A stretch of 64,000 nt of DNA. It comes from Heteronotia binoei (Eukaryota). Below are positions 1 to 64,000 of this stretch, piece by piece. The position numbers and the translations under genes are program-made. The number at the start of each line of letters is the position of its first letter. Position 1 is the first letter of the stretch. The stretch covers positions 66,092,001 to 66,156,000 of the forward strand of contig NC_083224.1 in NCBI RefSeq assembly GCF_032191835.1, written 5' to 3'. The notes below the pieces were generated by a model. It did not search any database. It was not told where the DNA came from and was given only the letters and a program-made list of their open reading frames with translations.

Positions 1-951
1 ATTTATTTTTGTATCCCGCCCTCCCCCGCCAAAGGCAGGCTCAGGGCGGCTCACAGACATGGAGCAACCATGATTTCAATAAAATACAAACAATACAAAA
101 GACAGATTAAAATACAATTAAAATACAATTAAGTTACCGTTGTAAATTTGGTTAAAATTGGATAAAACAGCTGTTAAATGTTAATAGTTAAGGTGCTGCA
201 ATTCACAGTCATATATGAGATGGCTAGATGGCTAGAAATCAATTTAGCCGGGTTCTATCTTGAAAGCGAGCTGAAAGAGGGTGGTTTTGCAAGCCCTGCG
301 GAACTGATTCAGGTCCCGCAGGGCTCGCACCACCTCTGGAAGTTGATTACACCATCGGGGGGCCATAGCTGAGAAGGCTTGCTCCCTCATTATTTTCAAT
401 CTAGCCTCTCTTGGCCCAGGGATTTTTAAAAGGTTTTGGAAACTAGATCTCAGTGCTCTCTGGGGAACATATGGGGAGAGGCGGTCCCTAAGGTAGGCAG
501 GTCCTCGGCCATATAGGGCTTTAAAGGTAATAACCAGCACCTTATAGCGAACACGGTACACAACCGGCAGCCAGTGCAGCTCCCGCAGCCCAGGCTGCAT
601 GTGTTCCCACCGAGGTAGTCCCACCAACAGCCTGGCCACCGCGTTCTGCACCAACTGCAGTTTCCGTGTTCGGTATAAGGGCAGCCCCATGTAGAGGGCA
701 TTACAGTAGTCTAGCCTCGAGGTGACCGTTGCGTGGATCACAGTTGCCAGGTCGCTACGCTCCAAGAAGGGAGCCAACTGCCTCGTCCTCCTAAGGTGGA
801 AAAAGGCGGATTTAGCAGTGGCAGCTATCTGGGCTTCCATTGACAAGGAAGACTCCAGTAGCACTCCCAAGCTCTTGACCCTGCGCACTGGTATCGATGG
901 CGCACCGTCAAAGGCCGGTAGGGAGATATGTATGATCACAGCCATGGACAC
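1..951 (-). mobile_element. L2-clade LINE, 5'-truncated 3' fragment (RT C-terminal ORF 244..951 plus 3' UTR/tail)
   Basis: ORF has L2 motifs AFFHLRR, TSRLDYCNALYMGLP, LHWLP, YLRDRLSPY. Bases 1-55 are the reverse complement of the squamate L2 tail (GCCCTGAGCCTGCC...GGGCGGGATACAAAAATAAAT). Confidence 0.9.
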
Positions 952-954
952 CTT

Positions 955-2310
955 TTAGAGCGCATATCCAACCAGTGCTCTATCAGCTGCACTGGCTCCA
1001 GACTGAGGACCAGATCAAATTCAAGGTTCTATTTTTGACCTTAAAGCTTTTAACAGTCAGAGACAAGCATACCTTTGGGATCACCTTTCCTGGTTAGGGT
1101 TGCCAAGTCCAATTCAAGAAATATCTGGGGACTTTGGGGGCGGAGCCAGGAGACTTTGGGGGTGGAGCCAGGAACAAGAATGTGACAAGCATAATTGAAC
1201 TCCAAGGGAGTTCTGGCCATCACATTTAAAGGGACAACACACCTTTTTAAAAGCCTTTCTTTCATAGGAAATAATGAAGGATAGGGGCACCATCTTTTGG
1301 GGCTCACAGAATTGGACCCCCTGGTCCAATTGTTTTGAAACTTGGGGGGTATTTTGAGAGGAGGCACTAGATGCTATACTAAAAAAATGGTGCCTCTACC
1401 TCAAAACATAGCCCCCCCGAGCCCCCAATACCCGCGGAACAATTCCCCATTATTCCCTATGGGAATCTTTCTCCATAGGGAATAATAGAGTGCCCAGTAG
1501 ACATTTCCCTCCCCTCCATGCTTTCTAAAGTGGGGGGAGGGCCTTCAAACCAGGGAATCCCCTGCCCCCTCCCTCTCTCTCTCACACAAATACTTACTGG
1601 GTCTTGTTCCTGCAGAACTTTACTTGATCTGAAAACGAAAGCAAAACAAAGGGAGGGGCCATTCTTCGACGTCCTTCCTGCTTCCTGCTCAGCCTTAAAG
1701 GTACATATTTTAAAAACGGACCTGCAGGAGCTCTAAAACTACATGGTGACTGTGTGGGGCGGGGCTTCCCCCGCCGGCCAGCTGGCTAGGGGCGGGGAGA
1801 AGCCTGTAAAAACGGGGGAGCCCCCGCTGGGACCTGGGGATTGGGAAGCCTATTCCTGGTATGTACTCCACAGAGTGTTATGTTCGATTGAACAAAATTT
1901 GCTGGTGGTTCCTGGCCCAAAGAGCATCCAGTTGTCCTCAGCCAGAGCCTTTTTGACCATAGCCCCAGGAGAGATCAGGGCCCTGCTGGATCTGTTACAA
2001 TTCTGCAGGGCCTGCAAAACAGTTTTGTTCTGCTAGGCCTATGGTTGAGGGCAATATCGGGTGCTTGGCTGATAGGCTAGAGAACGTTTTGGCCTCTCCT
2101 TCCTTCCTCCCTTCTCCAGATGTTTTGTATTGGCCCTCTGTTTGAGTACACCATCTTAATTTGTAAATTGTTACTGTTTTACTGATTTTGTTGTGATTTA
2201 TTAACTTGCATTGTATTTTAGGAAGTTTTATTGTATAGTTATGAAGTTATTGTTACCTGCTCTGAGCTGGTTTTGGGAGAGTGAGTTCGAAATTAAATAT
2301 ATAAATACTA
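955..2310 (+). mobile_element. Degenerate L2 3' fragment interrupted by a hAT MITE
   Basis: Before 1095 it translates QPVLYQLHWLQ...KFKVLFLT...AYLWDHLSW and resumes after 1860 as YVLHRVLCS...LLVVPGP...ALLDLLQFCRACKTVLF, colinear with the L2 C-terminus of ORF 244..951. Confidence 0.75.
1095..1852. mobile_element. Non-autonomous hAT-type DNA transposon
   Basis: TIR TAGGGTTGCCAA / TTGGGAAGCCTA (10/12 match) with an exact 8-bp TSD TTCCTGGT at 1087-1094 and 1853-1860. Confidence 0.85.
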
Positions 2311-2343
2311 AAACTTCTCTTGGGCTTAGTTGAACCTATTCTT

Positions 2344-2544
2344 CAGGGCTTTCTACAAAAAAAGCCGAGCAGGAACTCATTTGCATATTATGCCACACTC
2401 CCTGACATCACCATTGTTTTGCACAGGGCTTTTTTGTAGAAAAGGCCAATTACGAACTCATTTGCCTATTAGGCAACACCCCCTGACACCAAGCCATCCG
2501 GAACTGTGTTCCTGTGCATTCCTGCTAAAAAAAAAAAGGCCCTT
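2344..2544. mobile_element. hAT-type MITE (~200 bp)
   Basis: Ends CAGGGCTTT... / ...AAAGGCCCTT with an exact 8-bp TSD CTATTCTT at 2336-2343 and 2545-2552. An internal CAGGGCTTT...ACTCATTTGC unit occurs twice. Confidence 0.85.
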
Positions 2545-3558
2545 CTATTCTTACTAAGCATTTAATACTCATTTGACTTTGTGATAACCTAACTTTATGA
2601 GCTGTACTTTCCCCTAATAATGCATGCCCAGCTCTACACCTCCCGCTTTGTTCTTCTGATGAAAGGAGAACTGTAGAGGATGTTTCTGCTGGCAAGAGAG
2701 GCAGAGCTTCACTTCAGTGTTCATGCTTCATGACAATCTATCCCCAAGTTCTCTTGCCACCCAGTATTGTCTATTCCAGGGAAGTTGGGGGCTCTCTCTC
2801 TCGGCTTGGCTTCGCGAACGAAGATTTAAGAAGGGTGCAATAGTCCACGTCCGCTGCAGGCTCGCTGGTTGGGGGCTACTGAAGTGGGAAAATGAAGGAA
2901 GACCGACTACTTGTGAGCACCCTCCAATTGTTAAACTGAATGGCTTTCCCACCTTTTAAGAGAGTTGAAGGGAGGAGAGGGAGAAAAGGCAGGGGTGGTG
3001 GTGAGGGAGAGCAAGGGTAATTACTTGCAAAATCCAAGTGGGATATATTATGGCTACATTGCTCTAGCTTCCCCTTATCTTACAAGGATTCTTTTGGTCC
3101 AGTAGTCCTGGAGAGGAAAGTATGTTGGTATCTAGCTGTTTTTGTTCAGTTGCTAGAATTTTTGGCTAAAACTCATGCTTTGCAAAGACTGTCAAGATCT
3201 ATAAGCAAGCTACCACTGTAGAATACCTAGCCACGACAGACACTCCTGCTGGCAGAATATGCAACATAACTCCTGTACAAAGCTTCCAGTAAATAATCAA
3301 TTTATTTTGCTGAACTACATGACTCAAAACCAGTGCACATTCCTCCATGCCTCAGTCATTGTCAGTGTTAAGTGGGAGCAGCAGCAAGATCTTCCACAGC
3401 AGTAATTCTTCAGGAAGACAAAGCTATTCACACATGGAATTTCTACTAAATTATTAAAATGTGAGTCAGTCAATGAGTTGGTCTGTTTCCTCATTTTAAA
3501 AATACAGAGATTAAAAATACAAACACAAAATCCAACTGTCACAGTTAAGGCATAGGGG

Positions 3559-3638
3559 CCTGCACAAGAAAGCTCGTACCTTGAATAAACTTTTGTTGGT
3601 GTTTAAAGGTGCCACTGGACTCAAAATTTGTTCTGTAG
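3559..3638 (+). mobile_element. Penelope-like element terminal remnant
   Basis: GAAAGCTCGTACCTTGAATAAACTTTTGTTGGTGTTTAAAGGTGCCACTGGACTC resembles reptile PLE termini (from memory). A shorter related piece lies at 54908-54945. Confidence 0.45.
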
Positions 3639-5484
3639 TTAAGACATGAGTGTGAATTTACAACACAAGGGGGCGCTAGAGATATATTTATTGCACAGTC
3701 TTGGAGTCTAATCTTGTGACTGCCAGAAACAGATTTGTAAATGTTTAACTACTTTATGTCAATCCACCAGGAAAGAACAAGGGAGCCCAAATAAAAAAGG
3801 TCCATAACTTTAGATTTGTTGCCAGCAATCTTTTTTAACTCATTGAAGCAGGTATGCAGATATGCAAGACACCCAGGGTACAGGTTTACATCAAGATCAC
3901 ACATATTGCCTCAGGCCCAGATACCTGGATTTTCCAGTGCTCCTTATGTCATATAATCATTTTAAAAAATCGGTGTCAAACATGCTCTTAACCCAGAAGC
4001 ATCCCCGCCACCTGGCCCATCCCAAAGGATGGAGACAGACTACTTTCACAATGAGGGGGTAAACAAAACAAACCCCTCCCCCCCAAAAAAATCCCTTGAG
4101 CTGAAACCACTGGGTTATAGAGCACTTCTTATAAATTCAAGAGAATAATCCTAAACCTCCTTCACTCCTGCCAGTTCTAGGCAGCATGAGAGTTGGGTTC
4201 CCAGATCTAGAAATAGGGCTGGGTGAAGAAGATTGCTATAGGAGATTACTGATTTAAGTGCAACATGTCAGAGGGCACTGGGTGGAACCTTTATGTGTTT
4301 GAGATGTTGTAAAGAACATTTTGAAGCATTCCAGGGTGGGGTAAGGGCTTTCCACAAGGGCCTCCACTCCTACCAGGGGGTGGGAATTGCTGCTGGATCA
4401 CAACCTCAAGTGTATGAGAGCTGGCAAAGGGCCCATCTCAAAAGCTTAGCAACTGGCAGAAGACTTGTAAAGTCTCTGGTTTAACTGGTTACCATCTCAA
4501 ACACACTGATGCTGTGAATAAACTTGCACTTGCTTAAAGGCACACCTAAAGAACACACCCCTTGCTAATGAGCAAACCTGTCCCACTCCCAGGAAAAACC
4601 CACAAAACTTAAGACAGCTGGTTCATTTGGACATGATGCAAGATTAATGCATGAAACAGAATGTGCACCAGAAATGAAAGACTGAAGAACATGGCTGTAC
4701 AGGTGGAAGATCAGCAGGATGGCCTGAAACTCACACGTTTAGGAATGCCTCTTAAAACCATCTGTTTCTTTTATGTGTATTTTAAGAATGTATCTGTCAG
4801 AAGACCTGTTGAAAGAATACCTGGGTGCAAGAAGGCAAGAGAATATGGTGAAAGCTATCCCAATACATGAAAAGTATATTTACATCTGAACTGAATTCTG
4901 TTTTAGCAGAAGCTTGTGGAAGTCACAGAGAATAGCACACAGCAAATACACAAATCACTATGCAATTGTCAAAAGTTTATGGAATCTGCAAGTTGTTACC
5001 TAGGTAACAATTACACCATAGTTATTTGAATGGAAAAGTGATAGTTTTTAAATGTTTTGGGTTTTCCAAATGTGCATCTGTGACATTCTAATTTCTGGAA
5101 TAACTTTAATTTTTAAATATAAGCCATCACATTAGCAGAAAGGCTTTTCAATAATTGTGGCAGAGTTGCACAAAGAAAACTCCATTGTATGCAACGAGCT
5201 GGTTCTGCTTGTGCAAAGTAGAGTGCGAGAACTATTATGTTGACCTAAATTTTAAATTTAAAAAATCACTTATAGCATGATATTTCAAAGATGGAAATGG
5301 TAAGTGTTCGCAGATGTGCAAGGTCCATAACATGTCTTGCACTGCTGTTTGTACAATGATCATTGCATTAATGGAACACTGTTTTGTTAGGGTTTTTGTT
5401 TTTAGGTTCATGCCAATGGCTGAGCTCTTTGCTCTTCTGATCAAATAAGAGACCTCTGTGTTTGCTGTGCAGGCATGAAACTGT

Positions 5485-6545
5485 CTCAAACTCTTCAGCC
5501 TTTCCTCATAGGAAAGGGGCCCTTATAATCTTGGTTGCCCTCTTCTGTACTTCTTCCAGCTCTGCAATGTTTTCTTTTTAGATATTGTGACCAGAGCTGC
5601 ACACAGTATTCCAAATGAGGCTGCACCATAGATCTATACAGGGACATGGTAATACTGGTTGTTTTATTTTCAGTTTCTTCCCTATTAATCCCCAACATAG
5701 AATTTGCTCCCCCTCCCCACTGCAGCAGCACATAGAGCTGACACTTTCATTGAACTAATACAACCAAGATCTTTCCCCCTCTCCATCTCAGCAAGTTCAG
5801 ACCCTCTTAGAAGTGGGGATTTTTTGTTATAATATGCATCACCTAACACGAACCTAGTAAGAGCCCCGTGGCGCAGAGTGTTAAAGCTGCAGTACTGCAG
5901 TCCCTAAGCTCTGCTCACGACCTGAGTTCGATCCTAGTGGAAGCTGGTTCAGGTAGCCGGCTCCAGGTTGACTCAACCTTCCATCCTTCTGAGGTCGGTA
6001 AAATGAGTACCCAGCTTGCTGGGGGGGAAAGTGTAGATGACTGGGGAAGGCAATGGCAAACCACCTCATAAAAAGTCTGCCGTGAAAACGTTGTGAAAGC
6101 AACGTCACCCGAGTTGAAAATGACTGGTGCTTGCACAAGGGACTACCTTTACCTTTTTTTTTTTTTTAACACTAACCTACATTGAACTTGATCTGCAACT
6201 GCAACACTGTTGCCCACTCATCCCATTTGTGGAGATCCTCCTGGAGCTCTTCAGTCAGCTTTGGTTTTCACCATCCTAAATAATTTGGTGCCATCTGCAA
6301 ACCTGGCAACTGGCTATACTGCTCCCTGCCTCCCCCTTCCCAGTTCCAGATCATTTATGAAAATTAAATACCACCAGCTCCAGTACTGATCTTTGCGGGA
6401 TTCCACTGCTTACCTCCCCTCCATTGAAAAAACTGTCCATTTATTTCTACCGTCCGCTTCCTTTTGTTTAATCAGTCTTTAAGACAGAAGAGAATCTGTC
6501 CTTTTGTTCCATGACTTCTAAGCTTATTCAGGAGTTTTTGATGAG
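5485..6545 (-). mobile_element. CR1 LINE RT fragment, degenerate, interrupted by a SINE
   Basis: Minus-strand ORF 5495..5731 (LYRSMVQPHLEYCVQLWS) and FADGTKLFR-like sequence near 6270-6300 match the CR1 copy at 18.3-19.1 kb. Confidence 0.8.
5857..6166 (+). mobile_element. Sauria-type SINE (BovB/RTE-like tail)
   Basis: tRNA-like head, GGGGAAGGCAATGGCAAACCAC core and GGGACTACCTTTACCTTT tail. 13-bp TSD TAACAC(G/T)AACCTA at 5844-5856 and 6167-6179. Confidence 0.85.
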
Positions 6546-6672
6546 GCAATTGATTCCTACGAGTGAAAGCAACTGATTTATTGGAGAAGAAAGCAACTGA
6601 TTTATTGGAGAATCCACAAAAGTCCATTTCCATGCAACATAGGTACTTTGTATATATAACACTTTTAGGAGA

Positions 6673-6842
6673 TAAGAACATAAGAGAAGCCATGTTGGAT
6701 CAGGCCAACGGCCCATCCAGTCCAACACTCTGTGTCACACAGTGGAAAATTTTTTTATATATACACTCACACTGTGGCTAATAGCCACTGATGGACCTGT
6801 GCTCCATATTTTTATCTAAACCCCTCTTGAAGGTGGCTATGA
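6673..6842 (-). mobile_element. CR1 3' end
   Basis: Reverse complement of the CR1 3' end seen at 19355-19591 (TAAGAACATAAGAGAAGCCATGTTGGATCAGGCC...). Confidence 0.85.
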
Positions 6843-8396
6843 GTCTTCCTTGCAAGTAAATAAGGTAGTTTTTCAGCACCCCCCCCCATATGCCCAGCCT
6901 CAGCAGCTGAGCACTGCTACAATCAGTCTCCCGCTCTTTGTTTCCTCTCCTCCCCCTTCCTCCCTCTGGGGATCTCAAGGAGGCACACCAAACCCCGCCC
7001 CCCTTCACTGCACCATCCTCACCACTATCCCTGTGAAGTGGTCCAGGCTGAGTCACCAGCCCTGGGTGACCAAGACAACAAGTTTCTGGGTCAGAAGGGG
7101 GGGGGGTGTCTGAAGCTGGCTCTCCCAGATCCCACTACCACCAGTTTTCATGGTTCCTGCATTTCCCTCAGAAGCAGTGGAGCTGAAAGAAAGCCCTAAT
7201 GGAGAGGCTGGTTCTAAAACCTCTAATGGGTGCTTTTTGTCCTTCTGCAACTCCTTTTCCTTCATGGGTTGAGAACAGGTGAGGGGGAGAAGGGAAGTAT
7301 CTCACCTTCTCTGACACTCACTCTGCCTGCTGGATCTGTGGCTGCATGCAGCTATGACAGCAGTGCCTTTCCCCTTTCTCTCCTCCACTTGCTTCCAAGG
7401 TCAGGGTATCTTTCCCCTCGGAGCAGCATGCACAGCTACCTCCCAATCCATGTGCTGTCCCTCCTCCTCTCTCTCTTGCTGGCCTTATTTCTTTGCTGGC
7501 AAACTTTCTCTTTGGATGCACACTCTTTCTCACCCACCTCATTGGTTGTCATTTGGTGCAGCAGCGGCAGTGCTGGCCACTCCTCCATATAGAGACTTTG
7601 CCAACCCTCACTAACCTGTTGTCAAAGGTGGGAGGAAAAAAAATGCCTCCAATTTCTCTGCCTTTGCTGCCATTCCCATTTTACCTCAGGCTCATAGTCC
7701 TGCCCTCTAGCCATTTCCTATTTCTTGACAGCTTTGACCCCACACACCTCACCGTGTGCACTGTGAGCGAGAGTCCCCTATTGTTACTAATATACGGACA
7801 TTGTGATCACTAGTTTGGTTGCCAGGGTGCCTGAAGTTCAGACTCACACACATCTGCACTAAAACTTAGGTTTTGGATTGACATTTTACTACAGGCCTTG
7901 TGTAAATGCTGACTGCCTCACCTCTCCAACCCTGCTTCATATGGTTAGCCAGAGTAAAAAGCAACCTCCCAGCCTCCCCGTTGCTTGCTTCATCTCAACT
8001 GTTGCAGTGGAAAAAGATCGCGTTGCTGTGAGCTGTCCAGTCAAGTGGTTTCCAGCTCTCTTACAACGAAAGCCATTTTGCAAGGCTAACACTACCAGCA
8101 ACCATCTTCATGTATTTCCAGACGCTGCTAGGGAGAAGTGGGATGCCCACGCATCCAGCAGTATCTGCATAAGGCAATCAAGCTTATTGTGGGCGTGCAT
8201 CCTGCCAGACAGCCCAAATTTTTGTCAACAGAACACTCCACAAAAGAGGCCATCCAGAAGAGGAAGTCTAGTCTTAATCCAGAGCCACAGCTATTGTGTA
8301 AATCGGGTGTCAGTTTAGGTATCAGTTTGGCCCTTTATTGTCTAGATAAGTTTGTATAGCCTGTTTTAATCCCCTCAGCCCATGCCTCACCCCAAC

Positions 8397-9697
8397 TGTC
8401 ATATTGGAGACTCCCCTTTTCTGAGGTAATGTACCATGTGATGCAGCATGTCCCACCTGACCCCGTGTCACAGGTACTTGGACCTCCTACCCCCTAAGGA
8501 CACAAATCAGATTATAGAAGGCCAAGCACATGGCAGTTCTCTCTCTCTCTCTGCCTGAGCAACATGTAACCAGATTGTTCCTCCCTACCTACTCTAAGTA
8601 AGGCACATCAGATATGGCACATGGCAGTGCATGTCTATGGCCCTTTTCACACTTACCAGTGGAAACCGGAAGGGAGTCGGTATTGTGACGCTTGCAGTAA
8701 TCCGAGATAGGGATGGGAGTTTTCAGACACATGTCTTTTTTCCCGGTAGGGTTCCGTGATTGAAGCGAGCCATTTCACACTGTTCCGCTCTTATCTCGCT
8801 TCCACCGGCGCCAGCCGTTTTTGCCTGCCGGCTCGCGATCTCCAGCTTATTATTTTTTTTTTTGGAACGTCGGGCTAAGATCGCTATAGCGCTATAGCGA
8901 CGTATCACAACAGCAACACCATAGAGATGGCTAGGCTCTATTGAGATAAGTTACCAGGTTTCAGCGGTGGCGATATCTGGCATCTTAATGGAGCCCAGGC
9001 ATCCCTATGGTGATGCTGTTGTGATGCTATAGCGATCTTAGCCCGACGTCCCCCCCCAAAAAAAGCCGGAGATCGCGCGCGCCGGCGGGCGAAAAAGGGC
9101 GCGAAAACTGCTCCCGGGTTAGATACTGGACATTTCACACAGCACCCCATAGCGATTTCAACCCGGAAGGAGGGGTTGAAAAGTGGAAGAAGCTGCTCTT
9201 TGTTTGTAACGACTCAGGCATGCCTCACTACCGGGACAGCCGCGGGAGTGTGTGAAAAGGTGAGAGTATTCCGGTAGCAGCCAGTTACTGAATCGGGTCT
9301 GTCTGAAATGCCAGCAGAAACCCGTTACTGTTCAGTAACTGACCAGCTTCCATACCGGAATACATAGACTGTGTGAAAAAGCCCAGAATCTTCTAGTTGT
9401 AACTGGACCCTAAGCCCATCAGGACCAGGTAGTATACCCTATGTTTTACCCTTGTGTTACCCCTGTATTTTTCATGCTTTATTTCTTAGGCCTGTATGTG
9501 TTTTGTATGATTTTATGCCCTTGTATGCTTGACTTTACTTTATAATAAACACCCTTGATTATTAGACAACATCTCGTTACTGGGTGACTTCCAAAGGAGA
9601 AATCTTCTGTATACACAGATCCAAAAGATCTCGCTAAAGCCTAATTGCCCACCAAACTAATCTCCCAAAGTCTCTTTTGAGGGCAATTTGGCTAACA
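8397..9697 (+). mobile_element. Possible solo LTR hosting the palindromic MITE
   Basis: TGT...ACA ends, AATAAA at ~9544, flanks CAAC/GAAC (3/4 match). Weak evidence. Confidence 0.3.
8639..9384. mobile_element. CpG-rich palindromic MITE (PIF/Harbinger-like TIR)
   Basis: TIR GGCCCTTTTCACAC / GTGTGAAAAAGCCC with long internal inverted arms (e.g. GACGTCGGGCTAAGATCGCTATAGC-type arm at ~8870 and its complement at ~9027-9050). No clean TSD. Confidence 0.7.
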
Positions 9698-10249
9698 GAA
9701 CCAACTGTTCCACCACTGAGCAGCCAGTTGCTCACACCAGTTGCTTGCAGGCTGGATAAGAACACTGGACAGACCACTTCTGGCCCCCAGGCCATATGTT
9801 TGACACCCCTGGACTACAAAAATCTCAAGATAGCACAGAGAGAAATCTTACTGCCCATCTGTCATTTAGGGCAAAACATCTCATTATTTTTGGAGACTTT
9901 AGCTTGAATTTTCTATATTAAACAAGTTGGGTGCTAGTTATGACATAGAAATTTGCAAATTTCTGCAGTTACAGTATTAGAATGATATCTTGGCAAATAC
10001 ATCACCCATCCTCCAGCAGTGTCTTTGATGTGGTTTTAGGTCAATGCAAAATAGCTTGGTGACATGTTTACAAGCCATATACCTAGAATATCCACACTGA
10101 TTATTGATACCTGATAAAGCACAGAGAATTAAGATCAACCTCAAACATTTCAGAGAGCTCAGAGAGAGCAGATAAGAAGTGCTATAAGGGTGAGGTTTGG
10201 CTTTCTAAACAGCTGGGGAAGTTGCTGAGAATTTCTGAGTTTGTGTGAC

Positions 10250-12503
10250 TGTGTGATTGCTGAAGATTCTGAGTTTGTGGTTGCTGGGGAACTGCTGTTT
10301 GTTTGGTTTGAGTGGGCTGAAGGTGATTGTTGCTGATGAGCCTTTGGCGCGAGCCGAAGGGAGAGAGCTAAAGGGCTCTTGGCCTGGGGGCTGTGTAAGG
10401 ACTAGGAACCCAGATCCCTATTTTTCTTGTGTTCCCAATAAGATAAGTAGACCCTCCAGAAGGAGAGCCACATAAACAAGATTTAAAAAGGGAATGCATA
10501 TTTTAAAAAAGCTATCATGAAGGTAAAATGCCAGCAGGGGGTTGAGGGCTTTCTAGTGTTTTGCACTGAGTGTCACATGTGTGTGCTTGATGCAGAGCTC
10601 CTGGTCCTCAGGGAATGAGTTTGTACCCTTGAGGCCAAAGTGACTGACCTGGAGAAGCTGTTACTTTTCTACCGGGTAATGGATCAGAGTTGTCCACTGA
10701 GATAGTGACAAACAGTATGGAGTGTCTGCCAAAGTCTCGAGGCAGCAGGATGAAGGTTGTGGGCCTAACTTGCCTGAGAGATTATAGATGTTTGTACACA
10801 AATGCTAGAAGTGTTCAAAATAAAACTGGTGAGTTGTAATGTTTAGTGTTGGGGGAAAACATTGACATTGTGGGAATTTCAGAAACTTGGTGGAATGAGG
10901 AGAATCAGTGGGACACGGTGATTCCTGGATTTAAGTTATATTGAAAGGATAGGGAGGGAAGGGTTGGAGGTGGGGTGGCTCTATATGTCAGAGGGGATAT
11001 ACAGTCCAGTAAGGCTGAGGTCAGAGAATTAGATTCCCTTCTAGAAATGCTTTGGGTTGAAATAGAGTGCCCAAAAGGAAATTTAACTATGGGAATTTGT
11101 TATTGCCCACCAAATCAAAAGATAGAGGACGATTACAATATGATGGAAGGATTAAAGATAGTGGCTAAACGTAAAAACTGTGTCGTCATAGGTGATTTTA
11201 ACTACCCGCAGATTGAATGGGTCAATAGAGAGAAAGAGATTGAGTTTCTAGATGCTCTCAATGACTGTGCTATGGAGCAGATGGTCACAGAACCTACCAG
11301 GGGTGGGGCGATCCTGGGTTTGGTCCTAAGTAATGCCAAAGATTTGGTGAGAGATGTAAAAATGATCGCACCGCTTGGGAACAGTGACCATAACATTGAT
11401 TTCACCATTTGTATAAATAGGGAGTTGCCCCAAAAGACCAGCACAGCCACATTTAACTTTAAAAGGGGTAAATTCTCTGAGATGAGGAGGCATGTGAAGA
11501 GGAAACTGAAAGGAAAGGTAAATACAGTCAAAACCCTTGGGGAAGCTTGGAGGCTATTTAAAACTACAATCCTAGAAGCTCAGATAAAATATATACCACA
11601 AGTTAGGAAAGGCACAAACAGGTATAAGAAAAGGCCTGCATGGTTAACAAAGTAATGGAAGTTGTAAAAGGTAAGGAGGACTCCTTTAAGTGGTGGAAAG
11701 CTAGTCCAAGTGAGATTAATAAAAGGGAACACAGGCTGTGGCAAATCAAATGCAAGATTGTGATCAGGCAGGCAAAAAGGAACAAAAAACATAAAGACTA
11801 ACAATAAATATAAAGTCTAACAATTAAAATTTCTTCAAATATATTAGAAGCAGGAAACCAGCCAGGGAGGAAGTGGGGCCCTTGGATGACCATGGGGTAA
11901 AAGGATTACTGAAGGAGGATAGGGAAATGGCTGAGAAGCTGAATGCATTTTTTTGCCTCATAAGAACATAAGAGAAGTCATGTTGGATCAGGCCAATGGC
12001 CTCTGTCTTCGCTGTGGAAGATGAGAAGTGTTTGCCTGCTCCGGAACCACTAATTTTGGAAGGGGTGTTGAAAGACCTGAGTCAGATTGAGGTGACAAGA
12101 GAGGAGGTCCTACAACTGATTGACGAATTAAAAACTAATAAGTCACCAGGTCTGGATGGCATACATCCAAGAGTTCTGAAAGAACTCAAAGTTGAACTTG
12201 TGGATCTCCTGACAAAAATATGTAATCTTTCATTGAAATCTGCCTCTGTTCCTGAGGACTGGAAGGTAGCAAATGTTACCCCCATCTTTAAAAAGGGTTC
12301 CAGAGGAGATCCGGGAAATTACAGGCCACTCAGTCTGACTTCAACACTGGGAAAGTTGGTAGAAACCATTATCAAGGACAGAATGAGTAGGCACATTGAT
12401 GAACAAAAGTTATTGAGGAAGACTCAGCATGGGTTCTGTAAGGGAAGATCTTGCCTCACTAATCTGTTACAGTTCTTTGAGGGGGTGAATAAACATGTGG
12501 GCA
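10250..12503 (+). mobile_element. CR1 LINE, 5' portion (ORF1 remnant, endonuclease, start of RT); decayed
   Basis: ORF1-like VFCTECHM at ~10555. ORF2 CLYTNARSVQNK, GDFNYP, SDH, then PGNYRPLSLTS...SCLTNLLQFFEGVNKHVG, stopping at the DIRS junction. 5' boundary approximate. Confidence 0.9.
11960..11998 (-). mobile_element. 39-bp extremely truncated CR1 3'-end insertion inside CR1 ORF2
   Basis: ATAAGAACATAAGAGAAGTCATGTTGGATCAGGCCAATG flanked by GCCTC repeats (11955-11959, 11999-12003). Removal restores FFASVF. Confidence 0.75.
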
Positions 12504-12540
12504 AACGGAAGATTCTATTCACTTACCGTGAAAGTCTTCC

Positions 12541-12653
12541 TTCTCTGTGGTCCCGGAGTGGTCGTCCTCACTCTTGGGATCATAGCTCCTCCTCTTCGAT
12601 TGCAGGGCCTAACAAACTTTGACCCGAAGGGGAGGTGCTTGATCCTCAGAAGT
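12541..12653. repeat. DIRS #1 3' ITR (12504-12540 is the 3' extension)
   Basis: Near-identical to the reverse complement of 18183-18297, differing mainly in the outer ~25 bp. Confidence 0.9.
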
Positions 12654-12891
12654 TAGTTCTTCCACCAGCTATCACACCTCCCTAAGTATAACTCCAAACA
12701 AAACAGCAGAAAAAAAACCCTCTAGGGAAATTTAAACACGGTACCCTCCCTCCAGAGCTTATCCTGGGCCCTTTCCTAAGGGGCTCCACAGAGGGACCAA
12801 TTAACGAACTTGGTAACATCCCTAACACATTAATGACCTCCAACTCCAAAGTTCCGCCCAAAGCTGATACCCCCCGACACAACTAGGTGGA

Positions 12892-12999
12892 TAGGACTGG
12901 ACCATTCCGGGACCACAGAGAAGGAAGACTTCATGGTAAGTGAATAGAATCTTCCGTTCTCCAGTGGTCCCAGGAGTGGGCCAGTCCTCACTCTTGGGA
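12892..12999. repeat. DIRS #1 internal complementary region (ICR)
   Basis: Reverse complement of ~12504-12565 fused through TT (12957-12958) to the reverse complement of ~18255-18297. Confidence 0.9.
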
Positions 13000-13030
13000 C
13001 GTAAAAAAGCCTTGTCCCAGGGTGGGCACT

Positions 13031-14177
13031 TCAGCTTTGTCCCGAAACCATGTGTTGGAGTACCTTTCTCCCAAACGCAGCCTCAGCCGAGGCCGCCTTA
13101 TCAATCCTGTAGTGTTTAGTGAAGGAGTGCACTGACTTCCATTGCGCCGCCTTACACACTACCTCCAGAGAAGGAAAAGCCCTATAGGCCGCTGAAGTAG
13201 CTGTCCCTCTAAGGGAATGGGCTGTCACCCCTCTTGGGGGCTCCAACCCTTTCGCCTTGTAAGCCTCATAAATGCATCCCCTAATCCATCTACTAATGGT
13301 AGACGCTGATACTTTCCTTCCGTTATTGGAAACCCTGAAGGAGACAAACAAAGAGTCCGACTGACGAAACCCCTTGGTTCTGTCCAAGTAGAAACTAAGG
13401 GCTCTACGGACATCCAAACAGTGCCACAACTTCTCTTTCCCATGAGTTGGATTAGGGCAGAAGGAAGGAAGCACAATGTCCTCTGCTCTATGGAAGCGCG
13501 AGTTTACCTTTGGAATGAAGGCTGGATCAGTGCGTAGCACAACCTTGTCCTGATGAAAAACGCAGAGATCCCTATGTATGGAAAGAGCCTTAAGCTCTGA
13601 CACCCTATGTGTCGAGGTGATGCCACCTTGCCACTAAGAACGCCACCTTGAATGTCAGCAACTTAAGGCTACACGATGCCATGGGCTCAAAGGGCTTGCC
13701 ACAGAGTGCCTTCAGCACCGTGTTCAGATTCCAAGAGGGGAGCCTATGAACCTGCGGTGGATTAACCAAAGCAACCCCTTTTAGGAACCTTCTGATATGT
13801 GGGTGTTTAGAGATAGACTTGCCCTTCCTTGACCCTCTAACTGCTGCTATAGCTGCTACCTGTCTGCGCAGGGTACTGGTGCTGAGACCTTTTTCAAGCC
13901 CTTCTTGTAGAAAGGATAAGATAAAGGGGACCGAAACCCGTAAAGGGTCTTCCCCCCTCTTCTCACACCAAGCATGAAAAACCTGCCAAGTGATATTATA
14001 GCTTCTATTGGTGGAAGTCTCTCTGGAAGACAACATTGTGTCTATTACAGGAGTAGAATAACCCAGATGGGTCAACTGCTGCCGCTCAATCTCCAAGCAG
14101 TGAGCTGCAGCATTTCTGGTTGCGGATGATGCAGCATGCCCTGAGACAGAAGATCCCCTCTTGGAGGAATCCACCAC
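13031..14177 (-). pseudogene. DIRS #1 tyrosine recombinase (frameshifted near 13604-13630)
   Basis: N-terminal SSRETSTNRSYNITWQVFHAWC. The catalytic RVSEL is separated by small indels. AHSLRG and FTKHY lie in ORF 13031..13603. Confidence 0.9.
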
Positions 14178-15912
14178 GGCTCCAGTATTGACATACTCTG
14201 AAGTTCCTGGAACCAGGCTCTCCTAAGCCAAAAGGGGGCCACCACAATCGCTTCCGCTTTTTGTTCCTGCACCCTCTGCAGAAACCTCCGTATGATCTGG
14301 AATGGAGGAAAGGCGTATAGTAGAGTCTTCGGCCAGTCTGAGTTCAGAGCGTCGATAGCCACCGCTCCTCTGCTTCTTGTCCTTGAGAAATACTGGGACA
14401 CCTTGTGATTGCTGTCTGAGGCAAAAAGATCCACTCCCGGTGTCCCGAATCTTTGGCAAATTTCTCGAAAGGTCTCGTGATGAATTGGCCATTCTGACTG
14501 GTCCAGTGATTGTCGATTCAGCCAGTCCGCTACTACATTGTCCTTTCCTGTCACGTGAGTGGCTTTGATGGATTGAAGATGGACTTCTGCCCATCTGAAC
14601 AACATCTGTGCTTTGTCCTGAAGCTTCCAGTACCTGGTGCCTCCTTGACGATTCACATAGGCCTTTGCCGTCATATTGTCTGTTTGTATCAACACGTGAG
14701 TCCCGACCACCCCTTTTTCATTTGAAGCAAAGCCTGACGTATGGCTCTTAATTCCAGGAGATTTATACTTTCTTTGGCCTCTTGAATGCTCCACTGACCT
14801 TGCGCTACAGCTCCTCTCGTGTGAGCTCCCCAGCCAAAAAGGCTGGCATCTGTGGTCAGCACTACTCTCTTGGGTTCCCGCAGCTCCTGCCCCAAGGAGA
14901 AAAGTTCGGAAGCCTGCCACCACTCGAGGTCTTTTAGCAGCTTGGCTGATAGTGTCAGTGAGATCGAACTCTTGATACTTATCTGCTTCTGGAACGGTAA
15001 AAGGAATTTCTGGAGTGGTCTCGTGTGGAACCGTGCCCACTGAACTACATTCTGGCATGATACCATCATTCCCATCAACTTTGCTAGTAGCATCAGCTTG
15101 ACTCGCTTCTGCTGTTTGACTTCCGTGATCAGCTGTAAGATTTTTGACTGTCTTTCTGGAGTCAGAAAAACCCTGTCCTTGTTGGAGTCGATCTGAACCC
15201 CTAGGTGTATTAGAACCTGGGAAGGTTGTAGCCAACTCTTCTGGACATTTATAACGAACCCGTGCGAACTGAGGGTTCTCATAGTCAACTCGAGGTCTCT
15301 TCTTGTCTGTTCCGCCGACGGGGCCTTGACCAGAATGTCGTCCAGATATGGAAAAAGGGACACCCCCTGTAGTCTCAGGACGGTCACCAGAGTGACTAAG
15401 ACTTTTGTAAACACTCTGGGAGATGACTTTAGACCAAAAGGCAAGGCCCTGTATTGGTAATGACTCCCGTCGTAGGCAAAACGGAGAAACCTGCGATGTT
15501 CCTTGGCGATGGAGATATGAAGGTAGGCTTCCGACAGGTCTATGGATGCCATGAAGTCTGCCCGCTGAATTGCCAGTAGAATGGACTTCAGAGTCTCCAT
15601 CCAAAACTTTTTTGTTACGACCGACTTGTTCACCCACTTCAGATCCAATATCGCCCGAACGTCCCCGTTCTTTTTGGGAACCCCGAAGAAGACTGAATAA
15701 GTGCCTTGAAATTTTTCTATTGTAGGAACCGTTTCGATGGCTCCTATCGCCAGCAAATGGTCTATGGCTAGTAAAAGTGTTCGATGTTTCTCAGGAGATT
15801 GAGATTTTTGTACTTCTAGGAAACTGTGTACTGGAAGCGAATAAAATTCCATAGAGTAACTGTTGGTAACTGTGTCCAAGACCCATTGGTCTGATACCGT
15901 TTGGTGCCACAC
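14072..15912 (-). pseudogene. DIRS #1 RT-RNase H-methyltransferase-like ORF (one frameshift near 14700)
   Basis: IDLSEAYLH, LPFGL, YLDD, TDASLFGWGA, INLLELRA. Continues in the next frame as TDNMTAKAYVNRQGGT...DLFAS...YAFPPF. Confidence 0.92.
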
Positions 15913-16043
15913 ATGGGAGAATCTCTGAAGTCGTCCTCCTATCCGACTTGGAGCTAGAGGACCCTCCCAGTCATGCTGATGTAGGCTTCTTTTGTCCTTT
16001 AACTGGTTGACTTTGTTTCCCCCCGAAGGAAGTCCTGGTGTCT

Positions 16044-17333
16044 CTAGACTTTGACTGCCACTTTGTCCTGAATGGCTTGAAGGAGGTTTGCCTGGAATCT
16101 CTCCGATTTCCTTTGCCTTGACCTGTTATCCCATCTCTTGCAAGGCAGGACTTTTTTCTTGTTCCTGTCCTCAATAAGATATCTATCCAGGCCTTCTCCA
16201 GAGAGTGAAGTCTCTTTAAATGGAACTGCGGCCACTTTAGCCCTGGCTGAAGGATCCGGATCCCAGTTATGCAGCCACGTATTCCTTCTGGCCGTGACGC
16301 TAGAGGCCATGGCTCTGGCTGATAGTTGAACTGCTTCAAGGGTAGAGTCTGAAGCAAAGGCGGTGGCCAACATAATTTTCTTAAGCGAGTCCTTAACGTC
16401 CTTCGGTAGGTCATCCCGCTTAGCCAAGTCAGATAACCACATATATGAAGCCCTACAATAAAGAGATGTGGTGGCCGACACCTTCAAAGAATTAGACGAG
16501 GCTTCAAAATCCCGACGTAAAGCTTGCTCTATACGCTTGTCTGTCAAATCCCTTGGCATCCCATCCGCATCCATTGGGAGCATGGAATTGGAGGCCAGAC
16601 TATTGACCAGTTCATCTACCACTGGTAACTTCAGCCTCTTGGTTGCCTCTGGGATGAATGAAAAGAACTTAGAGAAATTTGATGAAACTGTCTTTGGCTT
16701 GGCTGGATGTTCCCACTCCGACCTGATTATGGAGAAAAAACCAGGGGGCAATGGGACCTGCAAGAGTTTGGAACCCAATTTAGGGATGATATCTTCTATT
16801 GCCAAAGGAAACTTTGACTCTTCCTCCTCTTTGTTTTTGGGAGTGTACTGGATCTGAAGTGTCTTAATCACCTTTGGAAGAAGGCGTGAATATACTACTG
16901 CTGGAAAAAGTTTGGAATGAATAGAGGATGCCCCCTCCTCTTCCTCAGACAGTTCTCCGGTGTCTGGGGACGAAGAGCCTTCAGACAAATCAGAGTCCTC
17001 TTCCTCCTGATCAGATGGAAAGGAATGTAACTCTGACCTGCTACGCTTTAGAGATCTGGGAGAGAAATTTTCCTCTTCCTTATCTGCTTCTATGTGTTTG
17101 AGTTTGCGTGCTCTCTTGAGGGGGATGGTGGTGGTGGTCGCAAAAGCTGCCTGAACCTCTTTTCTGACCAGTTCTTGAATCCAAGAAAAAAGATTAGATT
17201 TAGCCTCATCTACTGAGACATCAGCTTGGTGATCTTCTGCCCCCTCTTCCTGTGCTGGTGAGTCAGCCAACTCCAAGTCACAGGTGCCCTCCTCCATTAT
17301 GGCTCCCTTGGGGAATTTGGTGGAGGCGGCCAT
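16044..17333 (-). CDS. DIRS #1 gag-like ORF1 (429 aa from the ATG at 17333; LAP2alpha-like C-terminal region)
   Basis: Open frame with Kozak-context AAGATGG, acidic/Ser-rich middle, and ARAMASSVTARRNTWL...VPFKETSLSGEGL typical of vertebrate DIRS gag. Confidence 0.8.
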   Translation of the reverse strand: MAASTKFPKGAIMEEGTCDLELADSPAQEEGAEDHQADVSVDEAKSNLFSWIQELVRKEVQAAFATTTTIPLKRARKLKHIEADKEEENFSPRSLKRSRSELHSFPSDQEEEDSDLSEGSSSPDTGELSEEEEGASSIHSKLFPAVVYSRLLPKVIKTLQIQYTPKNKEEEESKFPLAIEDIIPKLGSKLLQVPLPPGFFSIIRSEWEHPAKPKTVSSNFSKFFSFIPEATKRLKLPVVDELVNSLASNSMLPMDADGMPRDLTDKRIEQALRRDFEASSNSLKVSATTSLYCRASYMWLSDLAKRDDLPKDVKDSLKKIMLATAFASDSTLEAVQLSARAMASSVTARRNTWLHNWDPDPSARAKVAAVPFKETSLSGEGLDRYLIEDRNKKKVLPCKRWDNRSRQRKSERFQANLLQAIQDKVAVKV

Positions 17334-18182
17334 CTTAGAGTGAATGGCCCTGTAAACACAAGAAGCACAGACAAAATGATTTCCATTCCCACCAAAAGAA
17401 AACAGCCCCTCCAAACAGATGATGTCCCCTTCCCCCCCCACTAGCATAGCACTAGTCTTAATCCCTTTCCCTTTTTCAAAAATTAACCAATGCCATACCA
17501 AAAAAGGGCCATTCTCCTGAGCCCAGGTATAAAAGGGAAAAAGAGGAGGGGGGGGACGCTGGGCATGCAGCTGAATCCTGAAAGGCTCTCAGCGTCCTGC
17601 CTGCTTATATCTGGAAAAAAGGGGCTTCAGGGCTAGGTCTGTAGACCCCCTCTGGTCCCCAGACAAATCCTCCCTCTTAGGATTCCCCCCATGCATGGCT
17701 TACCGCTGCCGGGAAGACAATCGCGCCGAAGGCTCTGTCGTCGGCGCTCCGGGAGGGCTGCATGTCAAACACGAGTCCTCTCCCTGTTAATCTGTCCCTC
17801 CCTCTCTCTTCTTGTTTTTCTTAGCTGCCGTTCCCTAGACCCCCAGGGTTGCCGGAGTGCCTTTGCTGGGAGCGAGAGAAGAGCGATCGCCTGCCCTCAG
17901 AACGTCCATCGGGCGGGAATCAGAGGAGGGAAGAACGGTGCGTGTGCCTCTGCCTGAGGCTACTGAAGCACTCTGCCAGAACGCGGCAGGGAAAAAATCC
18001 TCCCTCGAAAAACACAGCAGCGCTGTTTTCCTCCCGTGCTGGGAGCTTCCAGGCCACTGAACACAGGTAACCTGATCCTTCTTGCTGTGTGTTGATTTTC
18101 TTCTTTTTTTTTTTTACGGGTCAAGAGCCACAAGGGGGCTCTAGAAGCATATCCTGCTTCGATTGCAGGGCTAAACAAAATT

Positions 18183-18297
18183 GACTTCTGAAGATCAAGC
18201 ACCTCCCCTTCGGGTCAAAGTTTGTTAAGCCCTGCAATCGAAGAGGAGCTATGATCCCAAGAGTGAGGACTGGCCCACTCCTGGGACCACTGGAGAA
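18183..18297. repeat. DIRS #1 5' ITR
   Basis: Inverted copy of 12541-12653. Confidence 0.9.
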
Positions 18298-19468
18298 GGG
18301 AACCCAATAGATGTTGTTTACCTTGACTTCCAGAAAGCTTTTGATAAAGTTCCTCATCAAAAACTCCTCAGTAAGCTCAAGAGTCGTGGAGTAAAAGGAC
18401 AGGTCCTCTTGTGGATCAAAAACTGGCTAATTAATAGGAAGCAGAGAGTGAGTATAAATGGGCAGTCTTTATAGTGGAGGACGGTAAACAGTGGTGTGCC
18501 ACAGGGCTCAGTATTGGGTCCCATGCTCTTTATTTGTTCATTAATGATTTGGAGTTGGGAGTAAGCAGTGAAGTGGTCAAGTTTGCAGATGACACTAAAT
18601 TGTTCAGGGTGGTGAGAACCAGAGAGGATTGAGACACTTCAAAGGGTTCTGTTGAGGTTGAGTGAGTGGGCGTCAATGTGGCAGATGAGGTTTAATGTGG
18701 CTAAGTGTAAAGTAATGCACATTGGGGCCAAGAATCCCAGCTACAAATACAAGTTGATGGGTTGTGATCTGGCAGAGACTGACCAAGAGAGAGATTTTGG
18801 GGTTGTGGTAGATAACTCACTGAAAATATCAAGACAGTGTGTGATTGCAAAAAAAAGGCCAACGCCATGCTGGGAATTATAGGAAAGGAATTGAAAACAA
18901 AACAGCCAGTATCATAATGCCCCTGTATAAATCGATGGTGTGGTTTCATTTAGAATACTGTGTACAATTCTGGTCACCGCACCTCAAAAAGGATATTATA
19001 GCATTGGAAAAAGTGCAGAAAAGGCATACTAGAATGATTAAAGGTTTGGAACACTTTCCCTATGAAGAAAGGTTAAAACGCTTGGGGCTCTTTAGCTTGG
19101 AGAAACGTTGATTGCGGGGTGACATGATAGAGGTTTACAAGATTATGCATGGGATGGAGAAAGTAGAGAAAGAAGTCCTTTTTTCCCATTCTCACAATAC
19201 AAAAACTTGTGGTCATTCAATGAAATTGCTGAGCAGTCAGGTTAAAATGGATAAAAGGAAGTACTTCTTCACCCAAAGGGTTCTTAACATGTGGAATTCA
19301 CTGCCACAGGAGGTGGTGGTGGCCGCTATAAGCATAGTCAGCTTCAAGGGGGGATTGGATAAAAATATGGAGCAGAGGTCCATCAATGGCTATTAGCTAC
19401 AGTGTGTGTGTGTGGGGATTGGATAAAAATATGGAGCAGAGGTCCATCAATGGCTATTAGCTACAGTC

Positions 19469-19519
<51 letters not shown>

Positions 19520-19591
19520 CACTGTGTGACACAGAGTGTTGGACTGGATGGGCCATTGGCCTGATCCAACATGGCTTCTCTTATCTTCTTA
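18298..19591 (+). mobile_element. CR1 LINE, 3' portion (rest of RT and 3' UTR); decayed
   Basis: GNPIDVVYLDFQKAFDKVP, FADDTKLF, LEYCVQFWSP, WNSLP. Ends TTCTCTTATCTTCTTA. Contains a (TG)n(TA)n microsatellite and a ~64-bp tandem duplication. Confidence 0.92.
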
Positions 19592-20044
19592 AGCAATACT
19601 TCTGGAATGAGGCTTGGATACGATACTTTATTTAGGTAATTTATATTTCGCCCTTTCCCAAGCGGGCTCAGGGCGGATTACATCCAAGTAAAACTTTCTT
19701 CGTATGCTCTTGTGTTCCAGAGGTGTTCCTCTGCTGCAGGGGCACATTTCCTCTAAAGCTAGGCACTTCTGACCAAACAAAACCAAGGTCTTTCAAGCAG
19801 ATGAAAAGTGTAAAATGTAGCAGGAATGAGCTCCAAAGTGGACAACTCATTGTGATGAACAACAAGAAACACAAATGGAAAATGGTATAGGATCAGAGCT
19901 CTACCGTGTAAAATTTCACTTTCTTTTGGTTCCCTTTCTGTTAAAGATTAATTATCCAGGGATTTAGCTGAAGTAAATGCCTGGAAAATTTAATCCTATT
20001 ACAGAAAGGGAGCCAACTGCTGACCTGCAGTTCTGATCACTGTA

Positions 20045-20355
20045 TCTGAAAAAAATATATTACAGCATTAGAAAAAGTGCAGAAAAAGGCAACTAAAGGC
20101 AACTAGGGTGATGGAGCACCTTCCCTATGAAGAAAAGTTAAAGAGGTTAGGGTTTTTTTTAGCTTGGAAGAATGAGGATTGAAGGGTAACATGACAGGTT
20201 TACAAAATTGTGCATGGGATAGAGAAGGCAGAGAAAGTAGAACTTTTCTTTTCTCACAAGATCTTGTGGGCAGTCAATGAAATTAGTGAGCAGAAGGCTT
20301 AGAACAGATAAAAGGAAGTACTTAACCCAAAGAGTAATTAATACATGGAATTCTG
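20045..20355 (+). mobile_element. Old CR1 fragment
   Basis: Degenerate match to 18980-19300 (ALEKVQK...YEE.LKRLG...GATAAAAGGAAGTAC). Confidence 0.7.
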
Positions 20356-20559
20356 TAGAAAGCTTTAAATGGGTAAACCATTCTCTCCCCCTCCCATGAC
20401 TCTATAGTCAAAAACACCCCACTTCCTTGGGAGGGTTAATTATTTGGAGTGTGTAGTGCAAAGCCACTACAAGTAAGGAAAATGTCAGCTGCACATAACC
20501 AACCCACCTACTTTAAAAACATATTTGTACACCATATTAACATCATAAAAATAAAACCC

Positions 20560-20565
20560 TTTATT
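20560..20565 (-). terminator. Candidate CTTNBP2NL poly(A) signal (AATAAA)
   Basis: First canonical AATAAA I found on the minus strand downstream of the stop at 23032, followed by U/GU-rich sequence. Implies a ~2.5 kb 3' UTR. An ATTAAA variant lies at 21353-21358. Confidence 0.5.
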
Positions 20566-23031
20566 GATAGTATGAATGTTTAACACATTTAATGCTGCCA
20601 GCTATAAAAAAATGGTAAAAAGACTTCTGCTTCATACATTTCACTTTACAAATATACAAATGTTAATGAATAATTAATACTAGATTATACAGTCTGAACT
20701 TCATTAAAATCCTGTTAGCCAGTGACAAACCTCTCTAGCAACACATGATTCAGAGAAGATAAACATTTTGTTTCCATACACACAAGTCTACAGAAAATTT
20801 AAATACTAAAGCCCTAGAAGTCTTACTGTATTAGCTGGAACTGCTTCAATATTTGTGCTTACTTTATAGACTACTAGCAAAAATACACATCTCCTCTTGC
20901 ATTGTGCCTCCTCACATCCAATGTAGAATACAGTACTCAGTGCATTTCCTAATAAAACTCATTATTGTATATAAAAATCTCTAGAGTTATAGCATAAAGA
21001 AAGGACACAATCTACTGTAAACCAAAGGAAATACTTTAAGGGCTATGATAACATCTGTTTACGGTTAGAAGCAATACTGACCCAGCAATATTGAAATCAT
21101 TCACCCAGATTTCAGCTGTAATCCTTACTAAAAAATCCTATACTGGATAACTGAATTGTGTGTGTGCTTATCTGAGCTGTTCATACAATGATGATCTCTT
21201 TGCATGATTATTTCAGTGAGCAGAACAAAGTTTAGGAAAGAATATAACTATTGGAGTTCCTATGGCAGTGTGCAATTCCATTTACAGATCAAGAATGAAG
21301 AGATCACTGGCTAATCCTTATACAGTGGAGTCTTGAAGCAATCCTACTATATTTTAATTTATCACAAAGGCTCAAGATCTTTTTTATCTAGCATCTCAAA
21401 ATAAAAGTAGCAAATGTCCATCACTATGGAAGATCATCCTCTGCTTTTTGTAGCAAGAACTCTACATATTGACATTATATAAAAACCCTGGTTAATGCCT
21501 GCTAATTATGCAGCCTATTTGGGGAAGGTACTCATGGCCTGGCTACTGATATTCATGTCCTTGACCACATGCGACTGTAACATCTTAAAGCAAAGACTGA
21601 CAGGAGCAGGATACATTACTGGGAGGAAGGGGAGGAGTTGCAGAGAGGGTTGGAGAATATATTTTTAGCCTAAGCTATAAAAAAGTCTCACATTCGCTCA
21701 AAAGACAGGAAGTTTTACTGGAAAGAAACTTCCTTCAGCCCTGTATTCACCCAAAGTTACTAACTACCTAACAGGAAAAATTTCTAAAATTAGGGCAAAT
21801 AAAGATTAAATAGCAACTTTATCATAGAAGTGTATTTCCTCATTTTTGTGAGCTATGAAAAATCTGAATATAATTACAATAAGATTTAAATAAATGTGTT
21901 GTGTACATAACATACATGCCCCCCTCCCATATACACGAGTCTCTTTATATGTAAAGTTAATGATTTGGTTTCTGCAGTTGCAGCCAAGAGGGCAACAGTC
22001 TTCAAGATGCAAACCCAACTTGGCCAGCAAAACCTATGTCAGCTTGACAAAGTATCATCATATGGAACAACTTTTTAAGTTATTGCTTTGGATCATCTAG
22101 TATAGATCCTATCTTACCAATGCAAAACAAAACAAAACTGTATAGAGCTGACTAGCCACTTCTCATTTCAAGTAATAATATGATCTTTATCAAACAAAGA
22201 AAAAGATCCTTCTCTCAGAAGTTCTACATACAACAGTAGAATGCATGAAGAATTTTATACTAGACACAACACTTCAAGATTTCATCTGGTCTATTCAATC
22301 CCTAGAGAGAGAAGTATGTAAGGAATGGATAGTTGGCAGGAAGGACTGGCACCCTGATTGTTTAAAGCTTCAAAAGATTATTTTTTTCTTTAAAAAACAC
22401 TTTATATCATAGGAAAGGATCAGGTTGCATAAAGCTCAGCAAAAGGGCCAAAGTGCACCTGACAATGAAGCACTACATAAAAATGACTTATGTTAATAGT
22501 AGGGAAATAACTGACCAGTCTATTGGTCACACCTTTGGAATAATTCCTTTTCATAGCATAGAAATAAGAAAACTACTTGGAAACGAAAAACAGTGTTGCT
22601 TTAAACATTCATGATTCACAGAGAAACTGTGCTTTCTGCAGTTAGATGATTCCTTCTGGATTTACAGAGAATCACATTCATATCTGTGGGCTTAAGCTCA
22701 GGCACTTCTTTTGGAAAGGTCTGTCTGGAATGGAGGTTTGCACAGAGTGTACTTTCTATGATTTTGAAAATGAGAATTTTCAGAGTTTGCTGGTAAACTC
22801 CCAGCACAGGAATCGCCTTGCCCTCTCATCTGATGCGCCTGCTGCCACGAGACACCTCTTGAGGCTTTAGTGTTAAAGGTTTGTACATCAAAAGCATTAT
22901 TCTCTACATACTATAAAAAACAAACAAAAGAAAACTGTTATACAAATTTGCTATTATCCAAATAAATAACGTGGAGTGGATAAGACAGTGTTAGGAATGG
23001 CAAATCACTTGGAATGTGAAATATCCAGACA

Positions 23032-24495
23032 CTAGCTGCTGGTTGGCAACAAGATCTCAATTTCTTTCCCATTGGCTACAACTGCATTGCTTGAACAACT
23101 GCTTGCCAAATCCACAGGTGAGCCCAATGAGGATGACTGAGAAGGAGTTTTAGTTGGTGGGGTGGGAGTGGCTGGAGAAGGAGCCAGTCCAGGTTTCTTT
23201 GGAGGTATTGGTGGAGGGTTTCCTCTTTCTGCTCTGGGAATGGTTGGTGATTTAATTCCTGGCGATAAAGGACTTAATGGGCTTGAGACCTTGCCTTGGC
23301 TTGACTCGTTCTTGGGGCTCATGGCACTGGCCAGGTTTCGGTAGTCTGTGCCAAAAGGTGAGCTGTTAGGAGAGACTGGTTTGATAGGGCCTTGCTGACT
23401 GGTGAACCTGGAGAGGACCTGAGTGACTGTATTGCGGGCAAGCTGCTTAGCGGCAGAATTATCAACAAGGGTGGGTGACAGATCCCTGGGTGGAGGGCTC
23501 TGGAGACCACTTGACTGGTGATCCTGATCCGCTTGGGACTGAAATTTGTGACGAGCAGCATGGAAGCGCTGATTGATTCCGACTTGGTAGGAAGATTGAT
23601 AGCCGGGACTGTTGGCTGAAGTGCCTATCAAACGTTTGGTCATAACTGGGGAAGAGCAAGGAGAGGAAGTCAAAGATGAAGAACCCGTGTTGCTGGGGGA
23701 TAAGGATATCCCACTGGAAGGGAGCGATGAAACACCAGAGGCAAGCGATTCTGTTCTTAGAGGGGAGCTACTGCTTTCTACAGCATTCTCTACAGCTGAT
23801 CCTGCAGGCTTTGCTCTTTGCAGGCTCTCCATGCTGATCTCAGCTGGTTCCACACTTGTCTGCATAGCATCACAATGCCCATTTATCTTGGCATAAGGGT
23901 AGGCAGCTGTGGCAGAGGGGGAAGTTAACAAGTGCACTAATTTGCCTGTACTTGCCTGGCTAGCATTCTCTGCCAATAGACTTTCTGTCTGGCAAGCTAC
24001 TGACATAACAGAAGAACATTCTGTGGCAGTTGCTACAGACACCACTGAGATATGGGATGGCATGCTCTCAGCTTGGTTGCTACTTTCTTTGTTAGTCGCC
24101 TCTAGCTGCTTCAGGGTTTTCTTCAAATTCTCTACTTCTTCCTTCAGAGCCTTGGTGCGGTTCTCTTCCCGGTTCAGCTTGGCTCTTAACTGTTCTCTTT
24201 CAATGTCAAATTCAGACAGCTGCTTCTCTACTTGTGCCTCTATTTGCAAACCCCTCTTCTTCTTAGCTGCCAGCTCCTCCTCCATTTGGCTCACTTTGCT
24301 TCTTTCTTTCTCCAGTTTCAAGTTCAGTTCCTCAACCTGCTTCCCTTCCTCTGCAGCTTTGGCTGTGGCTTTCTTGCACTCCAGCACAAGCATGGAAGAA
24401 AGCTGCTTGTGGTGTGCACGTTCCTCCTCCAGCTGACCAGACAGCTTCTTTTGCTCTCTCTCAAATTTCTTCACTTGGGACTTCTCAAATTCCAG
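23032..24495 (-). CDS. CTTNBP2NL: CTTNBP2 N-terminal-like protein, last coding exon (487 aa + TAG)
   Basis: Acceptor TCTTCTCTCCTAG|CTGGAATTT. LEFEKSQVKKFEREQKKL...INQRFHAARHKFQ...PPPIPPKKP...ILLPTSS matches vertebrate CTTNBP2NL as recalled. Confidence 0.96.
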   Translation of the reverse strand: MEFEKSQVKKFEREQKKLSGQLEEERAHHKQLSSMLVLECKKATAKAAEEGKQVEELNLKLEKERSKVSQMEEELAAKKKRGLQIEAQVEKQLSEFDIEREQLRAKLNREENRTKALKEEVENLKKTLKQLEATNKESSNQAESMPSHISVVSVATATECSSVMSVACQTESLLAENASQASTGKLVHLLTSPSATAAYPYAKINGHCDAMQTSVEPAEISMESLQRAKPAGSAVENAVESSSSPLRTESLASGVSSLPSSGISLSPSNTGSSSLTSSPCSSPVMTKRLIGTSANSPGYQSSYQVGINQRFHAARHKFQSQADQDHQSSGLQSPPPRDLSPTLVDNSAAKQLARNTVTQVLSRFTSQQGPIKPVSPNSSPFGTDYRNLASAMSPKNESSQGKVSSPLSPLSPGIKSPTIPRAERGNPPPIPPKKPGLAPSPATPTPPTKTPSQSSSLGSPVDLASSCSSNAVVANGKEIEILLPTSS

Positions 24496-25796
24496 CTAGG
24501 AGAGAAGATAAAGGCAACTGAAATAGTCAAATGGCTTCAAGCCACCTCCCCCCCCCCCAAAAAAAAAACCCCATAAAAAAACAAGCAGAACATCAACACA
24601 AAAGAAGAATGGATGTAAGAATCTGTGATAGAAATAGAGGCCTGGATCCTATAACACTGTTCCCCTTGGGTTACTCTCTGTGTGGAGGCTTTCCTTCACT
24701 GTGGCACTTGCTTCCTTTGCTACTAGCCCTTTTGTACACACAAGATCAAGGGGCTCTCATACACATGGCAGCAGCAGAGCAATTGGTTGCCGCCTTGAAA
24801 GAAAGCTTCATCAGCAGCTCAAGAGAAGTATAGATGTAACAGTGTCATGGGATCCAAACCTAAGATTATGAACAGTCTATATTCTCAGGACAATGTAAAT
24901 CCAGAAAAATGCAAAGCTATGGGCCATTTCATACTTTATAGCTAGCATTACTGTACGTAAATAACATGGGTGAATTAGTAATACCCTTCTGTTCATGACC
25001 TATGAACACCCCCTTCTTCCATTCTGAAATTAAGCCTAGATAGATGTAACAGATAAGAATGCTCTACCTCCACCTCCCTTCCCTTCTATACATTCTTTAA
25101 GGCAGATACCTTTCTTGTAAAGCACAGTGCCTACTGATGGCACTACATATATTTCCAATCATATGATGCTCACAGAGTTGCAACTGGTCTTAGCTCCTTG
25201 TAGTATGTACATATTGGAATACATGCTACCTGCCTCATCATTTCAGGATACATTACAAACCCATGCAGCATTCTCAGCAATTTCAAAAGAAGCAAGGTTT
25301 ATATTTTCCATGGCTTGGATCCTGGGCAAAATCTTTGACAGTAGCGATTTCCATCAGCTGAGTGAGACTCCCCCGCCCTTTCATTGCACCCCAAAATGCT
25401 CCCTCCAAAATGCCACTCTTAGGAGACAGATGACCACCAGGGGAAAAAATGAGATGGAAGTCAGAGATCTACCACAGGAGGAGGAATAAGTGAAAATCAG
25501 AATACTTCTGTCCATCCAAAATTTGTGACTAAATCCAATCCATTATTTTCTTCTTCTTTAATCCATTTTGGACATTACTGTGACTATTGAACTATGCTGT
25601 TTTTAACTTTTGTTGTAAACCTCTCTTGAGTGCATGGGATACAATAGGATGAGAATTAAAAAAAAGTCTAAACCAAACCTGTATTTTAATAAATCTAAAA
25701 TTCACCACTTAAAGGGAGACGGAACTCTCATGACACAGGAAGTGAAGTAATTAAACCAGTCCTCTCTGATAGCTGACCAGCTAGTCAAAGTTGTAC

Positions 25797-25904
25797 CTGC
25801 TGTGTGAGTCGCTCTCGTTCCTTTTCTAGCATGTAGGTGACATCATCTCCTTCAGCAGTGTCTTGGGCGTGCCTCTGCCTCTCTTCTTCGAGATCCAAGA
25901 TTAC
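25797..25904 (-). CDS. CTTNBP2NL: CTTNBP2NL coding exon 3 (36 aa, phase 0/0)
   Basis: VILDLEEERQRHAQDTAEGDDVTYMLEKERERLTQQ, with AG acceptor and GT donor. Confidence 0.95.
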
Positions 25905-27892
25905 CTTCCCGTCAGAAAAAACACACACCTCAATCACTTATGTATAGTGATAATTACAAGTGTATCCAGATGGGCAGGCCAAGTCAGGCCAGGCCCTTTT
26001 ATGCTCAAAGCGCTTTTAAGCAGTGTACGCTCTAAATCATTTGAAGATTCTGTTGCTGACTAAAAAGTAGTTCATTCTCCCACACCCCATTGTAGCCACT
26101 CTCTGTAATATTCTGCCTTGTGAAGGAAAGAATAAAAACAGAGATTAAGAAGAGGAAAAAATGCGCAGGGCACTGTGTTTACATAGCTTGTTGTACAACT
26201 CTGAAACTGTTTTCTGCTCACATGATGCTTCCACAAACTTTTCAGGATAAACTATCAGCAATTCTTCAAGTCTGTCTCACAAATGAAATGTGCAAAAACA
26301 CTGAATTTACCTTCATAGGCATTGCTGTTAATGTGCAGAAGCAGACATATTTTGTAGCATCCAACTGAAGTATGTAAATTTCTGCATACAAACTGATGTA
26401 CGATTTATTCACTAGGTGACAAATCTCACTAAGATCTACCCCGGGGGGATGTGAAGGTTGCAGGAGAAGGGGGGAAAAATTGCCTAAAAGTTAAAATTAA
26501 TTTCACAGAAATCCCAGAGAGCAAGTACATGGGAGCAGACTCCACTGAAGTCAAAAGGACTTTTTTTTATAAGCTAGCATACTTAGGTACTGATACAAAA
26601 GATATTATACAAAGGCCTGTGTAACATTGTAGAATATATAAGAGAAGACAATTCACTCCCAATTGTGTGAGGTACAAGTAATACAAAACTAATGCCCTCA
26701 TTATTGACTTCAAAAAAAGTCTACTTCAGGTCATTTGAGCAAGAACAGAGGTAGAATAAGGCCAAAATTTGTCACCCCTTAAAAAATATGAGTGCAAAAT
26801 AATATATTTGAATACTCTTTACTATAGTGTTTCTGTACTCACTACTTAGTTCCAAAAGTCTTCTGTCCCATTTTTTTCAGCAGAACAGATACTGTCAAGG
26901 CATATTAAAAAAAGACAACCCCAAAAAACTTCCAGTAAATTCTATCTTGGATTTCTAGAAATTATGCCCACAATAATTAGATATTCACTATGTCTTGCAT
27001 GATTGTTTTGAGCATACAACATGGCTTAAAGTAAAATTAAACTGTACAGACTTTATTATGGAATTGCTTCAAATGTTAACATACCCAAAGGATTTACTAG
27101 CTTGCAACTCTTGAGATTATTTACAGAAGAAGGAAAAACAAAAGGGTAGTCAGTCTCTATTGAAATGATGCATTCAAGGGAAATTACTGAAGTGAAAAAC
27201 AACTAAAGTAGACAGCAGAGATTCCAGAGTGAAGGCCAAAAGGAAGCAAGTGTTTCCTCTGCTGTTCTACTTTTAACGTAACACTGGGAATACTAAAAAC
27301 ACACACACACACACACACAAAAATCTCCTCTGTGCAGAGGCAACAAAAGTCTCCTGTGCCAAGATGGCAGCCAGAGTTCAAAGATGTGCATGTTATGAGT
27401 GGAAATAATGGGAGCTTTAGCAAAAGTACATGTATTCTTCATGCCTGTCACTCTGTACAAAGTACAGTTTCATTTATACCTAATCATTAAAGCTTTCCCC
27501 CCATAGACTCACACACATGACCAGAGCTCTCTGTATATCTAGTCAAGAAGGCTGATGCCACCATGATTCCGTGAAGCTTCTAAAGTAACAGGAAATCAGG
27601 TGCTAGATAGATTTTTGATCAGAATTGGCATCTCCTACTTCTCAACAGCTGCATCAGTTAATTAAATAAATGCTTTTGTGTTTTACTAAGAGAAATGAAT
27701 TTATTAGAAGCACTGAGTTAGCAACTGAACATCACAATACTGCATTTGTATAACCATGAATTTAAAATGCTGACAGTTGTCAGCTTGCTGGCAAAAAGAT
27801 CCAAGAAGGTAATGTGAATCTGCCCTGCCATAGAAATGGTAAACAGAAGCAATTATTGTTTCTGATCAAAGTGCAGAAAGCATGAGACCTAC

Positions 27893-28123
27893 CTTTCTGT
27901 GCCTGCTTTCTGCCGCAGCTAATTGGGACAACATTTTCTCTTGCATGTTCTTGCAATGTTTCATCACTACCTTTAGGACAGACAAAGGATTGGCACAAAC
28001 AGGTTGCTTATCACCATGATTCTCCTCTTTCATTGCCTCAAAATCCCTTTGAAGTGCCATCAGTGGGTCACTTATATTGTATTTTCCATAACGCTCTTCA
28101 ATGAAAGCATCTCTGTGCTGGGC
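27893..28123 (-). CDS. CTTNBP2NL: CTTNBP2NL coding exon 2 (77 aa, phase 0/0)
   Basis: AQHRDAFIEERYGKYNISDPLMALQRD...LAAAESRHRK. Splice sites TTTCAG| and |GTAGGT. Confidence 0.95.
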
Positions 28124-29696
28124 CTGAAACATATGATCAAATATTGCAAATTATTAACCATTAAGTACCAAAGAGAAGAGAAAAACCAAATGCAGGATAA
28201 AATTCAATCACAAGATAAATTCAATCACAGGATAAAATTCAGCCACAATCACAAGAGTGGACAGATGAAAACCCCCAACATAACTACTAAGGCTCACAGC
28301 TATGACTGTGGAGGATGGTTTTGCCAAAACGCCAGCCAAACAAAAATGAAGTCAATTTAGTACATAAAACCCACCCATAATTAAGCCATTTCATTCAACA
28401 TCTATTGAGTTGGACGGAAAGACAAGAAGTGGAAGACAATGAAAGGAAGAAGCAGAACATCTAGAAAAGAAATATGAAGGAAGCAGGGGTATGAGAAGAA
28501 GTGGCTAGTACAAATGAGAAAAGAAGCAGCATTGGTTAGAGCAAGGGGATGTAAAGTGATCTAGGGACAGGGAGAAAAGCATAAACTAGAATTAGCCTTC
28601 ATATTCAATTTGGGCAACTAGCCTTTCTTCTATGGATTCCGCTAACTGCAAATGTGAAGACATAACTGCAATTATATACTTGTGTCTTCACATTTCCCTA
28701 ACAGGAAACACTTTTCAGGAAAGGGAAATTCAGCTTCAAAAAGCAGGTCTGTAGCATTTTAATTACAGCCAAAAGTAACCATAATACAAAAAGAAGCCTT
28801 TCATCTAAAGCATACACTGTGTTTACTTATGATCAGTGATAAATATCTCAAGATCAAACAGTTGCTGTTACAGAATTATTCCCTTTTCCAATTTAATATT
28901 TTATTGAAATTTTCAGGTATATAAGTTTAAAAAGAACTCAGAAAAAGACAAACCCACCACCACCACCATCAAAAAATAGAAAAAAAAGGAATATATGGAG
29001 AAACATATCTCTACAGTTTAACCAAATCCAAGAAATATCTTGGCTGCAGAGCAAAATACATAGTCCAACTTATTCCTGCTTGGCCCCACAGCCCTGCAGA
29101 GCTCAGGTAATTTCTGTGTGAATTACAAAAATGTCTACGTTCTATCAAGTCCACTCGCTCAGATCCTTGTCACATGTGGTCATCCTCCACACATTAAATA
29201 CAGTCAGGGTGTCCTGATACTTAAGCATTATTACTGGAAAGACAGTGAATGAGTTTGCAAACACATGCTCTTCTTCAGAAAAGAGTACAACTATAGACAT
29301 TTTAATTGTTTTAATGATGTAGATTGAGGGGAATTATTGTTATGGTTTTATAATTAATTTTATCATGTAGAGATGTAACTCTAACAGAATTTTATTTCTT
29401 TTAAAAGTTGGAGTGCAACATTGTCTCACTCATATTGTTACTACTAGATAATACAATTATAAAAACAGAGAAGGCTGTTATGGCTACAATGGTATCTTTG
29501 TACAATCTGTACATTATGAAATCCATGTGGTGCCCACATGGACTGAACAGATCTGTGCCAAGAGTCCTACCCCGGGAGTTGGGGCCTGATTTGGATTGGG
29601 ACCAAAAAGGAAAACAGGCTTAAGCATCCCACTACACTTTCCTAACCTAAAATGGCCCCATGAGTTGCTATTTTCTTCTTCTTTTTTTTTTTTTTT

Positions 29697-29849
29697 CAAA
29701 GGAAATGTATTTTATTGGTCTGAATTCAAAGCATGTGACAGCTTTCAAACATTGCAGGGTTCTTGTTTTCAGACAGAATTGGATGCTTTCAGATGCAGCC
29801 TGATCCTATGAATTGAAAGCTCTATGAGCCCCAAATCACCAGGATTTGC
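29697..29849 (-). other. 153-bp putative 3'-transduced sequence between two poly(A) tracts
   Basis: A15 at 29850-29864 (AATAAA 29884-29889) and A15 at 29682-29696 (AATAAA 29711-29716), both inside the TSD. Confidence 0.8.
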
Positions 29850-30086
29850 TTTTTTTTTTTTTTTGAACTTTATATATTCATCATTTATTGAAATTAGTAT
29901 ATGTAACAGATCCATAGTAATAATAAATATTTAACAATTAAACAAACAAAAAATTACGTAGTTCACAATTATCCACTCATCCAGCACCCTGTGACCCGTC
30001 ACCCTTGTTGCCCATACTTATCTATCTCTGCCTATTGTATGCCTAGTACTTGATATAGCTCTCTGGACCACCTTGGCCCCCACAGC

Positions 30087-33000
30087 CTAGAGGGAACTAT
30101 GTTCAAATTCACATCCCGGACCCTGTAAATTATTGACAGCCGCCAAAAACGGTGCCCAAATGTCCTCGAATTGTTGTTGTTGCATCATTCGTCGGTAGAC
30201 CAGCCTTTCATCCACCGCCAATCGCAGCATGTCCTCCAGCCATTGCGCTACGGTTCCTGAAAATTCCGTTCTCCACATCTGCATGATTATCCTCTTTGCC
30301 GTCATCAGTGCCCGAAATCCCCAATATCGCTGTGGGCGAGACAACACCCATGCTGACGGGAAGTGGTTTAAAAGAACTTGCATGGCTGTGAATCTGTGCT
30401 GACTTCCCAATACGCGGTTTATCCACCTGAGTATATCGCCCCAGAAATCAAGCAGCACCGGGCATGACCAAATCATGTGGCTTAGCCCCGCTTCACCTCC
30501 CTGGCATCGCCAACATGCCGGTGAAGTCAAGAGGTTAAATTTGTGTAGTCGAACAGGTGTCCAGTAAATACGGAAATGAATTTTTTGCTGAATTAATATC
30601 AAGCGTTGATCTTTAGAAACTTTTCGGATCGCCCTGTTGATTGTGAACCATTGGAATGGTAGAATACTAAGGTTCAGTTCATCTGCCCATTTTACCCGTA
30701 ATTCTTCAATTAGCTGTTGTTGTTGCGTCCCATATCGAAAGTACGTGTACAGGGCTTGCACTGGATTATCTTGCTGCCATGTCCGCCTTAATACAGCTAA
30801 AAGGGATGGTGGATCAGGGGCAGCCAAGGCATCCGGACCCAGCAGCTGCGTCAGCGCCGTCTTTATTTGGTAATAATGTAGCCATTGGTTAGATTCAAGA
30901 TTATACTTGTCTTGAAGCTCCTTAAATGTCCAGAATTCTTCTCTATTTGGGTCTCGTAGATGATCAAGAGTTGTTATCCCTTTTTCAATCCAACCCTTCC
31001 AGACCACTTGGCACCCTCCAATCCTCAATTCTGGGTTTCCCCAAAGAGTCATTGATCCATGTAAGAAGGCGTTAAAGCCTTGCTTGGTACCTATTAGCTG
31101 CCATAATCGCCTGGTGGCCTGAATTGCTGGAAGCAATACTTCCCCTTGGTAGTGCTTCGAACCCAAAACCTCTAGCGTAGAAAGAGGGGCCACTGTTGAA
31201 GCCTCGAGAGCCACCCAGTCTGGAGATTCCTTCCCTACATCTTGCCTCCACTTACTAACACTTGCCAACATATAGGCCCTATGGTATACACTTAAGTCTG
31301 GCATACCAAAGCCACCTTGATCAATTGGGAGCTGGAGCCTAGCCAAGGACAGTCGCGGCCTTTTCCCTTCCCACAAGAAGTTTGTTATTAGAGTATTGAC
31401 TCTTTTAAACCACTTCTGCGGAATATACTGATGGAGACCTCGGAGAACATAAAAGAAGCGGGGGAATGTAACCATCTTAAGGGCATTCACTTTACCCCAC
31501 AATGACAATGGGATGGGTTTCCATCGGGTGAAGTCAGCTTGTGTTTTCTCCAGGAGCTTTCTAAAATTCATCCCCACTAAGTTTTGACTTCGATTGGGAA
31601 TTTGTATTCCTAAGTATTGAATCGAGTCCTCCTGAAGTCTAAACCGCCTTCCAACTGCCTCAGGAATCTTCTTACCGCCCACTTGGAGTACCTCAGTTTT
31701 CCCCCAATTCACTTTGTAGCCTGCAAGTTGGCCGAATTCTTCAGTAAGCTTAATAATTGCTGGAAAAGAGGACTCTGGCTCAGTCACCATCAAAAGGGCG
31801 TCGTCTGCATATAACAGAATTTTAAATTCGCTGAGACCGTGCTTCATACCATATATGTTCGTCCTTTGGCGCACCGCCTGGGCGAGAGGCTCAATGCAGA
31901 TGTTGAACAGGAGTGGGGAAAGCGGACACCCCTGTCTTGTGCCGCATGCCAGATCGACTACTCCAGACTGCTCTCCATTGACTCTAATTCTCGAGGTCGC
32001 ATTCTGATATATCAACTGGGTCCACCGAAGGAATTCTTCCGGAAAGCCCAGGTATGTCATCGTCTTCCTCAGGAACCCTCTGTCCACACGATCAAATGCC
32101 TTCTCAGCATCAATAGAGATTAGAAACGCAGATTCCGGCTTCTCATTATAAGTGGCTATTAAGTCAGTAATTAACCGAACATTATCAGCTCCCGAGCGAC
32201 CTCGGATAAAGCCTGCTTGAGCTCTGTTCACCACCGAAGCTATTACTGATTGAAGGCGTTGTGCTAATATAGCCGTCAGTATCTTGTTGTCAACATTTAA
32301 CAAGGATATTGGGCGATAGCTTGAACAGAGATATGCGGGCTTCCCCGGTTTAAGAATCAGTGTAATCCAAGCCGCATTAAATTCTTTTGAAGGCATACCT
32401 TTGTCAAAAATTGCTTGATATGTCTTCAGCAACTTAGGAGCTAAGATATCCCTGAATCGGAAATACCAGACCGGAGAGTACCCATCTGGCCCTGGGGCTG
32501 AACCATGTCGAAGTGATTCTAATGCAGCCGTTACCTCATCCAATCTTAGGGGAGCTGAGAGGATCCTTTGAGCCTCTTCCGACAGTTGTGGTAAGTCAAG
32601 TTGACGTATAAAGGCGTCCTGTTTGTCATCTACCTCTTTAACATGACCCTTGTACAGCTCTTGGTAAAAGAGGCGAAACTGGTCTGCTATTCCAGAAGGT
32701 GTAGCATGAACGCCTCCCCTGTCATCACTAATCTGAGTTACCCATCTCTCTTCCTGTTGGCCCTTTAACCTTGAGGCTAATATTTTCCCCTGCCTTTAGC
32801 CGAACTCCCAATACTGGTGTTTTATCTGGGCATATATAAGTTCAGACTTGCGCGACTTGAGCAAATTCAGTTGAAAAGTTAACTGTTGAATTTCCGTGTA
32901 GAGGGCTGGAGACAGATTCTGAAAGTGCTTTTCCCATAGGTCTTTAATTAACATCTCTAGCTCTTCCTCCCGTTGGGCTCGTTCTCGTTTCTTTGCTGTG

Positions 33001-33899
33001 GCATACGCAATTATACGACCTCTCATCACTGCTTTAAATGCTTCCCAAATGGTTAAGTAGTGGTCCACCGATCCTTCATTACTCTGGAAGAACTGTGGAA
33101 TCTCCTTTTCCATCTGCGCACAAAAAACTGGATCATTAACTAGTGAGTTATTAAAGTACCATGTAGCCTTCTTCTCAATCCGATTTCTCATATCCAGTTC
33201 CATGGTAACAGCATGGTGATCCGAGAAGGAAAATGGGCAGATTTGGGAATTTGTGACCAGGTGAAACCTTGACCTCGAAATCAGAAAGTAGTCAATCCTT
33301 GCCATACTCTGGTGGACGTGCGAGTAGTGAGTAAACCCTTTTTGGTCTTTATGCTGTTCTCTCCACACGTCTACCAAGCCTAACTCCTTCATTGCTGCTG
33401 TTAGCGCTGCCCAAGCCCTTGGGGACCTTAGATCTGACTTGGTGCTTCGATCTTTTTCATTATCTAGGACTAAGTTAAAATCTCCGCCCATAATTATCCA
33501 TTCGAAATCCACTTTCATTAGAATAGAGACCACATCCTTAATAATGGCAGGATCATCCTTATTTGATCCATAAAAATTTACCAAGGCAACCTTTTGTCCA
33601 TACATTAAGCCGCTTAGAACAATGTAGCGTCCCTGGGGATCAGAAATCTTCATTAAGTTACTCCAGCCCAAGCGTCCACGAATAATTATTGCGACACCGC
33701 GAGCATTCCTCTCATATCCTGAAGTGTAGACCTGGTCACCTTGGAATTTAGCCAGCAAGGAGCTTTCATTGTCCAAAATATGAGACTCTTGGATTAATAC
33801 TATGTCCGCATTCCAAAGGACCTGAGTCCTTAAAACCGTTGCTCTCTTCTTAGGGTCTCTGAGGCCGCGTGCATTAAGCGATGCTACTTTAACTGACAT
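30087..33899 (-). pseudogene. L1 ORF2p (APE endonuclease-RT-CCHC), 1271 codons with one in-frame TAA at 32796-32798
   Basis: ORFs 32796..33899 and 30087..32543 are in the same frame, and manual translation of 32795-32541 shows no other stop. Motifs GDFN, SDH, QGCPLSP, YADD, CWRC...H...C. Confidence 0.95.
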
Positions 33900-35395
33900 C
33901 TTAGTTCAACCTCTGGTCGTTCGGCCAGGGGCCAGAGAGCAATCCTCCTCCTCCCATACCATCTTGGCAATGCTACTACACCCCGTGTATAAGTCCCCTC
34001 CATGGCGAACCTACGCCCTGGAGGGTAACTTCCCCCACCTATTCTTCCAACTTCCATGTTAGAATCCAGAACAAAGCAAAAAAATTTAAAAAAGGCAATC
34101 GCCCCGGGCTAAAAAACCCCCATTAATCTACTCAATTCATAGAGATCAGTAGTCTCTCTTTGGTCTGTACTGTAACAAATTCTAGGGTCCCTAATAGACC
34201 TCTATGGGCCCATCTCCATCCTACTTAATCACCTAGTACACAGACAAATTGAATCTCCTCATTCCCTTCAACATCCAGCCATGCCAGTACAAAGTTTATC
34301 CTGAAATTAACATCCTGCAAATTCCCTTGTTTCACACATCTTGCCCTCAACTCCTCCTGGCTCTTGCATTAAGCTGATATAAGGTTTGTATTCCGTTTAT
34401 ATGAGCTAACCAACCCTAAATAGCCTGCTTTTCCCTTTACATTCTCTTCAAGACTTGCATAGCCTTGTCTTATCATTAATTAATTATCATTAATTAACTA
34501 GTATTTCTAGAATAACCATTGGGCATATATCATTGAAGGTCTCTTCTGCCTAGCCTCCAGCACATGGTTGACAACCAAATCTACATAAGTAATTCAAAGA
34601 AATAATTCATCTATAGCACAGACCTAATAAACAATAATCACAAACTGAATTATTTCCCACTTGCCATCCATTAATCAATCAGTGTTGGTAAGTTACTGGG
34701 TTAAAGACTTCGCATCATTAACAACCCAGCTGGAGAGTGCATTCAGGATTACCTTCAAAAGCATAATTGCAAACAATTGCCATGGTGGGATTCATGTAAA
34801 CAGATCCTCTATAAGCCTTTAAAATTACGCAGCCACCCAATTCAGAGTTGAACCCTTCTTACGTTAATCAGGACTTCATAAACGGAGGGATAATCAGGTG
34901 CCCAGGAAACTATAAATTACATTCCTTTAACCAGACCAAGCAAATAGGGTTTTAGGTCACCACGTCATTAGTTATTGTCCCCCTGATATTAATACAGATC
35001 CAACATGGAAACCCCAGGTGGAATATGTCCAGGGTCCTAGCAGGTCTTGTATATAGAAGAAGCCAGATCACCTAGTCAACTTAATGCAAAGGGGGAAAAA
35101 AAAAGAAAAACTTTATTTTAGTGTCTTCCACCTTAGCACTTAGAAAGAACTTAGAAACAGCGTGAAGGAAAACCATTATAAGGACACATGCGAGGGGGGT
35201 GAGGGGGGCTATTATCTGCATTCAGTATAGGGTATCCAACAGGAAAAAGGACACGGGGAAAGCTGAGAAAAGACCAAAGGGTTTTGAGTAGTGGGGATAG
35301 TAAGCAAGAAGGAAAGAAAGAAGGAAAAAGAAACAACCACCACCCGGCTTTAATTGCAAGAATCCAAAGACTGTCCATGCTTCACGGCGCAAGCC

Positions 35396-36283
35396 TCAAG
35401 TGTCCATCGTTCCTGGTACAGTCTCTCCTTCAATAGCACGTAGATAGTCTTCTGCACTTTGTGGGGTGTGAAATAGGACTCTTCTGCCATTGCGAATCAG
35501 CACCAGTGTAGACGGAAAAAGGATAAAGTTCTCCACCTTTAATTTCCGAGCTAATTCCTTGGCTGTCTTATATGCACGACGCTTTTGAATTATTGCAATT
35601 GGGAGATCTGGGTAAAGTGAAAAAGAGGCTGGTTGGCCCTGCCAGAAAATGCCCTCCCCCATGGATAATTCCCGGAACTTGCGTAGGACGAAATCACGCG
35701 TAGACACACGTACAAAAGAGATCAGCAGCGTGGATCTTATTAACCCTTCTGGGCCTGGTCTGATAAGTCGCACCACGTCAGCAATTTCTAAAGGGAACTC
35801 CACTGGGAGCTTAAGGATATGGTGGAAGAAATTGTTTGCAAAATCAACCAGCTCTGCTGGGGCCCGAGCTGTCAAATCTTTAAGTCCTACTAAACGCAGG
35901 TTACAGCGTCGAGACTGCCCCTCTAGAACGTCTACCTTCTCACGCAGGGCAAGGACCTCCTTCCTTGTTTCACCCGCTGCTGTAGCTTGTTCGGCCACTG
36001 TATTTTCTATAGCCACTACTTTCACCTCACACTGCTGCACTCTGTTTAAAGCCTCGGCAGTAATTTGCTGTATCTGCTGCAGCTGCTGAGTTATTTGAAT
36101 CGGGAGAGACTCCATTCGTGCTGATAATGCATCTATTTTCTTCTCTAGCTTCTCCAATGAGGAGCCCTCTGATACAGAAGCTACCTCAGCCATTAGAGTC
36201 TCCTCTTCACCCTCAGAGTCGTCTTCTGCCCCCCTTCTACCCCGTGTATCCTTCTTTCTTTTTTGCTGTAGTCTTGGAAGCAT
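35396..36283 (-). CDS. L1 ORF1p (295 aa from ATG 36283; coiled coil-RRM-CTD)
   Basis: Basic N-terminus MLPRLQQKRKK, heptad region, LEGQSRRCNLRLVGL, LYPDL...KRRAY, FILFPSTL. Confidence 0.92.
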   Translation of the reverse strand: MLPRLQQKRKKDTRGRRGAEDDSEGEEETLMAEVASVSEGSSLEKLEKKIDALSARMESLPIQITQQLQQIQQITAEALNRVQQCEVKVVAIENTVAEQATAAGETRKEVLALREKVDVLEGQSRRCNLRLVGLKDLTARAPAELVDFANNFFHHILKLPVEFPLEIADVVRLIRPGPEGLIRSTLLISFVRVSTRDFVLRKFRELSMGEGIFWQGQPASFSLYPDLPIAIIQKRRAYKTAKELARKLKVENFILFPSTLVLIRNGRRVLFHTPQSAEDYLRAIEGETVPGTMDT

Positions 36284-36289
36284 CAGCTG

Positions 36290-36715
36290 TAAAGGAGGGA
36301 GGGAACGTGCCGTGCAAGCGTGGGGAAATCTCCAGTCCTGGCAGCTTAGCCCAAACAAAGTTCAGAAGGAGACTTAACCCCACTGTTCACCAGGTCTTAC
36401 GATGACAAACAGGAAAATTTAATTCACTTATCTGTCCAAAACCGCTCTAATTGCCAAAAACTTCCCGAGCTCTTTTACTGTAGTTTTGAAGGCTTCGGCT
36501 TCGGCTGTGAAGGAGGGGGGGAGGGGGGAAACCTGCCGTATAAGTGTAGGAAATTCTTCGCTCCTGGCAGCTTAGCCCACACAAAGTTCAGAAGGAGACT
36601 TAACCCCACTGTTCACCAGGTCTTGCAATAACAAACAAGAAAATTTAGTTCACTTATCTGTCCATAAATCACTCTAATTAGCAAAAAAAAAAAAAACGCC
36701 CGGAGCTTCCACCAG
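36290..36715 (-). repeat. Two ~220-bp tandem monomers in the L1 5' UTR
   Basis: ~36295-36473 and ~36511-36715 share CCTGGCAGCTTAGCCCA.ACAAAGTTCAGAAGGAGACTTAACCCCACTGTTCACCAGGTCTT...TTCACTTATCTGTCCA. Confidence 0.9.
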
Positions 36716-38046
36716 CCGCGTCGTCTCACACCATTCCGGAAACAGGAAGTGAGTTGCTATTTTCTTCTTTGGTTCATATAAACTTACTCAAGGGAACAAA
36801 CAGTGGCTCTCTGGGGCCATTTCTTTTGGGGAAAACAGTGCAGGGGGAGGCTTTAAGTTCTTTCTCCCTGTATGGCCATGGTATGATCCAAACCAGGCCT
36901 ATGTGCATCAGGGAACCAGGCACATAACTGACTCCTTGAGGTAGCCACAAACCCTTTGTAATGTGTTCCCTCAAAAACTCATTTTCTATTTAAGTAACAT
37001 AGGCTAATTATATGCTTGTTTGCAATTTGAGCAATGCTGAATTTAAGTTAATTAGAACACTATCTTTGTTATTCCAGCTCAGGGCTGATTCACACATTTA
37101 CAATGTCTGTGCACTTCTGCTTCCAGCACTGCACTTGCAGTAGGTACATGCTGCCAGTTTATTTGCTGAACAGCAATACATGATGCAGTCTCAGCTTGAA
37201 AACCAATGAAAATTCTTTAATCCCATGACTACTCTGAGAAATCTATTATAGAATCTCTCCTCTTGTTCACTCCACATAAAAGCTTTCCACATACAAAACA
37301 GTCCCAGTTTACCAAATGAATCACATGTCTTGAACTAGAGACAGCACCATTTGCTTGCTGTAGGATGAGAACACTGAATCTCATTCAGAATCATTCACTA
37401 CAGAACAACAAGGTATTTAATGAATGTTTTCTGTAATTTGAGAGAGGAAAAATACCCCAGGAAATTTAAGGAGTGAAATAATGCTCGCCTAATCTCAGTC
37501 CAAATAAATACTATGTGAAATAGTAGTGCAGTTTTACTAGTAAATTTAATTCCAGTCTGGATAGTTAGATTGCTGATCCATCGCATATTCATCTGTGAAA
37601 GGACTCAAATAGGCAGAAACAATAATTGTGCAGATTACTTCACACAAAAGCAGTACACTAATTCTCATGTGACCATTTGTTTCTCCAAAGTCTATTCTTA
37701 ACTAACTCAAGAACACCACAGAACCATTAGGGGTTGGTTTTTCTCCTGAGTTTACAGTGCCAATTCAAAATAAGCTTGAATGTGACCTGACTGAATATAT
37801 TTTGACTACCATCTAAATCTGAGTAGAACAAAGCTATTTGTTCAGAAATAATTGTTACTAAGTTACCTCACAGTGGGCTTTCTTGAATCAGTGGTGGTGG
37901 GGAATCATTTCACTCTGAACTGTGCTCAAAGCTTCTCCTACATAAGTCACAAGTATTTTTATTGGGACAATTCTGAACGGTCTTGAACTATGTAGTAAAA
38001 TGAAATACTGGGCACTTACCATGAAGGTTCCTACTACCTTGCACTA

Positions 38047-38420
38047 GGGCAGTGGTGGCGAACCTATGGCACGGGTGCCAGGGGCGGCACTCAAGAGCCC
38101 TCTCTGTGGGTATGTGCGCTCCCTCCTCCTTGCAGCCCCCCATACCGCAGACCCCCGTCTTCCCTCCCTCCCCGGAGCTGCAATGCAGCCATGCTCCATG
38201 GTCCCCCTTCCTCCACATACATGCACCAAGCCACGCTGCACCGAAACCAGACCCTACAGACTTTGATGCAGCCAGCGTGCCTTCTAACTCTTTGAAACTG
38301 GAAGTGAGGGGGAGCAAAGCCTTCTCCTGCATGGGCTTCAAAGAGTTAGAAGGGGTGCCAGCTGCACTGAAGCCGGTAGGATCCAGTTTCAGTGCAGTGC
38401 AGCTTGGCGCACCTCTGAGG
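38047..38420 (+). mobile_element. hAT-type DNA transposon left-end fragment
   Basis: Begins CAGTGGTGGCGAACCTATGGCACG, with an internal inverted repeat (~38250-38296 vs ~38335-38381). No right TIR seen. Confidence 0.5.
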
Positions 38421-40902
38421 TTGTATCCACAATGTCACTAAATTTTAATTAATTACAAATCCTTGTGATTCTTGCTAATATACTCCCATCTTTAATCTTT
38501 CCAAGGCAGAAATTAACAAGGGCTCTCCACCGCCAATTCTCCAAATGGCTTCTACTACACTTTGGCAATAATTCTGGACACAATTTAAAAACAAAAACGT
38601 GCGTCTTCACAGAAACACTAAGTACAAAAGACTACATATCAGTCTCAAACTTTTAAAAATGCAAGCAATTTTTTTATTATACCAACTGATAGCAAGAGCA
38701 GTTTTGAAACACTGTTTATTGTCCACAAAGTATTTTGGAATTGATAGGGAGGAGGAAACTTATATATATATATATATATATATATAAGGAACAGTTTTTC
38801 TGATAGTGTAAACTTTTCTACTAAAAGGCTAGGGTGTGGTTAGATTAAGTATCTGCTGTGCTTACATATGCACCATTCATTTGGGGATTCTTATGAACAT
38901 AAACACATTTAAGTCATACCAAATTAAGGACAGAAGCTCTTTCAGCATCAATAAATACTTTAATTTTAAATAGTAGTTATAAAAAGCTCTTACATTACTG
39001 ATACTGTTAAACTACATCCCTCAGACAATCTGAAATGTTCCAGGAGTTTCTTTGCTTGCTAAAATGTGCTAACTGGGAGGTAGCACAGAATGAATTAATA
39101 TTGTTCAGAGATAGAAATAATTTAGACAAGCATTGGATTTCCAAAGCCTCTGTGCAAAATGTTCATAAACCATCTTGTTTTTAAGGAATCTATAAATTCA
39201 AGCGTGCATTTTGTTTAAAAATCAAATATTCTAAACACAATACACCATCACCACTAATACAAACTCATCATTAAATGGCCATTACCCTGGGCAGTAATTC
39301 AATGGCCATTATCCTGGGCAGTAAGAACTGCTACCGCCAGACAAGGCAGGTCAACTCCATCATATCAGAAAAGATTTGTTCTTTGTTTCTCTTTCACAAT
39401 GCTAATCTGTGAAAGGTTAGAAGGCAGGCTACTAACATGTATAAGCTGAGTTGCAAGGTTACAAGAATAGATGTGTCATATGCACTGTGCACTATATGAA
39501 ATATATAGGACTAACAAGCTCTCATTCTATCTCCTCAGTGCCTTATTAACACAGTCATTAAACAACAAAAGTGACAGAATCCACTATTCCAAAATTTGTG
39601 TTGGGAGTTTATATGAGTACATTATTGACTATAAAGTGCAGATACCAAACTGGATGGCGACATTACCAAACAGAATGACCACACTATCAGACAGCCAACA
39701 GACAGAGTAAAGAAAGGCTATCATTCCTACCTATATAACTTTTGACATACTACTCCAAAAAGCAACAAAATTAACAGCAGAAACACTTGCTATTGAAAAC
39801 ACATGCTACAAGCTACAAATTACGGGGGGACAGTGTGTACACAAACACTGAGACACATTACTGAACAATTTAAATACTGACTTTGACATCTACATCACAG
39901 CTAAAAACCAAGCAAATGAACTATCACTTGTGTTCAATACTAAGCATATTACTTAGAAGACATGTGATTCCTAGGCTGCCATCAGTTTTTAAAAAATAAA
40001 CAGTATTATACAACTGAAAATCCACACATGAAGATGCTGCTGGGTTTCTTCCTGAAGCACAGTAGAAAGCTGTAGTGATTTATCCAGGACAACACACTAT
40101 TATTGAAACAAATCTTTATAGCTTGGTGAGGGAGAAAAACAGGACACAGACCTGGAGATGTAAGCACATTTGAGAAGACCAAGGATTAGACTGTTCTTTT
40201 ATACAATTTTTGATTTAGTAGCCTGTTAAGATACTAGACCATCTGTGTTGGGCTCAAACACTGAGCATAGCTGGCTCTCCCCCTCACCCCAAAAGTTTCC
40301 ACAAATCACTCATCACATAGCAATATTCTCCTGGATCCAGAGGGTGATTAAATTCCTCTTGAAAGGATAAATAATTCTTTCCTTACTGTTAGCCCCAAAT
40401 TAGAACAGCAAGCAGCTTTCTTCTTTAAAGTTTCTGACCTTCATTACTGTAAGCTTACAAGGCTGTTAGTGCTCTTAAACCCCTCAGCAAAACTGGCAAA
40501 ATAATGCAATTATTCCTCCAAAATGAAATCTATTTCTTTGAGAAGACTCACTTTGGCAATCTGAAAACCCATTAATATCCTTGATCAAATAAGAAAAAAT
40601 AGCTGAGGTTTTACAAATATTAAGTGTGGTAGGCACCATTTCTTACCAAATTCAAAACCAAAACAATCACCCTGTGTGAACACAGCAAATACATACCAAC
40701 CTACCTCCCACACATAATTTTGGTGCTTAGAAAGGCTTCTCTTACTTAGATGTCCACCCAACAGCTTGTACCACTTTACATTTTTGAGAACCTTTCTGAA
40801 CAGGTTTGCTCTGAGTCAGTCACCCTTGACTAAAATAGCTGCATGACCTTGTATCACTGGGAATCAGAGCTGATTTCAAGCACATTGCAGAGTCCCTACA
40901 AA

Positions 40903-41002
40903 GAAGACTGGAAAAGATTTGTGGAAGTGGAAGTATTAGTTCTACCAGCCAGTTTAAACTGGCTGGTAGACCTAATACTTCCACAAATCTTTTCCGGTCT
41001 TC
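40903..41002. repeat. Near-perfect 100-bp palindrome
   Basis: GAAGACTGGAAAAGATTTGTGGAAG(TGGAAG)TATTAGTTCTACCAGCCAGTTT|AAACTGGCTGGTAGACCTAATACTTCCACAAATCTTTTCCGGTCTTC. Confidence 0.9.
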
Positions 41003-42424
41003 TCTCACAGCAGAAACAAGGAAAGCTTAGTGTCACAGAGCCCACATAACAGAAGACAGTGCCTCAAAGTATTAATCCTTGGACTCTAAAATGGTACAAA
41101 ATAGACGAGAGGAGGGGCTATACAGTATCCTGTAAAGCAGACTATGGCTAAGACACTGAATGAAGTGATACAGTTCTGAGAAGTTGATCACAACGCTTAT
41201 GCTGGGCTACAAACTGAACTCTCCAACTCAGTCATGGTACTGATCACACATGGACACAAACCTGCTGCACAACTAGCATATAAAACTGTTATTTTCACCA
41301 TCATCATATATAGCCTTTCTCACTGGGACTTGACAGATTAGAACCGTGATTAAAAAAATAACATCATACTCTCTGCCTGTGCAAACTGAATTCAACTACA
41401 CTGCACAGCATTCACATCAGCCCACCCCTGTACCACACCTACCAAGATGTTACTAACTAGTTTACATTTATACCAATTTATTGCAAGGTAAGGAGAATAA
41501 AGGAGACGGTCACTCAGTAACAGAGGTTCTCCCTGCTTTGGCATTAAAAAGGGTTCAACCACATTTTTGCATAAAAAATAACAGCTTCTGGGTCAAGCAG
41601 AAGCCCTGGCTGGCAGAAGAGCACCTGTCATGGCCAGGGACATGCTCGACTGTTGATACAGATGTGTTAAAGTCAAATTAAAGAAGAGGGAATATTTGAA
41701 AGGGAGATAATGCTGAGAAGTGCACTACTGGGAAACAGTAAACAACGTAATTAATGCTTTAAAAATCGAATATCATTAACAAAGCTGCAATCATGGTGAA
41801 ATTTGCTCTAACTCTAAAGAGAGAGAGAAAAACAACTGACTAGAGTTGCTTTTGCTTGCTTCAATGGAGCGGGGGTGGGGGGGTGTAACTGCTTCACAGC
41901 ACAATCCTGTGCAAAGTTACTTCAGTCAAAACTCATTGATTGCACAGAATGCAGTATTATTAAGCATCAATTTCCGGCTCCAGTAAGGGTGTGATGGAAA
42001 CAGGACATGCAGATTCAAAACAGTGTGTTGCAATAACAGAAAAGGCCATGGGGAGATGTCAAAAGCACAGAGCTGAAATAGAACTGAAATTGTAAGACAC
42101 ACAGCTTGAAAGTTCTCTTAGGATTTAGAGGCTGCTTTGGGAAAAATATTTCCCACAAGCTATTTTATATTTCTTGCATGACTGTCTCATTTGCCCTACA
42201 ACTCATCGCTTTGATCTGTTGAAGCACAAAGAATGTTCAAATATCAATAATTTCAAGATAAAGAAGTGCAGCTCTATCTGTGTGTATTTCTCCCGCTCTG
42301 ATATCATACCAGTAAACCACTTAAATAGCTGGCTCCATTGTACTACTGAACCATACAACGACTCTCACTGGTGCTGAAACATATATTCCAGGAGACAGAA
42401 AATGGCATCTTCTTTAAATAAATT

Positions 42425-42789
42425 GGGCAGTAGGTTCAAAATGGATAAAAGGAAATACTGGTTTATACAGAGAATGATTAAAATATGGAATTCACTGCCA
42501 CAGGGTGTAGTGATGGTCACAGGAATAAACAGCTTTAAACAGGGATTAGATAGATTCATGGATGATAAGTCTATCTATTGCTACTAGCCATGTTGATTGA
42601 GGGAAACCTCCATATTCAACTGAAATTCTAAGCCTCTAAATCCCAAAGCCAGGAGGCAACATCAAGGGAATGCCTCGGCCTCTCTGCTCTGTTGCTGGCC
42701 CTCCAGAGGAACTGGTTGGCCACTATGTGAAACAGGATGCTGGACTAGATGGACCACTGGTCTGATCCAGCAGGGCTCTTATGCTCTTA
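42425..42789 (+). mobile_element. CR1 3' end (different subfamily)
   Basis: KMDKRKYWFIQRMIKIWNSLPQGVV, ending GGGCTCTTATGCTCTTA. Confidence 0.85.
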
Positions 42790-43172
42790 AATAGCTTACT
42801 GTGCAATCTTGGAACTTCCTTATTCCTAGCTGTTTCCCTAGAGACTGTCTGTATTTATTTGCAAACATCTGTCTCTAGGTCATAATGAGGGGGTTGAGAA
42901 GAATAACTATTACTTCATTTCATTAATCTAGCAGGCAGAAACATGATAAATGACTGAACCTTTCATCTTTAATCCACATCAGCTCCAGAACAGAATTATG
43001 TTCTGTATAACAAAAGCGAAAAAACACACAGTTACCAGTATATTAAAAAACAGACCACAAGGTTTATTTAGGCTAACTATGCAGTAGTAGCCTGAATAAT
43101 CCAGACTAACTTGGAAGGTAAACAGAGCCCACAACAGGTAGTATTTGGATGGTGGACCAAAGTTGCTATGTA

Positions 43173-43262
43173 GAAGAAGGCAATGGCAAGCCAGCTCTGC
43201 TTGTCTCTTGCCTTGAAAATACCATGAGAGATCTCCATAAGTCAGCTGTGATTTGATGGCAC
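43173..43262 (+). mobile_element. BovB/RTE-type 3' tail fragment
   Basis: GAAGAAGGCAATGGCAAGCC...CCATAAGTCAGCTGTGATTTGATGGCAC. Confidence 0.6.
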
Positions 43263-43367
43263 CTAAGAAATACTAATAATTGTATGGCATTGTGTGTCGA
43301 ATAGCCAGGAGATCCCAAAATTATCTGCCAGCCAGAAATTCTAGCTCTTTTAATGTTATACACCACT

Positions 43368-43654
43368 AGAAGGTAAGATGATATCGGATTTATATCCCAC
43401 CCTATACTCTGAATATCAGAGTCCCAGAGCAGTCACAATCTCCTTTACCTTCCCCCCCCCCACCCACAACAAACACCCTGTGAGGTAGGTGGGGCTAAGA
43501 GAGCTCTTACAGCAGCTGCCGTTTCAAGGACAACTCCTACGAAACCTATGGCTGACCCAAGGCCATTCCAGCAGGTGCAAGCGGAGGAGTGGGGAATCAA
43601 ATCCGGTTCTCCCAGATAAGAGTCTGCACACTTAACCACTACACCAAACTGGCT
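43368..43654 (-). mobile_element. tRNA-derived SINE with L2-like tail
   Basis: Head AGCCAGTTTGGTGTAGTGGTTAAG with B-box-like GATTTGATTCC, tail GGGTGGGATATAAATCC. Same family as 63691-63966. Confidence 0.85.
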
Positions 43655-43989
43655 TTTTGCAAGACACACTGCTGCCACGGCATGACTCACAAGTGACGCT
43701 GTGGTAGCAGCATGACTCTGTGAGTCAACTGAGAAGGCATGTAAGGTAATAGCTTACAGATCACCAAAACAGGGCAAACATATTAGGTAAATTTTATATC
43801 AGTCGGTGCCACAAATTGTGCGGCATCAGCTTTAGATGTATGACCATACAAAATGTAACTTCCTTAAAATTCTGAAAGGGATATATCATATGCATACTGT
43901 TGGCAACTCAGCCCAAATCTGTGGACAGCCTCTCCTAGCAGCTTCAGATAGATGTTAAAAATCATGGGGGACAAGATGTAGGACACCGT

Positions 43990-44810
43990 TAGCCAGAGAC
44001 CTAGGAACCAAGCAGTAATGTGTGTGTGACACTCAATGGTATCTCATGCTTCCAGAAGGTCCCAGGGAGGCTGATGGAACCAAGAACAGGTGCCTGGAAG
44101 CAATTTTGGCATGGATGAGGACTACCAAGATGAAACTTAATTTCAACAAAATGGAAATGCTATTCATGGGAAGTAAAGGTCCAAACCAGAAACTGAGGCA
44201 TCTCCTATTCTGGGTGGGCTTGCACTCCCCCAAAGGAGCAAGTTTGTAGCATGGGGGTGCAGCTGGACTCAAACCTCTTACTGGATAAAAAGGTGGCAGC
44301 AGTGACCATGGAATATTCTGTGAATATTTCTGAGCAGGAGAAATCTTGCAACTCTGGATGCCCTGGTAACATCTAGAGTAGTGTGATCTTTTTTTGCAGA
44401 AGTGGTTTTTTTTTTTAATGTAGAGGCTACAATTGGTACAAAATGCCAGAGCTAGAACACTGATTGGACTGCATTGTAGGGACTATATCACTCCACTCTT
44501 GTTCCCTCTAAATTGACTCCCGATTTGCTCCTAGACCCAATTCAAGATTCTGATATTGACTTTTCAAGCCTTATAGTACTTGAGGCCAGCATACCTGAAG
44601 AACCATCAACTCCCATAGAAATCTACCTGACCATTCTGGTCATCTTCAAAGGCCCTACTTCAGTTGCCACAGACATCTGAGGTTTGATGGTCTGCAACAT
44701 GAGAAAGGGCCTTCTTGTTTGTGCTGCCAAAATTTTCAAACTCTCTCCTCAGTGAGAATCAACTGCCTCTCTCTACTGGTGTCTTCCACCAACAAGTGAA
44801 GACTTTAGGG
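43990..44810 (+). mobile_element. Old L2 fragment
   Basis: CLEAILAWMRTTKMKLNFNKME, followed by a degenerate C-terminal RT region. Boundaries approximate. Confidence 0.65.
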
Positions 44811-47140
44811 GTGAAAGATGTGCTGTTATTGCAGTCCCATAGAGTCCTGCAGTTAATACTACTGTTGTGACAGCAAACACAATGTTGTCCTTTTGGCAAC
44901 TAGCTTCAGGATCTAGCTGCAGAGCACATGGCTGCAGCTCTCACTGCTGCTGGACTCTGGTAACTTCTAGGGCTAGGTGAGAGTCAGTAATAGGCTACAC
45001 AAAAGCAGACAGAAAGAAGAATGACCCATGACATTAAATATCACATCCGTGTCCACAAACATAGATCAATGAAAAACCTAATGGGTGAGTGTTTCAGCAG
45101 ACAGAAGTAATGCTAGTTAAGAAGCAAGAGGTCTGGTTCCTACCACAACTTTTTTAATAACTCAAAATGTATTTGTGTAAATTTCTATTCCGCCCTCCTC
45201 ACAAGCAGGCTCAGGGTGGGTCACAACAAAAACACCATCTGAATTTCATTTTGGTGACATCTGAGCATCTACAGACCTCACTAAACTTTCTGGAGGAACA
45301 CTGACTTCAAGTTAGGCTTTTAAATACAATTCAGTCCTGAGGGGTTCCCTGAGTTTGCAGAACATTAAATCATAAATCTTGTTGCCTATCCACTCAGGGA
45401 TCAACATTTGGCTACCAAATATAGGGATGGGTCAGACGTTATTGAGCCTCCTACTCTCACAGACCATCACATTAACATAAATATGCTCTACACTTAATGC
45501 ATATATTGTAGTCAACATTTTAATGACACAAAAAAATCTTGCTTTGCTGCTATATACTTTAAAAGTATATTATGGCAGAACATACATGCTCTGGCTGCAG
45601 GCCCCATTTCTGCACTGTCCTCCCAGGGGTTTTCAACTCCCTGGAAGGGCTTTTCTTTCACTCTCAGGTAGCCTGCCACAACCACCTGCCATTTGCAAAG
45701 AACTGCACACTGGGAGGGACAGGACTCCCAGCTTCCCTTCTATGTTCAGAGGGTTTGCCTCAGTGTCTCCCACTGCCCAGCATCTGGTCACTACAGGGAC
45801 AGATTAATGCCTTGGGGACCCTTGCGGGAATAGTTGCTTGCCTGCCTTCTCACTGGCACCCCTTTTCAGATAGCACGTTCAAGACAGCAGAGGTCTATGT
45901 GATATGAAGAATTCCTCTCAGCACCAAAAATTTAAAGCATTTATTAAAAAGAAAACATTTGTGAACATACATTTAGCACAACACCAGATTTGAGCAAGGG
46001 ATAGAAAATAAAGACAAATCCCCTGCCCCTCTTTCTATACATGCCCTAAAATAGGACAGGCTCTTTAGCTTAGGAAGCTACGGATCTTTACAAAGTCTCC
46101 TAATCTTGAAACTCCCCCCTTCAGATGTCCAGGCCAACCACATGCTTAATGGTTGCCTGCTTGCAAACCTCAACTCAGAGTTTTCCTGAATGCTGCATCC
46201 CAAAGAAGTGAGACCACTTTCTTTTTGCAAGGATTTTATCATCTCTCTTGCACCATGTCATGCCAGGTCAACAAAGCATTTCCTGAAAATTCTAACCATT
46301 TCCTCCCTGGTATTCCTCAAGCATTTCATTCCTCCAAAAATCTCTGTTCCCTACTTGAAGAAGGGGGGAAAGGGGAGAAGTTGGCCAACCCTTTGTCTAG
46401 ACCTATTAGCATTTGTATGAAGGTGGGCTCAGGTACAAGTGAACTGACTTCCTTCTCTGTCCAGATAAAAAAGACTGTTAAAACACAAAGTGGGGGCTTT
46501 TCTCCTTGCCACCCTCCCAGAAGAAAATGCACTGCTTCACACATATATTAAAGAGATTAGAAGTAAAAGGATATAGCAAGGACAGTGAGCACCAAATACT
46601 GGACAGCAAATAAAATTCTGTCCATTAAAGATGAATATGCTTCAGTATACAGATGACAGCTAGCCTTATCCATACTGCCATAATATATCCATCTTGACTT
46701 TGAACACATACCCTGAGGTCATGGTCAAGAGGCAGAACAACCTGTAACTGAATCCAGACAAGACAGAAGTGATGCTGGTCAGAAAGGTGTGACAGGATCC
46801 ATTTTTAGTGGCTGGAGAGCAGATGCCATCTGCAGAGCTTAGGAATACTGGGATAGTAGAAACAGGTTTCTTACCTGTAACTGATGATCTTCGAGTGGTC
46901 ATCTGTGCAGTCACACACATGGGTTATCCGCCAGGATCGATCCCGACCTTGGAGAATTCAAAGCAATCTTAGAGCGTTAATTTTGGTGTGCACTTCCTCT
47001 CGTCCCGGGGAGGAGGCATCCACTGTGCATGCCTAGACGAGAGGGAGGCACTTCACCCACCCAGTTTCTTCCCGCCACCGTATAGGAGGAAATTTTTGAA
47101 TTAGGAACAAGGAACCAGCAGCGGGGAAGGTTGGGCGGGC

Positions 47141-47236
47141 GTGTGTGACTGCACAGATGACCACTCGAAAATCATCAGTTACAGGTAAGAAACCTGTTTA
47201 TCTTCATCATGGTCTCTGTGCAGTCCCACACATGGG
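47141..47236. repeat. DIRS #2 ICR
   Basis: Reverse complement of 46860-~46918 joined through TTT (47197-47199) to the reverse complement of ~51915-51951. Confidence 0.9.
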
Positions 47237-47427
47237 TGACTGGCAAGCTTATCTGTCTGGAGGCGGGTGCTGGATCTGTAACCAAAGGACAAGGTTAGGT
47301 ATGCATATAAGAAGCAATAGTGTACTTACAGTGTAGACGACTGGAGACATCAGTTGAAAAGAATAAGATTTTCTGGTGGCAGGTTTTTTGGCATTGAGTA
47401 AGACATGACGTACGTCCGAAGGAAAAT

Positions 47428-49260
47428 TCAGAAACTGATTTTCCAGGCAATCAGTCGTAGAAGTCCCAGATTGTGGTGCAAAACCTTGCTTTCTTGTTGG
47501 GAAATCAAGTCCTGAACTTGAGGAAGTCGGAGGAACGTGCTGTCCGAGAGGAGGAGGAGAGTGGTGAACCAAGGTTGACGGGGCCACCACGGTGTAATCA
47601 GGATGCAATTGGTCCGATCTAGCTTTATCTTTTGCAATACTCTCGTGATGAGAGGAATTGGTGGAAATAGATAATGTAGTATCCCGGACCATTGATGGAG
47701 GAAGGCGTCCCCCGCAGACAGTGGGGATGGAGGACCCTGAGTGTAAAAGTGCGGACACTGGGCGTTGTCTGGAGATGCAAATACATCTACTTTCGGAACT
47801 CCGAAGGTCTCAAACACGGCGTGCAGGTAAAGACGGTTGAGGGCCCATTCGTGATCTTTGACTAGATGACGACTCAGTGTGTCTGCTTGGACGTTTTGGA
47901 CTCCTGGCAGATGCACCGCTGTCAGGAAGATGCCAGTGCCATAAGGATAGGGCTCATTTGCACAGACGAACAGAGGCTGTGCCTCCCTGCCAATTGATGC
48001 AGAAAACAGTGGCTACATTGTTGGAGGTGACCTGAATGTGGCAATTGTGAAGAGACAGTAGAAAGGATCTCAGAGCTCTGTTGACCGCCAGGAGCTCTAG
48101 GCAATTGATGTGAAGGGATCTCTCATACTCGGTCCACTGTCCCTGAACTGTCAATGTTCCCAAGTGGGCTCCCCATCCCCACTTGGAGGCATCAGTCGTG
48201 ACAATCATAGAGGGCGGTGTTCGTATGAACGGCATTCCGGCCAGGAGATGACGATCCACCGTCCACCATTTTGGAGATGGGATAATGTGAGATGGGACCG
48301 TAAGTAAAGTCATTTGATGTTGCCATTGTGGATTATATGTCCGGACAAACCACAGTTGAAGAGGGCGCATATGAAGTCTTGCAAAATAGAGGACGGCGGT
48401 GGTGGCCGCTATGAGACCTAACATCTGTTGAAAGTTGAAGGCTGTTTGTGTACGGTGCATGATTATGGTATTGGCCAGGGATTGGATATGATGCACTCTG
48501 TCTGCTGGAAGGTAGGTAGGCCTTGTGTGATAGTCAACAGACGTGCCCCTATAAATTGTATGTTCTGAGTGGGATTCAGGTTGGATTTTGCATGATTGAC
48601 CTGAAGACCTAGTGCAGACATGAGGGACAGAGTAGACAAAATGTCCTTCTGAAGTTGTTCTTTTGTTTGAGATACGACCAGCCAATCGTCTATATAAGGG
48701 TAAATGGAGATCTGTTGTTTCCGGAGTATGGCTGCCATCACTGCGATATATTTTGTGAAAATTCTCGGTGCTGTCAAAAGACCGAAGGGGAGAGCGCGGA
48801 ATTGATAGTGTTGATCTCCGATAGCAAACCTGAGGAATCTTCTGTGATGGTGATTGATGGGGAGATGGAAGTAGGCATCTTGTAGGTCTATCGACGCCAT
48901 CCAGGCCTGAGCTGGAATCAGTGGTAGGATAGATTGCAGAGTAATCATGAGGAATTTTTTGTAGCGAATATGGAGGTTGAGTTTTCGAAGATTCAGTATA
49001 GGGCGCTGCCCCCCATCCCTCTTTGGAACCAGAAAATAGCGGGAGTAAAATCCCGTGTGATGGAACTGCGGTAGAACTGGTTCTATAGCTCCCTTGTCCA
49101 GTAAGGCGGCGATTTCCGTTTGAAGTGGAACAGATGGGGGTGTAGGTATGAACCTGTGGAGTTTTGGAGTCGAATTGAATTCTATGATGAAGCCCCTGTG
49201 GATGATCGCCAGGACCCATGAATCCGATGTTATGGATTCCCACATGGGGTAGAATAGTCG
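47428..49260 (-). pseudogene. DIRS #2 RT-RNase H-methyltransferase-like ORF (two frameshifts)
   Basis: IDLQDAYFH, LPFGL, YIDD; TDASKWGWGA, INCLELLA; ADTLSR, DVFAS, YLFPPI, distributed over ORFs 48463..49539, 47954..49243 and 47428..47916. Confidence 0.9.
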
Positions 49261-49315
49261 TAGTCTGGTGGTGTCTGAATGGTGTTGTAACTGATTGAGA
49301 GGTAGGAGAGAGGAG

Positions 49316-51584
49316 TCAAAGAGACTGCTTTGGGGCCGGTGTTGTCTCCTTTGAGGTTTGTGGACGTGCTCTTTGCTGAAATGGTTGTTTTGCTGGAGGA
49401 GCCTTATGTTTCCAGAATTCAGCTTGGCGGGGAGATTGGGAACGTTTGTAGTATGACGGTTTCCAGGTTCTCTGCCGATTAGGTTGGGATTGCTGTTGAG
49501 TAACTCCCAATCTTTTGGCCCTTTCCCTACTGTCATCAACAGTGGTTAAAATATCATCTGTGGTGGCATTAAAGAGACCCTGTCCGTCAAAAGGTAAGTC
49601 CTCTATCTTGAATTTGATGTCAGGTTGCAGTGAAGAGGACCTGAGCCAGGCATGACGGCATAGAGCAATCGATGTAGCCATAGTCCTAGATGAGCATGCA
49701 CAGCATGTCACACTGTATTAATTTGTTGCTTGCTGACATGAGAGAGCTCCTGAAGGATGTGCGAAGCCTGCTTCTGTGCTGCATACGGTAGGGAGGGGAC
49801 CAAGGTATTAAGTTGGGAGGTCAGATTGAAAGCATATGCCGAAAAATAGGCCAAATAATTGTGAATTTTGGAAGTAGCAGTGGTAAGCGAATAGATCTTT
49901 CTTCCTAGAGTGTCCAATTTCTTCCCTTCCTTTTCAAGCGGGACCGGGTGTCGTGTTTGTTTGGATTTTGAGGATGAATGAATGATCATGGAATTTGGTG
50001 CCGGATGATTTAAGAGAAATTTTGATTCAGGAGCATGAATTTTGTAGAGGGATTCAACTCGTTTAGATGTCAGTGGCACTGAAGCGGGTTTGTCCCATGC
50101 CTCTTTCAAGGTTTCCAAGTGAACTGGAAGCATCGGGAGAGAAGAGCCTGCTGGCAGGTCTGCATGTACCAAATCATGGACTACATCCGAAACTCTAGGT
50201 GCGTCAGTAGTTAGTTTAATATTGAGTGAATTTGCCATGTTGGATAGTAAATCTAGGTAAGATTTAGAACCCTCTGAGGGTGAGAGGTCAGCAGGTTTGA
50301 TGATGTCAGAAGCTGGTGAAGGAGGAGCTGAGGCTGTAGAATGGGGGAATCTGACTGTTCCGCTTCAGATTCTTCCTGAGTTTCAATGGGTGTATCAATG
50401 GGCTTGGTAGGCATTGATATCTGTTTGGTCAATAGGGGAGGCTGTTCCACCTGTTGCTTAGGAGAGACTGAGCACACCGAAGTCAATCTAGCTGGAGACA
50501 CTGGTTTTGATACCATAGTGTAATGCTTAGGGCGTTGATAGGGACTTTCATGGGGTCGATAAGACATGTCCTCACGGTACCGAGGACGATCCTCATGGTA
50601 TATGTGCTCCCGATGTGTAGGATGATAAACCACCTCACGGTACTGAGGGTCTTCACGGTACCGATACCGATGGGAATCCGAGGAAGGTAATCTATAATAT
50701 CGTTGGTACCTGCGAGGAGATGGTGATCTGGACCGCGATGGGCTATAATAGTAATAGCGTTCCCTATGATGACTTCGAGATCTCTCGGCTCGGACCCAAG
50801 TGGATGGCTCTCTCGGTGTCGAGGGTTCTCTTAAGAGTGGAGATGCGGGTGTCGCTATCTGTTGCTTGCTAGGCGTCTACTAGGCATTGAAACTTCCCGG
50901 AAGGAGTGTGCGGCGAGAAGGTTAGCACGCTGACTTCTGTGTGATTCTGGAGATTCGGTGTCAAGGATATTTTCTGGCAAAGACCCATGAAGTGATGGGG
51001 GCTGAGAATGGATATGGACGACCTCGAGAGGTACAGTATCGATGGATGCCGAGACCTCCAATGAAGTCGGTGCTGTCTGTATCGAGGCCGAAGTACAAAC
51101 AGTCGGGTGCGATGTAGAAGTCATGGTGGGAGACTTCGAATCCGAGGACCTATGGCCTGTCTTAGATTTGGTCTTCGGTGGATGTCGAAACCGAAGGGTC
51201 TATAGAAGTCGATTCTGCGCGATGTTTCTTTCTAGAATCGTCACACTTCTTTGAGTGTTTCTCGAACTTAAGCTTGCTGGGAACCGAAGCCATGGAAGCT
51301 GCTGGTCGAGCCACTTCCTTTTGAGTAGATAGGGAAGATGGCGAGGTTTGGGATCCCGAAGTATGGGACATAGTAGGGCGCAGTGACAACGCCAACAAAT
51401 GACTTCTGAGTCTAGCCGCGTGGTTTTTTCTTGCTTGCTTTCCAAATTGACTACAATGCAGGTAAGTGTTGGTGAGATGGGCCTCACCCAGACAAAAAAG
51501 GCATAAAGAATGTCCGTCTGTGGATGGGATTTTTGAGGCGCACCTAACACACTTCTTAAAAGTGATTTTGTCTTTCCCTTCCAT
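49316..51584 (-). pseudogene. DIRS #2 gag-like ORF1 (fragmented)
   Basis: ATG 51584, Cys/His cluster FKKCVRC...CLFCLGEAH, RS/RY-rich middle, LAP2alpha-like RTMATSIALCRHAWL...DLPFDGQGLF. Confidence 0.85.
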
Positions 51585-52029
51585 CTTCCCGGGGGAGGGG
51601 GGGCAGGGATGAAGGTAGAAAGAGGGTAGAAAGATATTTTTTTTTAAACGATACCGGTGAAGTTGGAGAAAGACAAACGGTGAGGAGAAAAATGCAGGAA
51701 AAACAGGTGAAGATCGCAGTGAATAGAGGAGACTCAATGAGGTAGGTGTATCCTGGGCGGCGGTAAAGAAGAAACTGGGTGGTAAAGCGCCTCCCTCTCG
51801 TCTAGGCATATGCAGTGGATGCCTCCTCCCCGGGACGAGAGGAAGTGCGCGCCAAAATTAACGCTCTAAGATTGCTTTGAATTCTCTGATGTCGGGATCG
51901 ATCCTGGCGGATAACCCATGTGTGGGACTGCACAGAGACCACAATGAAGATCCAAGAGTGCCTCTTATCAGCTGCATCTAGTTTTTCCACTCTCTGATTT
52001 TCTTATGTCTCAGATGATCTGGCCATGCT

Positions 52030-52260
52030 GACACATGCTTTTTGTAATCTTGTGGCTGGAATATTATAATTAACTCTAGATTGGGTTGCTTTTGAAGACA
52101 ACCTGGAAACAAGCTGATTCAGAATGTGGCAGCACAATTACTATCAGGGGCTAGAAGATGGGAACATCTTTCCAGTATCCTAAGGCAGCCATGTGGACTG
52201 TCAGTTTGTTTCCAAATCCAATTTAAAATGCTTTAAAGCCCTCTGCAGCCTACAACTCAC
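52030..52260 (+). mobile_element. Old L2 fragment
   Basis: ATAACTCTAGATTG...CTGATTCAGAATGTGGCAGCACAATTACT (SRLD...LIQNVAAQLL-like), then LHW/FK-like remnants. Confidence 0.5.
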
Positions 52261-53313
52261 ATATTGACTCCAACCATACATCCCATATATGGGTTTCAGG
52301 CTATCACCTACTGTCTGCTCCAAACACTTAAAATAGCTCATCTGACATCAAACAAAGAGCACCCATTCCCTCTACACTGCAGCTCTCCTTTTGTAAAACA
52401 GAAATATTTAGACATTTTCAAGAGATGCTGCAAGCCTATTTTATTTGTCTGGGTTTTTAATGGAGTAAGCACAGCAGGCATCAGGGGGCAGTTTTTATTT
52501 TTTTTAATTAGGATTTATAAGATACATCTTGACCCACAAGAAAGGTAGGATATAATAAATATTATAAGAAAGATTCCTAGGGCAAGCTAAATTTCCTTCT
52601 TTGCTAATGGCTAAGGATTTTTCAGTATTCCTCCCAAAGTTTAGCTCTAGCTATTTTAATGAATTTCAGGAGTTTTCTACTCAAAAATCAACCTTCCACA
52701 GCAGCCCCTCCCCTGCTATTTTGCTGCCTTTTACGTTTCCCCTCAAGAGAGGCTGAAGTCTCTGAAGCACATTCCTGCTTAGTGACTCATCACTGGTTGG
52801 AGCCGAGTGTCTGTGAAGAGATGCAGAAGGAAGGAGTGTCCTGAGAAAGCACCATCAGTAGCTGAATGCAGCTGAAATGGCAAGGTCTTCTGTTAGTCTG
52901 TACCTCACTCTTTGCAGAGGAGGCTAAAATGTGCAGCACTACAAAACAAACAGATTTCTGCATTCTGCCATCAATACAAACCACGGCTAATGAAGGCTAC
53001 AAGTAATATTTAGGATTTTAATTTAGCACCCTAGCAACAAGCTAGTTTGCTAACCTACATTTAGACATCACTAAACCAGAGTTTAATGAAGTCACAGTTT
53101 ACATGATGCCTGAATGCAGCCCACGGCACAAAACTAAAGATACCTTAATATTTATCTTTGTGCTCAAAATAGCTTGAACATAAATTTTATAGCTTTGATT
53201 TTGTTCTTGTTTATTCTTTGGGTGGTTATGTGAACACATGCACACCTGCCAAGTCAACACTGGCTGCAATACAGCATAGAACATGCAAAAGGTGGTGGCT
53301 GGGAGGGGCAAGG

Positions 53314-53501
53314 TTAGGAATGGCAAGTCAATAGAAGCTTGGAAATTCCTGGAGATTTGGGAAGGACCTCAGCAAGATAACATCCCATAAAGTCTACCCT
53401 TTTCTCACAGTTATTTTCTCCAAGGCAATTGATTGCTGTAGTCTGGAGATCAGTTGTAATTACAGAAGATCTCCAGGCCTCACCTGGAGTCTGGCAACCG
53501 T
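53314..53501. mobile_element. Degenerate TAGGGTTGCCA-type hAT MITE
   Basis: Ends GATCTCCAGG...CTGGCAACCGT, similar to the TIR class at 1095-1852. Confidence 0.45.
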
Positions 53502-54021
53502 GGGGTAGATTAATGTGACATTAAAATATAGTAAACCAACCCATGCCCATACATCTAACTATAACCAAAAATTGCACAAGGTAAGCATGTAACTTATACT
53601 GACAGAAGATAACTGTTAGGAACCCAGAGAAAGAATCTGTATCACTATTCCAGCTTAATGAAAGCAGTATAGTTGTTGTTCCTCAGGATTTCTTCACAGA
53701 AACATGTTGAAACATGACAGCTAAAACAAGAAATTCAAGTCCCACCACTCTTCTCTGATAGAATACAACTTCTATTGAGATAGGATAGTCTTATATTTGT
53801 AATATTCAAGGTGATCAACCACAGAACTGTTCATGTCTGAAGTCAACTTTTGACGAGGAATGCTAAAATGCAAAGTAATACATAGTATTTGCAATGATAA
53901 TACTGACAAAATCCAAACTGCAACACCACTAAACTTAAGCATTACTGTATCTTCAGGCAGAAACAAAGGGAAGCACCTGAAGTAGCACTATAAATTTCAG
54001 CTCTGTTTTAATACAGCGTAC

Positions 54022-54120
54022 CTTTAAGGCTTCTATGACAAGATCTCTGGCTTCTAGTTCCCCTTCAAGAATGCTGAATAGCATCAGTAGTTCAGGTTTG
54101 CTCAGCTTTTCCAGATTCAT
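54022..54120 (-). CDS. CTTNBP2NL: CTTNBP2NL coding exon 1 (33 aa; exon extends to 54129 with 9 nt of UTR)
   Basis: MNLEKLSKPELLMLFSILEGELEARDLVIEALK. Acceptor TTTTTCAG|GTGTTCAAGATG and donor AAG|GTACGC. Confidence 0.95.
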
Positions 54121-54517
54121 CTTGAACACCTGAAAAAGTAATAAGTTTACTGGTGTTATATATGTGTGTGTGTGTGTAGTCTCTCTCTCCTCTCCCCACT
54201 CTCTCCCCCCTTTCCTATCTCCATTTAGTCTAAACTCAACAGGGTCAGAGAATAACTGATTACAAAAGTGACTGTTTTCATCTTGCTTTGTCAGTAGATC
54301 ATAATTTGGGAATAGTTCCTACTTATACAGATTGGATTATTTGCTCTTTTGTCTGTATTTCTGATGTGGGGCTCAGGTTCAGTAGTTCTGCAATGCAGAA
54401 CTTTCCTGTTCAGAACCTTTCAGCTCCAGTTAGAAAGATCATGTAGGAAGCAATGCAAATGACTTGGACCTGAGATTCTAGGGAGCTGCCAACAGGCAAG
54501 ACTAGATATGGCTGACA

Positions 54518-54731
54518 GGGGAGGGACGGTGGCTCAGTGGTAGAGCATCTGCTTGGGAAGCAGAAGGTCCCAGGTTCAATCCCTGGCATCTCCAAAAAAG
54601 GGTCCAGGCAAATAGGTGTGAAAAACCTCAGCTTGAGACCCTGGAGAGCCGCTGCCAGTCTGAGAAGACAATACTGACTTTGATGGACCAAAGGTCTGAT
54701 TCAGTATAAGGCAGCTTCATATGTTCATATG
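54518..54731 (+). mobile_element. tRNA-derived SINE with CR1-like tail (Squam3-like)
   Basis: A box GGTGGCTCAGTGG, B box GGTTCAATCC, tail ...TATAAGGCAGCTTCATATGTTCATATG. Confidence 0.85.
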
Positions 54732-57700
54732 AACTCGACAGACTGTTTAATGTGTTCAAGAAATCACATGATCTCATTTTAAATTTGTATTCTCTCTCTT
54801 GTCCTGCTAGGTCTTTTGGTCCCATTCTGTAGCAATGTATAACCCACCCCCATCCTTTGGTTTATATCTGTAATACCTGTGTTTATCTGTGAGTACATAC
54901 ACATGCAAGTTTTTAAGGTGCCACAATACTCTTGTTTTCACTGCAAGTTTAACATGGCAATTCCTCTAAAGTTTAACTACTGTCTTTAAACAGCAACCAT
55001 AATGACTACATTTATAATACAATAAAGCATGCACTACCTGAAAGGTGCAGGTTTCCAAGTTTTCAGATTAGAAGCTGTACTACTAAAACACACATAGCAG
55101 CACAAGTTCTTTTTTTATGGCTGCTATAATTATTCACAAAAGAGCTATCATTCACCTCTTCCCAAGAACTCACAAGCATATGCTGGCTCAGATGGCCAGG
55201 GTACAACACAAATACTAATGCAGCTGCCTTCCAGTCACTGAGTAGCAGCCAAGCTAACTATGGTCATAAAAGTGTATATTTTAAAAGTAGGGTGTGTTCA
55301 GCATCTGGACCATAAAGCTAAACTATCCCACTAAGAACTTTCTATATAATTCTGAATAAAGTGTTTGGAAGACCTTAGCTACACAGAACTTAGCTCATCT
55401 AACAGTAATATAGGGAAACAGTTATTTCCATTTCATTGCTTACTTTAACTAATTTAAGTATTTCAGAGTCCTAGGGATTCAGTCATGTTGCAGTAATGAG
55501 AAATCATGTTCCTGTTTTATCGAGTCTGAAATACAAAATTTTAGTGGTCACTGCACTGTAAGTGTATAACTTCAAAACAACAGTGGTGCCTAAATTTAGC
55601 CTTTACCACACACCTGAGCCTAGCTAATATGAGTTTGTTAATACTGAGAGAGTATGCTCACAACCTGCTGTAGATACTGTAAAGTCTAACAAAGCACAAT
55701 GGCTTGCACTCTTAGATAACCTGCTTCAGTGCATCTAAGTAAAGAGTGCACTGCATTCAAAAGGCTTGACAACTACCACTACTTCAAAAGCTGTTTGCAT
55801 AACATAAACCAATGATAACACAGCTTTAAGGAATAGTATTTCTACAAGAACTGTTCTACTGACAGAAGAAGCTTCATGAGATGAGAATTCCACCAAGTTT
55901 GCCCATATTGACTCAAGAGTGTTGTCTCTCTAAGACTGCTACGAGTTGAAGTTCATGGTAACATGCTAGGTAAAAGCATTAAAGATTTCAAAGGCTAGGA
56001 TAAGACGACACATTGCTGATTTCATTGCAGATTATTTATCAAATGAGAATAAACTATGGCTCCTTCATACTGTAGCTGTTCTGAAATCTGATGTAAATAG
56101 TCATTACAACTGTCATCATAGTATGTGTGTTCAGTGCAGCAGATAAATAAGGTGACTGTCTAGGGGAAATTTAAATGGCTTGGAAAACTCATAAATGTCT
56201 GGTTTCATAATTTCTAACAAGACCAGACATAGCTAAATTGCTGCCGACACAATGAAGGAGGAAGTATGCTGCTTTAAAACAGTACCAGACACATAGGATA
56301 CTTTATTTCCCCTTTACTGAAACCCTTCCTTGATATATTAGAGTGTAAAAGTTCATAACTTCCTAGCAGTTTCAACAGGCCCTTGAATGCAGTCATTTTA
56401 TAAGAAGTGAACAATGACGGAGTCAGAGGCTAGACCTTAGTTTAGTTAAAAACAATTTAAGAGCTACTGCTGAAGTTAAAAATACACTTTGGTCCATCTG
56501 TAGAGAGTATATGATCTTTAAAAATAGTATGCCTACTAAAACGTTTTGAGATCTAATTAGCTGAATATGACCAGATATTGCAAACATTTTAGGACACAAA
56601 TCTAAAACTTATTAACATCTCCAAACCGGGAACACTATTCTACATTGCACATTACAGCTGCTTCTTGCACTTAACAGTATGTCTGCACTACACAGGGGAG
56701 AAACTCTTATGATTTTAACTATTGTTAAACTAAGAAGAAAGTGCAGGAGAACTGTATTTGCATACCAGTGAGCTACTCCTTCCCAAAAGGCAGCCCACAG
56801 TTTTTAATCATAGTTTCATCCCTCATTCCATGGCTAGACATTCAGTGGCACCCTGAAACTTAAGGGTTTTTTTTTTAAAGCATGTACATTGCTACCACAG
56901 GGAAGCAATGCAGTAGTTCTAAGCCAAATGTTTAGAACTGCAGGAGTAAAAAAAAAGCAACCTAAATGAAATAGGCTTGCCTACATATACAGAAGCTTCC
57001 TGTGTGAAACAGAGCAAAAATGGACAAAAGAGAAGGGAAGACCGAGGAAAATGAACATCAGTCACTTATCCTACACATGGCAATCATGGCCATGCACAAG
57101 TTAGTTCAGGATTTTGGCCACTATCTTTCTCCCTTCAACTATGTCTTCCATTCTCCTTTGGTGCTCTATTTTTCCCTTATTACTCTCTACCAAAGGGATG
57201 CTTTAACTTCTAGAATCAGTCTGATCCTGGCATGCCTATTTCATTTCTTTCTCTGAAAGATCTCATACCTTCACTAGCCACTCAAGAAGTATTATTTTTT
57301 TTAAGGGAAGTCTGCCAGGGTTCAAAGGCAGCACAAAATGAACAAAGGAAAATAACTTATGGACACTTACATAGTTTCATAAATTTTTAGAATAAATCTT
57401 GCAGCTGAGAGAAGCAAAGCAAAACATAATCCAATACATATTTATTCAAAAGTCTCACTGTGTTCAGTAAGACTTACTTTCAATGAAGCATAGACAGAAC
57501 ATAATGCAGGCTGCAGTCCTATCAAAATCTTGTAATACAGACATGTTCCTTTTTCTCCCAGGAAAACGAACACCATTTTAGCTCTGAAAACCATTACATC
57601 TTGAACTAGACTATCTGAAATTATATTGGTATGTTCAATTTTATCATGAAATTTCAAGATACCCCTAGCAAAAAGCACAATAAAATGTTGTAGTCAGAGT

Positions 57701-57890
57701 ACTGTTTTTCAACACACAAACACAAAAAAAGAACCAACATTCAGACAACCCTGGAGGCATTTATGGAAACTGCTCTGCCATTAATAAAATCAGTGGGAAA
57801 TATAAAATCAGAAAATAAATACACAGATATTTCATAATTAATTCCCATCTACTATGAGTATATCCTAGGTATTCTAATTCTACAAGCATT

Positions 57891-57955
57891 TAGCCTGAGC
57901 CTGCTTTGGTGGGGAGGGCGGGGTATAAATAAAAATTTATTATTATTATTATTTA
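57891..57955 (+). mobile_element. Isolated L2-type 3' tail
   Basis: CCTGAGCCTGCTTTGGTGGGGAGGGCGGGTATAAATAAAA(TTA)n, possible ATTTAG TSD. Confidence 0.7.
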
Positions 57956-58275
57956 GAAAAAATATAAACCATTTACAATGTGGGGAGACAATGCTATTCA
58001 TCTGCATCTTCTGCTGAGATGCAAAATCAATAGCACAGGTTGGAGGAAAACAGTCAGGTGACTCCTCCTCCCCAATATTCACATTCTGCTTTTCCCTTAA
58101 AAATGTTTAAATGTTTTATTGGGCAGTAAGTATAAAGAAAATATATCATGTTTGTGAAGCAGGAAGTGAGAAAATCCAGCCTTACTGGATACTAGACAAA
58201 ATCATCACCTATTTAGTCAAGCCAAAAAGTTAAGAGTCCAATCAAAAATTACCTAAAGAGTTGTGATGAATTCAG

Positions 58276-58573
58276 CAGCCCCATAGCACACAGTGGTAAA
58301 ACTGAAGTACTGCAGTCCAAAGCTCTGCTCACCTGAGTACAATCCCAGCGGAAGCTGGGTTTTCAGGTAGCCGGCTCGTTGACTCAGCCTTCCATCCTTC
58401 CGAGGTCGGTAAAATGAGTACCCAGCTTGCTGGGGGGGGAGGGGAAGTGTAGATGACTGGGGAAGGCTATAGCTAAGCACTCTTTTAAAAATTCTGCTGT
58501 GAAAATGTTGTGATGCGACATCACCCCAGAGTCAGAAATGACTGGTGCTTGCACAGGGGACCTTTCCTTTTCC
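58276..58573 (+). mobile_element. Sauria-type SINE
   Basis: Same family as 5857-6166. Exact 14-bp TSD TGTGATGAATTCAG at 58262-58275 and 58574-58587. Confidence 0.9.
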
Positions 58574-61469
58574 TGTGATGAATTCAGGCAGTCAGCCTGG
58601 TAGCTGGGAACAGCTTGCTCTGATTGGTTGACCAGCAGTCATGGTAACCAAAATGTATCAATTTCTTGAATGCTGGCAGAGTGAGAAAAAAACACTTCAG
58701 AGTTAGTTCTGCTTTGGGACTGAAGCAGTGCAGAGCTGAGAGATAGCTCTGGTGTGAGTTCAGTCTGGAAACTGAAGAAGACAGTTGTGAAGATCAACTG
58801 GAAACGGGCTGAGACAGGCTGTAGGCTGAATTCCTTGAGAGGCAGAACTGATTTGGGAGTTTTGTCTGTGAGAGTTATTATGAGGAAACTCTCTGATTGG
58901 AAGCTGAGGGGTTCTGTCAGGACATCAGGGCAGATTCCTGGTACAAATTAGAACACCGACACACACAGGAAGTGAGAGACTAGATTCTGGTGACTCTAAC
59001 ACTATATGTTAGTAGCTTCTCAAGAGAGGAGACTAGATCCAGCCAGTTTATACAAAGTCTTACTCAACTGTGCGATTTAACCCATACCACATCACTTTGT
59101 TCATTCAGGCCCCATGATCTGCAGTGTATTTTGGTGATCAAAGGCAACCTTGTGCCTCCTCTTCAGCAGTGGGAAAGCTGTTTGGATACCATTAGCCCAT
59201 AGTCTTCCCACTTAGCTTGAAATTTCTGCTGCTGTTTTCTTACTATACTCAAAATCTTACTATACGCTACAATGACCAGAGGCCAGCATTTTCCAGTAAT
59301 TATTGGATGTATTTCATGCCCTCTGATGTACTATAACACATGTGCCTGTTATTAAAACAAGACTCCTGCAAATAGAAAGGATTTTAATGAGGCTGTATTC
59401 ATGTACCGTTAAAAAATTTTCAACAATATTTAACACTATAAAGTCTCAAGTATTAGGTGTAATTATGCTGCAGTGTATATGGTCTCATGGATGTTTGCAT
59501 CTTATTTGGACTTTAACTTTATACAGCGTCACCTAATTACTTATGTATGAGATATTTGTCTTTGTGTAAAAAGTTTAATCACAGTTTGTATTTCCCTACG
59601 CTTGCATGTGGCAGCTTCAATTGTGATGTTTCTATTTCATTTGAATTCTGTGAATTTCAGCCTAACCATATCTATTCAGACATTCCCTTCACTAGGTTCA
59701 ATGAAGTTTACTTCCAAGTAACCCATATAGAATTACAGCCTGAAATTGACAGATTCATCCTTATCCCAAGCCACATTTCTATTTTAATTATATACAGCAT
59801 TCCCTTCTCAATATTTAAAATCAAGCCCTTAAAATGTAAGTCCAGATTATATGTTTGAGAAAAAGCAACTCACTCTTCCACTATCACCATCCCATAATCA
59901 GTGCTCACTAGTATCTGTGGACAAATGATCCAATAGAACTGAAAACAATTCAATCAAACAAAAATAGGAGAATGCACCTCTTTAGCAATGGATTCCTTAC
60001 AAACAAGATAATATTGGATGCCTAGCAGCAACAAAGCATTCATCATTTGCTGCTCAATTTGCACACAAAACTTGGACTGCTTCACTACTACTGAAGAGCT
60101 TTACTTCAGATCTAAGAGAAAATATTTTTTTTGCTTTCATATGTTTTGCTAGGGGAGCTACTCAAACATCTGAGCAGTAATCAGATGTATTCCTGCTCTT
60201 TTCTTTATTTTGTCACCAAGTCTCTGGCATGTTGCCACTATGATCCACTATGAGTTGAAGTTTCCAACCCTGTTCTGAGAATTAGTAAGTTATGATGCCA
60301 ACTTTAAGACAGCACCCTGTTTGTTACAGAGAGGGCTTGCGATATTCAGAGTATCTATCAGGCCTATGAATCAGAGGCTGTTCTCAAAGAAACCAAATAT
60401 TAGTTCACAGGCCAGGCTGTGCAGTTTGAAAGAATTTTTTTTTAATTAGAAACTATTGATGCTGGAGTGAATAGCTTCTTGGATTATTTGTCAAACCAAA
60501 CTTGGTGCATAAAGTCAGAAGACCTTTGCCTGTTTATCTATTCAAATCTACATTCAGCAAAAACAGAATCATACCATCACCCAAAGAATCCTTTGAATTT
60601 CTTAATATCAAAAAGACCTTTTGAGGAGTTCCTTTTGGAGGACAGGAACAATCACAAAAGGGTAAATCGTACATGGTTAAAGTTCAGGGTCTTAGAGGCT
60701 CAGGAGAGAAGTTTTGGACTAGCAGTTTCTAACAGTACAAAGGATGTACATTTGTTATTTAACAAATGAGTACTGCATGCCTTATTTCCCCCCACAAAGT
60801 TCTCATCAGCTCTCCAAAACAAACCTGCTATATTTAGCCCTTCTCACTACCATGTTGGATTGGTATCTATCTTCCTGACAGCAGTGCTGGGTCTTAATTG
60901 CACAACTGGAAACAGGCACAGATTTCTTCAGCATGAAATACTAGGCAGAAGCAACCTTGCTGAATTTTTACTCATCTTGCAGCTATCAAAACAAAGGCAA
61001 AGAGCCTCCATAAAAAAAGCACCTCTAGTTCACTGGCCCATATGACAGAGTATATTTCTGTACAACAAACCCACCCCCAGCCCTTCCTGCTACAGCATGC
61101 AAGATGCTGAGTTTCTTCTGGTTTAGCTTCTTCAGTATTCAGTCCAAAGAAGCTAGCTCCACTTTCCTTCTCATCACCAACTTCCCTTGTACCTCCCCAC
61201 ACTCAGGATTCTGTTGATCTAATCCAGAGGTCAGAATCTTTTATGCTAGGACACAAGCTAGCCATAGGATTATCTGTGCACAACTTCAAGCACATGTACT
61301 TACTCTATACTTGAGCAGGTATCTTGTCTTTTACAGATAGCTGAGCGACTGTGCAAATGCCTTATAATTCTGCTGCAAAAATGAAAATGAGGCTATTTTA
61401 TATGGCAGAATATAAAATATATAACAGAATCATAACACCACATGGACTTTTAAAGAGAGGGATAAGACT

Positions 61470-61540
61470 AGCCGCCCTGAGCCTGCTTCGGCGGGGAGGG
61501 CGGGATACAAATAAAAGTTTATTATTATTTATTATTATTA
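61470..61540 (+). mobile_element. Isolated L2-type 3' tail
   Basis: AGCCGCCCTGAGCCTGCTTCGGCGGGGAGGGCGGGATACAAATAAAAG(TTA)n, nearly the reverse complement of bases 1-55. Confidence 0.75.
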
Positions 61541-63690
61541 CTATCACCCATTCTGTAGAAGGAAGCCATAAGCAAAGATGACACAAAGTTGCTTTCACTA
61601 AATTCAACCATTCAAATCCACATTCTTAGGCTGCATATACACAAGCACTAAGAAACACTACACACTCCCATTCTTAGGAACCACTTGTGAGTTGACAGCA
61701 AAGAAACAGTTAATTAGCTGAGCAAGTCTTTCCTCAACCAAATCCAAATGAATTGGGATAGAAAGAGCTAAAGACATCCTTCTCCAGAGATAGAGGAGCA
61801 AACATCCTCTTTCAGCAGCTAATGAAGAGCTGAGAACTGGGACAGAAAAAAATCCATAAACATCAGAGTTTCCACTTTTTTTGCAGAAGACTGTGATAAA
61901 CAGTAAGTCTAGAAAGAAGCTTCCTTTGCAGTAAGAACTCTTCCCTATATGTGTCAGTTTTTCTTCAATTTAAGTGAAATATACCCCCTCTATTTTTACA
62001 GCATTTATAGTTGGCCTCTCCCTTAAAAAGATGCAAGGTGGATTTGGATTTCTTGGTTAGAAGCACTGCAGCAACATTTTAAGAAGTCTGGCAATCAGGT
62101 TTACAGAAACAAACACACACTATTTCTTTTGGTAATCCCCATCCAGTCAAAGGGAAAACAACTAAAGACAGCAACAACATTGAAAATGAGAAGAGGCATG
62201 TGGAAAGGACAATCATGCACACATAAAGGAAACAACTTGTGACATTCCAAGACAACATTAAAGATGACAGACCCAGATTTATTTTGAACTACAGTACCTT
62301 AAGATCTACTATACTTTTATATAATTTTACTATCATTTGCTTACATTTAGAACAACTGGTCTCTTCCCATTCTCTCTTTCCTCTTTTAAAATCATCTGCA
62401 TCTGTAGAGTGTGATTAATATTAATGCCACTATAAATGCATTTAATTTTAGTTAAGAAGAAATGAATCTGTAGGCTAATGCAATAATTAAAAATTTAAAG
62501 ATATTTTTCTAGATGTTCAAATAATTGACTTTTCATTTAAATCCATCTGTGTCAAGAGGAAAAAACAAAAATATGGCAGTATGTCACGTGCATTAAGGTA
62601 AGACTGGTTCACAATTTTTTTTAAAAAAAATGCAGTCATTTTTATAAAGATATTCAGGTACTTTTAGAGTGTCATTCTTTGTTTCCAATACTTCACAAAC
62701 AACCACAGACTAAAAAAACACATCAATTACTAAGTTGTGCTGTCAGTGCTACTACAGCCACTGAGAGCATGTTTTAACAAACACAAGAGACTTCTTCTTA
62801 TATGCAAAAGCTCCAATTCCCCTATCAAAAAACCCAGAGATATTTGAAAAGTGACAGAATGTGTTATACTAATGACAACATGCTTTTTGAAAGTTATTAG
62901 TTTTAATTCTGGTTAGACATACTTTAAACACTGAAAATCGTACTCTCTGCTCAAGTTTTTTTTAAAAAAACTAAAAATAATTATTTTACAATACTGGATT
63001 AATAATGTCATCATAAACACTTTTAGTGAAGATTACCAATATTCCTAAACAGAATGGCATTTAAAAGGCAGTTTAATCAAAAATAGCAGATCAGTTTAAA
63101 TATGCATTTAAGCCAATTTGTCATAATTCAGATACTTCTCAAATATGTGTGTGTTACTTGAATGCTATAACTACAAACAAACTGACATGGAACCAAATTT
63201 CAAAGAGTACATTAAAATATATTTCATAACTTTATTACTTTTGAAAATGATCCAAACTACTCTATGTTGATTGAAGCTTGAAGAACAGGATTTCACTGTG
63301 TTCTACCTCCTGAATTAGGGAACCAAAGTGTGTGGAGGGGGCAGCAGAAAACCCTCCACCTACCCACAAAGATGCCATTTTGCAGCAGTAAGTGTTGTTA
63401 TACTAGTGGAAATCATTTGGATTTAACTAATGGCTCAGAAACCCAAATATAGCCTCATTCACAACCTACAGTCATGATAATTCTTTGTAGACAGATACTG
63501 ATTTCTTTTCAGTGTTTCTTTCTATTTTAATTCACCCATTCAAATGTGTCCTGTAACTGCCCTTGCTAGCCCATATACACACAAACTCATTCAGAACTTG
63601 AAGCCATGTCCAATATTAGCAGTCAAATGAACATTCACTATGAAATGCAAGACATGTGCCCACATCCTTTGATCAGGGAAAAAAACCAGT

Positions 63691-63966
63691 AGAAGATGAT
63701 GATATTGGATTTATATCCCGCCCTCCACTCCGAAGAGTCTCAGAGCGGCTCACAATCTCCTTTATCTTCCTCCCCCACAACAGACACCCTGTGAGGTGGG
63801 TGGGGCTGGAGAGGGCTCTCACAGCAGCTGCCCTTTCAAGGACAACCTCTGCCAGAGCTATGGCTGACCCAAGGCCATTCCAGCAGGTGCAAGTGGAGGA
63901 GTGGGGAATCAAACCCGGTTCTCCCAGATAAGAGTCCGCACACTTAACCACTACACCAAACTTGCT
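63691..63966 (-). mobile_element. tRNA-derived SINE with L2-like tail
   Basis: Same family as 43368-43654. Head TTTGGTGTAGTGGTTAAG, B box GGTTTGATTCC. Confidence 0.88.
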
Positions 63967-64000
63967 CTCCGTACTGAGCCAACTAGATAGCAGGTAGTTA

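Follow-up and report, generated by a model that had tools for sequence, protein, structure and literature searches.

A nearly intact gecko L1 with a 153-bp 3′ tag, probably acquired by 3′ transduction, upstream of a CTTNBP2 N-terminal-like exon

The insertion and its host gene

The stretch of the Heteronotia binoei genome analyzed here, hereafter the window (64,000 nucleotides of contig NC_083224.1), contains part of a CTTNBP2 N-terminal-like gene, a large coding exon, and, 5.2 kb upstream of this exon, an L1 retrotransposon in sense orientation followed by a short segment of different origin, the tag (Table 1). The exon was recognized from the end of a CortBP2 domain in its ORF (E = 6.6e-4, below the Pfam cut-off) and from language-model features, which gave a value of 0.98 against the cluster "CTTNBP2 N-terminal family protein". 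An earlier note on this DNA had placed the insertion in a CTTNBP2NL intron, and the position of the exon, downstream and on the same strand, is consistent with this.

Table 1. Features of the insertion and of its host gene (positions in the window; sequences in element orientation).
Feature	Position	Strand	Description	Basis
Large coding exon, CTTNBP2 N-terminal-like gene	23032-24474	minus	480-codon ORF	CortBP2 and language-model features
Target-site duplication (TSD), copy at the 3′ end	29661-29680	minus	AAGAAGAAAATAGCAACTCA (TGAGTTGCTATTTTCTTCTT on the plus strand)	Exact direct repeat
L1 + tag insertion	29681-36749	minus	7,069 bp	Flanked by perfect 20-bp TSD
Second A15, terminal tail of the composite insertion	29682-29696	minus	Then a single G at 29681	
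Non-L1 tag	29697-29849	minus	153 bp, 40% GC	Without similarity to L1 or window
Second AATAAA, within the tag	29716-29711	minus	14 nt before the second tail	
First A15, original tail of the L1, in internal position	29850-29864	minus		Sequence reading and A-run scan
First poly(A) signal AATAAA	29889-29884	minus	Then 19 nt, then A15	
L1 3′ UTR	29865-30086	minus	222 bp, 36% GC, AT-rich	Organism A contigs ~96% identical, ending at the A-run
ORF2	30087-33899	minus	1,271 codons	Exo_endo_phos and RVT_1
Non-coding spacer between ORF1 and ORF2	33900-35395	minus	~1.5 kb	ORF listing
Probable ORF1	35396-36193	minus	265 codons from first ATG, plus stop	Position and size
L1 5′ UTR	36194-36749	minus	Starts CTTCCTGTTTCCGG; tandem units and T14 run	
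TSD, copy at the L1 5′ end	36750-36769	minus	AAGAAGAAAATAGCAACTCA; directly precedes the first base of the L1	

The L1 is full length and nearly intact. Its ORF2 encodes, in one frame, an APE-type endonuclease (Exo_endo_phos, E = 1.7e-10) followed by a reverse transcriptase (RVT_1, E = 2.3e-42), and translation of the full frame over 3.8 kb revealed exactly one in-frame stop, at 32796-32798. This domain order, an upstream ORF, a poly(A) tail and a TSD of the variable-length kind at an A-rich site are all characters of the L1 clade. Pfam analysis of the upstream ORF yielded no family above threshold and weak coiled-coil-type matches only; judged by its position and size, it is most likely ORF1. 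The spacer between the two frames contains no ORF of at least 100 amino acids on the L1 strand and no obvious nested element.

To find sibling copies, the reverse transcriptase part of ORF2 (818 amino acids) was compared with a collection of 5.8 billion proteins. The nearest proteins, mostly ORF2 of fish L1 elements, were 30-36% identical, and since the best relatives reach only 36%, the gecko L1 family is without representation in the collection searched. An exact-protein look-up of the 367-amino-acid endonuclease ORF gave no match, and neither the 1,476-nt L1 contig of sequencing run X6 nor the other contigs matching the element, all of which break within the 3′ UTR, appeared among the ORF2 protein search matches.

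The 5′ UTR carries two tandem units of ~226 bp each, whose cores (36520-36667 and 36294-36441) are ~86-87% alike, and a T14 run at 36683-36696. These units are much like the monomers of mouse L1. The segment at 36294-36749 (minus strand) also includes a partial third unit. This monomeric organization contrasts with a survey of vertebrate L1 elements, in which tandem duplication was found in none of the Anolis L1 5′ UTRs (PMC5381506). At its 5′ terminus, the gecko element is similar to the conserved ACTTCCGG-type L1 start that the same survey reports from lizards and fish (PMC5381506).

Given the flawless TSD, the pure A-runs and the near-intact ORF2, the element is a copy of recent origin, and its family is active or was so until recently.

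Two poly(A) modules within one target-site duplication

The direct-repeat search found a single long repeat, which pairs the 20 nucleotides beyond the second tail with the 20 nucleotides preceding the L1 5′ terminus. The two copies are identical at 20/20 positions, so that all 40 duplication bases are unchanged, and we estimate the chance of a 20-mer repeat in this 9.5-kb stretch at ~4e-5. The duplication starts with AAGAAGAAAA, an A-rich target site as used by elements of the L1 clade. In the same search, the sequence that follows the first A-run was not found repeated near the L1 5′ end; the duplication therefore encloses the L1 together with the tag.

Between the two copies lie two AATAAA + A15 modules separated by 153 bp, an arrangement that the earlier note had described and that proved correct to the base on the minus strand. 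The spacing from signal to tail is canonical in both modules (19 and 14 nt), and each A15 run is directly followed by a G in the minus-strand reading. Scanning both strands of the whole window revealed five A-runs of at least 12 nucleotides, two of which, the pair at the L1 end, have an AATAAA 20-25 nt upstream.

The insertion thus shows every defining anatomical feature of a 3′ transduction that was tested. First, the L1 retains its own AATAAA and A-tract internally. Secondly, the extra segment is unlike L1 and ends with a second signal and tail. Thirdly, one TSD surrounds L1 and tag, and none lies between them.

When the tag, which starts with GCAAATCC in element orientation, was compared with the 64-kb window, nothing matched it significantly, the L1 included. 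Neither the tag nor the L1 3′ UTR recurs in the window, and hence no source or sibling of the insertion lies within these 64 kb. No Rfam family was matched over 29300-30300, which rules out a piece derived from snRNA, tRNA, 5S or 7SL RNA. With respect to coding potential, the one open frame of the tag, 26 codons long, is not significant.

The family 3′ terminus in contigs of organism A

To determine whether the tag belongs to the usual 3′ end of the family, we turned to contigs of other samples. An exact-pattern scan of metagenome contigs gave no match to a 25-mer of the tag or to a 29-mer of the L1 3′ end, and in an index of sequencing runs there was no good holder of the stretch, small shares only. 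Contigs of four runs were aligned to 29400-30600 at a minimum of 80% identity. They come from two sources, here called organisms A and B.

Organism A, possibly another species, is represented by two data sets, one of DNA contigs, which is small, and one from an RNA library, with contigs dominated by repeats. These cover the L1 from 29871 to 30600, mostly at 95-99% identity, with depths of 7-46 on the L1 3′ UTR. At the 80% threshold, none of them lies on the tag (29697-29849). One contig (record 1, 226 nt, ~96% identical) matches 29871-30076 and has 21 unaligned letters; as this is exactly the distance across 29850-29870, the contig ends in the first A-run. Contigs break where copies diverge, and the A-run, at 15 nt, is shorter than the 31-letter words of the run index.

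The ending of the organism A contigs at the first A-run, with none on the tag, argues against the tag being the usual 3′ UTR of the family. The pattern indicates that in this family the first tail is where copies end, with tag-bearing ones rare at best. On these limited data, small contig sets possibly from another species, the tag probably lies outside the family's normal 3′ UTR. The possibility that would have undone the proposal of the earlier note, namely that the tag is simply the normal 3′ UTR, was thus examined and not borne out.

A contig from the RNA library of organism A (record 12), which represents a sibling lineage of the gecko L1, departs from this copy at 29912 and shows no relation to it beyond that point (29885-29912). 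There are therefore two or more unrelated versions of the last ~50 nt of the family's 3′ UTR.

Relatives of the tag in organism B

Organism B, a second species, is represented by ~2.7 Gb of contigs in each run; these runs are apparently Hi-C libraries, since GATCGATC stands at the end of one contig. At a minimum of 80% identity, its contigs gave one 38-nt match to the L1, at the end of ORF2. No match was obtained to the L1 3′ UTR, nor to the 261 bp of intron flank compared (29400-29660).

The tag, in turn, was found in two or three organism B contigs at 87-98% identity, each running into unlike sequence. The best match spans 29708-29774 with 1 mismatch in 67 positions (98.5%) and includes the AATAAA. 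The others cover 29770-29839 (7/70 mismatches) and 29742-29836 (12/95 mismatches). The segments 29664-29707 and 29840-29870 were masked as repeats, so that the ends of these matches need not be the ends of homology. With only two or three contigs, each with unlike flanks, the relatives of the tag fit low-copy, non-L1 DNA rather than an abundant SINE or LINE.

Two of these contigs stop matching at 29770-29774, where they overlap by 5 nt (GTCTG), and a third is colinear across this point. An exon junction at this position, which would make the tag a spliced RNA, was considered and rejected: GT fits only register 0 and AG only register 1, and the loose ends are 30 letters long. Judging from these short loose ends, the 5-nt overlap fits better with a 5-bp target duplication, left by an insertion in the organism B copy, than with an exon junction. 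The loose-end sequences gave no match in the window. The tag thus appears to be colinear genomic DNA, not spliced RNA.

Organism B shares neither the L1 3′ UTR nor the compared 261-bp flank, and the 67 nt that are 98.5% identical therefore suggest that the tag may be a conserved 3′ end of a gene.

Origin of the tag

A single L1 retrotransposition carrying a 3′ transduction is the best reading of the locus, and we consider it probable. A progenitor L1 of the same family, located elsewhere in the gecko genome, would have been transcribed past its own AATAAA and its genomic A-tail. The transcript would have extended 153 nt into the downstream flank, to be cleaved and polyadenylated at the next AATAAA. 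This read-through RNA would then have been inserted by target-primed reverse transcription into the CTTNBP2NL-like intron, in sense orientation, creating the 20-bp TSD around L1 and tag.

The earlier note had proposed this same reading. Its anatomical part stands, as do the non-L1 nature of the tag and its place outside the usual 3′ UTR; from them we infer that read-through took place and that a progenitor locus exists. By the same reasoning, the tag would identify the parent locus and the L1 family would be able to shuffle genomic sequence, as the earlier note had claimed.

Background frequencies favor this reading: read-through transduction accompanies about one in ten to one in five young human L1 insertions, whereas a second hit in the 15-nt tail of so young an element and a template-switch chimera are both less frequent than transduction by orders of magnitude. 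Some points speak against it. As a source context, an active 7-kb L1 located 153 bp upstream of a conserved gene end is less likely, and bypass of the L1's own signal, a canonical AATAAA, is not forced. The conserved 67 nt also make an mRNA origin of the tag more thinkable. That the tag represents the end of a cellular gene's 3′ UTR, conserved and with its poly(A) module, which the L1 copied in sense orientation into an intron of a different gene, strikes us as rather unlikely. If true, it would document for a squamate that L1 can shuffle a polyadenylation module, and the CTTNBP2NL-like transcript might terminate prematurely.

Taken alone, the anatomy is also compatible with a second retroposition into the A-tail, the all-A duplication of which would be invisible. 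The L1 would have inserted first with its 20-bp TSD, and a short 5′-truncated retrocopy, made up of a tail and the terminal 153 nt of either an mRNA or some other poly(A) retroposon, would later have entered the L1 tail in the same orientation. A-tails are preferred targets of the L1 endonuclease, the orientation is the expected one, and the two A-runs, both 15 long and each followed by a G, would fit the duplication of an A(n)G target. The tag also ends in a proper poly(A) signal, with its terminal 67 nt highly conserved in organism B, as in the 3′ end of an mRNA. Against these points stands the youth of the L1, with 40/40 TSD bases unchanged, pure tails and one ORF2 stop in 3.8 kb, which leaves little time for a second hit in a target of 15-30 nt. 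The low copy number of the tag in organism B and its absence from organism A contigs show that it is not an abundant retroposon, and processed-pseudogene fragments are rarer still. In addition, the tail of the new element would need to be very short for both runs to measure 15. We therefore regard two successive events as unlikely.

Still less likely is that the tag belongs to the 3′ UTR of an L1 sub-lineage, as an old, inherited acquisition with an internal A-run, already present in the direct parent, that would mark no flank. The 3′ terminus of the family is variable, as the divergence of the RNA-library contig at 29912 illustrates, and L1 3′ UTRs are often replaced (PMC5381506). However, no organism A contig lies on the tag in spite of the depth reached on the L1 3′ UTR, and the one contig reaching the A-run goes no further, even though the index words are longer than this run of 15 nt. 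Even if this were true, the origin of the lineage would still be a transduction.

A template-switch chimera would have formed in one event, by reverse transcription starting at the poly(A) of a cellular RNA, copying 153 nt and jumping to the 3′ end of the poly(A) of the L1 RNA to copy the whole L1. It would account for one TSD enclosing two parts of like orientation, both RNA-derived and poly(A)-ended, and the U6 chimeras of Anolis document such switching by LINE reverse transcriptases for lizards (PMC4476161). Its prior is very low, however, no T-rich microhomology is present at the switch point, where the tag begins, and the order of the parts is reversed, which together make it the least probable of the origins weighed here.

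Comparison with known systems

The closest counterpart is the 3′ transduction of mammalian L1, reportedly described by Moran et al. in 1999 and by Goodier et al. and Pickeral et al. in 2000, the last of these being cited in PMC5381506. The gecko insertion has the same L1 signal and A-tract, non-L1 segment, second signal and tail within one TSD, and the 153 bp of its tag are within the usual length range. It differs in its host, a gecko, and in an ORF2 that is at most ~36% identical to any protein searched. The mechanism is a textbook one, to be expected for any poly(A)-tailed L1; what is new is the host. Our literature search, of incomplete coverage and hence no proof of absence, yielded no squamate example of L1 3′ transduction.

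Tandem retroposon insertions into A-tails are known from primates as Alu-in-Alu or Alu-in-L1 tail arrays. They share with the gecko locus a head-to-tail arrangement of parts in the same orientation, joined at an A-run. They differ from it in two respects: the L1 that hosts the downstream piece in the gecko is very young, and this piece is not recognizable as a high-copy retroposon.

Chimeric retrogenes formed by LINE template switching were reportedly described by Buzdin et al. in 2002 and 2003. Like the gecko insertion, LINE template-switch chimeras combine two RNA-derived parts in one orientation, within one TSD and with a poly(A) end. In those described, the LINE is normally the first template and forms the 3′ part, and a small RNA such as U6 forms the 5′ part (PMC4476161). 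The arrangement in the gecko is the opposite: here the LINE is not the 3′ partner and no small or cellular RNA is the 5′ partner, the L1 being the 5′ partner, complete over 6.9 kb and with its tail, followed by the short fragment on its 3′ side.

If the transduction is confirmed, it shows that L1 elements of squamates, like those of mammals, read past their own poly(A) signal and mobilize flanking DNA. The 153-bp tag would then serve for tracing the active progenitor in the gecko genome, and more generally for studying the dynamics between L1 sources and their offspring in a lineage with many co-existing L1 families. As to the host gene, the insertion brings two sense-oriented AATAAA signals into the intron, with possible premature polyadenylation of the CTTNBP2NL-like transcript.

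Other retroelements in the window

A second non-LTR retrotransposon, fragmented and unrelated to the L1 at 29681-36749, is located at 10975-12622 on the plus strand, with Exo_endo_phos_2 and the start of RVT_1. Two further sets of retroelement ORFs lie on the minus strand. The set at 13031-17501 includes a LAP2alpha-like domain (E = 1.7e-13) and a weak match to a Dam-type methyltransferase (E = 8.9e-6, below the Pfam cut-off), and that at 47249-50238 includes RVT_1 and a weak RNase H match. Both sets are consistent with DIRS elements.
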